From: Paludibacter sp.
GTDB taxonomy: Bacteria; Bacteroidota; Bacteroidia; Bacteroidales; Paludibacteraceae
Direction of reading: 5' to 3'
Assembly (NCBI GenBank): GCA_031292575.1
Contig: JARLGX010000008.1
Location: forward strand, 88,028 to 152,027
Length of the DNA stretch: 64,000 bases
Shown: piece by piece, positions 1 through 64,000 of the stretch
Numbering within the stretch: position 1 is the stretch's first letter
Layout: the number at the start of each line of letters is the position of its first letter
Notes under the pieces: model-generated
What the model was told of the DNA's origin: nothing
What the model saw: the letters and a program-made list of their open reading frames with translations, nothing else
Databases searched by the model: none
Program-made: the position numbers and the translations under genes

Positions 1-1
1 G

Positions 2-166
2 ATTGCTGTCGTATTAATTGTTCTCTATTACAAAGAAGTATTAGTCGGAACTCTCGGTATTATTGCCTTAGTTGTTGCCTTAGTTTTTACACTTACAAGT
101 TTAATTAGTTTCTGTCCGCTTTACACGTTATTTGGAATGAATACGGGCAAAAAAGCAGAGAAGTAA
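2..166 (+). CDS. DUF2892 (YgaP-like) small membrane protein, 3' fragment; the 5' end lies outside the window
   Basis: The frame is open from the window edge to TAA at 164-166. The translation ...LVVALVFTLTSLISFCPLYTLFGMNTGKKAEK has a hydrophobic segment plus the CPLY..FG motif typical of DUF2892. A hairpin terminator follows. Confidence 0.6.
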   Translation: MAVVLIVLYYKEVLVGTLGIIALVVALVFTLTSLISFCPLYTLFGMNTGKKAEK

Positions 167-179
167 TTTAGTATAAAAA

Positions 180-219
180 GGCAATCCCAACTAAAAAAAG
201 TAAGTGGATTGCCTTTTTT
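180..219 (+). terminator. Rho-independent terminator after the DUF2892 gene
   Basis: Stem GGCAATCC (180-187) pairs with GGATTGCC (206-213) and is followed by T6. Confidence 0.7.
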
Positions 220-428
220 GGTTTAAGGATATTGACTAAATATACACTTTGTGTCTCTAATAATTTATTGGTAATAGCTTAAATTCTTATCTATAAAATT
301 ACGAGCTTCGATACTATTAATCACTCTCAGAATCAGTCATTAATTGACATATTGCAATCTCCACTTTACAATAAGAAAAAAAGTGTAATTAATCTATGGT
401 GTATCTTTGTCATTCGGACAGAATTTAG

Positions 429-436
429 TACTTTTG
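429..436 (+). promoter_or_regulatory. Bacteroidetes-type -7 promoter box (TAnnTTTG) for gap
   Basis: TACTTTTG lies 41 bp upstream of the gap ATG. Confidence 0.45.
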
Positions 437-464
437 TGGCGAAATTATAAAAACTCAATTTTAA

Positions 465-1478
<1,014 letters not shown>

Positions 1479-1496
1479 GCTGACCAATTATAAAAT

Positions 1497-1535
1497 TAAA
1501 AATTCCCTGAAATGTTTGTTTCAGGGAATTTTTAA
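1497..1535. terminator. Bidirectional hairpin terminator between convergent gap and the ComEA-like gene
   Basis: 12-bp perfect stem AATTCCCTGAAA/TTTCAGGGAATT, flanked by an A-run upstream and a T-run downstream. Confidence 0.75.
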
Positions 1536-1537
1536 TT

Positions 1538-2485
1538 TTATTCAAAATTTAGATAGGGTTTAATTTTATCCAAATCTGAAAGTGTAAATTCCGGCAATAC
1601 TTTTAAGTCGGCTATGTCTTTGAGCTTTCCTTTTTTTCTACGCAACTCGTAAATAGCTTTTGCTTTATAGAAATTGATGTACGGGTGGCTTTTTAAACGT
1701 TCTACGCTGGCTATATTAACTTTTATTTTCTGAACTAATTCTGGATTTACCTTACAGAACGGACGAATTTTTTCAAAATCCTCAGGTCTCATTCCAAAAA
1801 CATCAATTAACTGATTGACTGACAAAAATCCACCTGTTTGCTGTCTAAAACGAATGATGTTTTTGGCATAGCTTCGTCCAATTCCTTTCACTTGCATTAA
1901 AAGTGTTGTATCAGCAGTATTCAGTTCAACAATGATATCCGTTCGTTTTACTGGTTTTGTTTCATTTACAAGCAGCTTTGCTTCTGCAATTTTTATATAT
2001 TGCTCCAGTTCTTTATACTTATCTGGATAGATTCCATATACTTTTGAAAAATCAGCAGCAGAACGATATCGACCTCCATTCTTTCGATATTTTAAAATAT
2101 TGGAGGCTATAAACGGTTTTAATCCTAATTTTATAAAGGAGGCAGAATCAATTGTATTAGGATCAAACTGGAAAAGGACATAACTTGTTTTCTTTTCTAA
2201 GGTTTTGGAGGAAATATAGGTTTGGTTTTGCTTGTATTTTTCTTCGTATTGCCGCTGACGTTCTTCATATTGCCTTTGCCAATTTAATTGCCGGATACTG
2301 TCACGCGAAACCAATGATTTTTTGAACATTTCTGCTTCTTTAATAAAAGCAGTTCCACCTTTTTCAGTAACCGGAAAGAAATATGACAACGAATAATTTA
2401 CCACCAATGTGATTATTATAAGCAAAACAAGCACTATAATTCCTGTTCGTTGACCTTTAGAGAAATAAAAAAAATCTTTCCACAT
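1538..2485 (-). CDS. Helix-hairpin-helix DNA-binding protein, ComEA-like, with an N-terminal membrane anchor
   Basis: 315-aa ORF with an N-terminal TM segment and two HhH-type segments (LMQVKGIGRSYAKNII and SVERLKSHPYINFYKAKAI). Confidence 0.7.
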   Translation of the reverse strand: MWKDFFYFSKGQRTGIIVLVLLIIITLVVNYSLSYFFPVTEKGGTAFIKEAEMFKKSLVSRDSIRQLNWQRQYEERQRQYEEKYKQNQTYISSKTLEKKTSYVLFQFDPNTIDSASFIKLGLKPFIASNILKYRKNGGRYRSAADFSKVYGIYPDKYKELEQYIKIAEAKLLVNETKPVKRTDIIVELNTADTTLLMQVKGIGRSYAKNIIRFRQQTGGFLSVNQLIDVFGMRPEDFEKIRPFCKVNPELVQKIKVNIASVERLKSHPYINFYKAKAIYELRRKKGKLKDIADLKVLPEFTLSDLDKIKPYLNFE

Positions 2486-2644
2486 AATTAAGCTTTAGAT
2501 TTAAAATGCTTTATAAAAAAACGGAACAAATATATAAATTTATTTTGTGTTAACAAACATATGATTTAAAATAATGAATCTACCTATGAAAAAATAAAAA
2601 GTGGATACCTTACAAAGGCATCCACTTCTAACATAAATCATTTG

Positions 2645-2717
2645 AGCGGCAAACGGGACTCGAACCCGCGACCCTCAGCTTGGGAAGCTGATGCTCTACC
2701 AACTGAGCTACTGCCGC
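2645..2717 (-). tRNA. tRNA-Gly (anticodon CCC)
   Basis: The reverse complement GCGGCAGTAGCTCAGTTGGTAGAGCATCAGCTTCCCAAGCTGAGGGTCGCGGGTTCGAGTCCCGTTTGCCGCT folds as a cloverleaf. It has a 7-bp acceptor stem, anticodon stem TCAGC/GCTGA, loop TTCCCAA and a GGTTCGAGTCC T-arm. CCA is not encoded. Confidence 0.93.
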
Positions 2718-2746
2718 ATTTCTACCATATTTTTAATTTCGGAGTG

Positions 2747-2754
2747 CAAATGTA
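2747..2754 (-). promoter_or_regulatory. -7 promoter box for tRNA-Gly
   Basis: Reads TACATTTG on the minus strand, about 30 nt upstream of the mature tRNA 5' end. Confidence 0.4.
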
Positions 2755-2868
2755 GCTGTTATTTTTCAAAATGCAAATCAGTATCAAAAGTTTTATTGTT
2801 AATTTTAGACAATTCTGTAATATTTTTAGAAATAAGTAATTTTCAACTTTGTACCGAAAAAGTTTTGC

Positions 2869-4701
2869 TTAATAATTTACTTCATTTTTCTTAGATGCTG
2901 ATTTCATCAATTCAGCGGGTTTTTGCTCAAGTAGCGGTACTAAAGTATAATCCCACGTTTCTTCAAATTCCCAATTGGCCATCAAAGTTAGTTTTTTAGG
3001 ATAATAATAAACCTCCTCAGGTTGGCGATGTGTTGCCAAATCGCCTGTATCCCACTTACCATTTCCATTTTCGTCAATAAACATTCGAACATAATAATCA
3101 CCTGGCTTTAAATATTCAAATACTGTTCCTTTTTCCGAGGCCGGTTTTGTAGCAAGCAATACATCTTTCGAATCGAGAACTTGTAACATTACCTTAGGAT
3201 TAAATGTTGCTAAATATATTTTTACACTCGAATATTCATCAAGTGATTTGACTTTGAAACTTCCTTCTATCTTTTTGCTAGCTTTATTATAAATACTTGT
3301 AAATGCCGCCGAATCAATTTCCAACTTATATTCCATTTCAGGCACCCACTTATAGTTAATGGCAAAAGTCATGTGTATAGAATCAAGCCTTTGCCACTTA
3401 AAAGGGATTTGTTTATAGGTGGAATCAATCTTTTGACTTAATTTAATTTTTGAAATATCCTCATTTGCTAGTGGCGCCTCAAAAGTTAATATAATTGGAC
3501 TATAAATCTCAAACGAGGACGTTATATTATTAGCAAATTTCAGTGATTCTAGTTTTTTTAATTGCGCTTTTTTTATCTTTAATTTGGCATTTAAATTTAC
3601 TTTTCGCATGGATACATTTATTGTATCGGTAACAGGTTGAAGCTGAAAAAGCGAATCAGTTTTTAAGTAAGTCATCGACATTTTCAGTGTATCAGTTTTC
3701 CATACTGTTGAATCGGTAATCCAATACGTCAGACTATCCATTGCCAAATTCTTCTGTAAAACGTATTTATTGTCCCAATTAAAGTTAAGCGGTTTTAATT
3801 CTGGCAGTTTTGAAAGTGTAGTATTAAAATATAAATCGAAAACAAATGGTTCTTTGCGCTCTGCCTTTACAAAATACTGCCTCTTTTTATTTTCTTTAAA
3901 AAAACGAAGGGCTAAATTATCCGGTAAGAAATGTGTTCCCATATATGTATGCACACTGTCTACATGAGTTGAATCTTTCCAAACGGTATCTCTCATTTGC
4001 TCTAATTTTGAGGTTGGAGATATTAGTGAATCACACAAAGCTAATCCTTCGCCGGGTTGAAAATAAAAATCGTGATTTGTATCGCCCAAAGCATAGACTT
4101 TGTATTTACCCTTTTTTATATTATTAATTGAAAAGTGACCTTTGTCATCCGTTCTTCCGATGCGTAAAAATGGTTTTTTATAAAATACCGAATCTGACTT
4201 TTCGCTGTAAATTCCAACAATAATTCCTGCCAAAGGATTTAAATCCTCGGCGTTAATAACAGTTCCCGCTATTTTTAATGTATCAATCTGGTTACCGGTT
4301 GAGAAAGAAAAAAGATAGTTTTTTAAAACATTTTTTTCATTTAAATCTACTATCCCATCACCAAAACTCACTGAATAGGTGGTACTATCAAGTAAATCTT
4401 GATTAAAGTTAACTGTAACTTTTTTCCCGAATGCTTTAACATCGGGTTGCTTAGACTGCGGTGGCGAAATTATTACATTATCATTTGGCTTTTCGATTGA
4501 AACCATTTTATTAAAATCAATTTCAATTTGTTTTTTCTTGAAATTGAGAGCTCCATTATTCGGAAAAGATTTCATTACCTTAGGTGGTGTTGTATCTTTC
4601 GGACCGCCGGTTGGTCCCTGAGCTTTATTGGCGCAGGAATAAACCAAAAACGAAATGCCGCTTATAACAATAAATAATTTTATCTTAGTTTTTATCTTCA
4701 T
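2869..4701 (-). CDS. Ig-like (Big_5/SbsA-type) domain lipoprotein with a DUF2141-like C-terminus; unusually rich in the D-(S/T)-(A/I/L/V/M/T) O-glycosylation sequon
   Basis: 610-aa ORF with a lipobox (FLVYSC). The N-terminal PPKVMKSFPNNGALNF... segment resembles Big_5 Ig-like domains, and the C-terminal GDYYVRMFIDENGNGKWDTGD resembles DUF2141. It is the last gene of a tightly packed four-gene operon. Confidence 0.65.
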   Translation of the reverse strand: MKIKTKIKLFIVISGISFLVYSCANKAQGPTGGPKDTTPPKVMKSFPNNGALNFKKKQIEIDFNKMVSIEKPNDNVIISPPQSKQPDVKAFGKKVTVNFNQDLLDSTTYSVSFGDGIVDLNEKNVLKNYLFSFSTGNQIDTLKIAGTVINAEDLNPLAGIIVGIYSEKSDSVFYKKPFLRIGRTDDKGHFSINNIKKGKYKVYALGDTNHDFYFQPGEGLALCDSLISPTSKLEQMRDTVWKDSTHVDSVHTYMGTHFLPDNLALRFFKENKKRQYFVKAERKEPFVFDLYFNTTLSKLPELKPLNFNWDNKYVLQKNLAMDSLTYWITDSTVWKTDTLKMSMTYLKTDSLFQLQPVTDTINVSMRKVNLNAKLKIKKAQLKKLESLKFANNITSSFEIYSPIILTFEAPLANEDISKIKLSQKIDSTYKQIPFKWQRLDSIHMTFAINYKWVPEMEYKLEIDSAAFTSIYNKASKKIEGSFKVKSLDEYSSVKIYLATFNPKVMLQVLDSKDVLLATKPASEKGTVFEYLKPGDYYVRMFIDENGNGKWDTGDLATHRQPEEVYYYPKKLTLMANWEFEETWDYTLVPLLEQKPAELMKSASKKNEVNY

Positions 4702-4722
4702 AATTCTATATTATTGCGAGAA

Positions 4723-5991
4723 TTATTGTAATGTCAGAACCTTATGCCCGATTCTGCATCGTAAGCATTTTTTTTCATCACAATATTGTTTTTTTAATTG
4801 TAACAGAGCCTGCGAATCGTAAGCACTTTCTACTTTTAATTCCATATTTCTCCATCCGGATACGATTGCATTATGCTCAGCAGGAACCTGTTCTAAAATT
4901 TGTAAGGCTTTGTCCTTCAGTTCATCATTTTTCTTTTTATGGGCAAAACTAAATAAAAATGGAACTACAGTATTTATTAAGATACCATTTATTGACTGGT
5001 TACCAAGTCTCTTTATATGCAACGAACTTTCATGTGCGAATTGATATCTTGTATTCCAGTAACCAGTCAGTTCGCAAACAAAAAGCGCTCTTAGATAATC
5101 AAGATTTGGATTATCAACAATTTTAGAAAACAATTTACTTGATGTATGAATTAATGACGCAAATTGAGCAATTCGTATGTGTGGAAAGTTATCTGGTCGT
5201 AATCGTAATAGTTTCCATTGCGTTTTATCAATTGGAATTAAATTATATTTTGAACTTAGAAAATCATATTCTTTTTTTAATTGTGCTGAATATTCATCGT
5301 GATTTTCTAAACTCAGCAAACCGGCCTGACCAAACAACAAAGCTTCCAATTGAAGCAGTTGATCTTTATGTTTTCCTAAAATAGAAACCGGTAAGGATTT
5401 CGCCAAACTTTCAAAAGCCTGACTATTTGTTCCGAAACCAAAATTTCTAGCTAATGTAATATAAAACGCTTCTTCCCAATGTTGTTTATTTTCGTTCAAT
5501 AAATTTTCAATTGCTTTCATTTTTTGCTCTAAACGCTCAGTGAGCAAAGCACATTTCCAGCTCTGAATAAAAATTAATGGAACTAAGCCAATTTTATCAG
5601 CACACGCAATCCATTTTTGCTGACTAAGAAGTTGATCGTAATTCGTTTCGATTTTCGTAGAAAACTTCAATTCAAGCTGCGGAATTTTTGTTCCGTCAAT
5701 TCTATAAATATCTTCATCTACAATTGCGACAACATGTAGAATTGTACTATCATAGGCTTTGTCAGAATGATGATTATGCTTCTTCCAATCCGAAGAGTGG
5801 GTATGAATCTCTACGTTGCCTGCCCATAATGTACCTCCAATTTTTATTTTAGCATTAAAAAAATCAGGTCCGGCATCTGTATTAATCCTGCCAACATCAA
5901 TAACTTCTACTTGTTCACCATCCATTGTTTCGAGGTCGTACGAAGTAAAAAGTTTGTTTTGCCAAACGTAATGTAGGATGGACTCTTTCAT
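4723..5991 (-). CDS. DUF2851 family protein
   Basis: 422-aa ORF. The N-terminal ILHYVWQNKLF...DAGPDFFNAKIKI...WAGNVEIHTHSSDWKKHNHH...ILHVV pattern is the hallmark of DUF2851. Confidence 0.8.
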   Translation of the reverse strand: MKESILHYVWQNKLFTSYDLETMDGEQVEVIDVGRINTDAGPDFFNAKIKIGGTLWAGNVEIHTHSSDWKKHNHHSDKAYDSTILHVVAIVDEDIYRIDGTKIPQLELKFSTKIETNYDQLLSQQKWIACADKIGLVPLIFIQSWKCALLTERLEQKMKAIENLLNENKQHWEEAFYITLARNFGFGTNSQAFESLAKSLPVSILGKHKDQLLQLEALLFGQAGLLSLENHDEYSAQLKKEYDFLSSKYNLIPIDKTQWKLLRLRPDNFPHIRIAQFASLIHTSSKLFSKIVDNPNLDYLRALFVCELTGYWNTRYQFAHESSLHIKRLGNQSINGILINTVVPFLFSFAHKKKNDELKDKALQILEQVPAEHNAIVSGWRNMELKVESAYDSQALLQLKKQYCDEKKCLRCRIGHKVLTLQ

Positions 5992-6015
5992 TAGGCGTAA
6001 GTAAAAGGAGTTAGC

Positions 6016-6621
6016 TCAAAGTACATCAAAAGTAAAACCTTGACTATTCCAATATTCAATGGCTAAAGGCAAGACATACAACATATTGTTTTTTGCCTTG
6101 ATTGAATCGTGAAAAACAACAATTGAACCATTTCGGGAAAAATGTTTAATGTTATTAAAGATTGATTCTTTTGACAAGTTCTGATTATAATCGTGGGTAA
6201 TTAAATCCCACATTACAATATCATATTTAGATTGTAGCTTTTTACGTTGACCTCTTTTTATTTGCCCGTAAGGAGGACGAAATAATTTACTATCAATGTA
6301 TTGCGCAGCTTTCTCTATATTAGCAACATACTCCTCGTTCGTGACAGATAACCCTTTTAAATGATTGAAAGTATGGTTCCCTGTTTTATGCCCTCTTTTT
6401 ATCATTTCAGCATAAATATCAGGATGCTTTTGTACATTTTCTCCAACACAGAAGAAAGTTGCTTTCACATTAAATTTATCAAGTAAATCTAAAACACGAG
6501 GTGTCACTTCTGGCACCGGTCCATCATCAAAAGTGACATAAATCACTTTTGATGATGGATTTTTGCGCCAAATGAGCTTTCCTAAAAAAGGACGTATTAT
6601 ATCTGGAAACCGAACATTCAT
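6016..6621 (-). CDS. Polysaccharide deacetylase (CE4 / NodB homology domain) protein, no signal peptide
   Basis: 201-aa ORF with the TFDDGP motif and the HTFNH His motif. Its ATG abuts the stop codon of the upstream DUF2723 gene. Confidence 0.85.
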   Translation of the reverse strand: MNVRFPDIIRPFLGKLIWRKNPSSKVIYVTFDDGPVPEVTPRVLDLLDKFNVKATFFCVGENVQKHPDIYAEMIKRGHKTGNHTFNHLKGLSVTNEEYVANIEKAAQYIDSKLFRPPYGQIKRGQRKKLQSKYDIVMWDLITHDYNQNLSKESIFNNIKHFSRNGSIVVFHDSIKAKNNMLYVLPLAIEYWNSQGFTFDVL

Positions 6622-9600
6622 TTACATTTGTATTCGTTTGGTATAATCTATATAACGTGGCATGTATTTGTTCATTATGGTTTTCTGTTTGTCCTGATCG
6701 CAAATACGTAATATCTGGTTCAAAACGGCCATATCGTGCCCAATTCGGTTTGAAACACTGTTGCGTTGATCTGTATCTAAACTCAAATACCAGTCCAAAG
6801 ACTCAACACAATCTTTTGCAACAGCATCCATAATGGCATCTCCCTTGGCTGGTTGGTGTAATTTATAATAAGCATCAGCCAATTGCGTTGAAATATAATC
6901 ATGACGAACTGTTGTTCCCGGAATTACTTTATTACAATAATCCAAAGCCTTTTCAGCTCTCACAGTATCACCTTTAGCCATTAGAGCCCCAATTAATTGT
7001 GCAAACATCATGCGATGAGTGTGGCACATATGCGAGGTATTTTCATCCAAATATACTTTCGGATCAGCAATATTTCCATATTTGAATTTGTACATCATGT
7101 TATTGTACATTTCATCCACATTTACGCTTGGTCCAGCTCCTTTTACTCCAATCGGCAAAATTTGATATGCTAACCCTGTTAATTCAAAATGATCACTAAG
7201 TCCTAAATAATAATCATCGCCAACAGTTACTGCAAAATAAATTGGACGTTTCCATTTGTTTTCACTCAACAAATCAATGATCATCATCTCGCTTTTTGTA
7301 AGTCTCCGTTTTACATTAATATCTATTTGAGGAATAATTTCGGAAGCTCTTGTTATAGGCAAAGTCCCTGTTTTCACCACTTCTTGTGCATCAATTGGGA
7401 TGAACAATTGTTTTGTTGGAATAAATGGTTCTCCATTTATTTTTGTTTGCGGATCGGAGCTCAACATGAAATTAAAGGCAGTTTGAACTTCAAGTTTAGG
7501 TAACATTGAATCAACCTCAACCACCTCATTTTTACCTGCTGCATAATCTTCGGGTTTCCACGAAATTGGAAGTGGAGCCGATTTATATGCACCTCGTTGC
7601 ATTTGTCCTATATACCAGTCTGTTTGTAAATAACTCAGATTACAAACCCGAAGGTCAGTACCAACGCCTTCCACTTCCTGATTATACCAAAGCGGGAAAG
7701 TATCATTATCTCCATTGGAAAAAATAATTGCATTGGGTTTACATGAAAGCAGATAATTTGCCCCAAAATCGCGACAAGTATAACGGTTACTACGATCGTG
7801 ATCGTCCCAGTTTTGTTCGGCCATTAATGCCGGAACTCCCAAACAGAATAATGTCACAACAGCTGCTGCAGCAGTTTTTGGTATTTTTGGCGCATATTTT
7901 TCTACTCCTTTTATTATACCCAAAACTCCAAAACCTATCCAGATACAAAAAGCGTAGAACGAACCTGCATAGGCATAATCCCGTTCACGTGGCTGATAAG
8001 GAGTCTGATTGAGATAAACTACAATGGCAAGACCAGTCATCAAAAACAACAGGGTAATAAGCCAAAATCCTTCAACGCCATGTTTTCCTCCATTAATTAA
8101 GAAAACCATGCCCAATATTCCCAACAACAATGGTAACATGTAGTAGACATTATGTCCTTTATTCTCTTTGAGTTCCGAAGGTAAATTCTTTTGATTACCG
8201 ACCAGCATATTGTCAATAAATCCAATGCCTGTAATCCAGTTTCCATGATCAATTTCACCATAGCCCTGCATATCATTTTGGCGGCCACTGAAATTCCACA
8301 TAAAGTAGCGCAAATACATGAAATTAATTTGATAGTCGAGGAAGAAACGCATATTTTCAAAAAACGTAGGCTTCACGTCACTTCTTTGTTGGCCGCAATA
8401 ATCATAATTTATTGTTTCTCCCGTTATTTTTCCCCAGGCTTTATAGGCTTCTATATGAGAAGGTGTTGTGCTGTACATTCTGGGGAAAAACATATTAAAC
8501 CTATCGTCCATTACATAATCGGTTTGATAACCCGAAATGATGTATTCATCTTTATCGTTTGCCGATTTCTTGTATTTCTGCACGTAAGTTGGATCACCTT
8601 TCTTTTGTTCGGGGACACACATGTTACCTTCCACTTTGAGTTTAACCGGTGCATCATAAACCGCTCCGTAAAGCAAAGGCGTTGATCCGTATTGTTCGCG
8701 GTCGAGGTAATATTTAAGTGAGAATACATTATCGGGGTTATTCTGATCCATGGTAGGATTGGCATTTGAACGGATAACAATGACCGCATACGATGAAAAG
8801 CCAATAAGAATCATCAATATCATAAGCAATGAAGTATTAATCCAGCGTGGATTAATTTTCCCTTTTTTGAAATAAAAGAATGCTGCCAATCCCGCAATAA
8901 TGAGAATACCTAAAATTATGTTTTCGCTAAAAAATGGCAAGCCTTCCATGCTGATTGCCAAAACGAAAGAAATAGCTATTCTTAAAAAACTTTTTTTAGT
9001 ATACGATTCATAAATTCCCCAAATAATAAATCCAAGTGTCAGAATTATATATGCTAAAACTCCCGAATTAAATTCAAAACCAAGTACATTGACAAACAGG
9101 AGTTCAAACCAACCCGACACTTCCAAAAATCCTGGGATTAAACCATATAAAACTGTTCCTAAAAGAACTATCCCAACAAGCAGGGAAATAAGAACACCTT
9201 TGACCGAAGGAGTATATTTTTTGAAATAATACACCATTACCAAAGCAGGGATGGTTAGCAGATTGAGCAAGTGAACTCCAATGGATAATCCCATCATATA
9301 GGCAATAAAAATCAACCAACGATCAGAGCCCGGTTCATCGGCATGTTCTTCCCATTTGAGGATAAGCCAAAAAACCAATGCAGTGAATAAGGCTGAAAAA
9401 CCGTAAACTTCAGCTTCAACTGCCGAGAACCAAAAAGTATCAGAAAAAGTATAAGCCATTGCCCCAACTATTCCGGCACCCAAAATTCCAATAATGTTTT
9501 TGGTATTATAATCATCATCAGTTTTAATTATAATTTTGCGGGCTAAATGTGTGATAGTCCAAAACAAGAACATGATAGTAAATGCACTACACAAAGCAGT

Positions 9601-9843
9601 CAACGAGTTAACCATGATAGCCACGTGGCTTGTATCTTTTGCGAACAAAGAGAATAAATGGCCAAAAAGCATGGATAAAGGAGCTCCAGGAGGATGACCA
9701 ACGTCTAATTTAAATGCACTTGAGATAAACTCAGGGCAATCCCAAAAGCTGGCGGTTGGCTCCATGGTAAGCAAATACGTAGCTGCTGCAATAGCAAAAG
9801 CGACCCACCCGAAGATGTTGTTCAAAGATTTGAATCGTTTCAT
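6622..9843 (-). CDS. DUF2723 / TMEM260-like GT-C fold glycosyltransferase, paralogue A
   Basis: 1073-aa ORF. The N-terminal part has many TM helices and an acidic first-loop motif (FWDCPEF). A large C-terminal soluble domain has TPR-like helices (DTVRAEKALDYCNKVI...). The family was recognised from the conserved N-terminus MKRF..LNNIFGWVAFAIAAATYLLTMEPTASFWD. Confidence 0.8.
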   Translation of the reverse strand: MKRFKSLNNIFGWVAFAIAAATYLLTMEPTASFWDCPEFISSAFKLDVGHPPGAPLSMLFGHLFSLFAKDTSHVAIMVNSLTALCSAFTIMFLFWTITHLARKIIIKTDDDYNTKNIIGILGAGIVGAMAYTFSDTFWFSAVEAEVYGFSALFTALVFWLILKWEEHADEPGSDRWLIFIAYMMGLSIGVHLLNLLTIPALVMVYYFKKYTPSVKGVLISLLVGIVLLGTVLYGLIPGFLEVSGWFELLFVNVLGFEFNSGVLAYIILTLGFIIWGIYESYTKKSFLRIAISFVLAISMEGLPFFSENIILGILIIAGLAAFFYFKKGKINPRWINTSLLMILMILIGFSSYAVIVIRSNANPTMDQNNPDNVFSLKYYLDREQYGSTPLLYGAVYDAPVKLKVEGNMCVPEQKKGDPTYVQKYKKSANDKDEYIISGYQTDYVMDDRFNMFFPRMYSTTPSHIEAYKAWGKITGETINYDYCGQQRSDVKPTFFENMRFFLDYQINFMYLRYFMWNFSGRQNDMQGYGEIDHGNWITGIGFIDNMLVGNQKNLPSELKENKGHNVYYMLPLLLGILGMVFLINGGKHGVEGFWLITLLFLMTGLAIVVYLNQTPYQPRERDYAYAGSFYAFCIWIGFGVLGIIKGVEKYAPKIPKTAAAAVVTLFCLGVPALMAEQNWDDHDRSNRYTCRDFGANYLLSCKPNAIIFSNGDNDTFPLWYNQEVEGVGTDLRVCNLSYLQTDWYIGQMQRGAYKSAPLPISWKPEDYAAGKNEVVEVDSMLPKLEVQTAFNFMLSSDPQTKINGEPFIPTKQLFIPIDAQEVVKTGTLPITRASEIIPQIDINVKRRLTKSEMMIIDLLSENKWKRPIYFAVTVGDDYYLGLSDHFELTGLAYQILPIGVKGAGPSVNVDEMYNNMMYKFKYGNIADPKVYLDENTSHMCHTHRMMFAQLIGALMAKGDTVRAEKALDYCNKVIPGTTVRHDYISTQLADAYYKLHQPAKGDAIMDAVAKDCVESLDWYLSLDTDQRNSVSNRIGHDMAVLNQILRICDQDKQKTIMNKYMPRYIDYTKRIQM

Positions 9844-9986
9844 GAATGCGAATTATAATTAATTATTTATTTAATTGTTTATTTGAAGTTTATTCAGTCA
9901 GTTAGCAATTTATTATAGAAGTATATATTCAGAAGCAAGTATTTAGCTTTTCCAGATTAAGCTTTAAGCCTATTTAGAAAAACGCT

Positions 9987-9994
9987 CAAAGATA
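9987..9994 (-). promoter_or_regulatory. -7 promoter box for DUF2723 paralogue A
   Basis: Reads TATCTTTG on the minus strand, 144 bp upstream of the ATG. The same octamer precedes paralogue B. Confidence 0.4.
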
Positions 9995-10160
9995 CAAAAA
10001 AAATCAGTTTGTTTAAGATGTTCTATTCTTTTTAGTTAATATTAAAAAATATCTACTTTTTTATAAATTTATGTACGCTTACAACTTTAATTTATAAGCT
10101 GTTTTAACATGCCAAAAGGTAAGAGAGGTAGTATATTATTTGAAGCCATGTTTTATTAGA

Positions 10161-10201
10161 TGAAAACAGTCACAATAATCGAAATTGAATTATTGTGACT
10201 G
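10161..10201 (-). terminator. Hairpin terminator of DUF2723 paralogue B
   Basis: 13-bp perfect stem CAGTCACAATAAT/ATTATTGTGACTG, followed by a T-run on the minus strand. It separates the two paralogues into distinct transcription units. Confidence 0.65.
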
Positions 10202-10246
10202 TAAGAATTATGTTCCATCTATAAGGTGAAACAACTAAAACCCTGA

Positions 10247-13200
10247 TTACATCTGGAATCTTTTAGTATATTCCAAGTAATGAGGCATATATTTATCAAT
10301 GATTGTTTTTTGTTTTGCCTGATCGCAATCATGTAAAACCTCATACAAAATGGAGAAGTTCTGACTAATTTCATTGGCACTGTTGTTCATTTGATTTTTA
10401 TCCAACGTTAAGAACCAATCCAGGTATTCAACGCAATCTTTTGCCACAGCATCCATAATGGCATTGCCTTTGGCATATTCGTGCACCCGGTAATATGAAA
10501 TAGCCAACCGCGTGGAGAAATAATCGTACCGAACTGTTGTACCCGGAATTACTTTGGCACAATAATCCAACGCCTTTTTAGCGCGAACGGTATCACCTTT
10601 ATCAATCAATGCACTTATTAAATATGAAAACATCATTCGGTGTGTTTGGCACATATTCAACGTATTTTCGTCCAAATAGACTTTTGAATCAGCAATATTT
10701 CCATATTTGAATTTATGCATCATGTTATTATACATTTCGTCGGTATTAACTCCGGGTCCAGCCCCTTTTGCGCCGACGGGTAAAATTTGATAAACCATGC
10801 CTGTCCGTTCAAAATGATCGGTTAATCCCAAATAATTTCCACCTATTGAAACTGCGAAATAAATTGGACGTTTCCAGTGATTCTCTTTTAGCATTTCAAG
10901 TATCATCAAATCACTTCTGGTGACATTATTTTTTAAATTAACATCAATTTGAGATAGAATTTCTGATGCACGCGACATTGGCAATGTCCCAGACTTTAAT
11001 ACTTCCTGATCATTCACAGGTAAATACAAATGATTTGTCGGAATAAATGATCCTCCATGTATCTTAGTTTGAGGATCGGAACTCAAAATAAAGTTCATTG
11101 CCGTTTTTAAATCAAGCTTTGGTATTAGAGAATCTACATCGACCACCTGATTTTTATCGGCAGCATAATCCGACGGTTTCCACGATATAGGCAGTGGAGC
11201 CGATTGGTACGCACCACGTTGCATTTGACCTATATACCAGTCGGCTTGCAGGTAACTCAGGTTGCACACCCGTTTATCCGTTCCTACTCCTTCTACTTCC
11301 TGGTTATACCAAAGTGGAAAAGTATCGTTATCGCCATTACAAAAGATAATGGCATTGGGTTTACAGGACAGCAAGTAGTTAGCACCAAAGTCGCGGCAAG
11401 TATATCGGTTACTACGGTCATGATCATCCCAGTTTTGTTGTGCCATTAACATCGGAACACCTAAACTAACGAGAGTCACCACAGCAGCAACAGCCGTTTT
11501 TGGCATTTTGGGAAGATACTTGTCTACAGCTTTTATTATACCCAAAACGCCAAAACCTATCCAGATACAAAAAGCGTAGAACGAACCGGCGTAAGCATAA
11601 TCACGTTCGCGCGGCTGATAGGGTGTTTGGTTCAGATAAACTACAATGGCTATGCCGGTCATTAAAAACAGCAAAAATACCAGCCAAAAGCCTTCGACTC
11701 CATGTTTACCCCCGTACAGCAAGAACATTATGCCTATAAAGCCTAACAATAAAGGCAGCATATAATAGGTGTTGTGTCCTTTATTGATTTTAAGAGCAGT
11801 AGGTAAATTCTTTTGGTTTCCAACCAGTAGGTTGTCAATAAACCCGATACCGGTAATCCAGTTTCCATGATCTATTTCGCCATTACCCTGAATGTCGTTT
11901 TGCCGGCCGCTAAAGTTCCACATAAAATAACGCCAGTACATGAAATTAATCTGATACTTGAAGAAGAAGCGCATATTTTCACTGAAAGTGGGTTTTATAT
12001 CGCTTCTCTGCTGACCGCAATAATCGTAGTTTACCATTTCGCCGGTAATATTCCCCCACGACTTGTAAGCGTCTATTTGAGCTTTAGTTACCCCGGGTGT
12101 GTAATACATACGCGGAAAAAACATATTGAAACGCTCGTCCATCACATAATGAGCATTTTCGTCGGATGTAATGTACGAGTCTTTTTGCGATGCCGAAGTT
12201 TTAGGTTTTTGTATATAGAGTGGTCCATCCTTTTCTTGATCCGGGACATACATATTCCCATCCACTTTCCATTTCACGGGAGCATCATATACAGCTCCGT
12301 AAAGCAAAGGCGTTGATCCGTATTGTTCGCGGTCGAGGTAATATTTAAGGGAGAATACATTATCGGGGTTATTCTGATCCATGGTAGGATTGGCATTTGA
12401 ACGGATAACAATGACCGCATACGACGAAAAACCAATCAAAATCATTGAAACCATCATCAACGACGTATTTATCCAGCGAGCACTGATCTTTCCTCTCCTG
12501 TAATAAAAGAATGCTGTCAGTCCGGCAATAAGCAGAATGCCCAAAAAGATGTTTTCGCTAAAAAAAGGCAAGCCTTCCATGCTGATTGCCACGATAAACG
12601 AAATAGCTATGCGAATAAAGCTTTTATTTGTGTACGATTCGTAAATACCCCAAATCAGGAATCCGATTGTCAGCACGATGTAGACAAACAAACCCGAGTT
12701 AAATTCAAAACCAAGTACATTGACAAACAAAAGTTCGAACCATCCTGATACTTCCAGAAAGCCTGGTATTAACCCATATAAAACAGTGGCAAGAAGAACG
12801 ATGCCCAACACCAGCGCAACAAGAATCCCTTTAAACGAAGGAGTATATTTTTTGAAATAATACACCATTACCAAAGCAGGGATGGTTAGCAGATTGAGCA
12901 AGTGGACCCCAATGGATAATCCCATCATATAGGCAATAAAAATCAACCAACGATCTGAGCCCGGTTCATCGGCATGTTCTTCCCATTTGAGGATAAGCCA
13001 GAAAACCAATGCCGTGAACAGGGCTGAAAAACCGTAAACTTCAGCTTCAACTGCCGAAAACCAAAAAGTATCAGAAAAAGTATAAGCCATTGCCCCAACT
13101 ATTCCGGCACCCAGCATGGCTATTGTGTTTTTAGTAGAATAATCGCTGTACGATTTAATTACAATCTTGCGGGCTAAATGTGTGATAGTCCAAAACAAGA

Positions 13201-13474
13201 ACATGATAGTAAATGCACTACACAAAGCAGTCAACGAGTTAACCATGATAGCCACGTGGCTTGTATCTTTTGCGAATAAAGAGAATAAATGGCCAAAAAG
13301 CATGGATAAAGGAGCTCCCGGAGGATGGCCAACGTCTAATTTAAATGCGCTTGAGATAAACTCAGGGCAATCCCAAAAGCTGGCGGTTGGCTCCATGGTA
13401 AGCAAATACGTAGCTGCTGCAATAGCAAAAGCGACCCATCCGAAGATGTTGTTCAATAGTTTAAATCGTTTCAT
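10247..13474 (-). CDS. DUF2723 / TMEM260-like GT-C fold glycosyltransferase, paralogue B
   Basis: 1075-aa ORF collinear with paralogue A. The first ~103 aa are identical apart from two substitutions near the N-terminus, and the rest is similar by eye but clearly diverged. Confidence 0.8.
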   Translation of the reverse strand: MKRFKLLNNIFGWVAFAIAAATYLLTMEPTASFWDCPEFISSAFKLDVGHPPGAPLSMLFGHLFSLFAKDTSHVAIMVNSLTALCSAFTIMFLFWTITHLARKIVIKSYSDYSTKNTIAMLGAGIVGAMAYTFSDTFWFSAVEAEVYGFSALFTALVFWLILKWEEHADEPGSDRWLIFIAYMMGLSIGVHLLNLLTIPALVMVYYFKKYTPSFKGILVALVLGIVLLATVLYGLIPGFLEVSGWFELLFVNVLGFEFNSGLFVYIVLTIGFLIWGIYESYTNKSFIRIAISFIVAISMEGLPFFSENIFLGILLIAGLTAFFYYRRGKISARWINTSLMMVSMILIGFSSYAVIVIRSNANPTMDQNNPDNVFSLKYYLDREQYGSTPLLYGAVYDAPVKWKVDGNMYVPDQEKDGPLYIQKPKTSASQKDSYITSDENAHYVMDERFNMFFPRMYYTPGVTKAQIDAYKSWGNITGEMVNYDYCGQQRSDIKPTFSENMRFFFKYQINFMYWRYFMWNFSGRQNDIQGNGEIDHGNWITGIGFIDNLLVGNQKNLPTALKINKGHNTYYMLPLLLGFIGIMFLLYGGKHGVEGFWLVFLLFLMTGIAIVVYLNQTPYQPRERDYAYAGSFYAFCIWIGFGVLGIIKAVDKYLPKMPKTAVAAVVTLVSLGVPMLMAQQNWDDHDRSNRYTCRDFGANYLLSCKPNAIIFCNGDNDTFPLWYNQEVEGVGTDKRVCNLSYLQADWYIGQMQRGAYQSAPLPISWKPSDYAADKNQVVDVDSLIPKLDLKTAMNFILSSDPQTKIHGGSFIPTNHLYLPVNDQEVLKSGTLPMSRASEILSQIDVNLKNNVTRSDLMILEMLKENHWKRPIYFAVSIGGNYLGLTDHFERTGMVYQILPVGAKGAGPGVNTDEMYNNMMHKFKYGNIADSKVYLDENTLNMCQTHRMMFSYLISALIDKGDTVRAKKALDYCAKVIPGTTVRYDYFSTRLAISYYRVHEYAKGNAIMDAVAKDCVEYLDWFLTLDKNQMNNSANEISQNFSILYEVLHDCDQAKQKTIIDKYMPHYLEYTKRFQM

Positions 13475-13532
13475 ATATCCTGATTTTGGATGTGGGAGAT
13501 AGATTACTTTAAGATTAATCCCAAAAAAAATT

Positions 13533-13540
13533 CAAAGATA
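13533..13540 (-). promoter_or_regulatory. -7 promoter box for DUF2723 paralogue B
   Basis: Reads TATCTTTG on the minus strand, 59 bp upstream of the ATG. Confidence 0.4.
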
Positions 13541-13731
13541 TTAAGAAATTTTAGATTCATATAAATGTACACTAATTTTTTAATTAACATTAAAATATAG
13601 ATAGCTATTTATGCATATCTGTTTGATTTAGCTGTTTCTTCACTAAGGATTTAATATAAATTAAACAATTAAACAGGTCGTACATGACAATTTCAGATTC
13701 TATACTCTTATGAGTTTAGAAATTATTTCCA

Positions 13732-13739
13732 TAGATTTG
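13732..13739 (+). promoter_or_regulatory. -7 promoter box for the tautomerase gene
   Basis: TAGATTTG lies 48 bp upstream of the ATG. Confidence 0.4.
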
Positions 13740-13786
13740 CAACAAATTCATAATACTATTTTTGAACCATCTAACACAATCAAATT

Positions 13787-13984
13787 ATGCCTGTAATAAC
13801 CATGGAAGGACCCTTTCTTCCACTCGACAAAAAAGAAAAACTAATCAAAGAATTCACTAAAATTGCTACCGAAGTAACCGGCATTCCTACTAATGCATTT
13901 GTAATCTTTATAAAAGAGAACGCCTATGAAAACATGGGTCAAGGAGGAATTACTATTTCAGAAAAACTAAAAATGCAGAAATAG
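13787..13984 (+). CDS. 4-oxalocrotonate tautomerase family protein
   Basis: 65-aa ORF with Pro directly after the initiator Met (MPVITMEG...) and the beta-alpha-beta length and pattern of the tautomerase superfamily. Confidence 0.75.
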   Translation: MPVITMEGPFLPLDKKEKLIKEFTKIATEVTGIPTNAFVIFIKENAYENMGQGGITISEKLKMQK

Positions 13985-14116
13985 AATTATATCAGCATTA
14001 AATTTGCTACGAAAATTTTACAAGCATAAAGTCTTATCCATATTTTAATCATTTTGTAAAGGGTATTTAATCACGTTTACGTACTTTTACACATTCAATT
14101 AAAATAAAGAAACTAT

Positions 14117-16747
14117 ATGAAGCACATTCTTTTAATTATACAAATATTGATTTTGTCTGGTTTGTTGGCTGTTCATGCCCAAACCAGTAATGCTGAAGTA
14201 AAAGCAGCAGAACAAATACAGTTACCCTATAACAGGATGATTCAGCCAGCCGGGAAACTCATAGCTATGGGCGATTCGACCAAAGAAAACCATGCGTTGG
14301 ATTGTGCCTTGTCGCCCGATAAGAAATGGCTTGCAGTGGAAGAACGGTATAGCATTGTGTTTATAAATACTGCTAAAAACGAAGTAGAACATGTACTTCG
14401 TTTAAAGGACATTCCCGGACTTAAAGATGCCATGAATACCTATTCGGGCATTTGTTGGTACACAAAAGGCAAAACGGATTATGTTTTTTTTAGTACGTCG
14501 GGCGACAAAACGAATTCGTATGTTGTGCAGCTAAAATGGGATGGGAAAAAAGCAAGTGTATCCAAGCTGTTTAATTTCAACCCGATTCCTCCGGCAGAGC
14601 TTGCACTTCCCAACGAAATTTTAGTCCGGCAGGAAGCAGGTAACGATTATCTGTATGTGGTACTTAATGGCAATAATCAGTTGGTGAAAAAGAATTTGCT
14701 CACCGATGAAACAGTTTGGACAAAAAGTACAGGCGTTGCACCTTATGGCATCACCGTGGCACATAACAAACTCTATGTAACCAATTGGGCAGGGAACATC
14801 CCCGACAAAAACGATAAAAACGTGGCGGGAGTTCCATGGGGAGAGGCTAAAATAGATACAACAAACGCAGGATGCCGCGAAGGAAGTGTCAGCATTTACA
14901 ACCCAACCACCGGAAAGCTGCTGCAAGAAGTACTTGTAGGGCTTCATCCCAATAAAATCATAGCAGCCCCCGACGAAAGTTATGTTTATCTGACCAATTC
15001 AAACAGTGACATGGTAAGTGTTATTGATACGAAAACCGACAAAGTTTCCGAATCTATTTCGTTGCATTTACAGAAAAGCTTCAACAAATACTTTGGCGAT
15101 ACGCCCAACGGACTGGCTGTAACATCTACGGGAAAAACCCTGTATGTGGCTAATGGCATGGACAACGCACTTGCAGTAATAACGTTGGGCAAAAAGGCTT
15201 CGACCAAAAGTACCATTGCACAAAGCATTACCCGGGGATTTATTCCAACGGCAGCTTACCCTTCGTCAATCAGCATTTTAGACAATAAAACGTTGTATGT
15301 TACCAACCTCGAATCGTTGAGTTCCAATTTGCCTTTTGGTTTTGTGCCGAATCATAAACCTGTTTATAATTCCCATCACGAAATGGCATCCGTGTCGATC
15401 ATAGCAGTTCCTGGCAAAAAGCAATTAATTGATTATACCAAAACAGTAATTGCCTGCAATCAACTGGAACGTTTAAAATCGGCACAATTACCTGCCAGAA
15501 CGGGAGTATTGCCTAAACCTGTCCCTGAACGAATTGGAGAACCATCTGTTTTCAAACATGTGCTCTATATTATCAAGGAAAACCGAACATACGATCAGGT
15601 ATTGGGCGATGTGCACAAAGGAAATGGCGACAGCACCTTGTGTGTATTCGGAGAAAAAGTAACACCAAACATTCACCAATTGGTAGAACAATTCCAATTA
15701 ATGGACAATTTTTTTGTTTCGGGAAAATGTTCTGCCGAAGGGCATAGCTGGACAGATGCATCGATCGTAACCGATTACATTGAGAAAAACGTGCGGGCAT
15801 GGTTTCGTAGTTATCCGCATGTGCTGGATGATGCATTGGTTTATTCACCATCCGGATTTATTTGGGACAATGCACGTAAACACGGTGTCAGCTGTCGGAT
15901 TTATGGCGAAGCTGCTATACCTGTTTTCAAAAAAACGCTGACATGGAGCGATATTTATTCAGGATTTATAGCAGGCAAGCATTTTGACTTTAAAAATGAA
16001 ACCACTCTAAACACAGTAAAAGGATTGTTATCGGATAGTTTCCCGGGTTACGACGGACATAAAATACCGGATATTTTACGCGTAAAGAGCTTTATCAATG
16101 AATTAAACAAATACCAGGCAATGAAAGGCGATGCATTGCCACAATTGATGGTAATGGCACTTCCGAGCGATCATACTGCCGGAACAAAACCAGGTTATCC
16201 AACACCCAGAGCCATGGTGGCTGATAATGACCTTGCTCTCGGACAACTTATCGAAGCAGTATCGCACAGTAAATTCTGGAAAAACACGGTGGTCTTTGTT
16301 GTAGAAGACGACTCGCAGGATGGGTGGGACCATGTATCGGCATATCGAACCGCAGCCATGGTTATCAGTCCGTATTCCAAATTTACCGACCCCATACACA
16401 CTGCTTATAACCAACCATCAATGATTCGCACCATTGAACAAATACTTGGGCTACCTCCCATGAATATTCAGGATGCCATTGCTCCGCCTATGCTCGATTG
16501 TTTTACAAATATTCCCAATTTCACTCCATATCGGTCTGTAAAGAATCAAATACCATTGGATGAAATGAATCCGGCACTCACGGCACTCACAGGAAAGCCA
16601 CTCCATTTTGCAAAACTGAGTTCGGAACCACAGTTCGATGGCATTGATACAGGCAATGATGAATTATTTAACCGTATCCTCTGGTTCTCTACAATGGGAG
16701 ATATTCCTTATCCTGTAAAATACTCGGGATTGGATGGCGATGATTAA
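14117..16747 (+). CDS. Secreted bifunctional YncE-like beta-propeller / phosphoesterase (AcpA/phospholipase C family) protein
   Basis: 876-aa ORF with a signal peptide and N-terminal propeller repeats (LYVTNWAGN, VYLTNSNSDMVSVID, LYVANGMDNALAVI). The C-terminal phosphoesterase region carries YIIKENRTYDQVLGD and VVEDDSQDGWDHV. Confidence 0.8.
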   Translation: MKHILLIIQILILSGLLAVHAQTSNAEVKAAEQIQLPYNRMIQPAGKLIAMGDSTKENHALDCALSPDKKWLAVEERYSIVFINTAKNEVEHVLRLKDIPGLKDAMNTYSGICWYTKGKTDYVFFSTSGDKTNSYVVQLKWDGKKASVSKLFNFNPIPPAELALPNEILVRQEAGNDYLYVVLNGNNQLVKKNLLTDETVWTKSTGVAPYGITVAHNKLYVTNWAGNIPDKNDKNVAGVPWGEAKIDTTNAGCREGSVSIYNPTTGKLLQEVLVGLHPNKIIAAPDESYVYLTNSNSDMVSVIDTKTDKVSESISLHLQKSFNKYFGDTPNGLAVTSTGKTLYVANGMDNALAVITLGKKASTKSTIAQSITRGFIPTAAYPSSISILDNKTLYVTNLESLSSNLPFGFVPNHKPVYNSHHEMASVSIIAVPGKKQLIDYTKTVIACNQLERLKSAQLPARTGVLPKPVPERIGEPSVFKHVLYIIKENRTYDQVLGDVHKGNGDSTLCVFGEKVTPNIHQLVEQFQLMDNFFVSGKCSAEGHSWTDASIVTDYIEKNVRAWFRSYPHVLDDALVYSPSGFIWDNARKHGVSCRIYGEAAIPVFKKTLTWSDIYSGFIAGKHFDFKNETTLNTVKGLLSDSFPGYDGHKIPDILRVKSFINELNKYQAMKGDALPQLMVMALPSDHTAGTKPGYPTPRAMVADNDLALGQLIEAVSHSKFWKNTVVFVVEDDSQDGWDHVSAYRTAAMVISPYSKFTDPIHTAYNQPSMIRTIEQILGLPPMNIQDAIAPPMLDCFTNIPNFTPYRSVKNQIPLDEMNPALTALTGKPLHFAKLSSEPQFDGIDTGNDELFNRILWFSTMGDIPYPVKYSGLDGDD

Positions 16748-16776
16748 AGGCAGGTACTAAATACCATCGGCAATTT

Positions 16777-16807
16777 GTTTGCAATTGAAAAGTTTTTCAA
16801 TTGCAAA
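16777..16807 (+). terminator. Hairpin, putative terminator after the phosphoesterase gene
   Basis: 15-bp perfect stem GTTTGCAATTGAAAA/TTTTCAATTGCAAAC with a 1-nt loop centre. There is no clear downstream T-run. Confidence 0.5.
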
Positions 16808-16849
16808 CAAACAAAAATATTATTGAATTGTTCTTACTAATAAAACGAC

Positions 16850-19618
16850 ATGAACACATTAGAATTAGTAAAAACAAAGCTTTCAAAACCATACGAAGAC
16901 CTCGAGTTCCTATTAAACTGTTTTAAAGAAGTTTTAATCGAATCGGGCGAAATGGAGCTGGCCAACAACATTCCCTGGATAATTTCCTCCCCCGTTTTTA
17001 ATGCAAAAGCTTTTAATGAAAAACATCTTCAACTTTATTCTACATGTTTTCAACTACTCAATATTGCTGAAGTAAACGGTGCTGTACAAAACCGCCGCAA
17101 AAAAGAAGATGAGTATTCATTGGTCGGAATCAACGGCTTATGGGCGCAAAACTTACATGTGTTGAAGGAAAATGGATTTAAAGAAGAAGAAATACTTCTC
17201 AACTTATCCAACATTCAGGTTGAACCCGTATTGACAGCACATCCTACTGAAGCCAAACGAACAATAATGCTCCAGCACTTGCGTAACCTTTACTTACTTG
17301 TTGTGAACAGGGAAAACAAGACCTATAGCAAGATGGAACAAAAAGAAATCCGCGATAATATCAAGATTGCCCTGCACCGGATTTGGAGAATCTCTGATGT
17401 TTACATTGAAAAACCCGATGTCAGTTACGAACTTGATAATATCATTCACTACCTCACTCAGGTTTTTCCCGACGTTATCAATCATCACGCCCGACATCTT
17501 ATTCAAGCCTGGGAAGAAGTGGGATTTAATCCGCAACTCCTTCACGAAACAAATCATTTTCCTAAAATAACTTTTGGCAACTGGGTAGGTGGCGACAGAG
17601 ATGGTCATCCATTAGTTACAGCCGAAGTTACACGTAAAACATTTTTAAAACTACGGTTGAAAGCTTTTCAGGTTATCAAAACCGAACTGCTTGGGTTGCA
17701 GAAAAATCTTAGTTTTAATGCACGAATCGACCAGCTTTCAGCTCCTTTTCAGGAACGATACCATAGTTTATACAATGAGATAAAAGAATACAACGGCATT
17801 GTGAAGATCAAATACAATGATGAAGCGTTTAAACAATATCTCCGATTTATAATTTCAAAAATACCTGTTCCTGTTTTCGAAGAACAAGTTCAGGAACTTA
17901 AAGAAGAAGATATAAGTTATAAGTTCCCCGCAGAACTCATTGCAGACCTGTATGTTTTGCATCAGGGACTTATTGATTATGGAGCTTCGGTAATTGCTTA
18001 TACCGATGTAAATGATACAATTCGGATTGTAACTACCTTCGGGTTTCATCTTGCTAAACTCGATGTGCGTCAAAACAGCCATTTCCATGAGTTAGCAATA
18101 TCTCAACTTATGCAGGTTGCACAATTGAACGGAGAAGAGTTTTTAAACGCTGAAATGTCTGCGCGGGCAATGTTCATCAACAAGGAATTGAATTCAGGCA
18201 GACCGTTTACCCATCCTAGCATGGAATTAGGCAATGAGGCAAAAGAAGTGGTTGATTCGTACCGAATAATCAGAGAACATATCAATACCTATGGACAGGA
18301 AGCTCTGGGTTCATTAATTGTAAGCATGACCCGCCATGTCACCGATTTACTTGCCGTTTATTTGTTAGAGCGCGAGGCCGGTTTAATGCAAAACACGTCC
18401 AATGGGTTAGCGTCAACATTGCCGGTAGTTCCACTTTTCGAAACCATTGAAGATTTAAAACAAAGTCCTCTGATTCTGGACGAATTTCTATCCCACCACA
18501 TAACAAAAAACAGCCTCCGGTTGCATCAACAAAATAGCTCATCCAACGATCTTGTTCAGCAAGTAATGATTGGTTACAGCGACAGCAATAAAGATGGTGG
18601 TATTTTAGCCAGTCAATGGTATCTCTACGAAGCCCAATCAAAATTAATAGAAGTAGGAAAAAAGCATCAGGTGAAAATACGTTTCTTTCATGGCAAAGGA
18701 GGCTCCATAAGCCGGGGAGCCGGACCAACACACTGGTTTTTGAGAGCTTTGCCTCCCGGCTCAATCAACGGTGATGTTCGCCTGACCGAACAAGGTGAAA
18801 CCATTGAACGTAAGTATGCAAATAAAAACAATGCTGTTTATAACCTCGAATTGCTAACTGCCGGAACACTGTCGGCCACCATGCTACAGAAAAATAATCA
18901 GATAAAAGAGCACGAACTGGCTTCTGAATTAAATTATCTCGCAAGTAAAAGTATGATTGTTTACAAAAAACTGACACAAAAACCCGGGTTTATTCAGTTT
19001 TACGAAAAAGCCACGCCCATTGATGCCATTGAGCAAAGTAAGATAGGCAGCCGCCCTTCGCGGCGAACCGGAACCCGAAGCCTTTCCGATTTAAGGGCTA
19101 TTCCGTGGGTATTTAGCTGGAGCCAATGCCGGTTCAATATTACAAGTTGGTATGGCGTAGGTACAACGCTTGAAACCATGCAAAACCAAGAACCTGAAAA
19201 ATTTGAACGATTAAGAAAAGCTGTACCAACCGACCCTTTTATCCGATACGTGCTTACGAATGTTGACTCAAGCCTTGCATCATCCGACGAAGTTATTTTT
19301 AGAAAATATGCACAACTTGCCCAAGATATTCCACAAAGTTCAGAGTTTGTTACCCTTATGACCGATGAACTTTTGCGTACAAGGCGTATGATTGACATTA
19401 TTTTGGATATTCCAATTTCAGAAAGGCGCGAAAACCATTATTACTCCACTCTGCTCAGGGCTGAAGCCATGGAACCATTGCATGAGCATCAAATAGACCT
19501 GCTAAAAACCTGGAGAAGATACTCCGAAGAAGGAAACCAGGCAGAAGCCGACCGGGTTTTGTTTGAGTTATTGCGCTGCATCAATGCCATTGCCGGAGCT
19601 ATTGGATTTACAGGATAA
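16850..19618 (+). CDS. ppc: Phosphoenolpyruvate carboxylase
   Basis: 922-aa ORF with VLTAHPTEAKR, GYSDSNKDGG and FHGKGGSISRGAGP motifs. The C-terminus is ...IGFTG. Confidence 0.95.
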   Translation: MNTLELVKTKLSKPYEDLEFLLNCFKEVLIESGEMELANNIPWIISSPVFNAKAFNEKHLQLYSTCFQLLNIAEVNGAVQNRRKKEDEYSLVGINGLWAQNLHVLKENGFKEEEILLNLSNIQVEPVLTAHPTEAKRTIMLQHLRNLYLLVVNRENKTYSKMEQKEIRDNIKIALHRIWRISDVYIEKPDVSYELDNIIHYLTQVFPDVINHHARHLIQAWEEVGFNPQLLHETNHFPKITFGNWVGGDRDGHPLVTAEVTRKTFLKLRLKAFQVIKTELLGLQKNLSFNARIDQLSAPFQERYHSLYNEIKEYNGIVKIKYNDEAFKQYLRFIISKIPVPVFEEQVQELKEEDISYKFPAELIADLYVLHQGLIDYGASVIAYTDVNDTIRIVTTFGFHLAKLDVRQNSHFHELAISQLMQVAQLNGEEFLNAEMSARAMFINKELNSGRPFTHPSMELGNEAKEVVDSYRIIREHINTYGQEALGSLIVSMTRHVTDLLAVYLLEREAGLMQNTSNGLASTLPVVPLFETIEDLKQSPLILDEFLSHHITKNSLRLHQQNSSSNDLVQQVMIGYSDSNKDGGILASQWYLYEAQSKLIEVGKKHQVKIRFFHGKGGSISRGAGPTHWFLRALPPGSINGDVRLTEQGETIERKYANKNNAVYNLELLTAGTLSATMLQKNNQIKEHELASELNYLASKSMIVYKKLTQKPGFIQFYEKATPIDAIEQSKIGSRPSRRTGTRSLSDLRAIPWVFSWSQCRFNITSWYGVGTTLETMQNQEPEKFERLRKAVPTDPFIRYVLTNVDSSLASSDEVIFRKYAQLAQDIPQSSEFVTLMTDELLRTRRMIDIILDIPISERRENHYYSTLLRAEAMEPLHEHQIDLLKTWRRYSEEGNQAEADRVLFELLRCINAIAGAIGFTG

Positions 19619-19747
19619 ACAGATAAAAGCAAATCTAATACTCAATAATAAAGATTTAAATAAAATCAATATAGTAAAATTGTCACGCGCAATCAAAGTA
19701 TTGGGTATTTCAAGAAAAACAATTTTCATTTTTATATCAACTCAACT

Positions 19748-20533
19748 ATGAGAAAAACAAGGGATCTACTTTTTATTTTAATTGTAAATATAACATCCAT
19801 ATATGCGCAATCTGAAGCAATTAACTATGGAAGTAATCCGCAAGCCGGACATTTTGCACCTGTGAATGGTATTAATTTGTATTATGAAACTTATGGAAGC
19901 GGCGCACCTTTACTAATGCTACATGGAAATGGAGGTTCAATTGAAGCTTTTAAAAATCAAATTCCATTCTTCGAAAAATATTATAAAGTAATTGCCGTAG
20001 ACAGTCGGCTGCAAGGAAAATCTGGTGGCTCAGCTGATACGCTGTCATACAACATGATGGCTTCCGATTTTGCAGGCTTACTCGATTATCTTCATGTCGA
20101 TTCTGCATACGTATTAGGCTGGAGTGACGGAGGCATAGATGGTCTGATTCTGGCTATGAATTATCCGAAGAAAGTGAAAAAACTGGCTGTGTCGGGGGCT
20201 AATGTTGTGCCTGACAGCACGGCAATACCAGCAGCCGATATAGAAGGGATGAAAGAAACTGTTCAAAATTCTGACACTCCCCTAAAGGATAAAACATTAA
20301 ATAGAATGATGATTTATCAACCACAAATTTCGTTTATGGATCTGAAGAAAATTCATTGTCCGGTATTGGTTATGGCTGGCGACCGCGATATAATAAAACC
20401 AGAGCATACCCTGAAGATATTTCAATCGCTCCCAAATTCTTCAATGTGTATTTTCCCTGATTCTTATCACAATGTTTGTCAACAGCATCCTAAACTTTTT
20501 AATGATATAGTGCTAAACTTTTTTACTAAATAA
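19748..20533 (+). CDS. Secreted alpha/beta hydrolase
   Basis: 261-aa ORF with a signal peptide, the HGNGGS oxyanion region and the GWSDGG nucleophile elbow. Confidence 0.8.
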   Translation: MRKTRDLLFILIVNITSIYAQSEAINYGSNPQAGHFAPVNGINLYYETYGSGAPLLMLHGNGGSIEAFKNQIPFFEKYYKVIAVDSRLQGKSGGSADTLSYNMMASDFAGLLDYLHVDSAYVLGWSDGGIDGLILAMNYPKKVKKLAVSGANVVPDSTAIPAADIEGMKETVQNSDTPLKDKTLNRMMIYQPQISFMDLKKIHCPVLVMAGDRDIIKPEHTLKIFQSLPNSSMCIFPDSYHNVCQQHPKLFNDIVLNFFTK

Positions 20534-20553
20534 TGTAATATTTCTCTTGCCGA

Positions 20554-21270
20554 ATGAAAAGGATTATAAGATTGCTTGCATTCTGGATTTTGATGTTTGT
20601 TCCGGTATTTTTAATTGACACAACTATTAAGTTTGGGTTAACCAGAATAAAAAACAACTATCTGAATCCGTATATCAACAAACAATTCGAATTAAATTCT
20701 GTTGTGGATAGTCTTGGAAATAAAGCGACACTAAATTTTAACACTAAAATTACAATAATTGATTTTTGGTTTAGAGAATGCCCTGAATGTATTCATGAGT
20801 TAAAGCAATTTGAAGCTCTTTTAAAGGGAAAAGAAACTGATGCTTCAATTTACAGCATATCAATTGATAATGAAAAAGATTGGAAAACGTTGTTTTCGAA
20901 CAATAGGTTATCTTTCCTGAAATCAAATATGCAAAACTGGAAGCAATATGCATTTGACTCCAGTTTAGTAAGTCCACATGCATATCTTTATGATAAATAC
21001 AACATTAAGAGTTACCCTTCATACTTGGTAATTGATCATAACGGAAAAATTATACAAGTTACTGAAAGTGCAGTTTCGTATATAAAAGAAAAGTATTATC
21101 ACTCAAATTGGTTTATGAGTTTATGGCGTGATAAGTTTTATTTGGATGATTATCATTTAATTAAAATAGTATTCCTCTCCTACACAATTTTATTTTGGTT
21201 GATAGTCGTTGTTTTTTTGGGAATTAAAAAGAAATCTGCTAAAAGCAGTGATACAGATAATTACAATTAA
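20554..21270 (+). CDS. Thioredoxin-fold (TlpA-like) redoxin with N- and C-terminal membrane segments
   Basis: 238-aa ORF with WFRECPEC (CxxC), the later YPSYLVIDHNGKI pattern of TlpA/AhpC-type folds, and a hydrophobic C-terminal helix. Confidence 0.6.
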   Translation: MKRIIRLLAFWILMFVPVFLIDTTIKFGLTRIKNNYLNPYINKQFELNSVVDSLGNKATLNFNTKITIIDFWFRECPECIHELKQFEALLKGKETDASIYSISIDNEKDWKTLFSNNRLSFLKSNMQNWKQYAFDSSLVSPHAYLYDKYNIKSYPSYLVIDHNGKIIQVTESAVSYIKEKYYHSNWFMSLWRDKFYLDDYHLIKIVFLSYTILFWLIVVVFLGIKKKSAKSSDTDNYN

Positions 21271-21322
21271 ATCGCAAATTAAAATCTGAGCAAATAAATA
21301 AAACAAATAGAAAATATAAATT

Positions 21323-21901
21323 ATGGAAATTGATAATGAATTAAAAGAAATTTTAAATCCCAAAAACGCAGCACTTTTAGTGTGGGATGTTCAAAACATG
21401 TTGGTACAGAATATATTCAATACTGATATTTTTCTTGCAAAAACAAACGAAGTTATTTCAATTGCAAAAGCAAATAATGTACCAGTGATATTTTCCAGAA
21501 TCACTCCACTACCACCACAATTCGAATCACCTGTCAGAAAATATTTCTTCAAAAAAAGGCTCTCGACAATGCAACAAGTACCTAACGGTTTTGAATTAAC
21601 CATTGAACCGACAAATAATGACATAGTGATTCCCAAAAACACAGCAAGTATGTTTGTTGGAACTAATTTCGAACTACTTATGCGTAATGCCGGAATTACA
21701 ACACTCATAATCACAGGAATTGCCACTGAAATCGGTGTGGAATCGACCGCCAGGGATGCATCCAACAGAGGAATTTTTCCAGTAATTATTACCGATGCAG
21801 TATCCTCATCAAATCAGGATGCACACAACCGATCGCTTGAGAATTTGAAAAATATGGCCATTCAGTTAAAAACAGAGGAACTAATTTCTATTTGGAAGTA
21901 A
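21323..21901 (+). CDS. Isochorismatase-family cysteine hydrolase
   Basis: 192-aa ORF with ALLVWDVQN near the N-terminus and the later TGIATEIGVESTARDA pattern. In many family members the catalytic Cys sits at the position held here by Ile in EIGVEST, so the exact activity is unclear. Confidence 0.7.
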   Translation: MEIDNELKEILNPKNAALLVWDVQNMLVQNIFNTDIFLAKTNEVISIAKANNVPVIFSRITPLPPQFESPVRKYFFKKRLSTMQQVPNGFELTIEPTNNDIVIPKNTASMFVGTNFELLMRNAGITTLIITGIATEIGVESTARDASNRGIFPVIITDAVSSSNQDAHNRSLENLKNMAIQLKTEELISIWK

Positions 21902-22110
21902 TAAGAAATAGCTTTAATAGCGTTGGTTTGGCATACAATACAAAAAACAATTTTAATTTTCAAAAGTTTATTGTGTTTGCCGTCTAAAAAAATCAATTCA
22001 AGAGATCAAAACAAACAGCCAATATAATATATATCATGTAGTTATAAATATGTCGGGTTAATGTCGGGATAAATACAACAATAACTTTTGGAGTGTTTGT
22101 CAGTTACATA

Positions 22111-22118
22111 TAAATTTG
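22111..22118 (+). promoter_or_regulatory. -7 promoter box for the HTH regulator gene
   Basis: TAAATTTG lies 20 bp upstream of the ATG. Confidence 0.4.
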
Positions 22119-22137
22119 CTCAAAAATTCAATGAATC

Positions 22138-22922
22138 ATGAAGCAACCGGATTTAGGAAAAAGAATTGCTGAACTCAGAAAAGCAAAAGGCTTTACTCAA
22201 GATGAGCTGGTAGAAAAATGTAATATCAACGTAAGAACTCTTCAACGGATTGAATCCGGTGAAGTTACGCCACGGAGTTACACTATTAAAATAATCTTTT
22301 CCGCTTTGGAGTGCAATATGAATGATTTTTCGAAAAATCAATCTAATAAATTCACGAAAGCTGGATTTATTGTTTCCAAATGGCTCGAGCAATTTTATAT
22401 AAATGTAATTGATTTATTCAACTTTAAAACAAACAAAATGAAAAAATTGATGATTTTATCCGTACCACTTATAACTATTTGCTTAGTTATGTTATTCTTA
22501 TTCAGCGCTAATGTCAAGGCTCAGACCTTAATAGCGATTCGTGAAAAGTTAGAAAAAACCAGCTCAAATTTAAAGTTCGAACAATGGTTTAATTCAGGTC
22601 AAATTGATTCAATTAGTATGCGTTACCTCAAAAATGCATGTATGATGCCAGATCAATATCCAACTATAAACGACAGAAAAAATATGAATACTTTAAACAA
22701 TTATATGACAGAGGATTGCGATTTAGTGAAAACAAATCAACTTCAAAATTCATTTCAGATTCCATTGCAATTGACAGAGGAGTTTGGACTGTAAGTATCA
22801 ATTCTATACCAGTTGCTACCGGAACATACTTAACCCAATGGCATTATCTGAAAGGTCAATGGTGGATTGAAAACGAGATGTCAAAATCGGATAAAGAAAT
22901 AAACACAGAAATAAACAAATAA
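22138..22922 (+). pseudogene. Membrane-anchored XRE-family HTH regulator with a C-terminal SnoaL/DUF4440-like domain, interrupted by a -1 frameshift in an A6 run
   Basis: The 22138..22794 ORF encodes an HTH (LRKAKGFTQDELVEKCNINVRTLQRIESGE) and a TM helix. The domain continues in the overlapping 22638..22922 frame (YEYFKQLYDRGLRF...GTYLTQWHYLKGQWWIENEM). Adding one A to the A6 run at 22677-22682 fuses the two frames. Confidence 0.7.
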
Positions 22923-23120
22923 AAAATAAGTTTATAGACTATCCGCAAAACCAATTCGACATATCATTTCCAGTTTATAAATTTTTAAGAGCTCATTAAT
23001 GTTAAAAATAAAATATCCCTAAAAAACTATTTTTAAAGCCGAGAAACTATATCATTACAAATTGAAATCAGATAGAGAATAAATGTAGAAAACTTTATCG
23101 TTTCTACATATAAAAACTAA

Positions 23121-23157
23121 AATTAGAAAGCAGGTGTTCTGCTTTCTAATTTTTTTA
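23121..23157 (+). terminator. Rho-independent terminator
   Basis: 13-bp stem AATTAGAAAGCAG/CTGCTTTCTAATT followed by a T-run. Confidence 0.7.
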
Positions 23158-23234
23158 TAAAAACTTGTAAAACAAATATTTAAATATACTGTTAGATTTA
23201 GAAAAAGGATATTGTATTGCTAAAATATTATTCA

Positions 23235-23242
23235 TACATTTG
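23235..23242 (+). promoter_or_regulatory. -7 promoter box for ptb
   Basis: TACATTTG lies 30 bp upstream of the ATG. Confidence 0.45.
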
Positions 23243-23271
23243 TCAGGTTAATACACCAAAAGTGCAATTAA

Positions 23272-24180
23272 ATGGAATCAATTTCTTCGTTTGCCGAACT
23301 GACAGCACATCTGAAAAGCGTGAATTGCCGTAAACGCATGGCTGTTGCCAATGCAGTTGATTCGCACACATTGGATGCTGTGCTGAGAGCCGTTGATATG
23401 GGTATTATCGAAGCATTTCTTATCGGAGATGTTGCCTCAATTGAATCTCCTCATTTGTTCGAGCATAATCTTTCTCCTTTTGTACATATTATAGATATAC
23501 CTGAAGTTCAAATAGCTACACTTGAGGCTGTAAGGATGGTAAAATCCGGTGAAGCAGATATTCTGATGAAAGGCCTTGTAAATACTGATGTATTACTGAG
23601 GGCAATTTTAGACAAAGAAAAAGGAATATTACCCCTCGGAAGGGTACTTACTTTCAATGCAGCCATGGAAGTACCTAAATATCATAAATTGATTTTCTTT
23701 TCCGATCCCGTGGTGATTCCTTCTCCCAATCTGATTCAACGGACAGCCATGATAAAGTATGCTATCGAAACCGCCTTTAAATTTGGAATTACAAAACCCA
23801 AAATTGCGTTGATACATGCCACCGAAGTTGCGAACCCTAAAATTCATTATATGCAGGATTATCTGGATATTATGCAAATGTGGCGTAACGGGGAATTTGG
23901 CAATGTAATTATGGACGGACCATTAGATATATTTCTTGCACTTGATAAAGAACGAGGAAGTATAAAAAATGTTCCAAGCCCGGTTTTGGGAGATGCTGAC
24001 ATTCTTATTTTTCCAAACTTTGAATGCGCAAACACTTTCTACAAAGGATTATCACTTTTTGCCGATGCCGAGATGGGCGGATTACTTCAGGGAACTGAAA
24101 AACCGGTTGTCCTAACTTCCCGAAGTGAAAGTGTTCAATCAAAGTTTTACAGTATTGCTATGGCTTGTATATTAAGCTGA
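23272..24180 (+). CDS. ptb: Phosphate butyryltransferase / phosphate acyltransferase
   Basis: 302-aa ORF matching the PTA_PTB family pattern (ADILMKGLVNTD, KPKIALIHATE, LIFPNFECANTFYK). Confidence 0.8.
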   Translation: MESISSFAELTAHLKSVNCRKRMAVANAVDSHTLDAVLRAVDMGIIEAFLIGDVASIESPHLFEHNLSPFVHIIDIPEVQIATLEAVRMVKSGEADILMKGLVNTDVLLRAILDKEKGILPLGRVLTFNAAMEVPKYHKLIFFSDPVVIPSPNLIQRTAMIKYAIETAFKFGITKPKIALIHATEVANPKIHYMQDYLDIMQMWRNGEFGNVIMDGPLDIFLALDKERGSIKNVPSPVLGDADILIFPNFECANTFYKGLSLFADAEMGGLLQGTEKPVVLTSRSESVQSKFYSIAMACILS

Positions 24181-24199
24181 TTTTGTTCAGGTTACGAGA

Positions 24200-25357
24200 T
24201 TAAACATCAGAATGGCGACATCTCAAAATTAAATCATAATAGTGAACAATTTCTTTTGCAGCCCGGGTTGCTGCGCCAGGTTCTCCCAATGAAGTTTTAA
24301 TTTTTGAATATTCATTCAACATGATTTGTCTGTAACTTTCATTATTCAAAATCAACTCTAATTCTTTGACAATATTTTTCACTGTAAACAAGTGTGCCAG
24401 CAATTCTTTAACCACCTGCTTTTCGGCTACAATGTTTACCAACGATACAAACTTCACATGCACCACAATATCCTTCACAAAATAACCTAATTTTCCAAAT
24501 GGCACATGGTAAACAACAACCTGAGGAGTTCCGATAATTGCAGTTTCGAGCGTTGCAGTTCCCGAGTTTACAACAGCAGCTTTCGCTTGTTGCAACAATT
24601 CATAGGTTTGATTAAATACAACAGAAACATTTTTACCTTTCAGCACAGAGCCATATAACTCCATGTCAATTCCCGGTGCTCCTGCAATTACTACCTGATA
24701 TTCGTGGAAAAGTAACCCTGCTTCCACCATTCGTGGCAAACAGCCTTTAATTTCTTGTTTTCGGCTTCCGGCAAGAATAGCAATGATAGGTTTATCGGGT
24801 AAGTTATTTTCAGTGCAAAATTCATTGAATGTCTGATTCTGATTTGGACGCATGCAGACCGAGTCAACCGTTGGATTCCCAATATATTTAACCTTATATA
24901 AATGTAGGGCATAAAACGCAGTTTCAAAAGGGAAAATAGTGTACATTTTATCTACATATCGCTTAATTTCCTTGATGCGGTATTCTTTCCAAGCCCATAT
25001 TTTCGGGGAAATATAATATATTATCTTAGTTTTAAGATTTTCTTTTACAAAACGGGCAATTCGCAAGTTAAAACTTGGATAATCTACTAAAATTAAAACA
25101 TCTGGTTGAAAGTCAACGATTGCTTTTTTACAATCACTTAGGTTTTTCAGCACTGTTCGTGCATTTTTGAGCACTGCAATAATACCCATAAAAGCCATTT
25201 GCCGATAATGCTTAATCATTGTGCCACCTTGTGCCTGCATCAAGTCCCCTCCCAAAAAACAAAATTCGGCTTCCGAATCTGTTTTCTTAAGTTCGCACAT
25301 CAAATTTGAGGCATGTAAATCGCCCGAAGCCTCGCCGGCTATTATAAAGTATTTCAT
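24200..25357 (-). CDS. lpxB: Lipid-A-disaccharide synthase
   Basis: The N-terminal MKYFIIAGEASGDLHASNL motif marks the likely start at ATG 25357. An in-frame ATG at 25411 would add 18 non-conserved residues. Length from 25357 is about 385 aa. Confidence 0.9.
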   Translation of the reverse strand: MKYFIIAGEASGDLHASNLMCELKKTDSEAEFCFLGGDLMQAQGGTMIKHYRQMAFMGIIAVLKNARTVLKNLSDCKKAIVDFQPDVLILVDYPSFNLRIARFVKENLKTKIIYYISPKIWAWKEYRIKEIKRYVDKMYTIFPFETAFYALHLYKVKYIGNPTVDSVCMRPNQNQTFNEFCTENNLPDKPIIAILAGSRKQEIKGCLPRMVEAGLLFHEYQVVIAGAPGIDMELYGSVLKGKNVSVVFNQTYELLQQAKAAVVNSGTATLETAIIGTPQVVVYHVPFGKLGYFVKDIVVHVKFVSLVNIVAEKQVVKELLAHLFTVKNIVKELELILNNESYRQIMLNEYSKIKTSLGEPGAATRAAKEIVHYYDLILRCRHSDV

Positions 25358-25434
25358 CAATTTGTGATAATGTATTGATTTTATTTGCAATGAATAAATT
25401 ACTTTAGTCATTGTTTGTTGCCTCTTTCTTTTAT

Positions 25435-25719
25435 TTAAAGCATAAAAATACTTGAAATAAAATAAGGCATTCCACCTAAAAGAACTCCTGTTGCAATTTT
25501 GAAACTGTCAGACTTGTAAAAAACAAAAACTAACAATAAATTTGGCATCGTTGAAAGTAAGAGTAATTTGCCAAGTATTATTCCCGGATATAATTGCTTT
25601 AGGGTTTCAACAAAACTTAAATCCGCTGGATATAATCGATTTAAATACACCCACATAAATAGCACAGGCATTATTAATCCCGGAATAAATCCATAGAGAA
25701 AATGATTAAAGCGCTCCAT
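25435..25719 (-). CDS. Small hypothetical membrane protein (3 predicted TM helices)
   Basis: 94-aa ORF, hydrophobic throughout and co-directional between surE and lpxB. No motif recognised. Confidence 0.5.
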   Translation of the reverse strand: MERFNHFLYGFIPGLIMPVLFMWVYLNRLYPADLSFVETLKQLYPGIILGKLLLLSTMPNLLLVFVFYKSDSFKIATGVLLGGMPYFISSIFML

Positions 25720-25811
25720 TATGCCTGATTAAAATTATTCTTCCTTAATATTACAAAGCAATTATTTAAATAACATATAACGGGCTATTTTAAACCATAT
25801 TGTAAGTTTAT

Positions 25812-26576
25812 TTAAAACTTCCAATTTTCTATTTCCTGTATTGAATCGTAAGCGGTTAAATCAATTGTTGTAGGTACAATCGATACAAAACCATGGTTCA
25901 ATGCCCATTCATCAGTATCTTCAGCTTCAGGCTCGTAGTTTTCAAAGTTGCCTGTAAGCCAATAATATGCTTTTCCATGAGGATCCATCCGTTTAGCAAA
26001 TTCTTTAGTCCAGCGACCATCGCACTGTCTTGCAACCTTAATTCCTTTTATTTTACCACAAGGTGCATTCACATTCAAACACGTTGCATGAGGTAATCCA
26101 TTTTTTAATGCAGATAGTGCTATTTTCGTAACAAATGGCTCGAAATTACTAAAATCTGTGCTTAAAGAATGATCACATATTGAAAACCCTATGGACAAAA
26201 TTCCATTTTCGCAACCTTCGAGCACTGCTCCCATTGTTCCTGAATAAATTACATTAATTGCCGAGTTAGAGCCATGATTTATCCCTGCAACCACCATATC
26301 CGGAATTCTATCAACAATTTCATTTAAAGCTAACTTCACACAATCAGTTGGAGTTCCAGAAGTAGTATAGCGAGTAAGACCTTCTTTTTCTTCAATTTTT
26401 TTAAACCTAATGGGGTGAGTAACAGTGAGTGCATTTGATTGTGCTGAACGTGGTCCATCAGGTGCTACCACTACTACATCACCAATTTCCATCATGAGTC
26501 GGGTTAAAACCTCTATTCCTTGAGCTTCATGTCCATCATCATTCGTAATTAATATAAGCGGCTTATTCATACTCAT
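25812..26576 (-). CDS. surE: 5'/3'-nucleotidase SurE
   Basis: 254-aa ORF with ILITNDDG, GINHGSN and YSGTMGAV motifs. Confidence 0.93.
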   Translation of the reverse strand: MSMNKPLILITNDDGHEAQGIEVLTRLMMEIGDVVVVAPDGPRSAQSNALTVTHPIRFKKIEEKEGLTRYTTSGTPTDCVKLALNEIVDRIPDMVVAGINHGSNSAINVIYSGTMGAVLEGCENGILSIGFSICDHSLSTDFSNFEPFVTKIALSALKNGLPHATCLNVNAPCGKIKGIKVARQCDGRWTKEFAKRMDPHGKAYYWLTGNFENYEPEAEDTDEWALNHGFVSIVPTTIDLTAYDSIQEIENWKF

Positions 26577-26602
26577 CTGTAAATGTATAATTTAGATATT
26601 TG

Positions 26603-27325
26603 TTATTTCTTTATTTTCCAAACTGTTAATGAAAGAAATGCACCACTCAACAATACAAAATAAAGTAAATCACGAGAGTCAATGACTCCACGACTCATGG
26701 ATTTATAATGAGCATGAATTCCCAATGCTTCTAATAACTGAATGGACTTACCCGAAGTAAAGAAACCTGTTAATACTTCAAATCCATAAAACAAAAAGAA
26801 TGAAAGGACAACTGCTGCAACAAACGAAATAATTTGATTATTTGAAATGGAAGAAGAAAAAGTACCAATTGCTACATAAATTACAGCTAAGAAAAAAAGT
26901 CCAATGAATGAACCCCAAAAAGCTCCCGAATCCACATTGCCTATTGGTTCAGCCAGATAAGATACTGAAATATAATAAAGTAAAACAGGTAACAACGCTA
27001 ATGTGACAAGAGTTAATCCTGCAAAATATTTACCTAACACAATTTGAGTTTTGCTAATAGGTTTTGTAATTAAAATTTCCCAAGTCCCCGTTTGCTTCTC
27101 TTCAGCAAAAAGTCGCATTGTTATTGCAGGGCATAAAAATAAGAACAACCAGGGAGCTAAATAGAAAAGACCATCAACATTAGCATAACCCGAATCTAAA
27201 ATGTTATATTCGCCCGGAATGATCCAAAGAAACAAGCCTGTGAGTATCAAAAAAATACCAATAACAATATAGCCAGTAGCATTACTAAAAAAAACTCGTA
27301 ATTCTTTTTTTAAGATCGTAAACAT
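26603..27325 (-). CDS. ABC-2 type transporter permease, GldF-like
   Basis: 240-aa ORF with 6 TM segments. The N-terminal KELRVFFSNATGYIVIGIFLILTGLFLW and APWLFLFLCPAITMRLFAEEKQTGTWE closely resemble GldF. No gldG or ATPase gene is adjacent. Confidence 0.6.
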   Translation of the reverse strand: MFTILKKELRVFFSNATGYIVIGIFLILTGLFLWIIPGEYNILDSGYANVDGLFYLAPWLFLFLCPAITMRLFAEEKQTGTWEILITKPISKTQIVLGKYFAGLTLVTLALLPVLLYYISVSYLAEPIGNVDSGAFWGSFIGLFFLAVIYVAIGTFSSSISNNQIISFVAAVVLSFFLFYGFEVLTGFFTSGKSIQLLEALGIHAHYKSMSRGVIDSRDLLYFVLLSGAFLSLTVWKIKK

Positions 27326-27401
27326 AGATTATCAAGTTAACTTACTTATACAATTTCTCATTTATATAGCTTAAAAATCGATATTTACATGTGATTTTTA
27401 T

Positions 27402-27409
27402 TACATTTG
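27402..27409 (+). promoter_or_regulatory. -7 promoter box for the PagL-like gene
   Basis: TACATTTG lies 58 bp upstream of the ATG. Confidence 0.4.
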
Positions 27410-27466
27410 CAGGGTCAAAGATAACCAAAAAAACCGAATTGAAAACCCAGAATTGATTCTTAAACT

Positions 27467-28666
27467 ATGAAAAATAGGATTCTTTTAGGACTTTTTACAG
27501 TATTTTCTATTTTGTTACAAGCTCAAACTTGTAATCAATACAGTATTAAGCTTGAAGGAATTTATGGTAATATAATTCCCAACGACCAGCATGTGAAAGA
27601 TATTATTATAAATCCGGTAATTGGAACAGAATTATCTCTTGAGTTCCAAACAATGGGTAATAAACCTTGGCAACAATTTAACGCATTTCCAATTGTTGGG
27701 ATAGGTGCAGTTTGGTTAAATTTAGGTAACCTGCAAAAACTTGGAAACGCATTTGCTTTATACCCTTATATTTGTTTTCCACTAATTCGAACAAATTTCA
27801 TAAAGTTAAATTTAAAAGCCGGCGCAGGCTTGAGTTACCTGACAAAGACCTATTATAACACAAATACAGATTCATTGGGAAATACATTGCCATCACTAAC
27901 CGGCACCAACTCGGCAATAGGTTCGGCTTTAAATGTTTATTTTTCGGGTGGAGGGAGTTTAGAAATTCCTATTTCTAAAGGCTTTAGCCTGATGGCAGAA
28001 TATACGTGGAATCATATGTCGAATGGAAGTGCAGTTGCACCAAATGCAGGACTAAATCTTCTGAATGGATTTATTGGATTGAAATATTCGCCTAATTACA
28101 ATACGAGTCGTTTTCATATTAACTGTTGTATAGAGGATATTCCGCGAGAATTTACCTTTGAAATAATTGCTTCAGGAGGCTTTAGGCAATTGTATTACAA
28201 AGACAATAAAACGTTCCCAATTGGGTCAGTTGTTTTGGGAGTTTATCGTCCTATGTCAAATTTCTATCGAATGGGGTTAGGAATTGATGCATTTTATGAC
28301 GGCGTTTACAATGGCAACACTCAATTTCAACGAACATACTTAACAACAGATGAATTGAAAAACAAGATTCGTTTAGGCGTATCATGGCAGCACGAAATTA
28401 TGTTGGGCCGATTAATTGCCGGTTTTGATTTTGGTTTATATCTTTATAATCCACTTAAAAATCTTGAGCCTTATAATGATGCTAAAAATGGCACATTAAA
28501 TAAACCACTGATATATAGCTACAATATCACCAATGAAGATGGTTGGTTTTATACACGCGCCAGTTTGAAATATACATTAGATAAGCATTATTTCATTTCG
28601 CTGGGATTGAAAACGCACCTTCAAAAGGCAGAATTTATTGAATGGGGATTGGGTTACAGGTTTTAA
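27467..28666 (+). CDS. Outer-membrane acyloxyacyl hydrolase (lipid A deacylase PagL-like)
   Basis: 399-aa ORF with a signal peptide, beta-barrel-like alternating pattern, a WNHMSNG His/Ser motif as in PagL-type deacylases, and a terminal aromatic residue (YRF). Confidence 0.6.
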   Translation: MKNRILLGLFTVFSILLQAQTCNQYSIKLEGIYGNIIPNDQHVKDIIINPVIGTELSLEFQTMGNKPWQQFNAFPIVGIGAVWLNLGNLQKLGNAFALYPYICFPLIRTNFIKLNLKAGAGLSYLTKTYYNTNTDSLGNTLPSLTGTNSAIGSALNVYFSGGGSLEIPISKGFSLMAEYTWNHMSNGSAVAPNAGLNLLNGFIGLKYSPNYNTSRFHINCCIEDIPREFTFEIIASGGFRQLYYKDNKTFPIGSVVLGVYRPMSNFYRMGLGIDAFYDGVYNGNTQFQRTYLTTDELKNKIRLGVSWQHEIMLGRLIAGFDFGLYLYNPLKNLEPYNDAKNGTLNKPLIYSYNITNEDGWFYTRASLKYTLDKHYFISLGLKTHLQKAEFIEWGLGYRF

Positions 28667-28686
28667 GTGCTAAAATAATGTTAATT

Positions 28687-30888
28687 TCAAATTCTCAATG
28701 TATCAACCATTAAAGGTATCTCATCCGTATCGATTCCATTTGAAATCAAATATTTTCTATCTTCATTAAACGATTCAAGAAAAATTTCCCAATTATTTTG
28801 TTGTAAGTTCAAACTCATCCTGTAAAATTTAATCGCGTTTTCAATTTTACGCTGACACCATGCCACATGGCCTGCATTAAGACAATCCTGTGAAGTTGGC
28901 TCTTTGTTTATCAATTTATTAGAATAATATTCAGCTTGTTGGATATTTCCCGAAACAAATGAACACCAAGTAATCGCCCTCCAAACTTTAATATCTTCAC
29001 CTTCAAACGCATCTAATTTTAAAAAAATGTTCAAAGCCTCTTTGAATTTTCTTAAATCAACAAAGCAATGACCAATTTGCATCAAAATTCTTTTTTGATT
29101 TGGTTTTAAATAATTGGCACGTTGATAGTACTCCAATGCTTTCTCAAAATTACCTGTTAAACGATAGCAAAGTGCTATTTTTCTAACAGTCCACATATCG
29201 TCCGGTTGAATAAAATCAGCTTTTAAATAAGCATCCAATGCATTTGTAAACTGCGAAGTTTGTTGGTATAAATAACCAATTTTTTGATAAAGTGCAGCTG
29301 TTGGATCTGAATCATGCTCAATTTCCTCAAACAATTCGAGAGCTTGAGAATGGTGATTTTTTAAAAAATAGTATTCTGCAATGCTGGTTTTAAAATCTTT
29401 ATTTACAGCCAGTATATCAAACAAGAATGAACGATGCATTTTTAATGCAAAGGAAAACATATCTGAAAATTCAGTATGTTGTGGATTCAACTTAAAAAAT
29501 CGGAATAAATCCTGAATATAAAGTTTTGAAATATTTTTCGAGACCAAACCGGGAGTTAAGATAGCTTCATCTTTCGACATTTCATCCAATTGTTCAGCTT
29601 CCATTTTAAACGATTGCTTTAACATCCCTCGCTGCGACTCAGGCATTTGTAGTATACTCAAACAAAAAGAATATTTATCGGAATTGCACATCACATTATT
29701 GTTAACAAATGCTGTCAATAACGAGTTGTCATCGGTTTTGAAAAGCTCATTTATAGCCGAATATTTTGCATCGAATGGCAAAAACCAATTTGTAAATTCA
29801 TTAAAAAAGGGGAAGTTTTTAAGTAGTGAAAAAGTGCTCATGTACACATCGGCACCTTCAAGCTGCAGCTCACTCAGTTCTTTCAATTTATCTGAAACGC
29901 CGCTTTGTTCCAACAATTCTTGCCATTCGGGGTTTTCTTCTTCCCATTCATCCTTATTTAGCAAACTATCAATGTCCATTTTATCTTTCAACATTGGACT
30001 GATTTTCATCACTTCCGGCAAAATTTCCTCTTGCATCTTTTTTGTGATTTTTTCTGTCTCAGCCGTTGCAATTATCTGAATAATAATGTTTAGAAAATTT
30101 TCGACAATATGATTATCATCTGCCAATAAAACTAATCTATTTCTGATTGACGGAAAAAAATGCAAAAAGCGATTGTACTTCACCATCACAAAACACAACC
30201 CCACTATAGCGCGTTGTTTAACCTGTTGATCTTCAACCAAACAAGCATCTAAAAGAAGCGCAATTTTAGTTTCATCAAACATTCGCCACAAATTGAGAGT
30301 TATAGCCGAAATCACCATCGATTTTTCAAGATTTCCCTGATAATCTTTTATCATTATTTGATTAAAAAGATTTTTATCCTCAGATTTAAAAATGGTTGTG
30401 AGCCAAAATATTCTAAAAATTTCAGGAAGTAATAATTCATAATTTGAACGTAATCTTTTCAGCTCAACATCATGATTTCCATCAGAGTTTTTCAGTAGTA
30501 CCGATTGATGGTAAAAGTAGTTGAACGCGTTAAATAAATCGGTGTTCGAATTATATTTTTTGGTGTGAGGCAGATAACGTTTTTGCGAGTATTCAAAATT
30601 AGAAGAATTTCTCAGCAGAAGCTCTTCTTTTACTTCGGTATTCAGTACAAAAATCTTTGCAATTATTTTATTATAAACAGATTTACGTTGAGGATCTTCA
30701 ATACCTGAGACATAGTATTGAAGCAACAACCGATAATTTTGCTGTAAATCTTCTAATCTATCGGAATATTCTCCCAATTGCAACTCAAGGACCAAATCAT
30801 TCGTTTTGTCAAATGCATTCTTCACAAATCCCGACAATAGGAAATGTAAGGCAGAGTTGTAAGTTGCATGAATCTGAGAAGTATTCAT
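28687..30888 (-). CDS. Large TPR-repeat protein, N-terminal ~500 aa uncharacterised
   Basis: 733-aa ORF with several C-terminal TPR-like repeats (ALELFEEI..., ALDAYLKADFIQPDD, ALEYYQRANYLKPNQ, ALNIFLKLDAFEG, AIKFYRMSLNL). It lies 27 bp downstream of the Crp/Fnr gene on the same strand. Confidence 0.6.
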   Translation of the reverse strand: MNTSQIHATYNSALHFLLSGFVKNAFDKTNDLVLELQLGEYSDRLEDLQQNYRLLLQYYVSGIEDPQRKSVYNKIIAKIFVLNTEVKEELLLRNSSNFEYSQKRYLPHTKKYNSNTDLFNAFNYFYHQSVLLKNSDGNHDVELKRLRSNYELLLPEIFRIFWLTTIFKSEDKNLFNQIMIKDYQGNLEKSMVISAITLNLWRMFDETKIALLLDACLVEDQQVKQRAIVGLCFVMVKYNRFLHFFPSIRNRLVLLADDNHIVENFLNIIIQIIATAETEKITKKMQEEILPEVMKISPMLKDKMDIDSLLNKDEWEEENPEWQELLEQSGVSDKLKELSELQLEGADVYMSTFSLLKNFPFFNEFTNWFLPFDAKYSAINELFKTDDNSLLTAFVNNNVMCNSDKYSFCLSILQMPESQRGMLKQSFKMEAEQLDEMSKDEAILTPGLVSKNISKLYIQDLFRFFKLNPQHTEFSDMFSFALKMHRSFLFDILAVNKDFKTSIAEYYFLKNHHSQALELFEEIEHDSDPTAALYQKIGYLYQQTSQFTNALDAYLKADFIQPDDMWTVRKIALCYRLTGNFEKALEYYQRANYLKPNQKRILMQIGHCFVDLRKFKEALNIFLKLDAFEGEDIKVWRAITWCSFVSGNIQQAEYYSNKLINKEPTSQDCLNAGHVAWCQRKIENAIKFYRMSLNLQQNNWEIFLESFNEDRKYLISNGIDTDEIPLMVDTLRI

Positions 30889-30915
30889 ATATTAAGTTTT
30901 CAACAAACAATTTAA

Positions 30916-31617
30916 TTAACCCATTTTACTTATCTTGAGCAGTCTTTCCACATCAATGATTTTAAGCTTGCGACCATCCATGGCAATAACATGTTCGTTT
31001 ACAAAATTAGATAATGTGCGTATTGCATTGGAAGTGGTCATATTTGAGAGATTCGCCAAATCTTCGCGCGAAAGGTAAATACTGATGGTGGCTCCATCCT
31101 CTTCTAAACCATAATTTTTTTTCAGTATAAGCAATGCTTCTGCAAGGCGACCCCGAATATGTTTTTGCGTAAGATTTACAGTTCGTGCATCCGAAGCTGC
31201 TAAATCGGTAGATACTTCTTCCAAAAAACGATAACAAAAAGCATTGTTGTGACGCAAGATTGACAAAAATATATCTGCTTTAATCATATAAACGGTTGAT
31301 GCCTCGAATGCGGAAACATTTGTATTATACGTATCATTGGCAATAATAGCCCGATAACCAAAATGTTCACCAGGTTTAAGCATTCTGATAATTTGCGAGC
31401 GACTTCCAACTCCATCTTTATACACTTTCACTTTTCCGCTTGCCAATATCATCATATGCGACGGCACTTCACCTTCACTGTGAATTATTTCATTTTTCTT
31501 AAAAAAATGCACCGTGTAGTTATTTTTTACAAATTGCCTCTCATCAGGGGTTAAGACATCCCACACAGTTAGAATCTCTTCTAAGGGTTTGAGCTCTGAA
31601 ACATGTTTTTTTGCCAT
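30916..31617 (-). CDS. Crp/Fnr family transcriptional regulator
   Basis: cNMP-binding fold followed by a C-terminal HTH (SREDLANLSNMTTSNAIRTLSNF). The start is set at ATG 31617 because the ORF-track start at 31629 is a TTG. Confidence 0.85.
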   Translation of the reverse strand: MAKKHVSELKPLEEILTVWDVLTPDERQFVKNNYTVHFFKKNEIIHSEGEVPSHMMILASGKVKVYKDGVGSRSQIIRMLKPGEHFGYRAIIANDTYNTNVSAFEASTVYMIKADIFLSILRHNNAFCYRFLEEVSTDLAASDARTVNLTQKHIRGRLAEALLILKKNYGLEEDGATISIYLSREDLANLSNMTTSNAIRTLSNFVNEHVIAMDGRKLKIIDVERLLKISKMG

Positions 31618-31718
31618 ATAATTTTCCAAGAAATATGTTTGACAACAATGTTATAAAGCACAAATTTAGTGATTTTTTGAGATATAAAACAAAATGCAGC
31701 AAAAAAAATATTTTATTA

Positions 31719-31732
31719 TTGATAATCATTAA
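31719..31732. promoter_or_regulatory. FNR/CRP-like palindromic box TTGAT-N4-ATTAA
   Basis: 9 of 10 positions match TTGAT-N4-ATCAA, in the divergent region between the Crp/Fnr gene and the DUF4105 gene. The background is AT-rich, so a chance match is plausible. Confidence 0.25.
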
Positions 31733-31841
31733 AACCCAAAAACCTAAAAACCTCACTGAAATGACTTTATATTTTTATATGTATTTTACTTCATCGTTAA
31801 ATAAAACAGATTATATTGAAGAATAAACAAAATAAATATAC

Positions 31842-31849
31842 TACTTTTG
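31842..31849 (+). promoter_or_regulatory. -7 promoter box for the DUF4105 gene
   Basis: TACTTTTG lies 24 bp upstream of ATG 31873 and inside the longer TTG-initiated ORF. This supports the shorter gene model. Confidence 0.4.
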
Positions 31850-31872
31850 TAAAAATTAATAGTTCAACCTTT

Positions 31873-33069
31873 ATGAAGAGATTTTTATTATTTGCAAGCA
31901 TCTTGCTTAATTTCTTAAATTTAAATGCGCAACAGTTTTCAATCAGTGACTCAGCCGTTATAAGTTTAATTACCTGTTCTCCGGGAGAAGAAATTTATTC
32001 CAAATTTGGTCATTCTGCAATCAGAATTAACGATCCAAAGAATAATTTGGACGTGGTGTTCAACTATGGAATTTTCAGTTTTGAAACCAACAACTTTTAC
32101 TATAAGTTCATAAAAGGTGAAACTGATTACCAACTTGGAGTTTATGACACACGTTATTTTTTACCCGAATATGCTGCACGGAATTCAATGGTGGTTGAAC
32201 AAATATTGAATTTAACTCCTCCGGAAAAGAAAACTTTATTTGCCCTATTGTCCCAGAATTATCAGCCCGAGAACAGAACCTATAGGTACAATTTTGTTTT
32301 CGATAATTGTGCAACCCGGCCACGCGATAAGATATTAGCTTCGCTGCACGGTTATGTAAAATTTCAAAATTTTACAGATTCTAAAACTTTTCGTCAACTT
32401 ATTGGAAATTATATTGGGAATGACACCTGGTTAAAATTTGGAATTGATGTTGTTTTTGGCATTGAAGCCGACAGAATTGCTACTGAAAGTGAAAGTATGT
32501 TTTTACCGGAAATACTCATGTCTGAATTTCAGACTGCCGAAATTATAACTCAGGATGGGAAAAGCAGGAAATTAGTATCTGATAGAAGCAACCTGGTACA
32601 AAAAACTAATCTAAATGAAAATCAGACATCATGGTTATTTAAACCATTAACTTTTTCCATATTTCTATTGATTGTAGGTTCTATTATCACATTTTGGGAT
32701 ACCAAACGACGACATTATTACAAACCTTTTGACGCTGTATTATTTGGAATTACTGGTTTAGGTGGCATAATAGTTTTTTACCTAATGTTCTTTTCGCTAC
32801 ACCCACTCGTGAAAAACAATCTCAATATACTATGGCTAAACCCATTAAATCTACTCATAGTTGCACTACTTTGGATAAGAAAACTACGTGTAGCTCAATT
32901 TTTCTATCAAATTCTAAATGTTTTAATTCTGCTTGGAGCATTATTAGCTTTTGCACTTTCGGCACAATCAATTAATATAGCGGCTTTTCCAATAATTGTA
33001 CTTCTATTAATGCGCAATGTAAGTTTTATTGCATTAACCCGTAAAAAAATTTACAGACGCAGAAGATAA
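31873..33069 (+). CDS. DUF4105 (Lnb-like N-terminal periplasmic domain) membrane protein
   Basis: Begins MKRFLLFASILL (signal). The ITCSPGEEIYSKFGHSAIRI motif is typical of DUF4105, and the C-terminal third has several TM helices. Confidence 0.7.
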   Translation: MKRFLLFASILLNFLNLNAQQFSISDSAVISLITCSPGEEIYSKFGHSAIRINDPKNNLDVVFNYGIFSFETNNFYYKFIKGETDYQLGVYDTRYFLPEYAARNSMVVEQILNLTPPEKKTLFALLSQNYQPENRTYRYNFVFDNCATRPRDKILASLHGYVKFQNFTDSKTFRQLIGNYIGNDTWLKFGIDVVFGIEADRIATESESMFLPEILMSEFQTAEIITQDGKSRKLVSDRSNLVQKTNLNENQTSWLFKPLTFSIFLLIVGSIITFWDTKRRHYYKPFDAVLFGITGLGGIIVFYLMFFSLHPLVKNNLNILWLNPLNLLIVALLWIRKLRVAQFFYQILNVLILLGALLAFALSAQSINIAAFPIIVLLLMRNVSFIALTRKKIYRRRR

Positions 33070-33093
33070 ATTCAAAAAAATCATTCATTCAAT

Positions 33094-33870
33094 ATGCCTA
33101 AAAGACTTCCAAAAATACCAAAACCATTGCGTTTTGTAGGAATAATCCCTGCCCGTTTTGCATCCACCCGCTTTCCCGGAAAACCATTGGTAGACATTGG
33201 TGGGAAAATAATGATTCAACGTGTTTACGAACAAGTATCAAAAGTACTTGACAACGTTTATGTTGCTACTGATGATAAACGTATTTACGATGCTGTTTTG
33301 GCTTTTGGCGGAAAAGCCATCATGACTTCTGATCAACACAAAAGCGGAACCGACCGTTGCTACGAAGCTTTTTCGAAACTCGAAGAATGGTTTGATGTAG
33401 TAATCAATATTCAGGGCGATGAACCTTTTATTCAACCGGAGCAACTCGTTGAATTGCAAAAATGTTTCGACGAGCCGGAAACTCAGATTGCCACACTGGC
33501 AAAAAAAGTCACAGAAAAAGATGGATTTGAGTTTCTAAATAACCCAAATAACCCAAAACTTGTAGTAAACAAGCAAAACGAAGCCATGTATTTTAGTCGC
33601 TCGATAATCCCATTTCGGCGCGGTGCTGAAAAGGAGAACTGGATTTCACTTCACTCCTACCTCAAGCATGTGGGCATTTACGCATATAGGGCTGATGTTT
33701 TGCGTGAACTTACCTTGACAGAACAATCAGCCCTTGAAATTGCCGAATCGCTGGAACAACTTCGCTGGCTCGAAAACGGTTATCGGATTAAAGTTGGATT
33801 TACCAACGTGGAAACTGTTGGCATTGACACTCCGGAAGATTTGGAAAGAGTAAAAGGATTGTTGGACTGA
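33094..33870 (+). CDS. kdsB: 3-deoxy-manno-octulosonate cytidylyltransferase
   Basis: 258-aa ORF with IIPARFASTRFPGKPL, NIQGDEPF and VETVGIDTPEDL motifs. Confidence 0.93.
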   Translation: MPKRLPKIPKPLRFVGIIPARFASTRFPGKPLVDIGGKIMIQRVYEQVSKVLDNVYVATDDKRIYDAVLAFGGKAIMTSDQHKSGTDRCYEAFSKLEEWFDVVINIQGDEPFIQPEQLVELQKCFDEPETQIATLAKKVTEKDGFEFLNNPNNPKLVVNKQNEAMYFSRSIIPFRRGAEKENWISLHSYLKHVGIYAYRADVLRELTLTEQSALEIAESLEQLRWLENGYRIKVGFTNVETVGIDTPEDLERVKGLLD

Positions 33871-33897
33871 GAATATTAGCTTGTTTATGTATTTAGT

Positions 33898-33981
33898 AAA
33901 CTAGTTTAGTTTTTTGCTGAACTAGTTTAGGTTTGAAGTAAACTAGTTTAGGTTTGAAGTAAACCAGTTCACATTTTAGAT
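33898..33981. repeat. Four copies at an exact 21-bp period of a unit centred on the palindrome AAACTAGTTT
   Basis: AACTAG/AACCAG cores start at 33899, 33920, 33941 and 33962. Copies 2 and 3 are identical 21-mers (AACTAGTTTAGGTTTGAAGTA). Confidence 0.8.
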
Positions 33982-34043
33982 GAATTGGTTTAAAATTGAG
34001 ACGAACTTGGTAAGGTTAAACATAAACCGATATAACAAAAAGC

Positions 34044-34081
34044 AGAACCAGTTTAGTTGAAACCTAAACCGGTTCTACTTT
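34044..34081. terminator. Bidirectional hairpin terminator between convergent kdsB and the DMP19-like gene
   Basis: 13-bp stem AGAACCAGTTTAG/CTAAACCGGTTCT with one mismatch, an A-run before and a T-run after. The 5' arm reuses the AACCAGTTTAG repeat core. Confidence 0.6.
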
Positions 34082-34108
34082 TTGTAAATTTGAAATGCCC
34101 TAAAACCC

Positions 34109-34609
34109 TCAGACAATTATTTCGGCAAAATCAGCAATATGCTCATCCACATAAGCAGCAATTAATGCCGTTTGTTGTTCCTCAATATCGAAATAAATTT
34201 CCTCGAGGTCGTCGAAAGCTTCAAATTCAACGTACAAGGCGTTAAATTCTTCGTAGTTCATTTCGCGTTCCAGAGTTGCTTTATTCGGATCGTAAATTTC
34301 CTTGGCTCTGTAAATTAATTTTGATAATTCCACAGCTCCAAATTGTTTAATAGCTTTTGCAAAAGGATTTCCAAAAATATAGCCTCCATAGCCGTTCTGG
34401 ATCAACTGCACAAAACCACCATCGCGCATTTCGTCCTGAAAAAAACGGTGTGCCAACAAGGTATGTTGCGAACCATTGAGTAGCGACATATTCTCAGCAG
34501 TAAGCGTTCCTCCTATAGCTTCCAGATAAGCATCCGTAAAAACCTGAAGAAATTCATCCATGCCTTTCTGCGATGCTGCTGTTAACGTACTGTCTTTGAT
34601 TTGAATCAT
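34109..34609 (-). CDS. DMP19-like (DUF4375) protein
   Basis: 166-aa acidic ORF. The central LLNGSQHTLLAHRFFQDEMRDGGFVQLIQNGYGGYIF matches the DUF4375/DMP19 NGGF.Q...N signature. It lies 3 bp downstream of the GH13 gene. Confidence 0.55.
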   Translation of the reverse strand: MIQIKDSTLTAASQKGMDEFLQVFTDAYLEAIGGTLTAENMSLLNGSQHTLLAHRFFQDEMRDGGFVQLIQNGYGGYIFGNPFAKAIKQFGAVELSKLIYRAKEIYDPNKATLEREMNYEEFNALYVEFEAFDDLEEIYFDIEEQQTALIAAYVDEHIADFAEIIV

Positions 34610-34612
34610 ATA

Positions 34613-37003
34613 TTAGGTTGAAATTGTTAAGTCAGAGAGTAAAATATCGGCACTATAAGCCGGCAATTCAATACTTACACTGTGATTTTTGATTACAAAG
34701 GTATGATTAAATGTAGATTTATAATCGGTATTTTTCAATATATCGGGTAATTTCACCTCAATCGTTCTCGATTTAGCTGAATTATTGATAAATACAAGGA
34801 CTTCTTTATCAAAATACTTTCGTGCATAAACCCAACTGTCTTTTGTTGCTTGAATATTTATAAAATCACCGTAAATCATTACCGGATTGTCGCTTCTCAA
34901 ATGTGCTAATTTAGAAACTTCTTTCCAAAGTTTAGTTTCACGATTATTCCAACCTTCAAATTTCATCATTCTACGGCAATCTGGATCATTGGCTCCGGTC
35001 AAACCAATTTCGTCACCATAAAAGATCACCGGAATTCCCGGAATAGTCAGGTTGAATGTATGCATAAGAAACAATTTATCGTAAGCCGTGGAATCAGTAA
35101 TCCCAATATTGCGCTCCCAACCGGCTGCCTTTGAATCTTCACCAAACTTCAAATCGCCCGAGGCATAAGCCATAAATCGCGGTTTGTCATGATTGCCGGA
35201 GATATTTCCCATTAAATTATGACTTCCGTAGGTATATAAACTTGAATTTAAAATAGTTTGCACTTGTTGCAAATTACTGCCACCCACTCCGGCAAAAGTT
35301 GTATTTGCCACATCGTACACATTAAAATCAAATTGCCCATCGAGCATTCCTGTTGTCAAATAACTGCTTATCAATTCGGGGCTTCCGTAAGTTTCACCAA
35401 TTTGATAAAGTTTATTTCCATTGTATTGCTTTTTGATTTTCAAGGTCAATTCGCGCCAAAACTTTTCAGTAATATGTTTGGTTGCATCGTGTCGGAAACC
35501 ATCCAAGTTGAATTCTTTGAGCCAATACATGGCTGAATCAGTCATCATATCCACTACTTTTGAATTTGACAAATCGAGGGTAGGCATAAAGGTATCAAAC
35601 CATGTAGTTAGCCTGTACTCGTCCCATTTTTCGGTATTCATAGTTCCATCGGGCAAATACAAAGGAGTTGTCCATTCAGGATGTTGTTTATAAAATGGAT
35701 GTTCAATATGAACATGATGTGCCACATAGTCGAGCAAGACATTCATATTTTTCTTATGTGCATCGGTCACTAATCCTTTAAATTCGTCATTGGTTCCAAA
35801 CCTGAAATCGACTTTGGAAGAAGAAATCGGCCAATATCCGTGATAACCCGAGAACTTCGTTTTCATTGGGGCATAATATCCCCAGGGATCTATTGGATTC
35901 TGATTTACAGGTGAAATCCATAAGGTATTTACGCCTAACTTTTTAAAATATCCATTGTCAATTTCTTGCTGAATGCCAGCTAAATCGCCACCCCAATAGT
36001 CAACTTTATGATTGACGTCAGGTCGGTTCATCGGATGGTCATTGGTTTTGTCACCATCTTTAAATCTGTCAACCAGTGCAAAATAAATAATTTGAGCTTG
36101 CTTATCTTCGCGTGTAATTTCGGTAGAATCAGTCAGCACTTTGCCTTTCTCTAGCGGAATCAACATATCGTTGCTTACTCCAAAATCATTGCTTGCCCAG
36201 ACACGAATAAATGAACGACCCAGTTTTTCAGCTTCAGCCGGAATGCTAATCATAATTTTCCCTTTATCAACCATCAAATATTTTGTTGGCAAAAGAAAAT
36301 TCTGCCAATAAACAAACACATTATTCACATCCTTGTTGGTTGATAATGTAATGCTTGAAAGTCCATATTTATCGGTGTAAAGTGTTGGAAATTTATCGTT
36401 GTTTCCCGCTACTTGCAGGATGGAATTGAATTTTCCATACCCATTGTCCACTTTATTTAAATTGGTCGGGTCGGAATTTTGATTTCCATCAAGGCTTAAT
36501 TGATATAAATATGTACCGGGACTAAGATTTAATGAAACTTCGTATATGCCTTTTTCATTTAGCTTCAAATCGGGAGTTTTTGATGCAGTCCAATCATTCA
36601 TCTGACCCAATATCTGAACTTTTTTATAGGTTTTGCCTTGTGGATTAAATGTGAATTTATAGTCAATCTTATCTGTTTTACGACACGGAACTGAATAAGG
36701 AATTCCTTTCAACCAAAGTTTTAGGTTTACAAAATGTTCCATGTTGCTCGACACATCCAAAGTTGCGGTCATTTTATTGCTATCAATTTTACATGCAAGT
36801 TTGGACGATGAACTGGTAATTGAATCGATTTCATTCGGATTCAGTATAAAATCCTGTAGATAAAGCGTGTTATGACCGATCATTAGTGTCAACAGCGAAT
36901 TCAGATTTTTATTATTTTCGGAATCGGGTGGATAATTTAGTTTTAGCTGACAAGATGAAAATGTAAGTATTGCTAAAAGTAACGTAAAAATATTTTTTCT
37001 CAT
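34613..37003 (-). CDS. GH13 alpha-amylase family lipoprotein with N-terminal Ig/CBM-like domains
   Basis: 796-aa ORF with a lipobox (TFSSC). GH13 regions are LDYVAHH, DGFRHDATKH, YQIGETYG and SGNHDKPRF. Confidence 0.88.
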   Translation of the reverse strand: MRKNIFTLLLAILTFSSCQLKLNYPPDSENNKNLNSLLTLMIGHNTLYLQDFILNPNEIDSITSSSSKLACKIDSNKMTATLDVSSNMEHFVNLKLWLKGIPYSVPCRKTDKIDYKFTFNPQGKTYKKVQILGQMNDWTASKTPDLKLNEKGIYEVSLNLSPGTYLYQLSLDGNQNSDPTNLNKVDNGYGKFNSILQVAGNNDKFPTLYTDKYGLSSITLSTNKDVNNVFVYWQNFLLPTKYLMVDKGKIMISIPAEAEKLGRSFIRVWASNDFGVSNDMLIPLEKGKVLTDSTEITREDKQAQIIYFALVDRFKDGDKTNDHPMNRPDVNHKVDYWGGDLAGIQQEIDNGYFKKLGVNTLWISPVNQNPIDPWGYYAPMKTKFSGYHGYWPISSSKVDFRFGTNDEFKGLVTDAHKKNMNVLLDYVAHHVHIEHPFYKQHPEWTTPLYLPDGTMNTEKWDEYRLTTWFDTFMPTLDLSNSKVVDMMTDSAMYWLKEFNLDGFRHDATKHITEKFWRELTLKIKKQYNGNKLYQIGETYGSPELISSYLTTGMLDGQFDFNVYDVANTTFAGVGGSNLQQVQTILNSSLYTYGSHNLMGNISGNHDKPRFMAYASGDLKFGEDSKAAGWERNIGITDSTAYDKLFLMHTFNLTIPGIPVIFYGDEIGLTGANDPDCRRMMKFEGWNNRETKLWKEVSKLAHLRSDNPVMIYGDFINIQATKDSWVYARKYFDKEVLVFINNSAKSRTIEVKLPDILKNTDYKSTFNHTFVIKNHSVSIELPAYSADILLSDLTIST

Positions 37004-37030
37004 ATTATAATTAAATGTCTTATTAACAGA

Positions 37031-38749
37031 TTAATAAAAAAGATAAGCATCAAAAGTATTTATAGTAAGTTTATCTTGAATTTCATTGTATTTGCCAGCA
37101 ATGGAAGTTATGATTAAGGTGAAATTTTCGCCTTTAATAGTTAATTCATCCTTTTTAAATTGTTTGGTTTCATTTTTTTGCTTCTCTCGAACCAAGAATT
37201 TCACCTTTTCTTTCAAAGGAATTGATATCATTGTACTATTTTTAGCAATGACTAATAAATTATCATTTTTCAGACTAATATCAACTTTATTATCTTGATT
37301 AGCCATTGTTTGTACACCTCTTAAATTTAACTTCAAAAATGAATGATAAGATTGTATATCAACTAATAAAGACTGATCGTTCATCTGAATCCAAAAGTAG
37401 TCTTCCGATTTATGAGTGTTTCCCATTTTTAGCATTGCCAGAATTTCTGATTCTGATTTATCTTTCAATGAAGCCGAAAAATATCTTTGAATCGATTCAT
37501 TCCCAAAAGTTCTCACCAAGTATTTAATAGTTCCTACAGTTTTCATTTTCGTTATCGAGTCTACTTTAAACGTATCTTCTTTTCCGATTGCAACTTTACC
37601 ATCTTTCAACAAATGATTGTTAAGCAATAATTCATTCAACTGATTGTCAAGTGAATGACGAGTGACATTAAACACACTCCACGGGCCAACAGAACTTAAA
37701 AATGCTATAAGTGCAAATGAAATTATAATCCATTTCAAATAATTTGACTTCGAAAGATAAAGATAAATACTGATTCCATACAGCCAAATATTCAATATCA
37801 AAACATATAAACGATTTATAGTCAAACTATAATCACTAATTCGACGAAAAATACCCACCGACATGAGTACTAATAATGGCAAAAGGACAACTGGAAAATA
37901 ACGTGACATGAGATCAATAAGTTTATTGTCTCTTGTTAATCTGAGCGGATATAAAATCATCATACATAAAAATCCAACCATTGCCAATACCGAAACTAGG
38001 GTTGAGACCCATCCATTTGGAAGTTGCCATTTTATAATTATCTGAAAAAGATAAATATACAATATGAGTGTATAAGCAGCTAAAATAGGTAGTAAAATGT
38101 ATAAACCAAAAATTTTAAGGATCTTGTTGAAAGTAATTTCTTTGCTACGCTTCTCAATTTCATTGGGAATATTTGAAAGAAAATAAACCGGAGCAAAAAT
38201 CACAAAACAAACAACAGCCAAATTAGAATAAACTTTATGATCAATATGAATATTGAATAGTTTGTCAAGTGAAAGCATTGCCAATGCCAATCCGGCAAAC
38301 AAAACCTGTGAAAAGACAGAACTTATAAACACTTGAATTATACTGTTTTTACTAAAGTTCCAAAACTGAATTTCATTATCCCGTTTCAAAAACGAATTGA
38401 CAAAAGCAGACAAAACAAATACACTCCCTAAAGCAATGAGTTGGAAGCTTTGATATTCAAGTAATTTATTGGGAAGTGTGAAACAATATACCGATAATAA
38501 GATGATAGCTACCAAATTGAGCAAGATTCTACTTATGTGGCTTTTAAATTCCTCCAATAACAGTGTTACAGGAACATTAAGCAGCAAACCCAAAATAAAG
38601 AATGCCCACAAGTTTTCGTGAATCGTTACTTTTTGAATTGACAAAAAGCATAAAACAGATAAGCCAATGATAAACAGAAGTGTAAATGGGAATCGAACGA
38701 GTGCCAACAATATTTTTCCAATCCATGTTTTTAATGAAATCTTTTTCAT
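37031..38749 (-). CDS. Polytopic membrane protein (DUF4153-like) with a C-terminal soluble domain
   Basis: 572-aa ORF with about 10 TM helices over the first ~350 aa. The family assignment is from memory of the overall architecture only. Confidence 0.5.
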   Translation of the reverse strand: MKKISLKTWIGKILLALVRFPFTLLFIIGLSVLCFLSIQKVTIHENLWAFFILGLLLNVPVTLLLEEFKSHISRILLNLVAIILLSVYCFTLPNKLLEYQSFQLIALGSVFVLSAFVNSFLKRDNEIQFWNFSKNSIIQVFISSVFSQVLFAGLALAMLSLDKLFNIHIDHKVYSNLAVVCFVIFAPVYFLSNIPNEIEKRSKEITFNKILKIFGLYILLPILAAYTLILYIYLFQIIIKWQLPNGWVSTLVSVLAMVGFLCMMILYPLRLTRDNKLIDLMSRYFPVVLLPLLVLMSVGIFRRISDYSLTINRLYVLILNIWLYGISIYLYLSKSNYLKWIIISFALIAFLSSVGPWSVFNVTRHSLDNQLNELLLNNHLLKDGKVAIGKEDTFKVDSITKMKTVGTIKYLVRTFGNESIQRYFSASLKDKSESEILAMLKMGNTHKSEDYFWIQMNDQSLLVDIQSYHSFLKLNLRGVQTMANQDNKVDISLKNDNLLVIAKNSTMISIPLKEKVKFLVREKQKNETKQFKKDELTIKGENFTLIITSIAGKYNEIQDKLTINTFDAYLFY

Positions 38750-38787
38750 AATAATTTGAATTAAAATTTATATTTGGAAAAAATATT

Positions 38788-40638
38788 CTATTTTATATCA
38801 AGAATCAAAACTGTTTTTGCCGGAACAGGAACAGAAGTTTGTAACGAGTAAGTTTCACCGTTTGTTATTTCTATGCCTTGAGTTTTACCTTCAAGCATTT
38901 CATTGAATCGTTTCAAATCCAGAACTTTAGGAGTTTGATTATTATTTGCAATAATCATCACTGTTTTTTCGCTGTTATACCTGAAATAGACGTAAATTCC
39001 ATCCTCAGGAATAAATTGTTTCATTCGTCCACTTTGAAGAACCGGATTGTTTTTTCGGTAATTCAATAAGGTTTTGAGATAATTAAACACTTCATTCTGC
39101 GTCGATGTTCTGCCTTCGGGAGTAAAAGCATTCCGTTTGTCGGCTGCCCAGCCACCCGGAAAATCAAAACGATTTCCTTCGTAACTGCCTGCAATTCCGT
39201 CGAGCATAATTTCTGTCCCATAATATATTTGTGGATATCCACGTGAGGTAATCAACATTGCCAACCCCATTTTATATTTTTGAACATCCCTTTTTACTGA
39301 AGTTGAATAACGGTCAATATCATGATTGTCGAGAAAGTTCATAATCATATTCTGATTAGGATACACAAAATCTTGTGCATAAAGCGAATAAAATCTTGAC
39401 ATGCCACCATCCCAACTTTCAGTTTCATTAAATGCTTCGCTGAAGACATCTTTAAGACAAAAGTCCATAACACTTGTAAGACGTGAATCGAACCCATCTT
39501 TGTTGTTATTACCCGATTGAAAATAAGCAATTTCGGCAGGTGTCTTTACCCAGCATTCGCCTACTACATTCATGTTTGGGTATTCAGTCCGAATGGACTG
39601 TACAAATTTGGCAGCCGTGTGAATGTCGTTATAAGGATAAGTGTCCACACGCATTCCATCAATATTGGCTGTTTCAATCCAAAATACATAAACCTGTCGC
39701 AGGTAATCGAAAAGCAGTGGATTCTGGAGGTTCAAATCGGGCATATTTGGTGCAAACCAGCCGTGTGTAAGCCGATACAAATCAGTATCAGAAGCATGTG
39801 GATCTGTCCAGGCTGTTATCCGATAATTCGACGAAGTATACGTTGGCCAGGTATTCAACCAATCTTTTGCAGGTAAATCTTTCATCCACCAGTGCGACGA
39901 ACCGCAATGATTCGGAACAACATCGATAATCAGTTTCAATCCGTTTGCATGACAACTATCCGAAAGCCTTCGGTAATCTTCATTTTTTCCAAAGCGAGGA
40001 TCAATTTTGTAATAATCGGAGCAAGCATAATGATGATAAGAATATTGTGTATCGTTGTTATCAAAAAGGGGTGTAGTCCACAAAGTGGTTATTCCTAAAT
40101 CAGCCAAATATGGAACTTTTGAAATGATACCATCAATATCGCCGCCGTGACGTGCACCTGGAATTTCGCGGTGAACGCCTTGATGATAACCCGGAATGGA
40201 ATCATTTGCAGGATTTCCATTCGCAAACCTATCGGGCATAAGTAAATAAATGGCATCAGCATTGGTAAAACTTTTTCTTGAAGCTGAGCCAGCTCTTCTT
40301 TTTTTTAACTCATAAACGAAGGTTTGTTTCTGTTTCCCTTTTTTTAGTATAATGTTGAACTTGCCGGGCAAAGTTTGTTTGTCAATATTCAAGTATAAAA
40401 AGACATAATTTGGATTATCAGTCAATTCTTTGCGAGCAATCGTAACTCCGGGATAGTCAATCGAAATTATAGCTTTGCTTATTCCCAATCCGTGTAACAT
40501 GAGTTGGAGCTCAGGCTGATTCATATTTGTCCACCAGTAAGTAGGATCAATCCTATCAACTAATTTAACGGGTTTGGCAATGAGTTGAAGGGATAGAAGC
40601 AGGGTTAGAATTGAACCTAAAAAAATACGTTTCATCAT
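38788..40638 (-). CDS. Periplasmic GH13 neopullulanase/cyclomaltodextrinase (SusA-like)
   Basis: The start is set at the ATG pair MMKRIFLGS (signal peptide). A cyclomaltodextrinase-type N-domain is present (IDPTYWWTNMNQPELQLMLHG). GH13 regions are DVVPNHCG, DGMRVDTYPY, VVGECW and LDNHDIDRY. Confidence 0.88.
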   Translation of the reverse strand: MMKRIFLGSILTLLLSLQLIAKPVKLVDRIDPTYWWTNMNQPELQLMLHGLGISKAIISIDYPGVTIARKELTDNPNYVFLYLNIDKQTLPGKFNIILKKGKQKQTFVYELKKRRAGSASRKSFTNADAIYLLMPDRFANGNPANDSIPGYHQGVHREIPGARHGGDIDGIISKVPYLADLGITTLWTTPLFDNNDTQYSYHHYACSDYYKIDPRFGKNEDYRRLSDSCHANGLKLIIDVVPNHCGSSHWWMKDLPAKDWLNTWPTYTSSNYRITAWTDPHASDTDLYRLTHGWFAPNMPDLNLQNPLLFDYLRQVYVFWIETANIDGMRVDTYPYNDIHTAAKFVQSIRTEYPNMNVVGECWVKTPAEIAYFQSGNNNKDGFDSRLTSVMDFCLKDVFSEAFNETESWDGGMSRFYSLYAQDFVYPNQNMIMNFLDNHDIDRYSTSVKRDVQKYKMGLAMLITSRGYPQIYYGTEIMLDGIAGSYEGNRFDFPGGWAADKRNAFTPEGRTSTQNEVFNYLKTLLNYRKNNPVLQSGRMKQFIPEDGIYVYFRYNSEKTVMIIANNNQTPKVLDLKRFNEMLEGKTQGIEITNGETYSLQTSVPVPAKTVLILDIK

Positions 40639-40701
40639 TGTTAGGAATTTAAATTTAAAAACAAATACCACAACCTATTCAAACACTTTAAAATCTGATT
40701 T

Positions 40702-41721
40702 TCAATTATTAAACTTGTACTTATGACTTTCAAAACCTAAGATTTCGCGAAATATCTTATACCTGTTTGCTTGCAGAGTTTCAATATCTCCATCAATAAT
40801 AATATCAGCATTTATCCATTTTTCAGTCCATACCGCAGTATGTTCGTCAAATAATTTATTCCAGCCTTTTTGTCTGGCTACACGTGCCAACGTATAAGTT
40901 CGTTCTGTTAAGTCTTTTCCCGGATGATTCAACGAGTTTAAAATTGCTACATATTTATTCAAACATAACGTATCACCCGACTTTACATCTGTACCAACGC
41001 TAAACCCGGCAGTCTTCTCTTTTTCTATTTTTATAGGAATTAGGTTCAATTGTTCATTGTTTTTATACAAAACATAGGTCAATGCCGAACAAACATGAAA
41101 ATCAGTTAATCGGATTTGAGTCCACAAATGAGCTACATCTTGCTGCGTTGTTGTTTGTAAAACGTTCCAAATCGGTTCAATATTATTACCAGATACATTA
41201 CCAAAATCAGCATCTATAAGAGGCATAAAAGAAATACGGCCTTCAAAATTTAATGATTTTACGGAATAACTGATAGCTCCAACTTCGGTTTCGGCCATGC
41301 TTAAAAATCTTTTCACAGATACCTGAATGTGATGTCCCTTTGAGGAGATTGCCTCAAAAGTTCTTTCCAGACATCCATCATGCATATTCAGTATTCGTTT
41401 GAAATTCAGCACCTCCCATGTTATAAGATCTAGAACAGTATCATTCAATCTGACAATAATTCCTGTCCAGTTTGGAGCATTTATAATTTCCTTTTTTGAT
41501 TCAGAATTTTTACTTTTGGCTGTTTTATCAAAATTATAATTATTAATTCCATCAATATAAGATCCATGTTTGGTTTTTCCAGAAAAATATTCTTCAAAAT
41601 TTGCTCCTTGGGTGATAAGACCATTCCCCAAACAAAAATCATTTTCGGCTTTAAGCTGATTTTCAGCATTGAAATCTTCTTCAACTATGCACCACGGATC
41701 AATTAGTATATTTTTATTCAT
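40702..41721 (-). pseudogene. GH65 (maltose/kojibiose phosphorylase family) N-terminal fragment lacking the catalytic (alpha/alpha)6 domain
   Basis: 339-aa ORF matching the GH65 N-terminal beta-sandwich and linker (DPWCIVEEDF..., LGNGLITQGANFEEYFSG, NAPNWTGIIV). Family similarity ends near ...LQANRYKIF and the stop lies 63 bp before the next gene. Full-length GH65 enzymes are about 750-780 aa. Confidence 0.7.
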
Positions 41722-41784
41722 AATATTTTATTTTCGAAACAATCGTTGTTTGAGAGGTTTCATATTATATTTACTGATAATTTT

Positions 41785-43149
41785 TCAGAGCACTTTATGG
41801 GGAGTTTGTATTTTATCATCAACCCATAAAACACTAATCGCTGCAATTATCAAAAAACAACCTGACATAATTAATGCAAATATTGCTTGCGAACCATAGA
41901 ATCGTTTAACAATCATTCCTCCAAAAAGTCCGTTTATAATTTGAGGTACAGTAATGAAAATATTAAAAATTCCCATGTAAATTCCCATTTTACGAAGTGG
42001 AAGTGCCGGAGCTAAAATTGCATAAGGCATTGATAAAATACTACCCCAAGCCATTCCCACGCCAATCATTGAAAAAATTAAAGTAGTAGGATTTGTTATG
42101 AAATATATTGACAACAGTCCAATTGCTCCGGCAGTTAATGACAAACTGTGTGTCAGTTTTCGTCCAATTTTATGGGCAATAACCGGCAAAAGCAATGCAT
42201 AAATCATGGCAACACCATTATAAACACCAAAAATAATTCCCACCCAATTTCCTGCATCCTGATAAAGAGCTGATTTTGTATCGCCAGTAGATAAGCCATA
42301 AACATGTTGAGCTACAGCCGGAGTTGTAAAAACCCACATCCCAAACAAGGCAATCCACGAAAAGAATTGAACAGGAGCTAACTGTTTCATGGTTTTAGGC
42401 ATGGCTAAAATATCCCTGAAAATGTCGGAAAACTTACTTTTTTCTTCCTCAACTATTCCCTTGTTAACGTTAAAACGAGCCATTTCCTCCGGTGAGTATT
42501 CTTTGGTTGTAAAAACTGTCCAAAGAATAGTGATAATCATAACTGCCGCACCTATATAGAATGAAAAAACCACATTATCGGGAATTCCACCATTGGCAGC
42601 CACTTTTGAGATTCCGAGCCAATTACCCATTACATAAGGTAACCATGACCCAATCACAGCACCAATTCCAATTAAAAAGGTTTGAATGGAAAATCCAAGT
42701 GTACTTTGATCGACAGGAAGCATATCGGCTACTAATGCCCGAAATGGCTCCATGGCAACATTGAAAGAAGCATCCATAATCATCAGAAAACCGGCTCCGA
42801 TAAACATAGCAGGAAGAAAACTTGCAAATACTCCCGCATTTGGCATTAATATTAAAGCAATTGCCGCCAAAATAGCACCTACTAAAAAGAAAGGTCTGCG
42901 ACGACCTAACTTTGTCCAGGTATGATCGGAATAATGACCAATAATTGGCTGAATAATCATACCGGTAATAGGAGCTGCCAACCAAAACCAGGAAAGTTGC
43001 TCAATATCAGCTCCAAAAGTTTGGAGTATACGACTTGCATTGGCGTTTTGCAATGCATAACCGAATTGAATGCCCATAAAACCCATGCTTAAGCTGAGTA
43101 TTTGGAAAAAAGAAAATTGGGGTTTTGTGTTTCGTGTTTCGTGTTTCAT
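41785..43149 (-). CDS. MFS/GPH-type sugar (maltose/maltodextrin-like) transporter
   Basis: 454-aa ORF with 12 TM helices and the LGRRRPFFLVG motif typical of the sucrose/maltose GPH-SLC45 group. It sits in a starch locus. Confidence 0.85.
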   Translation of the reverse strand: MKHETRNTKPQFSFFQILSLSMGFMGIQFGYALQNANASRILQTFGADIEQLSWFWLAAPITGMIIQPIIGHYSDHTWTKLGRRRPFFLVGAILAAIALILMPNAGVFASFLPAMFIGAGFLMIMDASFNVAMEPFRALVADMLPVDQSTLGFSIQTFLIGIGAVIGSWLPYVMGNWLGISKVAANGGIPDNVVFSFYIGAAVMIITILWTVFTTKEYSPEEMARFNVNKGIVEEEKSKFSDIFRDILAMPKTMKQLAPVQFFSWIALFGMWVFTTPAVAQHVYGLSTGDTKSALYQDAGNWVGIIFGVYNGVAMIYALLLPVIAHKIGRKLTHSLSLTAGAIGLLSIYFITNPTTLIFSMIGVGMAWGSILSMPYAILAPALPLRKMGIYMGIFNIFITVPQIINGLFGGMIVKRFYGSQAIFALIMSGCFLIIAAISVLWVDDKIQTPHKVL

Positions 43150-43156
43150 ATTTTGT
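43122..43156. repeat. Tandem heptad array GTTTTGT GTTTCGT GTTTCGT GTTTCAT ATTTTGT
   Basis: Read directly from the sequence. It overlaps the first 9 codons of the MFS gene and is the inverted partner of the array at 43622..43656. Confidence 0.8.
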
Positions 43157-43173
43157 GTTTTTGCTTTTTGCTT

Positions 43174-43584
43174 TTATTCGACTTTATCATTGTCTTTTTT
43201 AAATTTTACTCCTTTGAATTCGGAGTTTCTGAGATAACTAATAAACTTACCTAATCTTTCTAATAATGAAACTGTTTCTTTTATCAAAAAATCAAATTCT
43301 TCCTGATTTATATAGCCATAATCAAAAGCTCTATAACTTTGAGAACGAACTTCTCCAATTGATCCTTTTGAAATAGTCAGAAAATTTATAAACTCTTTAT
43401 TTCCATCCCGTTCAAAACCTTCAGCAATATTATCCATAACCGAACCACTTGATCTTTTGATTTGATCTTTAAGTGAAAAGTCTTTTGAAAATCGGTCTTT
43501 ATTAGTCAATGAAAAAATATATTTACAAATTTCTCGAGATTTTTGCCAAACTTCTAAATCTTCAAATCGTTTTATTGTTGCCAT
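43174..43584 (-). CDS. Four-helix-bundle protein (23S rRNA intervening-sequence protein family, TIGR02436-like)
   Basis: Motifs are [46 protein letters not shown]. The start is set at ATG 43584 because the ORF-track start at 43590 is a TTG. Confidence 0.85.
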
Positions 43585-43621
43585 AATCAAAAAGTTTTTG
43601 AATAGAAAATATACAATTCAG

Positions 43622-43656
43622 ACAAAACCTTGAACCCGAAACATGAAACATGAAAC
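43622..43656. repeat. Tandem heptad array ACAAAAC CTTGAAC CCGAAAC ATGAAAC ATGAAAC (reverse complement of the GTTTCRT family)
   Basis: Read directly from the sequence. It is in inverted orientation relative to 43122..43156. Confidence 0.8.
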
Positions 43657-43666
43657 CCAAATATAT

Positions 43667-44677
43667 TTATTTTGTGGTTCCTCTTATAATTAAATTTGTT
43701 CTTACTATTTTATTTGTATACTGACCATGGGTTTTGCCATTAATTTTGTCGAGAAGCAGTTTTGCAGCATTTTTACCCATTTCATAACCATGTTGTTCCA
43801 CGGTGCTTAGCATGGGGTCACAGGCTTTTGCTAATTCCCCATCAGAAAACCCAAAAATAGAAACATCTTCAGGAATTCGGAGTTTTGCTAATTTCACAGC
43901 ATACATTATTCCTGAAGCGCAATGGTCATTTATAGCAAAGAAGCCATCAGGGCGATTAGGACTATCTAAAATTTGCGGAGTAATAATAATTGCTTCTTCC
44001 CGCGTGTCACAAACCCGAATCAAAGATTCATCAACTGGAATACTATATTTTCGAAGTGCATCAAGATAACCATTCTTACGATTTTTAGAAATCTCCAGAT
44101 GTAAAGGGGAGCTGTAAAATGCGATACGTTTGCATCCCGTTTGTATCAAATACTCCACCGCCGCAAACGCACCTGAATAATCATCAACCACTACACGGTC
44201 GGTATTAATACCTATACAAATTCTATCAAAGAAAACTAATGGAATATCGCTGTCAATAATATCCTGGAAATGGTCGTAATTAATGGTGTGTTTCGATAAG
44301 CATGCTAAAACTCCGGAAACCCTCGTAGCAATTAAGGCTTGTGTATTTTTGACCTCCCTTTCGTAATTTTCATTCGACTGACAAATAATTACATTAAACC
44401 CCTCCTCGTTTGCAATTTGCTCGATACCAGAAAGTATTGATGAGAAAAAATAATGAATTATTTCGGGAACAATAACTCCAATTGTATTGTTTTTACTCAT
44501 ACGTAAGCTCAATGCCAACGTATTAGGCTTATAATTAAATTCTTTGGCATATTTATTTACGGCATCTTTCGTAACCTGACTTATATCCGGATGGTTTTTT
44601 AGTGCACGCGAAACTGTTGAAGGAGAAATATTGAGTGCCCGACCTATATCTTTGATCGTGATTTGTGTTTTTCCCAT
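43667..44677 (-). CDS. LacI family transcriptional regulator (maltose/starch locus regulator)
   Basis: 336-aa ORF with the N-terminal HTH ITIKDIGRALNISPSTVSRALKNHP and a periplasmic-binding-protein-like sugar-binding core. Confidence 0.92.
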   Translation of the reverse strand: MGKTQITIKDIGRALNISPSTVSRALKNHPDISQVTKDAVNKYAKEFNYKPNTLALSLRMSKNNTIGVIVPEIIHYFFSSILSGIEQIANEEGFNVIICQSNENYEREVKNTQALIATRVSGVLACLSKHTINYDHFQDIIDSDIPLVFFDRICIGINTDRVVVDDYSGAFAAVEYLIQTGCKRIAFYSSPLHLEISKNRKNGYLDALRKYSIPVDESLIRVCDTREEAIIITPQILDSPNRPDGFFAINDHCASGIMYAVKLAKLRIPEDVSIFGFSDGELAKACDPMLSTVEQHGYEMGKNAAKLLLDKINGKTHGQYTNKIVRTNLIIRGTTK

Positions 44678-44806
44678 GCTTTTAAATTATCGGTTACAAA
44701 AAGCTTATAATAGAAAATTTGTATCAATCAGAAATTCAACTTTCTAATACATAATTTCAAGACCTTGAAACTTACACAGTATTCTTTCAAGATAAGATAT
44801 GTATTA

Positions 44807-44814
44807 CAAAAGTA
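44807..44814 (-). promoter_or_regulatory. Candidate -7 promoter box for the lacI-led operon
   Basis: Reads TACTTTTG on the minus strand, 130 bp upstream of the lacI ATG. Confidence 0.35.
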
Positions 44815-44867
44815 GAATAGATTATCCGAATAAAAAATTATTTGCAGAAAATTTCAAAATATACAGC

Positions 44868-44879
44868 GCAAACGTTTGC
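44868..44879. promoter_or_regulatory. Predicted LacI-family operator, perfect 12-bp palindrome GCAAACGTTTGC
   Basis: The extended 14-mer cGCAAACGTTTGCa fits the generic LacI-family pattern TGnAAnCGnTTnCA at 9 of 10 specified positions. It is the only such site in the divergent lacI/susC intergenic region. Confidence 0.55.
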
Positions 44880-44935
44880 ACCTAAATTTTGAATTATATT
44901 CGTAAAACAAAGATTGTAAATAAATACTTATACTC

Positions 44936-44943
44936 TATTTTTG
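44936..44943 (+). promoter_or_regulatory. Candidate -7 promoter box for the susC operon
   Basis: TATTTTTG lies 141 bp upstream of the susC ATG. Confidence 0.35.
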
Positions 44944-45083
44944 CCCACATAAAATTGATAAACAAATTTTGGATTAAATTCAATGAACATATCGTTATAG
45001 TCATTGTTTTAAAAACAATAATACGTTTTTCATTTTTTGTAAATAAATAATTACAAGTTTCCAACCTTAAAAAAACTTAATGC

Positions 45084-48077
45084 ATGAAGTACAATCACTT
45101 TAAGCACAAATTGCTTGCATTTGTAGCCGTTTTAGCGATGTTTGTTCTTGGCATGACTGCCAATGCACAACAGATATCAGTTTCCGGGGTAGTGAAAGAT
45201 GCTAAAACCGGGGAAGCTATTCTCGGGGCAAGTATTCTTGAAAAAGGCACCAATAACGGTGTAATTACGAACAATGACGGGGCATTCACAATTTCGGCTG
45301 CCTCTAAAGCCACTTTAGTAGTCAAATATTTAGGCTACGTATCCGTAGAAGTTCCTGTTTCGGGAAAAACCAATCTTGTTATTCAATTAAACGAAGATGC
45401 TATCGCCTTGGGCGAAGTTGTTGCAATTGGTTATGGTAGCGTTAAGAAAAACGATGCTACTGGTGCTGTTGTAGCAATTAGTGCCGACAAGACTAACAAA
45501 GGCTTGACAACGTCATTAACAGACATGTTGGCAGGGAAATTAGCCGGTGTAACTATTACAACTTCAGGTGGTGCACCGGGTGCCGGTGCCACTGTTCTTA
45601 TTCGTGGTGGTTCTTCTATTTACGCAAGTAATGATCCCCTTTACGTTATTGATGGAATTCCAATTGATGGGTCAACTACTAATGGATTACAAAGTGGACT
45701 TTCTGAAATCAATCCACAAGATATCGAAACATTCACCGTATTAAAAGATGCTTCGGCAACAGCCATTTACGGCTCCAGAGCTACTGGCGGTGTTATCCTT
45801 ATTACCACTAAAAAAGGTTCTCTGAAAGATAAATTTTCCGTTACTTACGATGGAAATGCATCCGTAAGTAGTATCCAAAATCAAGTTAGCGTTTTATCAG
45901 CAAGTCAATATACCAACTTTATAAAATCGTACTGGGGTGCAACTTCTCCAGAAGCTAACTTGTTAGGAACATCCAATACAAACTGGCAAAATCAGATTTT
46001 TCAAACAGCAACCAGTCAGGATCACAATGTAAGTGTATCAGGTTATACAGGGAAATTACCATATCGGGTTTCAGTTGGTTACACCGACCAGAATGGAGTT
46101 TTGAAAACTTCCAATTTCCAACGTCTAACCGGAACTGTAAATTTAAATCCTACATTTTTAGACGACCATTTAAAAGTTAATGTGAATTTAAAAGGTGCAT
46201 ATTCTACCAATCGTTTTGCGGATACTGGTGCTATTGGTGCCGCATTAAATTACGATCCAACACAATCTGTATATAATTTAGATGCCAATGGAATACCTAA
46301 AAGCTCTTATGGTAATGGATATACAATGTGGTTAGGAAGTGATGGCAAACCGCTTTCGTTAGGTACAGCAAATCCGCTTTCAGTATTAACCGAAGAAAAT
46401 AACACTTCTAAAGTTTATCAAAGCATTGGAAATGTTCAATTTGATTATACGGTTCATGGGTTACCTGAATTAAAAGCACATTTGAACTTGGCTTATGACC
46501 TCTCAAGATCCAATGGTGATAAAATTATTGCTGCTAACTCACCTATGTCCTATGTTTGGGGTTCAAAAAAGAATGGTGCAGGTGAAGAAGACCCTTATTA
46601 TCAATACAAGAGCAATACCTTGATGGAATTCTACTTGAATTATACAAAAACATGGGGAGTTCATTCGTTGGATGTAATGGGTGGCTATTCTGATCAACAT
46701 TTTTATTATACCAGTTGGAGTGCAACCAATTACACTGACGGAATTGCAAATGTTCCAAGAGTGGATTATCCTGCTGCATATAACTTAATTTCATTCTATG
46801 GTCGTTTGAACTATACATTAATGGATAAATACTTACTAACAGTTACGCTGCGTAATGATGGCTCTTCTCGCTTTGCCCCAGGTAATCAATGGGGTCTATT
46901 CCCATCGGCAGCATTGGCATGGAAATTGAAAGAAGAATCATTCCTGAAAGATGTAAGCTGGTTAAGTGACTTAAAACTTCGAGCTAGTTATGGTGTTACA
47001 GGACAACAAAATGTAGGTAATAATTATTATTCATATCTTCCAACTTATACCATAAGCACGTATAACGATGCCCAATACCAATTTGGAAATAGTTTTTACC
47101 ATTTACTTCGTCCGGCAGGTTTTAATGCAAATTTAAAATGGGAAACTACCGACACTTATAATGTTGGATTAGACTTCGGGGCATTTAATAATCGATTAAC
47201 TGCAAGCGTAGAAGTTTATAAACGCATTACAAATAATTTACTTAACATTATTCCTGTTCCTGCAGGTTCAAACTTTATTAATAATTTATTAACCAATATT
47301 GGAAGCCTTGAAAACAAAGGAGCTGAATTAACTATTGGAGGAAGACCAATACAAACAAAAGATTTCAATTGGGATTTGAGCTATAATATGAGTTATAATC
47401 ACAATCAGATTACCAAGTTAACACGTGGCACAATTGCAAATTATGGTATAATACCAACTACTTCAGGAATCAGTGGAGCAACAGGCAGCACAATTGGTTG
47501 GGATCAAGTGGGATCTCCTGTAAATTCATTCCATGTTTACAAACAAGTATATGATGTTAATGGTAAACCAATTGAAGGAGCCTATGCTACTATTCCTGGA
47601 ACCACTAACAATTTGTATGTTGATCACAGTGCTGCTCCAGATTTTACATTGGGATTGAGCTCAAGAATGACTTATAAAAAATGGTTCCTGAATTTCTCAA
47701 TGCATTCAGAAATAGGAAACTATAATTATAACAATGTGCAGTCGAATAATCAATTACTAAATAACTCTTATTCTTCTTCAGGATTCTTGATGAACATAGT
47801 ATCTTCTGCCTTAGTAACTAATTTTGCTAATGCACAATATTTTTCTGATTATTATGTACAAAATGCATCTTTCCTGAAAATGGATAATATCTCATTAGGA
47901 TATAACTTCACTAAATTGTTTAATACAAAATTAGCTGCAAGCTTATATGGTACAGTACAAAATGTGTTTACTATTACCAACTATAAAGGATTGGATCCTG
48001 AAGTAGCCGGAGGTATTGACAACAATATATATCCACGTCCGCAAGTGTATTTAGTAGGCTTAAAACTTAACTTTTAA
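45084..48077 (+). CDS. susC: SusC/RagA family TonB-linked outer membrane protein
   Basis: 997-aa ORF with a signal peptide, a carboxypeptidase-regulatory-like domain (VSGVVKDAKTGEAILGASI) and a plug (ATAIYGSRATGGVILITTKKG). It ends ...VGLKLNF and is followed 13 bp later by susD. Confidence 0.95.
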   Translation: MKYNHFKHKLLAFVAVLAMFVLGMTANAQQISVSGVVKDAKTGEAILGASILEKGTNNGVITNNDGAFTISAASKATLVVKYLGYVSVEVPVSGKTNLVIQLNEDAIALGEVVAIGYGSVKKNDATGAVVAISADKTNKGLTTSLTDMLAGKLAGVTITTSGGAPGAGATVLIRGGSSIYASNDPLYVIDGIPIDGSTTNGLQSGLSEINPQDIETFTVLKDASATAIYGSRATGGVILITTKKGSLKDKFSVTYDGNASVSSIQNQVSVLSASQYTNFIKSYWGATSPEANLLGTSNTNWQNQIFQTATSQDHNVSVSGYTGKLPYRVSVGYTDQNGVLKTSNFQRLTGTVNLNPTFLDDHLKVNVNLKGAYSTNRFADTGAIGAALNYDPTQSVYNLDANGIPKSSYGNGYTMWLGSDGKPLSLGTANPLSVLTEENNTSKVYQSIGNVQFDYTVHGLPELKAHLNLAYDLSRSNGDKIIAANSPMSYVWGSKKNGAGEEDPYYQYKSNTLMEFYLNYTKTWGVHSLDVMGGYSDQHFYYTSWSATNYTDGIANVPRVDYPAAYNLISFYGRLNYTLMDKYLLTVTLRNDGSSRFAPGNQWGLFPSAALAWKLKEESFLKDVSWLSDLKLRASYGVTGQQNVGNNYYSYLPTYTISTYNDAQYQFGNSFYHLLRPAGFNANLKWETTDTYNVGLDFGAFNNRLTASVEVYKRITNNLLNIIPVPAGSNFINNLLTNIGSLENKGAELTIGGRPIQTKDFNWDLSYNMSYNHNQITKLTRGTIANYGIIPTTSGISGATGSTIGWDQVGSPVNSFHVYKQVYDVNGKPIEGAYATIPGTTNNLYVDHSAAPDFTLGLSSRMTYKKWFLNFSMHSEIGNYNYNNVQSNNQLLNNSYSSSGFLMNIVSSALVTNFANAQYFSDYYVQNASFLKMDNISLGYNFTKLFNTKLAASLYGTVQNVFTITNYKGLDPEVAGGIDNNIYPRPQVYLVGLKLNF

Positions 48078-48090
48078 ACAGTAAAAAACA

Positions 48091-49734
48091 ATGAAAAAAT
48101 ATAGATTAATAACAATTTTAGCAGTGGTTGCAGTGGCAACATTTACTTTCAATTCATGTACAAATGATTTGAATGTAACTCCGCTCGATAAATCTGTAAC
48201 TACTTCGAATGTGACTTTTACGAAATCTTCCGGTCCTTATGTGGAATTCCTTGCAAAATTATATGCAGGGTTAGCCACAGGCGGTATTCAGGGAGGTGAT
48301 GCCCAAGTAGATATAACTGGTTACGATGGTGGAAGCCAGGCTGGTTATTTACGTCCCTTGTGGAATCTTCAGGAACTTCCTACTGACGAAGCTATGTGTT
48401 GTTGGAATGACCAAACAATTCAAAACTTTCATCTATTTACATGGACAGCTTCAGATATTTTTCTGGAAGCATTTTATGAAAGATTGTACTATCAAATCAG
48501 TGTTTCTACAGCATTTTTGCAACAAACTACTGCAGCTCAATTAACTTCCCGTGGTGTTTCTAAAACGTTAAGTGATTCTATTACCCAGTTTAGAGCAGAA
48601 GCAAGGTTTATTCGCGCTTTAGCTTATTTCAATGTATTGGATATGTACAGAAACGGTCCATTGGTAAATGATGACAGCCCGCTTGGAACTGCAACACCAC
48701 CACCTTACGGAACATCTCAACAAATTTTTAGTTTTATTGAAAGCGAATTAACTGCTTGTCAAACTGATTTGATAGCTCCATCTGTTGGGTTCAGTGCTAC
48801 TGCATACGGACATGCAAGTAAAGCTGCTGCCTGGGCATTGTTATCGCGCTTGTACCTGAACGCAAACACCTATCTGGGAACTTCTGATCCTACTTATTAT
48901 ACAAAATGCATTACAAATTGTAATAATATAATCAGCGCCGGCTATCAGCTCGAACCGGTTTACCAAAATATGTTTGTATCAGATAATTACAAATCAAAAG
49001 AAATGATTTTCCCGATTGTTTTTGATGGAACACAGTTAACTTCGTGGGGTGGTATGATGTTCTTGATGTCATCCATGGTAAACAGTGATAATCAGGCATT
49101 AATAGCTTCTCCGGGTGCATGGGGTGGAAACAGGGCAACTCAGGAATTTGTAGCTCGTTTTAATCCGCCAACAGGTGCAGGCTACTCAATTACTGACGAT
49201 TCAAGATATACCATGCTATATACAGGCTTTGCACATCCAAGTATTGATGATAATTCGCAATACAAACAAGGAACTCCATTGTTGAAATACAGCGAAAAAA
49301 ACAGTGCAGGTGTTGCACCAAATCCTGCCCCATCTTTTCCTGACACTGATTTTCCGCTTTTCCGTTTAGGCGAAATTTATTTGAATTATGCCGAAGCAGT
49401 ATTACGTGGTGGAACTGGTGGAACAACAACACAAGCACTTGCTTATGTGAATGCTTTGAGAGACCGTGCATTTCCACTTGGCAACGGTGAAATTACCTCT
49501 ACACAATTAACCTTACCATTTATGCTGGAAGAAAGAGCTCGTGAAATGTTCTCGGAAGCTATCCGTCGTACTGATTTGGTTCGTTTCGGAAAACTCACTG
49601 ACGCAAATTACTTATGGCAATGGAAAGCTGGCGTGAAAGCCGGTCAGGGAGCTCCTGTATTCCGCAATTACTACCCACTTCCAAATGCGGATTTGAATGC
49701 TAACCCTAATTTGAAACAAAACACAGGATATTAA
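48091..49734 (+). CDS. susD: SusD/RagB family nutrient-binding outer membrane lipoprotein
   Basis: 547-aa ORF with a lipobox (FNSC), SusD-like helical TPR-type core motifs (FIRALAYFNVLDMY, RLGEIYLNYAEA) and a position directly after susC. Confidence 0.93.
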   Translation: MKKYRLITILAVVAVATFTFNSCTNDLNVTPLDKSVTTSNVTFTKSSGPYVEFLAKLYAGLATGGIQGGDAQVDITGYDGGSQAGYLRPLWNLQELPTDEAMCCWNDQTIQNFHLFTWTASDIFLEAFYERLYYQISVSTAFLQQTTAAQLTSRGVSKTLSDSITQFRAEARFIRALAYFNVLDMYRNGPLVNDDSPLGTATPPPYGTSQQIFSFIESELTACQTDLIAPSVGFSATAYGHASKAAAWALLSRLYLNANTYLGTSDPTYYTKCITNCNNIISAGYQLEPVYQNMFVSDNYKSKEMIFPIVFDGTQLTSWGGMMFLMSSMVNSDNQALIASPGAWGGNRATQEFVARFNPPTGAGYSITDDSRYTMLYTGFAHPSIDDNSQYKQGTPLLKYSEKNSAGVAPNPAPSFPDTDFPLFRLGEIYLNYAEAVLRGGTGGTTTQALAYVNALRDRAFPLGNGEITSTQLTLPFMLEERAREMFSEAIRRTDLVRFGKLTDANYLWQWKAGVKAGQGAPVFRNYYPLPNADLNANPNLKQNTGY

Positions 49735-49743
49735 TAAAAAACT

Positions 49744-49775
49744 GTTTGAATGGTTAGGAATCTAACCATTCAAAC
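49744..49775 (+). terminator. Intercistronic hairpin between susD and the susE-like gene (possible partial terminator or RNA processing/stability element)
   Basis: 14-bp perfect stem GTTTGAATGGTTAG/CTAACCATTCAAAC with a 4-nt loop and no T-run. Confidence 0.45.
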
Positions 49776-49799
49776 AAATAATAAATTAAAAATAATCAT

Positions 49800-50990
49800 A
49801 TGAAAAATCTAAAAATATTTATATCGTTGCTTGCAGGACTATTATTGGCGGCCTGTGCTGACGACGCTAAATTGATGATTACAGCAAGTCCTGGTGCGCC
49901 TGTTTTAAGTGCTCCAAGCATGAAGACAACTGCCTATAACAAAGATTCAGCAGCTTATGTGTTGAGTATGGACAGCACAGGATTAGCTGAAATATTTAAA
50001 GGTACTGCTGCAAATTATGGTGTGAACACAACTGTAACTTATAACTTACAAATTGATAAAGCAGGTAATAATTTTGCTAATGCTCAAACTATTACAAACT
50101 CTACTTCGGATTCTTTACCAGTTACTGTAGTGCAGTTATATAATTTGATAACCAGCCCAACAGGACTGAATGCAACTGTAGGTGTTAAATCGAGTTTTGA
50201 TGTGCGGATAATGACAACTATAGGTTCAACAAACAATCCTTCACATCCGCTTTATTCGAATGTGCAAACTATCAAGATAAACCCATTACGTTCTCTTAAA
50301 CCATATACATTGGTAACTCCGAACCCTTGGTATATCATTGGTTTAGCGGATGGTAAATGGTCATATTCAGCAGCAGGTATTGGTGTTTCCATGATTCCGT
50401 TAAGCGTTGTAAGTGGGAATGCTTATAGCAGTGCAGGGGATGGGACATTTACATATACCGGTTATTTTCAAGCGGCTAATGGATTCAAAATAGTTAGTGG
50501 GAAAGCAAGCGACATGGGAACATGGACGAATCAGTGGGGTAGTTCAGATGGGAAACTAACTCCAGTATATATGAGTGGTAGCTCAAGTAATTTTACAGTT
50601 CCATCTGATGGTTACTATACAATAACTTTGAATTCCGTAAGTAACACCTTAACTTTTGCTACTGCAACAGCCCCTACAAAGAGTTTTGCTTCTATGGGCA
50701 TGATTGGCGAATTTAATGGTTGGGGAACTGATGTAGCAATGGCAGCTTCGTTGAAAACCAATAATCATGTTTGGTACGCAACTTATACATTCACATCTGA
50801 TTTCACGCCTCCTGTAGGAAATGGTGGTATGAAATTCAGAGCAAATGGTGCTTGGACCGACAATTGGGGTGCAGGAACTTTCCCAGCTGGCATTGGTTCA
50901 AATGGTGGTACAAATATTCCATTCTTAAAAGGAACTTATATTGCGGTATTAAACGATATCGATGGAAGCTACTTCTTCTTAAAACAATAA
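49800..50990 (+). CDS. SusE/SusF-like outer membrane starch-binding lipoprotein
   Basis: 396-aa ORF with a lipobox (LLAAC), a position downstream of susD, and a C-terminal starch-binding-like module with IGEFNGWG and FRANGAWTDNWG motifs. Confidence 0.8.
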   Translation: MKNLKIFISLLAGLLLAACADDAKLMITASPGAPVLSAPSMKTTAYNKDSAAYVLSMDSTGLAEIFKGTAANYGVNTTVTYNLQIDKAGNNFANAQTITNSTSDSLPVTVVQLYNLITSPTGLNATVGVKSSFDVRIMTTIGSTNNPSHPLYSNVQTIKINPLRSLKPYTLVTPNPWYIIGLADGKWSYSAAGIGVSMIPLSVVSGNAYSSAGDGTFTYTGYFQAANGFKIVSGKASDMGTWTNQWGSSDGKLTPVYMSGSSSNFTVPSDGYYTITLNSVSNTLTFATATAPTKSFASMGMIGEFNGWGTDVAMAASLKTNNHVWYATYTFTSDFTPPVGNGGMKFRANGAWTDNWGAGTFPAGIGSNGGTNIPFLKGTYIAVLNDIDGSYFFLKQ

Positions 50991-50995
50991 ATTTA

Positions 50996-51028
50996 AAAGA
51001 GTTCTGTTCAAATCGGACAGAACTCTTT
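50996..51028 (+). terminator. Hairpin terminator after the susE-like gene
   Basis: 12-bp stem AAAGAGTTCTGT/ACAGAACTCTTT. A second hairpin (TCACGGG...CCCGTGA) follows at about 51058-51086. Confidence 0.55.
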
Positions 51029-51186
51029 ACAAAAACTTACTGATTTATATTCTCAATTTCACGGGTTTTAAAATGCGGCCCGTGAAATTGATTTTTTCTT
51101 ATTTCCATTTCAACTCTTCTCCTTTAATCCCTAAAGGCAATCTAATCTCTACAACTTTCATTTTTTAAATAAAATCCTATACAATA

Positions 51187-54021
51187 ATGAAAAAGAATCT
51201 ACTTTTTATTATTTTTCAGTTCCTAATTGGCTTTCTTTCAGCACAAGTAGTTACAACAAGCCCTTCTATTGTTGTTCAACAAACAGGTACCGCTATAACT
51301 GTAACTTTTGATGATTCGTATATTACCGCACTTAATGGAAATGCAGGACCTCTCTATGTTCATACAGGGGTTATTACTACTGCCAGTACCAGTAACTCCG
51401 ATTGGAAAAACGTGATTACACCATGGCCAAATGGGACAAATAGTGCTCAGGCAAATACTACTGCTAACAAACTCACACAGGTAGGAACCACTACAAAATG
51501 GACATTAACAATGTCTGATATTAATACCTATTATAGCCTTACCGCTGGTACAATTGTCACGCAGTTAGCATTCGTTGTTCGCACTGCCGATGGTTCACTT
51601 CAAAGCAGCAACTTGTACGTTCCGGTATATCAACCGGGATTAAACGTAAAATTAGCTACTCCTACTACAAATACCTTAGTACCGCTGAGTACTGCCACTA
51701 CTATTACCGGTAATGCATCAAATGGTTCACAATCATGCAACATCAGCCTATATGTAGGCAGCACCAGTACATCCAATATTACCGGTACTACTCCAATTAT
51801 ATCGGGCACAGGGGTTAACACACTTAGTACTAATTATACTTTCAATACGGCAGACAATTATTACATTATCGAACAAGCCACATCAAATGGCTCAACAAAA
51901 ACTGACACTGCTTATGTCTGTGTTACAAAACCTCAGGTTTCCTTAGCTCGTCCTTCGGGGCTTAAAGAGGGAATTACAATTAATTCGGATGGATCAGTTA
52001 CTTTTTGCTTGTCGTTAGTTAGAGGAGCACCTGTAAATGCAACTTCTGTGGTCTATTTATTAGGCGATTTCAATAATTTCAAATTGGACAATAAGTACAT
52101 GATGAATCTTCAACTTGAAAACACTACTTATGGTTATAATACAAATTTTTATTGGTTAACTGTAAGCGGGCTTGATCCAACCAAAGAATATGCCTATCAA
52201 TATTATGTAGATGGACTGACAGCTACCAGTGCCATTCGAGTTGGGGATCCATATTGCGAAAAAATTCTTGATCCGAATAATGACCAATATATTAATCAGA
52301 ACAACTTGATTTATCCAAATTTAAGGACATATCCTACTCAAGCGAGTGGAATTCTGTCCTGCTTTCAAATTAATCCAACAAAATATCAGTGGCAAACTAC
52401 TAATTTTACTGCACCTGCCCAAAACAAACTTATGATTTACGAAATGCTGTTTCGTGATTTTACAACTCAAGGGTCGGTCCAGGCTGCCATTCAAAAGTTA
52501 GATTACATTAAATCACTCGGCATGAATGCTGTTGAATTAATGCCAATTATGGAATTTGATGGAAATAACAGTTGGGGTTACAATCCGAACTTTTACTTTG
52601 CACCAGATAAGGCGTACGGTACAAAATCAGATTATCAGCAATTTGTAGATGAATGCCATAAAAGAGGAATGGCTGTAATTCTGGACATTGTATTTAATCA
52701 TACCTGGGGATTAAGTCCGTATTGCATGATTTATTGGGATGCAGTTAACAACAGACCTCTGACAACTAATCCTTATTATAATGCAATTGCTCCTCACCCA
52801 TACAGTGTTGGTAATGACTTAAATCATAGCCGCTCCTTTGTGCGATCTTGGTTAAAAAGGGCTTTGCAATTCTGGCTCACAGAATATAAAGTGGATGGTT
52901 TTCGCTTCGATCTAAGTAAAGGTTTTACTCAAACTCAGAGTACTACGGCAACTGTTGGGAATTACGATGCGTCGCGCATAAGTTATATTAAAGAATATTC
53001 TGATGCTATCAAAGCAGTTAATCCAAATGGGTATCCTATTTTAGAACATTTTTGCAACACTGATGAAGAAGATACGTTAGCAAACTATCATAATACTATG
53101 TTGTGGAGGAATATGTCCGGAGCATATCAACAAGCTGCCATGGGCTTTTCAACTAACAGTGATTTCACGGGCATGGTTGGGAAAAATCGTGTTGGTTATG
53201 CTGAGAGTCACGATGAAGAAAGAATGGCTTATAAAGCCGTAACTTATGGTCAAACAGCACTATTAGATACTACAACTGCTATGAAACAATTATCAGTTAT
53301 TGCTCCATTTATATTTTTAAACCCTGGTCCAAGAATGATGTGGCAATTTGGTGAATTGGGATATTCATATTCTATTCTGTACAACGGTGGAAATACAAGT
53401 CCTAAACCAGTTCGCTGGGATTACTTGAACATTCCTAGCCGTTTGGCTTTGCATGATGTCTATTCGAAAGTTATAAATTTCAGAGATCAATACAGTGATT
53501 TATTTTCTAATCCTACAAGTTGGAACTGGCAAGTCACTACAACAGATTGGACAAATGGTCGTAGAATTTATTTGACGAATGGTTCATTAAATGTCGTAAT
53601 TTTAGGCAACTTTACAGGAACCGGAGCAATAACTGCCAATCCGAATTTTCCAAAAACCGGAACTTGGTATGAACTATTGTCGGGCAATCAGTTAAATGTC
53701 ACCAATACCTCTACGCCAATAACAATGCAACTGGGCGATTTACTGATTTATACTGATCAACAAATTACTCTACCCACAGGTTTAAACAATCCGGTGGTTC
53801 AGAGTAGTGCTACTGTTTTCCCAACCGTAACAAGTGGTTTTGTTTATATAACATCTTCAGGAACTGTTCAAACTGTAAATATTTACAGCCTACAAGGTTC
53901 ATTATTGAAAGCAGTCTCAAATAGTACAACAGTTGATTTTTCAAAATTGACTTCAGGAGTATATATTATGGAAGTAAATACATCTGCCGGAAGGAGCATA
54001 CATAAGATTATCAAACAATAA
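51187..54021 (+). CDS. Secreted GH13 alpha-amylase with a T9SS type A C-terminal sorting domain
   Basis: 944-aa ORF with a signal peptide. GH13 regions are DIVFNHTW, DGFRFDLSKG, ILEHF and AESHDEERM. The last ~80 aa (VFPTVTSGFVYITSS...VNIYSLQGSLLK...GVYIMEVNTSAGRSIHKIIKQ) match the T9SS CTD pattern. Confidence 0.9.
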   Translation: MKKNLLFIIFQFLIGFLSAQVVTTSPSIVVQQTGTAITVTFDDSYITALNGNAGPLYVHTGVITTASTSNSDWKNVITPWPNGTNSAQANTTANKLTQVGTTTKWTLTMSDINTYYSLTAGTIVTQLAFVVRTADGSLQSSNLYVPVYQPGLNVKLATPTTNTLVPLSTATTITGNASNGSQSCNISLYVGSTSTSNITGTTPIISGTGVNTLSTNYTFNTADNYYIIEQATSNGSTKTDTAYVCVTKPQVSLARPSGLKEGITINSDGSVTFCLSLVRGAPVNATSVVYLLGDFNNFKLDNKYMMNLQLENTTYGYNTNFYWLTVSGLDPTKEYAYQYYVDGLTATSAIRVGDPYCEKILDPNNDQYINQNNLIYPNLRTYPTQASGILSCFQINPTKYQWQTTNFTAPAQNKLMIYEMLFRDFTTQGSVQAAIQKLDYIKSLGMNAVELMPIMEFDGNNSWGYNPNFYFAPDKAYGTKSDYQQFVDECHKRGMAVILDIVFNHTWGLSPYCMIYWDAVNNRPLTTNPYYNAIAPHPYSVGNDLNHSRSFVRSWLKRALQFWLTEYKVDGFRFDLSKGFTQTQSTTATVGNYDASRISYIKEYSDAIKAVNPNGYPILEHFCNTDEEDTLANYHNTMLWRNMSGAYQQAAMGFSTNSDFTGMVGKNRVGYAESHDEERMAYKAVTYGQTALLDTTTAMKQLSVIAPFIFLNPGPRMMWQFGELGYSYSILYNGGNTSPKPVRWDYLNIPSRLALHDVYSKVINFRDQYSDLFSNPTSWNWQVTTTDWTNGRRIYLTNGSLNVVILGNFTGTGAITANPNFPKTGTWYELLSGNQLNVTNTSTPITMQLGDLLIYTDQQITLPTGLNNPVVQSSATVFPTVTSGFVYITSSGTVQTVNIYSLQGSLLKAVSNSTTVDFSKLTSGVYIMEVNTSAGRSIHKIIKQ

Positions 54022-54044
54022 ATTTCCATAGTTAGAAAACATTG

Positions 54045-54083
54045 AATCAGGAATTTGCTTAGATGCAGGTTCCTGATTTTTTT
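54045..54083 (+). terminator. Rho-independent terminator of the T9SS amylase gene
   Basis: Stem AATCAGGAA/TTCCTGATT followed by T-run. Confidence 0.75.
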
Positions 54084-54120
54084 ATCAGGATTTTCTGACA
54101 CAGTTTATTGAATAGACCCA

Positions 54121-54442
54121 AGTTGCGAGGACAATGTTACCGTGCAAAGTCCTCTTCACGGAAGTTTTGAGGACAATGTTACCGTACAAAGTCCTCTTTC
54201 CCGAGGTTGTGAGGACGATGTTACCGTGCAAAGTCCTCTTCACCAAAGTTGTGAGGACGATGTAACCGTACAAAGTCCTCTTTCCCGAGGTTGTGAGGAC
54301 GATGTAATCGTGCAAAGTCCTCTTCACGGAAGTTGTGAGGACGATGTAACCGTACAAAGTCCTCTTCACCAAAGTTTTGAGGACGATGTAACCGTGCAAA
54401 GTCCTCTTCACTGAAGTTTTGAGGACGATGTAACCGTGCAAA
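54121..54442. repeat. Imperfect tandem array, about 7.7 copies of a 42-bp unit, each containing the inverted repeat GAGGAC-N16-GTCCTC
   Basis: Units start at 54121, 54163, 54205, 54247, 54289, 54331, 54373 and 54415 (the last is partial). There is a conserved core of about 34 nt plus a variable linker of about 8 nt. The array is richer in G+C than its surroundings. Confidence 0.9.
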
Positions 54443-54514
54443 AGAGTCATAAGAGACAGAAAGAAGCTGCAAAAAGACTTTTCAAATTAAAACAACGAGA
54501 GAAGTGTGTTTGAG

Positions 54515-54555
54515 AAAACAAAAAAGCTCCCTGATTTTTTAATTCAGGGAGCTTT
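54515..54555 (-). terminator. Rho-independent terminator of the S41 peptidase gene
   Basis: 12-bp stem AAAGCTCCCTGA/TCAGGGAGCTTT, with a T-run downstream on the minus strand. Confidence 0.7.
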
Positions 54556-54577
54556 AATTAAGCAATCATCTTGTGGA

Positions 54578-56173
54578 TTATTTTTTGTTCAAATGTTCCA
54601 AAGCAACTTTCACCGTTTTATCGTCTTTGTACAATAAAGGATAGAAGCCCGAATCACCTAATGTATTTCTGGATATGTAAGCTTTTAACTGAAGGAGTAA
54701 AAATCTCTTTGAAATGTTGATTTGTTTTGGGTTTGCCGCGATTCCCTTTGTAGTGACATAATGCACAAAATCAGTCAGTAGATTCTGAGCATCTAAGTAC
54801 TTATCCATTTGTTGCCACGTTTTTTGTGTCTTTAATACGGCTCTATTTTTATCCGAATATTGAAAAGCAAATTGATACAAATAGCCATAATTAATGACTT
54901 TATTGAGGTACGGTGTATATTCAGAAGTATCGCGTGGCACAAAAATATCAGGCATAATTCCACCTCCTCCATAAACAGTACGTCCACCTACAGTTTTGTA
55001 TTTCAACTTATTTGCTGAATGGATGCTATCTTTACTATCAATCTCACCATGCAAGTATCGATTCACAATATCCATTTCATAATCCTTTGCATCTCCTTTT
55101 ACGTAAGGTTTTTGAATACTTCGTCCTGATGGAGTGTAATAACGGGCCACTGTCAAACGTACAGCCGAACCGTCGGACAAAGGTATTTGTTGCTGAACTA
55201 ACCCTTTACCAAATGAGCGCCGACCAATTATCAGACCTCTATCATTATCCTGGATTGCACCAGAGAAAATTTCACTTGCCGAAGCAGAAAATTCATCAAT
55301 TAGGACTTCCATCGGTAAATTTATGCAGCTACCTTTACCATCCGATTTAGCCTCGGCTCGTGGATACGCTTTCCCTTTAGAATAAACAATCATTCTTCCA
55401 GCAGGCAAGAACTCATTTACCATATTCACAGCCTGATCCATAAATCCACCACTATTTTCACGTAAATCTATAATGTATTTTTTTGCACCCTGACTTCGTA
55501 ATCGAGTAATAGCTGTTAAGAACTCAGAGTACGTTGTTTCAGCAAATTTGCTTACTTTTATAAAGCCAACCTGCGGTTCAATCATATAAGCAATATCGAC
55601 TGAATTAACCGGAATCTCTCCCCGTGTAATTGAATAGCGTAATATTTCTTTTGTTCCATGTCTTCTTATTCCTAGTTCTACTTTGGTTCCATCTTTACCA
55701 CGAAGTTTTTTCATAACCTTTTCGTTGGTTATCTTTTTACCAACAAAAGTAGAATCATTCACCTTAACAATTCGGTCACCAGCTAATAAACCAACCTTTT
55801 CAGACGGACCACCACTAACAACCGACACAATCATTACCGTGTCATTTTGAATATTAAACTGCACACCAATTCCACTAAAACTTCCTTGTAATTCACTATT
55901 TACATCAGCCAAATCAGAAGCAGGGATGTAAACTGTATGGGGATCGAGTTTCGACACCATATCAGTTGCCATTTCTTCGGTCATCTCCTTAATATTCACG
56001 GTGTCAACATACTGTGAATTTATGATTGAAAGTAATTCATCCAATTTACTATGAGATAACAACCGTGATAATCCTGCACCATTGGCTCTTTTTGAAATTA
56101 AATTTCCAAGCAATATACCGCCAAAAATGGAAAGAAATATAACTAATACAAGTACTAAATTTTTTTTTTTCAT
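54578..56173 (-). CDS. S41 family C-terminal processing peptidase
   Basis: PDZ segment (GLLAGDRIVKVND), catalytic-region motifs (DEFSASASEIFSGA, GRRSFGKG). The start is set at ATG 56173 (MKKKNLVLV...) because the ORF-track start at 56194 is a TTG. Confidence 0.88.
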   Translation of the reverse strand: MKKKNLVLVLVIFLSIFGGILLGNLISKRANGAGLSRLLSHSKLDELLSIINSQYVDTVNIKEMTEEMATDMVSKLDPHTVYIPASDLADVNSELQGSFSGIGVQFNIQNDTVMIVSVVSGGPSEKVGLLAGDRIVKVNDSTFVGKKITNEKVMKKLRGKDGTKVELGIRRHGTKEILRYSITRGEIPVNSVDIAYMIEPQVGFIKVSKFAETTYSEFLTAITRLRSQGAKKYIIDLRENSGGFMDQAVNMVNEFLPAGRMIVYSKGKAYPRAEAKSDGKGSCINLPMEVLIDEFSASASEIFSGAIQDNDRGLIIGRRSFGKGLVQQQIPLSDGSAVRLTVARYYTPSGRSIQKPYVKGDAKDYEMDIVNRYLHGEIDSKDSIHSANKLKYKTVGGRTVYGGGGIMPDIFVPRDTSEYTPYLNKVINYGYLYQFAFQYSDKNRAVLKTQKTWQQMDKYLDAQNLLTDFVHYVTTKGIAANPKQINISKRFLLLQLKAYISRNTLGDSGFYPLLYKDDKTVKVALEHLNKK

Positions 56174-56289
56174 ATTTTTTTTTGTAATTTTCAAATTAGC
56201 TGAAAGAGCAAGTTTGTAAAATTTAAAATGAAAGAAAATCGGTTTTAAAATTCAAGTATCTTTCATACAATCATTTACACTTTATCTCT

Positions 56290-56712
56290 TCAAACTTCAT
56301 CAATAAATATAATTTCAATCCCAGCTCGTTGAAGTAATTCAACTCCATCCATTATGCGGTATTTCTCCCCGTAGACAACACGTTTAATCCCTGCCTGAAT
56401 TATTAATTTGGAACATTCTATACAAGGCGATGCTGTTACATATAAAGTTGCATTATCGCTACTGTTATGAGAGCGTGCCACTTTGCTTATTGCATTTGCT
56501 TCAGCATGTAAAACATAAGGTTTAGACACATTGTTTTCATCCTCACATTTATTTTCGAAACCAGAAGGGGTTCCATTATAACCATCCGAAATAATCATTT
56601 GGTTTTTTACTAGCAACGCTCCAACTTTTCTACGCTCACAATACGAGTTTTCAGCCCATATTCTTGCCATCCGCATATAACGGTTATCTAATAATTTTTG
56701 TTTTTCAGTCAT
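56290..56712 (-). CDS. dCMP deaminase (ComEB-type deoxycytidylate deaminase)
   Basis: 140-aa ORF with HAEANAI and PCIECSKLI zinc-binding motifs. Confidence 0.88.
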   Translation of the reverse strand: MTEKQKLLDNRYMRMARIWAENSYCERRKVGALLVKNQMIISDGYNGTPSGFENKCEDENNVSKPYVLHAEANAISKVARSHNSSDNATLYVTASPCIECSKLIIQAGIKRVVYGEKYRIMDGVELLQRAGIEIIFIDEV

Positions 56713-56773
56713 TTTAAAATTCTTGAATTGGATATTTGTTAACTTGCATTATAGTCTTGTGAACTTGCAAATA

Positions 56774-58141
56774 CTATATTTTAAAAAGTTCATTGGCAAA
56801 TTCAGTCAAATTAACACCCGAAAAATTACCTGAAGTCATCAATAATAAAGCGGAATTATCATAATTCAATTCCCGGAGTTTATTTTGCAAAGCTTCAGAA
56901 TTTGTGAAGACTATTAAATTACTACCACCAAAAGCCATTTTGACCTGTTCAGGATCAATTTCTTTCAGCCGCTTATGTTGAATTACTTCCGGGTTGTAAT
57001 AAACAAAAGCAATATCAGCTTCATCCATACATCCCGAATATTGAGGAAGAAAATTTTCAGTCAAACTACTAAAAGTATGCAATTCCATGCAAGCAACCAA
57101 TCTGCGGTCGGGATATTGATGTTTTACAGCTTTAACTGTTGCCCTAAGTTTGGAAGGCGAATGCGCAAAATCTTTAAAAGCCACTGAGTTTGCTGTTTCA
57201 GCTATTTTTTGAAGCCTGTTGGAAGCTCCGGGGAATTCGGAAATTACAGAATAAAATTGTTCATCAGTCACACCTATTTGCTTACAGGCAAGTCGGGCAG
57301 CATTCATATTTTGCAAATTATGTTCGCCAAAAACCTTTAAAGGCACATCTCCATATTTAGTAATCAGATAAGTAACACCTTGTTTTACTACATATTCCGG
57401 TGTGTTATAGGGAAATGGTACAATATCCCGACGTAAATGCGATGCAATTTCATTCAGATTTTCATCACCATCAAAATAAATCAAGCGACCTTGCATTTCC
57501 ATTAAATCGGCAAATTGTTTAAATTGCTCAACATAATTATCAAACGTAGGAAAAACATTGATATGATCCCATGCAATACCCGTAAGTACAGCAATATGAG
57601 GTTTATATAAATGAAATTTTGGACGACGATCTATCGGTGAAGTTAAATACTCATCGCCCTCAAAAACTGCAATCCTCGATTCGTAAGAAAGCCTTACCAT
57701 ATTATCGAAACCTTCAATTTGTGCACCTACCATGTAGTCAACATCAATTTTAAGTTTCTTTAAAACAAACAATATCATTGCTGTAGTTGTTGTTTTGCCA
57801 TGACTTCCACCTACTACAATGCGGGTTTTGCTGCGGGTTTGCTGGAACAGATATTCAGGAAATGAATAAATATTGAGACCAAGTTCTTTTGCCCGAATTA
57901 GTTCAGGGTTATCTTCGGTGGCATGCATTCCAAGGATTACTGCACGTAAACCTTTATGTATTCGGTCAGGGAACCAACCCATTTTGTCAGGCAATAAGCC
58001 ATTTTCTTTTAACCGACTTAAAGATGGTTCAAAAATTTCATCATCCGAACCGGTAACTTGAAAATTTTCCTTTTTGCTGATAGCAATAGCTAAGTTGTGC
58101 ATGGCTGCTCCACCTATTGCAATAAAATGAACACGTTGCAT
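56774..58141 (-). CDS. Mur ligase family protein, Mpl-like (UDP-N-acetylmuramate:L-Ala-gamma-D-Glu-meso-DAP ligase)
   Basis: The start is set at ATG 58141 (MQRVHFIAIGGAAMHNLA). Contains the Mur ligase P-loop GGSHGKTTTT. Length is about 455 aa. Confidence 0.75.
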   Translation of the reverse strand: MQRVHFIAIGGAAMHNLAIAISKKENFQVTGSDDEIFEPSLSRLKENGLLPDKMGWFPDRIHKGLRAVILGMHATEDNPELIRAKELGLNIYSFPEYLFQQTRSKTRIVVGGSHGKTTTTAMILFVLKKLKIDVDYMVGAQIEGFDNMVRLSYESRIAVFEGDEYLTSPIDRRPKFHLYKPHIAVLTGIAWDHINVFPTFDNYVEQFKQFADLMEMQGRLIYFDGDENLNEIASHLRRDIVPFPYNTPEYVVKQGVTYLITKYGDVPLKVFGEHNLQNMNAARLACKQIGVTDEQFYSVISEFPGASNRLQKIAETANSVAFKDFAHSPSKLRATVKAVKHQYPDRRLVACMELHTFSSLTENFLPQYSGCMDEADIAFVYYNPEVIQHKRLKEIDPEQVKMAFGGSNLIVFTNSEALQNKLRELNYDNSALLLMTSGNFSGVNLTEFANELFKI

Positions 58142-58342
58142 AAGCTTGGAAGATGAATGATTTTTGTTATTTTTGTAATGAATTTTATTAAAACGCAAAT
58201 GTACTAAAAAGTTTGTCAAGTTTGGAAGTTCATAAAGTTTGTAAAGTAAAAAGTTCGAAAAGTTCGAAATTTTAAATCTCTTTCACTTTTAAAACTTGTT
58301 GTTTTGTAATCCTTTTTTTCAATTAACTTTTACTTTTAAAAA

Positions 58343-59170
58343 ATGAAATTATTTAAAATTGAAGCCGGTTCTTTTCATGTTGATGGTGGAGCAGTGTTTG
58401 GAGTTGTCCCCAAAAGAGTTTGGCAAAAACGTTATGAATGCGACGAGGAGAATTTCTGTCAGCTAAACATGCGTTGTTTGTTAATTGACACAGGCAATAG
58501 ATTAATACTAATTGACACAGGGTCAGGCGACAAGCAATTAGATTATTTAAAGTACTATGATTTCAAAAAGATTATAAACTTCGAAACTGAATTAAACAAG
58601 CTTGGATATCATTGTTCTGATATAACGGATGTTGTGCTTACACATTTGCATTTTGATCATTGCGGTGGGTGCACAAAATACAACTTTGATAATTCAAAAA
58701 CGGAACTTACTTTTCAAAATGCTACGCATTGGGTTGGAGAAACCCAATGGAAAAATTTTCTCAGCCCAAATGTAAGGGAAGGTGATTCATATTTTCCAGA
58801 AAATATGATACCTGTTCAACAAGCAGGAAAATTACAATTAGTAACTGAGAACCAATGGATTTGTCCAGAAGTGGAAATTCGAATCTTTAACGGTCATACA
58901 GTTGGGCAATTGGTAAGTTATATCCATTCAGATACGAAAACCTATGTATATGTTGGCGATGTAATTCCGATTGCTGCGACAGTGCCTGTTTCGTGGATTT
59001 CAGCTTATGATACCTATCCTATTACTGCAATGGATGAAAAGAAAATATTACTTGACGAAGCGGTTGAAAAACAGCAAATTCTTTTTTTTGAGCATGATGC
59101 TTATACCGAATGCTGCACCGTAAAAGAAGCTTATGGAAAATATCGGGTAAACGAAAGTTTTTCACTTTAA
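58343..59170 (+). CDS. MBL-fold metallo-hydrolase
   Basis: 275-aa ORF with the HLHFDHCGG motif and later His/Asp ligands (NGHTVG, GDVIP). Confidence 0.85.
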   Translation: MKLFKIEAGSFHVDGGAVFGVVPKRVWQKRYECDEENFCQLNMRCLLIDTGNRLILIDTGSGDKQLDYLKYYDFKKIINFETELNKLGYHCSDITDVVLTHLHFDHCGGCTKYNFDNSKTELTFQNATHWVGETQWKNFLSPNVREGDSYFPENMIPVQQAGKLQLVTENQWICPEVEIRIFNGHTVGQLVSYIHSDTKTYVYVGDVIPIAATVPVSWISAYDTYPITAMDEKKILLDEAVEKQQILFFEHDAYTECCTVKEAYGKYRVNESFSL

Positions 59171-59188
59171 ATATACAAACAAAAAAAA

Positions 59189-59221
59189 GAAATCAATGGA
59201 GTTTTGTAGCTCCATGATTTC
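59189..59221. terminator. Hairpin terminator between the convergent MBL hydrolase and ABC ATPase genes
   Basis: Stem GAAATCAATGGAG/CTCCATGATTTC with one bulge, preceded by an A8 run that reads as a T-run for the minus-strand gene. Confidence 0.55.
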
Positions 59222-59254
59222 CTTTAAATGTCAATTTTGGTCTTTAAATTAGTT

Positions 59255-59950
59255 TTAAACGGCAAAATATGCTTCCAATTCCTTCAAAGTATCTGAATTT
59301 GTATTCAAATCTTTTACAATTTTTCCTTTTTCAAGAACCACAATGCGTTTGCAAACTTCTGTCACATGGTTCAAATCATGACTCGAGATCAACATTGTCA
59401 TATTGAACTGATTTTGCAAATCGGTAAGAAACCGTTTCAAACGAATTTGAGATGAAGGGTCAAGCGCCGTAAAAGGTTCGTCCAAAATTAGTATTTTTGG
59501 ATCGCCAATAAGTGCCGCCGCAATACCAATCTTCTTTTGGTTTCCTTTTGAAAAATCACGAATTAGCTTTTTCGAACCAAGTATTTCGTCGTTGAAAAAA
59601 TCTTTCATTGAATCCAAGAACACAGCAATGTCGCCTTCCGATTTCTGATACAATTTTCCAACGAAGCTAAAATACTCCTCAGTTGTGAGAAAGTCTATCA
59701 AAAAACCTTCATCCAAAAATGAACCAGTCAATGTTTTCCAAGCATCATTACGCTCAACTTTTTGATTATCAATCTTCACTTCACCTGATGTTGCTTCAAT
59801 CAAATCAAGAATAAGCCTGAAAAAAGTGGTTTTTCCTGCTCCATTATTTCCCACTAAACCAAAACTTTCACCTTGTTGAATTATTAATTCAGGGATATTC
59901 AAAACGGTTACACCGTTGTAAGCTTTTTGTAAATCTGTTACTTGAATCAT
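59255..59950 (-). CDS. ABC transporter ATP-binding protein
   Basis: 231-aa ORF with Walker A (GNNGAGKTT), signature-like FSKGNQKK and Walker B (ILILDEP). Confidence 0.92.
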   Translation of the reverse strand: MIQVTDLQKAYNGVTVLNIPELIIQQGESFGLVGNNGAGKTTFFRLILDLIEATSGEVKIDNQKVERNDAWKTLTGSFLDEGFLIDFLTTEEYFSFVGKLYQKSEGDIAVFLDSMKDFFNDEILGSKKLIRDFSKGNQKKIGIAAALIGDPKILILDEPFTALDPSSQIRLKRFLTDLQNQFNMTMLISSHDLNHVTEVCKRIVVLEKGKIVKDLNTNSDTLKELEAYFAV

Positions 59951-59994
59951 AACATTATTAATTATTAGTTGTTAATTGTCAATTATTAGTTACT

Positions 59995-61479
59995 TTACTC
60001 GCCTTCTCTAAATCCCTCAGCCATTAAATATTTTCTTCGGTTAAACTGATTCACACAGAGTGTGATAAGTTGTTTTCGGAACAAAATTCCCAACAGTCCT
60101 AAAATAGTCAGCGTCCATAAAGCTATATTCATTGAAGCTAATGACGATAAAACTCCTACAATTATCATGGGTAAAAACATTAATGGTAGTACAATCAGAA
60201 AATTTTTATAAGTTGTGCCCTGATAATTCATTGCAGACGATTTAGATAAATCAAGTTTACGCGTGTTATAGGTGGCAAAAAACAAAAGCAAATAAATGTT
60301 TACCCCCATATTAAAAATAAAAGCAGCCAAATGCATATAAACGATTTTCATTCCAAATAAAAAATAAGGAGTAGTCAACACAAAACAAATCACATTAAAC
60401 GCTATAAGCAAGTAATAATTTGCATTCAGATACGTACGTACCGGAATATTTTTGGTCATCAAACTATCGAAATGAGAACTATCCCAACTAATTATCCATT
60501 GTCCAAACATTAGCATCAACAAACCAGTCATAAACATGGCTACAAAAAATAGCAAGCCATTACTGTTTGCATACTCTTTCCGGGTATAAAACATTAATCC
60601 GTAAAGCAAAAAGAAACCAGACATATACAAAATACTTTTTGTTCGTTTATGCCTGAGAATCAGTTTTAATTCCAACCCAATAATTTCTCCTATAACTCCA
60701 AAGCGATTTAAAAACGACAAATCAGTTGCCACTGTTTTATCTCCTTTAATTTTACTGTTAAAATTTTCAGGATAGTAATTTTGTGAGAAAAACCATTTAT
60801 TCAATACGAAAACCAAACCAACTAAAATCAGTGGCAAAATTAATCCGAACGGGTTCAGAACAATAAAGTTATAAAGTATACCCGAGTAATGGAAGAGTGA
60901 AAACAACTTGAAGTATTCTAAAGCAACAATACCTGCCAGTGCAAGGATTATTATAAGACCAGTAAGTAAGCCTGAACCGAATTTTCGCTTCAAAAATGAA
61001 GCCATCAGGGAGTCAAACCAAATAAGGAAAACAAAACTTATTACAAACCGGATTGCCACCGATACGCCGTAATACCCTACCACAGATTTAATCGAAAACG
61101 GTATTACAACCAACAATAAAAAATAATTTACAGGACTTGTGAGTGGTTTCAACATTAAAAAGTTAACCAGCAAAGACCGTTTTATTGGCAACACCTGATA
61201 AGGTGGTAAATTAAATGTATTTAGTTGCTGCATTAAAAAACGAATTGCCAACCCAAACAACATTAAATACAACATTGCACCATTGAATAATTCCATAGGG
61301 TTTAATTTGTTATCAGCTTTTTCAAGAATTTCATTCAATGAAAAGCCCAAAAACAACAAAACAACCGCCATATAAAGAGCAAAAAAACCAAGCATTATAC
61401 TTACAGCCAGATTCTTATAAAATCCCTGCGCCCTAATGCTCTTTTTCCATTCTTGCTTTACTAAGTTCAGTATCAACAT
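59995..61479 (-). CDS. Polytopic membrane protein, probable permease partner of the downstream ABC ATPase (DUF5687-like)
   Basis: 494-aa ORF with about 12 TM helices, 44 bp upstream of the ATPase gene on the same strand. The family name is from memory of the architecture only. Confidence 0.5.
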   Translation of the reverse strand: MLILNLVKQEWKKSIRAQGFYKNLAVSIMLGFFALYMAVVLLFLGFSLNEILEKADNKLNPMELFNGAMLYLMLFGLAIRFLMQQLNTFNLPPYQVLPIKRSLLVNFLMLKPLTSPVNYFLLLVVIPFSIKSVVGYYGVSVAIRFVISFVFLIWFDSLMASFLKRKFGSGLLTGLIIILALAGIVALEYFKLFSLFHYSGILYNFIVLNPFGLILPLILVGLVFVLNKWFFSQNYYPENFNSKIKGDKTVATDLSFLNRFGVIGEIIGLELKLILRHKRTKSILYMSGFFLLYGLMFYTRKEYANSNGLLFFVAMFMTGLLMLMFGQWIISWDSSHFDSLMTKNIPVRTYLNANYYLLIAFNVICFVLTTPYFLFGMKIVYMHLAAFIFNMGVNIYLLLFFATYNTRKLDLSKSSAMNYQGTTYKNFLIVLPLMFLPMIIVGVLSSLASMNIALWTLTILGLLGILFRKQLITLCVNQFNRRKYLMAEGFREGE

Positions 61480-61588
61480 AGATTTTAATTTTAATTCGCT
61501 TTAAAAACGCCAAAGTTAATAAATAATTTTAGATTGACAATTAACTTAAACAAAAAAAATAATAAATTTCCTGACTGATTGAATTCTT

Positions 61589-62131
61589 CTATTTAGAGCC
61601 ACCAAGAATTTCATCTTCTTCCTTAAACCAACCGGCATACATAGCATAGTTATGTGCAATTTTGCGGTTCATTTCATTGGTTTGTTCCGGCTCAACAGCC
61701 TTTACAAGTTTGGCCGGAACACCTGCCCAAAGTGTATAGGGTGGAATTTTTGTATTACTTAGTACCAATGCTCCGGCAGCGACAATTGCCCCCTCACCTA
61801 TCTCGGCATAGTCGAGCAAAATTGCTCCCATACCAATGAGCGCATAATTATTAATTTTAGCTCCATGAACGGTTACATTATGCCCGATAGAAACATAATC
61901 GCCAATTTCCAACGTCGATTTTTCGTACAAAGTATGTAACACCGAACCATCCTGTATATTTACATGATTACCAATTCTAATGGAGTTTACATCCCCCCGC
62001 AATACAGTGTTAAACCAAATACTGCATCCCTCGCCCATAATCACATCACCAATCACTGTTGCATTCTCTGCCAAAAAGCAGTCTTTTCCAATTTGCGGAG
62101 TAAATCCCCGTACCGATTTTATTAATGCCAT
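61589..62131 (-). CDS. Gamma carbonic anhydrase family (hexapeptide-repeat) protein
   Basis: 180-aa ORF with left-handed beta-helix hexapeptide repeats and the His pattern SVLH...IGHNVTVHGA typical of YrdA/PaaY-like proteins. Confidence 0.85.
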   Translation of the reverse strand: MALIKSVRGFTPQIGKDCFLAENATVIGDVIMGEGCSIWFNTVLRGDVNSIRIGNHVNIQDGSVLHTLYEKSTLEIGDYVSIGHNVTVHGAKINNYALIGMGAILLDYAEIGEGAIVAAGALVLSNTKIPPYTLWAGVPAKLVKAVEPEQTNEMNRKIAHNYAMYAGWFKEEDEILGGSK

Positions 62132-62231
62132 ACTTTATTTATTTTTAATTATTTGATTTTTATTTTATCCTACATAGCGGATTGACTGCAAAAATACTCC
62201 AAATATTTACTACAATTGTCATTTATAAAAA

Positions 62232-62261
62232 CAAAAAAACCGCTTCGAATAACGAAACGGT
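62232..62261 (-). terminator. Terminator of sodC
   Basis: Hairpin ACCGCTTCG/CGAAACGGT. The single mispair becomes a G-U pair only in the minus-strand transcript, where a T-run follows the hairpin. Confidence 0.6.
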
Positions 62262-62291
62262 CATTTGTAAAAGAATTCAAATCTATTGTTT

Positions 62292-62855
62292 TTATTTCCC
62301 TATACCAATTACGCCACAAGCAACTCTTGCTCCCGAATTTCCGGTTGGTTGCGTTTTCATATCATCTTCGTCTTTATGAACAACCACCGAGCGACCAATA
62401 ATAGATTTCATTCCAAAAAACGAAATATCTGCATCAACGTATTCCAAATGTGCTTTTCCATTACTATCTGCCACAATGTTACCCATATCTCCTGCATGAT
62501 GCATCGATCCCATTGGGGAACCATGCTCCATCTTTGTCGGGTTGAAGTGTCCACCTGCAGATGTTCCATCAGGTGCTGTACAATCACCGTATTCATGTAT
62601 ATGAATACCATGTTTACCAGGTGTTAATCCTTCCAAATCTGCAACAACTTTAATGCCTCCTTCAACTTTTGTAAAAGTCACAACACCTTTAACATCGTTA
62701 CCCACAGTAGGGTATAAAACGCAAACTGCACTATTTATCATATGATTCATAGCATCCATGTGCTTACTTTTCATATTATCCATTGACTGTGCAGCAATAT
62801 TTACAGAAATTGCTGCAAATACTAGTAGAATAATTATAGCTTTAATTTGTTTCAT
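62292..62855 (-). CDS. sodC: Periplasmic Cu,Zn superoxide dismutase
   Basis: 187-aa ORF with a signal peptide and HGIHIHEYGDC, GGHFNP and GNSGARVACGVIG motifs. Confidence 0.93.
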   Translation of the reverse strand: MKQIKAIIILLVFAAISVNIAAQSMDNMKSKHMDAMNHMINSAVCVLYPTVGNDVKGVVTFTKVEGGIKVVADLEGLTPGKHGIHIHEYGDCTAPDGTSAGGHFNPTKMEHGSPMGSMHHAGDMGNIVADSNGKAHLEYVDADISFFGMKSIIGRSVVVHKDEDDMKTQPTGNSGARVACGVIGIGK

Positions 62856-63008
62856 AATTTTGTGTATTAATTATACGATTATTATTTAATCTCAAAAGTT
62901 ATTTATGCTTCAAATAACAAACTAAAATTGAGAATGTTCGGAATTCATTTTGGGAACATTAAATTTTAGATTTTTAAATATATTTATTAATTTATTTTTA
63001 CTGATTGG

Positions 63009-63048
63009 AAAACAAAACAGGTCGGATTTCTTTATGAAATCCGACCTG
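63009..63048 (-). terminator. Terminator of the frd/sdh operon
   Basis: 13-bp perfect stem CAGGTCGGATTTC/GAAATCCGACCTG, with a T-rich tract downstream on the minus strand. Confidence 0.7.
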
Positions 63049-63088
63049 ATATTTTTAAACAAATGTAATGTTTAAATTATTAAAACAA

Positions 63089-63844
63089 TTAGTCTTTGAA
63101 TTTTGCACTCAGGAATTCTCTATTCAAACGGGCTATGTGCGAAATGGAAACATTTTTGGGGCATTCTGCTTCGCAAGCACCTGTATTGGTACAGTTCCCA
63201 AATCCAAGTTCGTCCATTTTAGCTACCATTAATTTAGCACGGTGGGCGGCTTCAACTCTACCTTGTGGAAGTAATGCCAACTGACTTACTTTGGCTGCAA
63301 CAAATAACATTGCCGAACCATTTTTACAAGTAGCAGCACAAGCACCACAACCGATACACGAAGCAGCATCCATCGCTTCGTCTGCATCAACTTTAGAAAT
63401 TGGAATGGCATTACCATCAGGTACACCACCCGTGTTTACTGACACGAAACCACCAGCCTGAATAATTTTATCATAAGCACCACGATCTACCATCAAATCA
63501 CGGATAACCGGGAATGCGGCAGAACGCCAAGGCTCAACCGTGATCGTTTCGCCATCTTTAAAATTACGCATATGAAGCTGACAAGTTGTAATTTCTCCGT
63601 CGGGTCCATGTGGGTGTCCATTGATAAACATACTGCACATACCGCAGATACCTTCACGGCAGTCATGATCAAAAGCTATCGGTTCTTTACGTTCGTTGAT
63701 TAATTGTTCATTAAGTACATCCATCATTTCGAGGAATGAACTATCTGTGGAAACATTATCTAATTTATAGGTCTCGAATTTACCTTTAACTTTCGGACCT
63801 GCTTGACGCCAAATTTTTAGCGTTACGTTTATACTTTTTTCCAT
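63089..63844 (-). CDS. frdB: Succinate dehydrogenase/fumarate reductase iron-sulfur subunit
   Basis: 251-aa ORF with Fe-S cysteine clusters [20 protein letters not shown] and [12 protein letters not shown]. Confidence 0.92.
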
Positions 63845-63855
63845 TGATCTAGTAG

Positions 63856-64000
63856 TTACGATTTATAATTTCTTTGTTGACGGTGGATAAATTCATAATC
63901 TAATGCTTCTTTAAGCAATTCAGGTTCGTTTCCTTCGCCTGTAAATTTCCAACAAGAAGCAAATGAGAATTCCTCGTCGTTGCGCAGTGCCTCACCTTCG
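63856..64000 (-). CDS. frdA: Succinate dehydrogenase/fumarate reductase flavoprotein subunit, C-terminal 47 codons (the rest lies outside the window)
   Basis: The minus-strand frame is open from the window edge to a stop at 63856-63858. The translation is ...[47 protein letters not shown]. It ends 12 bp upstream of frdB, the usual position of the flavoprotein gene. Confidence 0.7.

Follow-up and report, generated by a model that had tools for sequence, protein, structure and literature searches.

The lipoprotein gene that closes a block of four genes in Paludibacter sp. probably encodes a protein that ranks among the densest clients of general O-glycosylation in Bacteroidota. The lipoprotein probably has no private enzyme, and the order of the four genes is most likely peculiar to the Paludibacter lineage. 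About 15 conserved sites of the lipoprotein would be glycosylated by the phylum-wide machinery; glycosylation was measured in orthologues and is extended from them to Paludibacter. The older and wider core of the locus would be (CE4-)DUF2851-lipoprotein(-DUF3108). DUF2723 may have joined the 5' end of this core in the Paludibacter clade, and a tandem duplication of DUF2723 would have occurred in the present genome. The adjacency of DUF2723 and the lipoprotein gene may reflect at most co-expression of envelope genes, and it does not identify DUF2723 as the dedicated enzyme of the lipoprotein.

General O-glycosylation contributes to the fitness of Bacteroidota of the gut and mouth. The solid result is a PG0081/Big_5 family with about 15 positionally conserved glycosites across Bacteroidales, with mass spectrometry in three species. 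The step from an adjacent GT117 gene to a dedicated enzyme of the lipoprotein is a weak one.

Layout of the gene cluster

The whole stretch of DNA that was analysed (64 kb) is called the window here. The earlier note had described four packed minus-strand genes with gaps of 0, 24 and 21 bp, and the ORF coordinates and spacing match this description exactly (Table 1). The gap of 0 lies where the ATG of the CE4 gene abuts the DUF2723 stop codon. A terminator-like hairpin between the two DUF2723 genes suggests that the four downstream genes may be transcribed apart from the upstream paralogue.

Table 1. Genes and other elements in and around the cluster
Feature	Position in window	Strand	Evidence
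Lipoprotein, PG0081 / "Big_5 domain" family, 610 aa, 16 sequons	2869..4701	minus	ORF
DUF2851 protein, 422 aa, without signal peptide	4723..5991	minus	PF11013 E = 3e-151
CE4 (NodB-type) deacetylase, 201 aa, without signal peptide	6016..6621	minus	Polysacc_deac_1 E = 4e-31
DUF2723/TMEM260-like (GT117) GT-C glycosyltransferase, 1073 aa	6622..9843	minus	PF11028 E = 2e-77
DUF2723/TMEM260-like GT-C paralogue, 1075 aa, upstream copy	10247..13474	minus	PF11028 E = 1.3e-76
Terminator-like hairpin between both DUF2723 genes	10166..10202	minus	15-bp stem, then T-run
tRNA-Gly(CCC), directly 3' of the lipoprotein gene	2644..2717	minus	ARAGORN; Rfam RF00005, 70 bits
Terminator-like hairpin beyond the tRNA gene	2597..2629	minus	15-bp stem, then T-run

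The two DUF2723 copies encode proteins that are 81% identical. At the DNA level the duplication is a repeat of 69-77% identity that starts exactly at the stop codon. A second copy was seen in none of the 29 related Paludibacter-clade loci within the fetched flanks. In the CE4 translation the NodB motifs TFDDGP and HTFNH are intact, and the protein is related to PDB 2c1g (E = 9e-31). PgdA- and NodB-type models of NCBIfam matched as well, all under their cut-offs. For the DUF2851 protein no relative with a solved structure was found.

Sequon excess and architecture of the lipoprotein

The regular-expression count of D-[ST]-[AILVMT] in the lipoprotein was 16, and the tripeptides are identical to those that had been listed by hand. 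Their Asp residues are at positions 36, 105, 140, 170, 224, 238, 243, 248, 322, 330, 337, 349, 359, 426, 440 and 463. The comparator counts for five other exported proteins of the window (1, 3, 3, 3 and 4) were reproduced. From its composition the lipoprotein is expected to have 1.95 sequons, which makes the excess 8-fold (Poisson p = 3.5e-10), and none of 20,000 shuffled sequences reached 16 (mean 1.9, sd 1.3). Ser or Thr comes directly after 19 of its 39 Asp residues. The control motifs E[ST]Φ and N[ST]Φ show no enrichment, with a single occurrence of each in the lipoprotein. The remaining ORFs of at least 150 aa in the window, when pooled, contain 52 sequons against 46 expected. The ranking of the lipoprotein is based on the 64-kb window and three other species, and the reading of it as a hyper-sequon outlier held up, with orthologues experimentally glycosylated at homologous positions.

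Profile searches returned Big_5 (E = 2e-22) and a weak match to DUF2141 at the C-terminus. The lipobox (LVYS/C, with Cys23 invariant in the homologue alignments) marks the protein as exported. Because the protein carries a lipid anchor at its N-terminus and its sequence lacks an acidic surface-export signal after the Cys, it is probably membrane-tethered and faces the periplasm. In the AF2 model the protein is all-beta, like a chain of Ig-like domains, and many sequons sit at loop-to-strand junctions.

Glycosylation and conservation in the lipoprotein family

High sequon density is a trait of the whole lipoprotein family. The 120 close homologues contain 13-16 sequons each, and 150 diverse homologues (33-61% identity) contain 10-29, with a median of 15 against 2.3 expected. 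In the 76 full-length orthologues from 80 species genomes the range is 13-32, with DUF2723 linked or not. Across three family alignments the sequon Asp residues are invariant or nearly so. The residue that follows D[ST] in the family is, in descending order, L > I > A > V > T, much like the published preference at the third position of the motif (PMC12871550). The sites of the lipoprotein thus follow the general sequon and show no distinct site rule.

A 2007 study counted PG0081, after which the family is called, among the signature proteins of Bacteroidetes, Chlorobi and Fibrobacter (PMC1887533). Mass spectrometry has established orthologues of the lipoprotein as multi-site O-glycoproteins (PMC10897501, PMC8550257, PMC8729774). 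Prevotella intermedia has a single general O-glycan. Its orthologue BWX39_01155 carries that glycan, with 7 sites identified, and the study names it as one of its three most heavily glycosylated proteins. The BWX39_01155 glycopeptides align to the window lipoprotein (z = 13.6, 6.7 and 4.8). At a constant offset, six P. intermedia glycosites fall on the window sequons S171, S323, S331, T338, S350 and T360. The Tannerella forsythia orthologue Tanf_02405 (Big_5, 71.6 kDa) has 7 glycosylation sites. In Porphyromonas gingivalis, PGN_2028/PG0081 has 17 predicted sites (the next lipoprotein in the same table has 8), and 1 site was identified by mass spectrometry. The window lipoprotein is 33% identical to PGN_2028 over its full length (E = 2e-116).

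These data also bear on a structural reading of the D-(S/T)-hydrophobic tripeptides, in which the Asp residues would be caps at the starts of strands and the tripeptides would not be glycosylation sites. The many sequons at loop-to-strand junctions of the model would fit such a role. The reading was rejected as extremely improbable, since the six homologous P. intermedia positions, one P. gingivalis site and seven T. forsythia sites are glycosylated, the E and N control motifs are not enriched, and the third-position preference fits the glycosylation motif.

Distribution of the cluster across Bacteroidales

The neighbourhood survey covered lipoprotein loci from 80 species genomes, and absence of a gene was judged where at least 6 kb of upstream flank was present. 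DUF2723 was found near the lipoprotein gene at 29 of the 80 loci, all of them in the Paludibacter clade (lipoprotein identity 46-71%). At the other 51 loci it was not found in the fetched flanks. Of these 51, 39 Bacteroidales loci extend 6 kb or more upstream, and none of them has it. Among these 39 loci CE4 is present in 6 and DUF2851 in 13. In three species DUF2723 and the lipoprotein gene lie far apart, judged by locus tags (DUF2723 is PGN_0192 in P. gingivalis, BWX39_09045 in P. intermedia and Tanf_01470 in T. forsythia) and, for P. gingivalis, also by the locus itself. The linkage of DUF2723 with the lipoprotein gene, which the earlier note had expected to be conserved in related genomes, is therefore confined to one clade.

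The other genes of the block have a different distribution. Across Bacteroidales, DUF2851 is the commonest upstream neighbour of the lipoprotein gene (42 of 80 loci). Outside the Paludibacter clade CE4 accompanies the lipoprotein and DUF2851 genes, not DUF2723. In other Paludibacteraceae the order is ROK kinase-CE4-lipoprotein, and DUF2723 does not occur close by. The Paludibacter clade retains all four genes as a block amid varying flanks, and in most of its 29 loci the CE4 start codon directly follows the stop codon of DUF2723. This retention as a unit could reflect a functional link. The restriction of the linkage to the Paludibacter lineage, however, means that adjacency is no proof of a dedicated enzyme-substrate pair.

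The operon had originally been interpreted as an enzyme, a dedicated substrate and a glycan-modifying deacetylase. In such a three-part system one DUF2723 paralogue would be specific for the Ig-domain lipoprotein and CE4 would edit the glycan. Tight packing of the genes, retention of the block in 29 Paludibacter-clade genomes and the action of TMEM260 on Ig-like IPT domains (PMC10214176) are all consistent with this interpretation. It is nevertheless very unlikely to be correct. In 51 genomes orthologues with 13-32 sequons have no DUF2723 in the fetched flanks (39 of these with at least 6 kb upstream), and glycosylated orthologues occur in P. intermedia and T. forsythia, where the locus tags place DUF2723 far away. 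The P. intermedia orthologue bears the single general glycan of its species at sites that obey the general sequon, so a dedicated enzyme is not needed. CE4 has no signal peptide and in other genera keeps to the lipoprotein gene rather than to DUF2723. By the linkage criterion of the earlier note itself, the one-clade linkage already contradicts the three-part interpretation.

Lipid A is known to be modified by systems that pair a GT-C enzyme with a deacetylase, which counts for another explanation of the locus. DUF2723 and CE4 would form a pair like ArnT/ArnD or LgmB/LgmC, and the lipoprotein would be unrelated to them. On the cytoplasmic face, CE4 would remove the acetyl group from a polyprenyl-phosphate-HexNAc, and the resulting amino sugar would be moved by the GT-C protein to lipid A, LPS or some other glycan of the envelope. 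The abutting DUF2723 stop and CE4 start, here and in most of the 29 clade loci, fit such a pair, and so does a CE4 protein with intact NodB motifs and no signal peptide. This explanation is also improbable. The GT-C protein belongs to GT117, whose sole characterised member glycosylates protein, and not to the ArnT family. Outside the Paludibacter clade the partners of CE4 are DUF2851 and the lipoprotein gene. Among the adjoining ORFs no gene for a GT2 polyprenyl-phosphate sugar synthase or a flippase was recognised; the ORF translations around the cluster were read for this, and a profile scan covered six proteins.

DUF2723 as a candidate transferase of the general system

The assignment of DUF2723 to the TMEM260 family was confirmed: PF11028 scores 259.4 bits in the cluster copy, against a cut-off of 24.2, and 256.8 bits in the paralogue. 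A phmmer comparison with human TMEM260 (PDB 9rql) gave E = 1e-11. DUF2723 D35 and H50 align to TMEM260 D52 and H67, the sugar-recognition motif of the donor site, with the same 15-residue spacing. D712 (in NGDND) aligns to the catalytic base D441 (in RGD) of the luminal Rossmann-like domain, but this match is tentative because the aligned stretch (677-750 vs 406-479) is low-scoring (10.9 bits, i-Evalue 0.62). The roles of TMEM260 D52, H67 and D441 are taken from a recent preprint (bioRxiv 10.64898/2026.03.17.711096). D35, H50 and D712 are invariant in 31 DUF2723 orthologues, as are G711, N713 and D714.

The AF2 model of DUF2723 (pLDDT 72.5, pTM 0.66) has an alpha/beta domain around D712 and a helical C-terminal domain (909-1072) beyond the last transmembrane helix. 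Its top Foldseek matches are the GT-C proteins PglB, AftA, AftB, ALG12, ArnT and AglB, together with a GPI-transamidase subunit U chain; the E-values are only 1e-3 to 0.3 and the TM-scores are low (0.23-0.32), and they place the protein among the multi-pass GT-C enzymes. The likeness to known transferases is at the general GT-C level, with PglB as the best match. The Pfam scan detected PF11028 alone in both DUF2723 proteins, and no Wzy_C/O-antigen-ligase or PglL-type domain. Homology and the conserved catalytic residues make it most likely that DUF2723 uses a polyprenyl-phosphate donor to add a sugar to periplasmic Ser/Thr.

That the transferase acting on the Bacteroidota sequon has not been firmly assigned, as the earlier note stated, agrees with a 2025 review, which still calls it undiscovered (PMC12871550). 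DUF2723 (GT117) may be this missing initiating transferase, although we consider this doubtful. In that role it would use a polyprenyl-phosphate donor to attach the reducing-end hexose (mannose) to the D-(S/T)-Φ sequons of numerous periplasmic proteins, and in Paludibacter its gene would by chance be co-transcribed with that of its densest client. Put in terms of the locus, it can be tentatively suggested that GT117 starts general O-glycosylation and that the Paludibacter operon, with its duplicated gene, couples GT117 to that client, the PG0081-family lipoprotein.

Several observations favour an initiating role. DUF2723 is homologous to the human O-mannosyltransferase TMEM260 and shares its donor-site residues and, tentatively, its catalytic base. 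The fold is GT-C, with the peptide-glycosylating PglB as the best structural match, and the modelled alpha/beta and C-terminal helical domains parallel the palm and fingers of TMEM260. A DUF2723-annotated protein of ~124 kDa, assigned to the inner membrane, was detected in all three oral species with glycoproteomes. On the side of the glycan, the reducing-end sugar is a hexose, probably mannose, in most species, and the same review proposes that homologues of eukaryotic O-mannosylation enzymes be sought (PMC12871550). In the full-text literature searched, no paper that links DUF2723 to general O-glycosylation was found.

Other observations weigh against it. The linkage with a client gene is restricted to one clade, and there are other GT-C candidates, for example the YfhO/PMT-family protein PGN_1968 of P. 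gingivalis. DUF2723 is also present in phyla for which we know of no D-S/T-Φ glycosylation. The Tannerella species studied lack the common glycan core (PMC12871550). The idea is plausible and unpublished in the literature searched, and the Paludibacter locus barely supports it. GT117 is still a candidate because of its catalytic-site conservation and its presence in three glycoproteome species, and not because of the Paludibacter locus. For any candidate transferase the PG0081-family lipoprotein is a sensitive multi-site reporter, and if the GT117 reading were true, this lipoprotein, with roughly 15 invariant glycosites, would be an ideal reporter substrate.

Comparison with known systems

The ArnT/ArnD and LgmB/LgmC systems resemble the Paludibacter locus in having a GT-C gene beside a polysaccharide-deacetylase gene whose product has no signal peptide. 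They differ in the GT-C family, and the Paludibacter pairing is not kept outside one clade and has no adjacent GT2 that could be seen.

The PglL/PilO O-oligosaccharyltransferases and PglB glycosylate proteins in the periplasm from lipid-linked donors, as is proposed for DUF2723. PglL/PilO enzymes have a Wzy_C/PglL-type domain, which was not detected in DUF2723. PglB came first among the Foldseek matches of the DUF2723 model (E = 1e-3), yet it is an N-linking STT3 enzyme and the likeness is at the general GT-C level only.

TMEM260 (CAZy GT117; PDB 9rql) shares with DUF2723 the PF11028 domain, the GT-C core, the donor-site Asp and His and a helical C-terminal domain. In both proteins the luminal or periplasmic alpha/beta domain bears the aligned catalytic Asp (D441 vs D712). 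The bacterial protein exceeds TMEM260 by about 370 residues, and a hydropathy scan gives it roughly 15 hydrophobic segments against 11. It also has, unlike TMEM260, a beta-rich insert of about 200 residues on the periplasmic side (360-560). Where TMEM260 has a TPR acceptor-binding domain, Pfam does not recognise the C-terminal helices of DUF2723 as TPR (TPR_19 at E = 0.26 only).

The PG0081-family genes of P. gingivalis, P. intermedia and T. forsythia are not adjacent to DUF2723, whereas the Paludibacter gene closes a DUF2723-CE4-DUF2851 block. The upstream neighbour in P. intermedia is annotated as GH3. In P. gingivalis the neighbours of PGN_2028 appear unrelated (a release factor, a purM-like protein and a LysM glucosaminidase, from our own reading of the ORFs). 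The orthologous proteins themselves are like the window lipoprotein in their lipoprotein architecture, their ~15-17 sequons and their mapped sites at matching positions.

Sequon enrichment in the lipoprotein family

The Big_5-family lipoprotein of the window contains 16 strict sequons (D[ST][AILVMT]), against 1.95 predicted from its composition (Poisson p = 3.5e-10), and none of 20,000 shuffles of its sequence attained this number. An example sequon peptide is GIYSEKSDSVFYK. Asp is followed by Ser or Thr in 19 of 39 cases, and there is a single instance of each control motif, E[ST]Φ and N[ST]Φ. The remaining ORFs of the window (at least 150 aa), when pooled, hold 52 sequons vs 46 expected. A regular expression recovered the same 16 tripeptides that the earlier note had counted by hand, as well as its values for five comparator proteins, and the lipoprotein is an outlier in sequon density, as that note had supposed.

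The same enrichment is found throughout the family. All hits of the protein homologue searches were close relatives (at least 67% identity for the lipoprotein, at least 70% for DUF2723), too near to reveal the spread of DUF2723 over taxa. Among them, 120 close lipoprotein homologues have 13-16 sequons per protein. An exhaustive profile search detected 3,103 clusters (50% identity) at E <= 1e-30. The best 150 of these 3,103 clusters (33-61% identity) contain 10-29 sequons, with a median of 15 vs 2.3 expected; for the E and N controls the mean is approximately 1. In these 150 clusters 39% of Asp residues precede Ser or Thr (background: 13.6%), and the residue after D[ST] follows the order L > I > A > V > T, which is near the published motif preference (PMC12871550). 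In family alignments, the Asp of nearly every sequon is invariant or close to it. A longer orthologue (727 aa), from a horse-faeces Paludibacteraceae MAG (L079:10001-12160), has 32 strict sequons, which is double the median of the family.

The lipoprotein is best described as a lipid-anchored string of Ig-like domains, and it probably faces the periplasm. Its AF2 model (pLDDT 68) is all-beta, with many sequons at loop-to-strand junctions. Foldseek searches with the full-length model matched only generic Ig-like domain strings (S-layer SbsC/Sap, alpha-2-macroglobulin MG domains; TM-scores 0.10-0.16), from which no function can be inferred.

Glycosylation of orthologues

A purely structural role of the sequon motifs is contradicted by mass-spectrometry data on orthologues. 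In Prevotella intermedia, a glycoproteome study found one single O-glycan (PMC10897501); the orthologue BWX39_01155 has 7 identified sites and ranks among the three proteins with the heaviest glycosylation in that study. Three of its glycopeptides align to the window protein well over shuffled controls (z = 13.6, 6.7, and 4.8). With the constant offset from these three anchors, P. intermedia glycosites 176, 329, 337, 344, 356, and 366 correspond to window residues S171, S323, S331, T338, S350, and T360. The T. forsythia orthologue (Tanf_02405, Big_5, 71.6 kDa) has 7 identified sites (PMC8550257). The P. gingivalis lipoprotein PGN_2028/PG0081 (74.4 kDa) has one identified glycopeptide and 17 predicted sites, the highest number among the tabulated lipoproteins, with the runner-up at 8 (PMC8729774).

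The PGN_2028 gene was recovered from a metagenome contig (L082:4054-6039) by means of a degenerate DNA pattern derived from its 16-residue glycopeptide. The product (661 aa, 74.3 kDa) includes the glycopeptide and contains 17 strict sequons vs 2.4 expected. Full-length alignment with the window protein gives 33% identity (E = 2e-116). Another P. gingivalis protein with many glycopeptides, PGN_1735, was rejected as the orthologue: alignment of its peptides did not rise above that of shuffled controls (z <= 1.4).

The window protein is probably modified by the general O-glycosylation system, as has been shown for its orthologues, and would be an extreme case among the clients of that system. That the family consists of heavy glycoproteins is already in the literature, in one main-text line and supplementary tables. 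PG0081 was reported in 2007 among three proteins common to virtually all Bacteroidetes and Chlorobi, and present in Fibrobacter too, and was listed as a signature protein of these groups (PMC1887533, Table 7). Retention of the D-S/T-Φ sites in orthologues from Chlorobi and Fibrobacter, if it occurs, would be a hint that this glycosylation system extends beyond Bacteroidota.

The four-gene block in the window

The ORF positions of the four minus-strand genes (DUF2723, CE4 deacetylase, DUF2851, lipoprotein) are identical to those of the earlier note. The DUF2723 stop is followed by the CE4 start codon with no gap, and the remaining two gaps are 24 and 21 nt. Solved-structure relatives of DUF2851 were sought and none were found. 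Two features of the surroundings, a second DUF2723 paralogue and a tRNA-Gly(CCC) gene, go beyond those listed in the earlier note.

Features of the four-gene block and its surroundings
Feature	Position	Strand	Remarks
DUF2723 gene, TMEM260-like (PF11028)	6622-9843	-	Pfam E = 2e-77
CE4 gene, Polysacc_deac_1	6016-6621	-	Pfam E = 4e-31
DUF2851 gene	4723-5991	-	Pfam E = 3e-151
Big_5 lipoprotein gene	2869-4701	-	Pfam E = 2e-22; weak DUF2141 match at C-terminus
Second DUF2723 paralogue	10247-13474	-	
Terminator-like hairpin	10202-10166	-	Between the DUF2723 paralogue and the four genes
-7-like element, TATCTTTG	9994-9987	-	~145 nt upstream of the ATG of the downstream DUF2723 copy
tRNA-Gly(CCC) gene	2644-2717	-	151 nt downstream of the lipoprotein stop, same strand
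Terminator-like hairpin	2629-2597	-	15-bp stem, 3' of tRNA-Gly(CCC)
Homologue of the 303-aa gene	23272-24180	+	

Overall, promoter and terminator scans yielded no more than expected by chance; of the hairpins, only the two long ones are listed here, as suggestive features. With the tRNA gene and a hairpin following the lipoprotein gene, the four-gene unit may read through into the tRNA gene. The Bacteroides-type -7 promoter element has the consensus TAnnTTTG. It is fitted by TATCTTTG, whose location past the inter-paralogue hairpin is consistent with the four-gene unit having its own promoter.

The DUF2723 paralogues are a tandem duplication, 81% identical in protein and 69-77% in DNA, and the DNA repeat begins exactly at the stop codon. 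Within the fetched flanks, none of 29 related Paludibacter-clade loci contains a second copy. Many of the 29 have, in its place upstream, a 303-aa gene on the opposite strand. The displacement of this gene together with the extra DUF2723 points to a rearrangement or insertion of ~13 kb in the window genome.

Linkage across genomes

Using a 15-sequence lipoprotein alignment, 80 species-level genome loci were fetched, the window proteins were mapped onto them, and all neighbouring ORFs were clustered. The order DUF2723-CE4-DUF2851-lipoprotein is present in 29 of the 80, all from the Paludibacter clade (lipoprotein identity 46-71%). These intact loci have variable flanks, and a few have additional ORFs between CE4 and DUF2851. 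DUF2723 is absent from the other 51 loci; among the 39 of these with at least 6 kb of upstream sequence, CE4 is found in 6 and DUF2851 in 13. Over all 80 loci, DUF2851 adjoins the lipoprotein gene upstream in 42. In other Paludibacteraceae the arrangement is ROK kinase-CE4-lipoprotein-PnuC or CE4-DUF2851-lipoprotein. In Bacteroides and Phocaeicola the lipoprotein gene is preceded by one of the GH3 family, and BWX39_01150 is likewise annotated as GH3-family in the P. intermedia proteome table (PMC10897501).

The block therefore decomposes in nested fashion: a (CE4-)DUF2851-lipoprotein core is widespread and DUF2723 was added in the Paludibacter clade only. Lipoprotein sequon counts (13-32) are independent of DUF2723 linkage. 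The earlier note was correct in its observation, but its model of an operon dedicated to one enzyme, its substrate, and a deacetylase over-reaches, as the four-gene linkage is not conserved outside the Paludibacter clade. The adjacency of DUF2723 and the lipoprotein most likely reflects a lineage-specific operon arrangement rather than an enzyme dedicated to one substrate. The abutting genes of DUF2723 and CE4 suggest an amino-sugar pathway of the ArnT/ArnD type; against this, no GT2 synthase gene was seen near the cluster, and in other genera CE4 accompanies the lipoprotein gene, not DUF2723.

Outside Paludibacter the gene most often found downstream of the lipoprotein is DUF3108 (Pfam E = 5e-32), which adjoins it in 28 of the 80 loci (neighbour loci, numbered as fetched: L036, L038, L041-L052, L056-L081). 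In P. intermedia the DUF3108 protein, BWX39_01190, is glycosylated as well (PMC10897501). A contig labelled 'Desulfovibrionaceae bacterium' (L060, CAVJTV010000001.1) holds a Parabacteroides-type DapB-DUF2851-lipoprotein locus and is probably mis-binned or contaminating in its genome record.

DUF2723 as a candidate transferase

DUF2723 is a GT117 GT-C enzyme that, by homology, probably glycosylates periplasmic Ser/Thr from a polyprenyl-phosphate sugar, and the idea of it as a candidate enzyme is reasonable. A further step, that DUF2723 is the general initiating transferase of Bacteroidota O-glycosylation, is plausible, though less likely than not. According to a 2025 review, this transferase is still undiscovered, the reducing-end sugar of the glycan is in most species a hexose, probably mannose, and a search among homologues of O-mannosylation enzymes is advised (PMC12871550); the DUF2723 catalytic site is also conserved. 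These reasons stand apart from the window locus, which supports the role weakly. On the other side there are rival GT-Cs, such as PGN_1968, a second P. gingivalis inner-membrane GT-C ('YfhO/PMT family glycosyltransferase', 94.6 kDa; PMC8729774 supplement, Table S3), another candidate for the role.

In the literature searched, no paper ties DUF2723 or GT117 to Bacteroidota glycosylation, and to that extent the GT117 transferase hypothesis is unpublished. New, though incremental, are the family-wide positional conservation of sequons, the PG0081 identification, and the duplicated GT117 gene in the Paludibacter operon.

DUF2723 proteins of ~124 kDa, assigned to the inner membrane, were detected in P. 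gingivalis (PGN_0192), P. intermedia (BWX39_09045), and T. forsythia (Tanf_01470) (PMC8729774, PMC10897501, PMC8550257). These orthologues are themselves glycosylated, at 823 and 844 in P. intermedia and at one site each in the other two (same sources). The window DUF2723 has two sequons, DSM at 778 and DTV at 959, both past the last hydrophobic segment.

The AF2 model of DUF2723 (pLDDT 72.5) has a helical membrane core followed by a beta-rich periplasmic insert (~390-490), four further helices, an alpha/beta domain surrounding D712, and a C-terminal domain of helices; a TPR domain reached only E = 0.26 in Pfam. In human TMEM260, the donor mannose is contacted by D52 and H67, and D441 acts as catalytic base (cryo-EM preprint, bioRxiv 10.64898/2026.03.17.711096). 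They align with D35, H50, and D712 of the window protein, the D712-D441 correspondence being tentative because of the low score of the aligned stretch (10.9 bits). D35, H50, and D712 are invariant across 31 DUF2723 orthologues. The top Foldseek matches of the model are GT-C enzymes, with PglB first and weak scores, and TMEM260 is not among the matches. Despite this absence, the likeness to TMEM260 holds at the sequence level, where the 1073-aa protein matches the human enzyme (PDB 9rql) with E = 1e-11.
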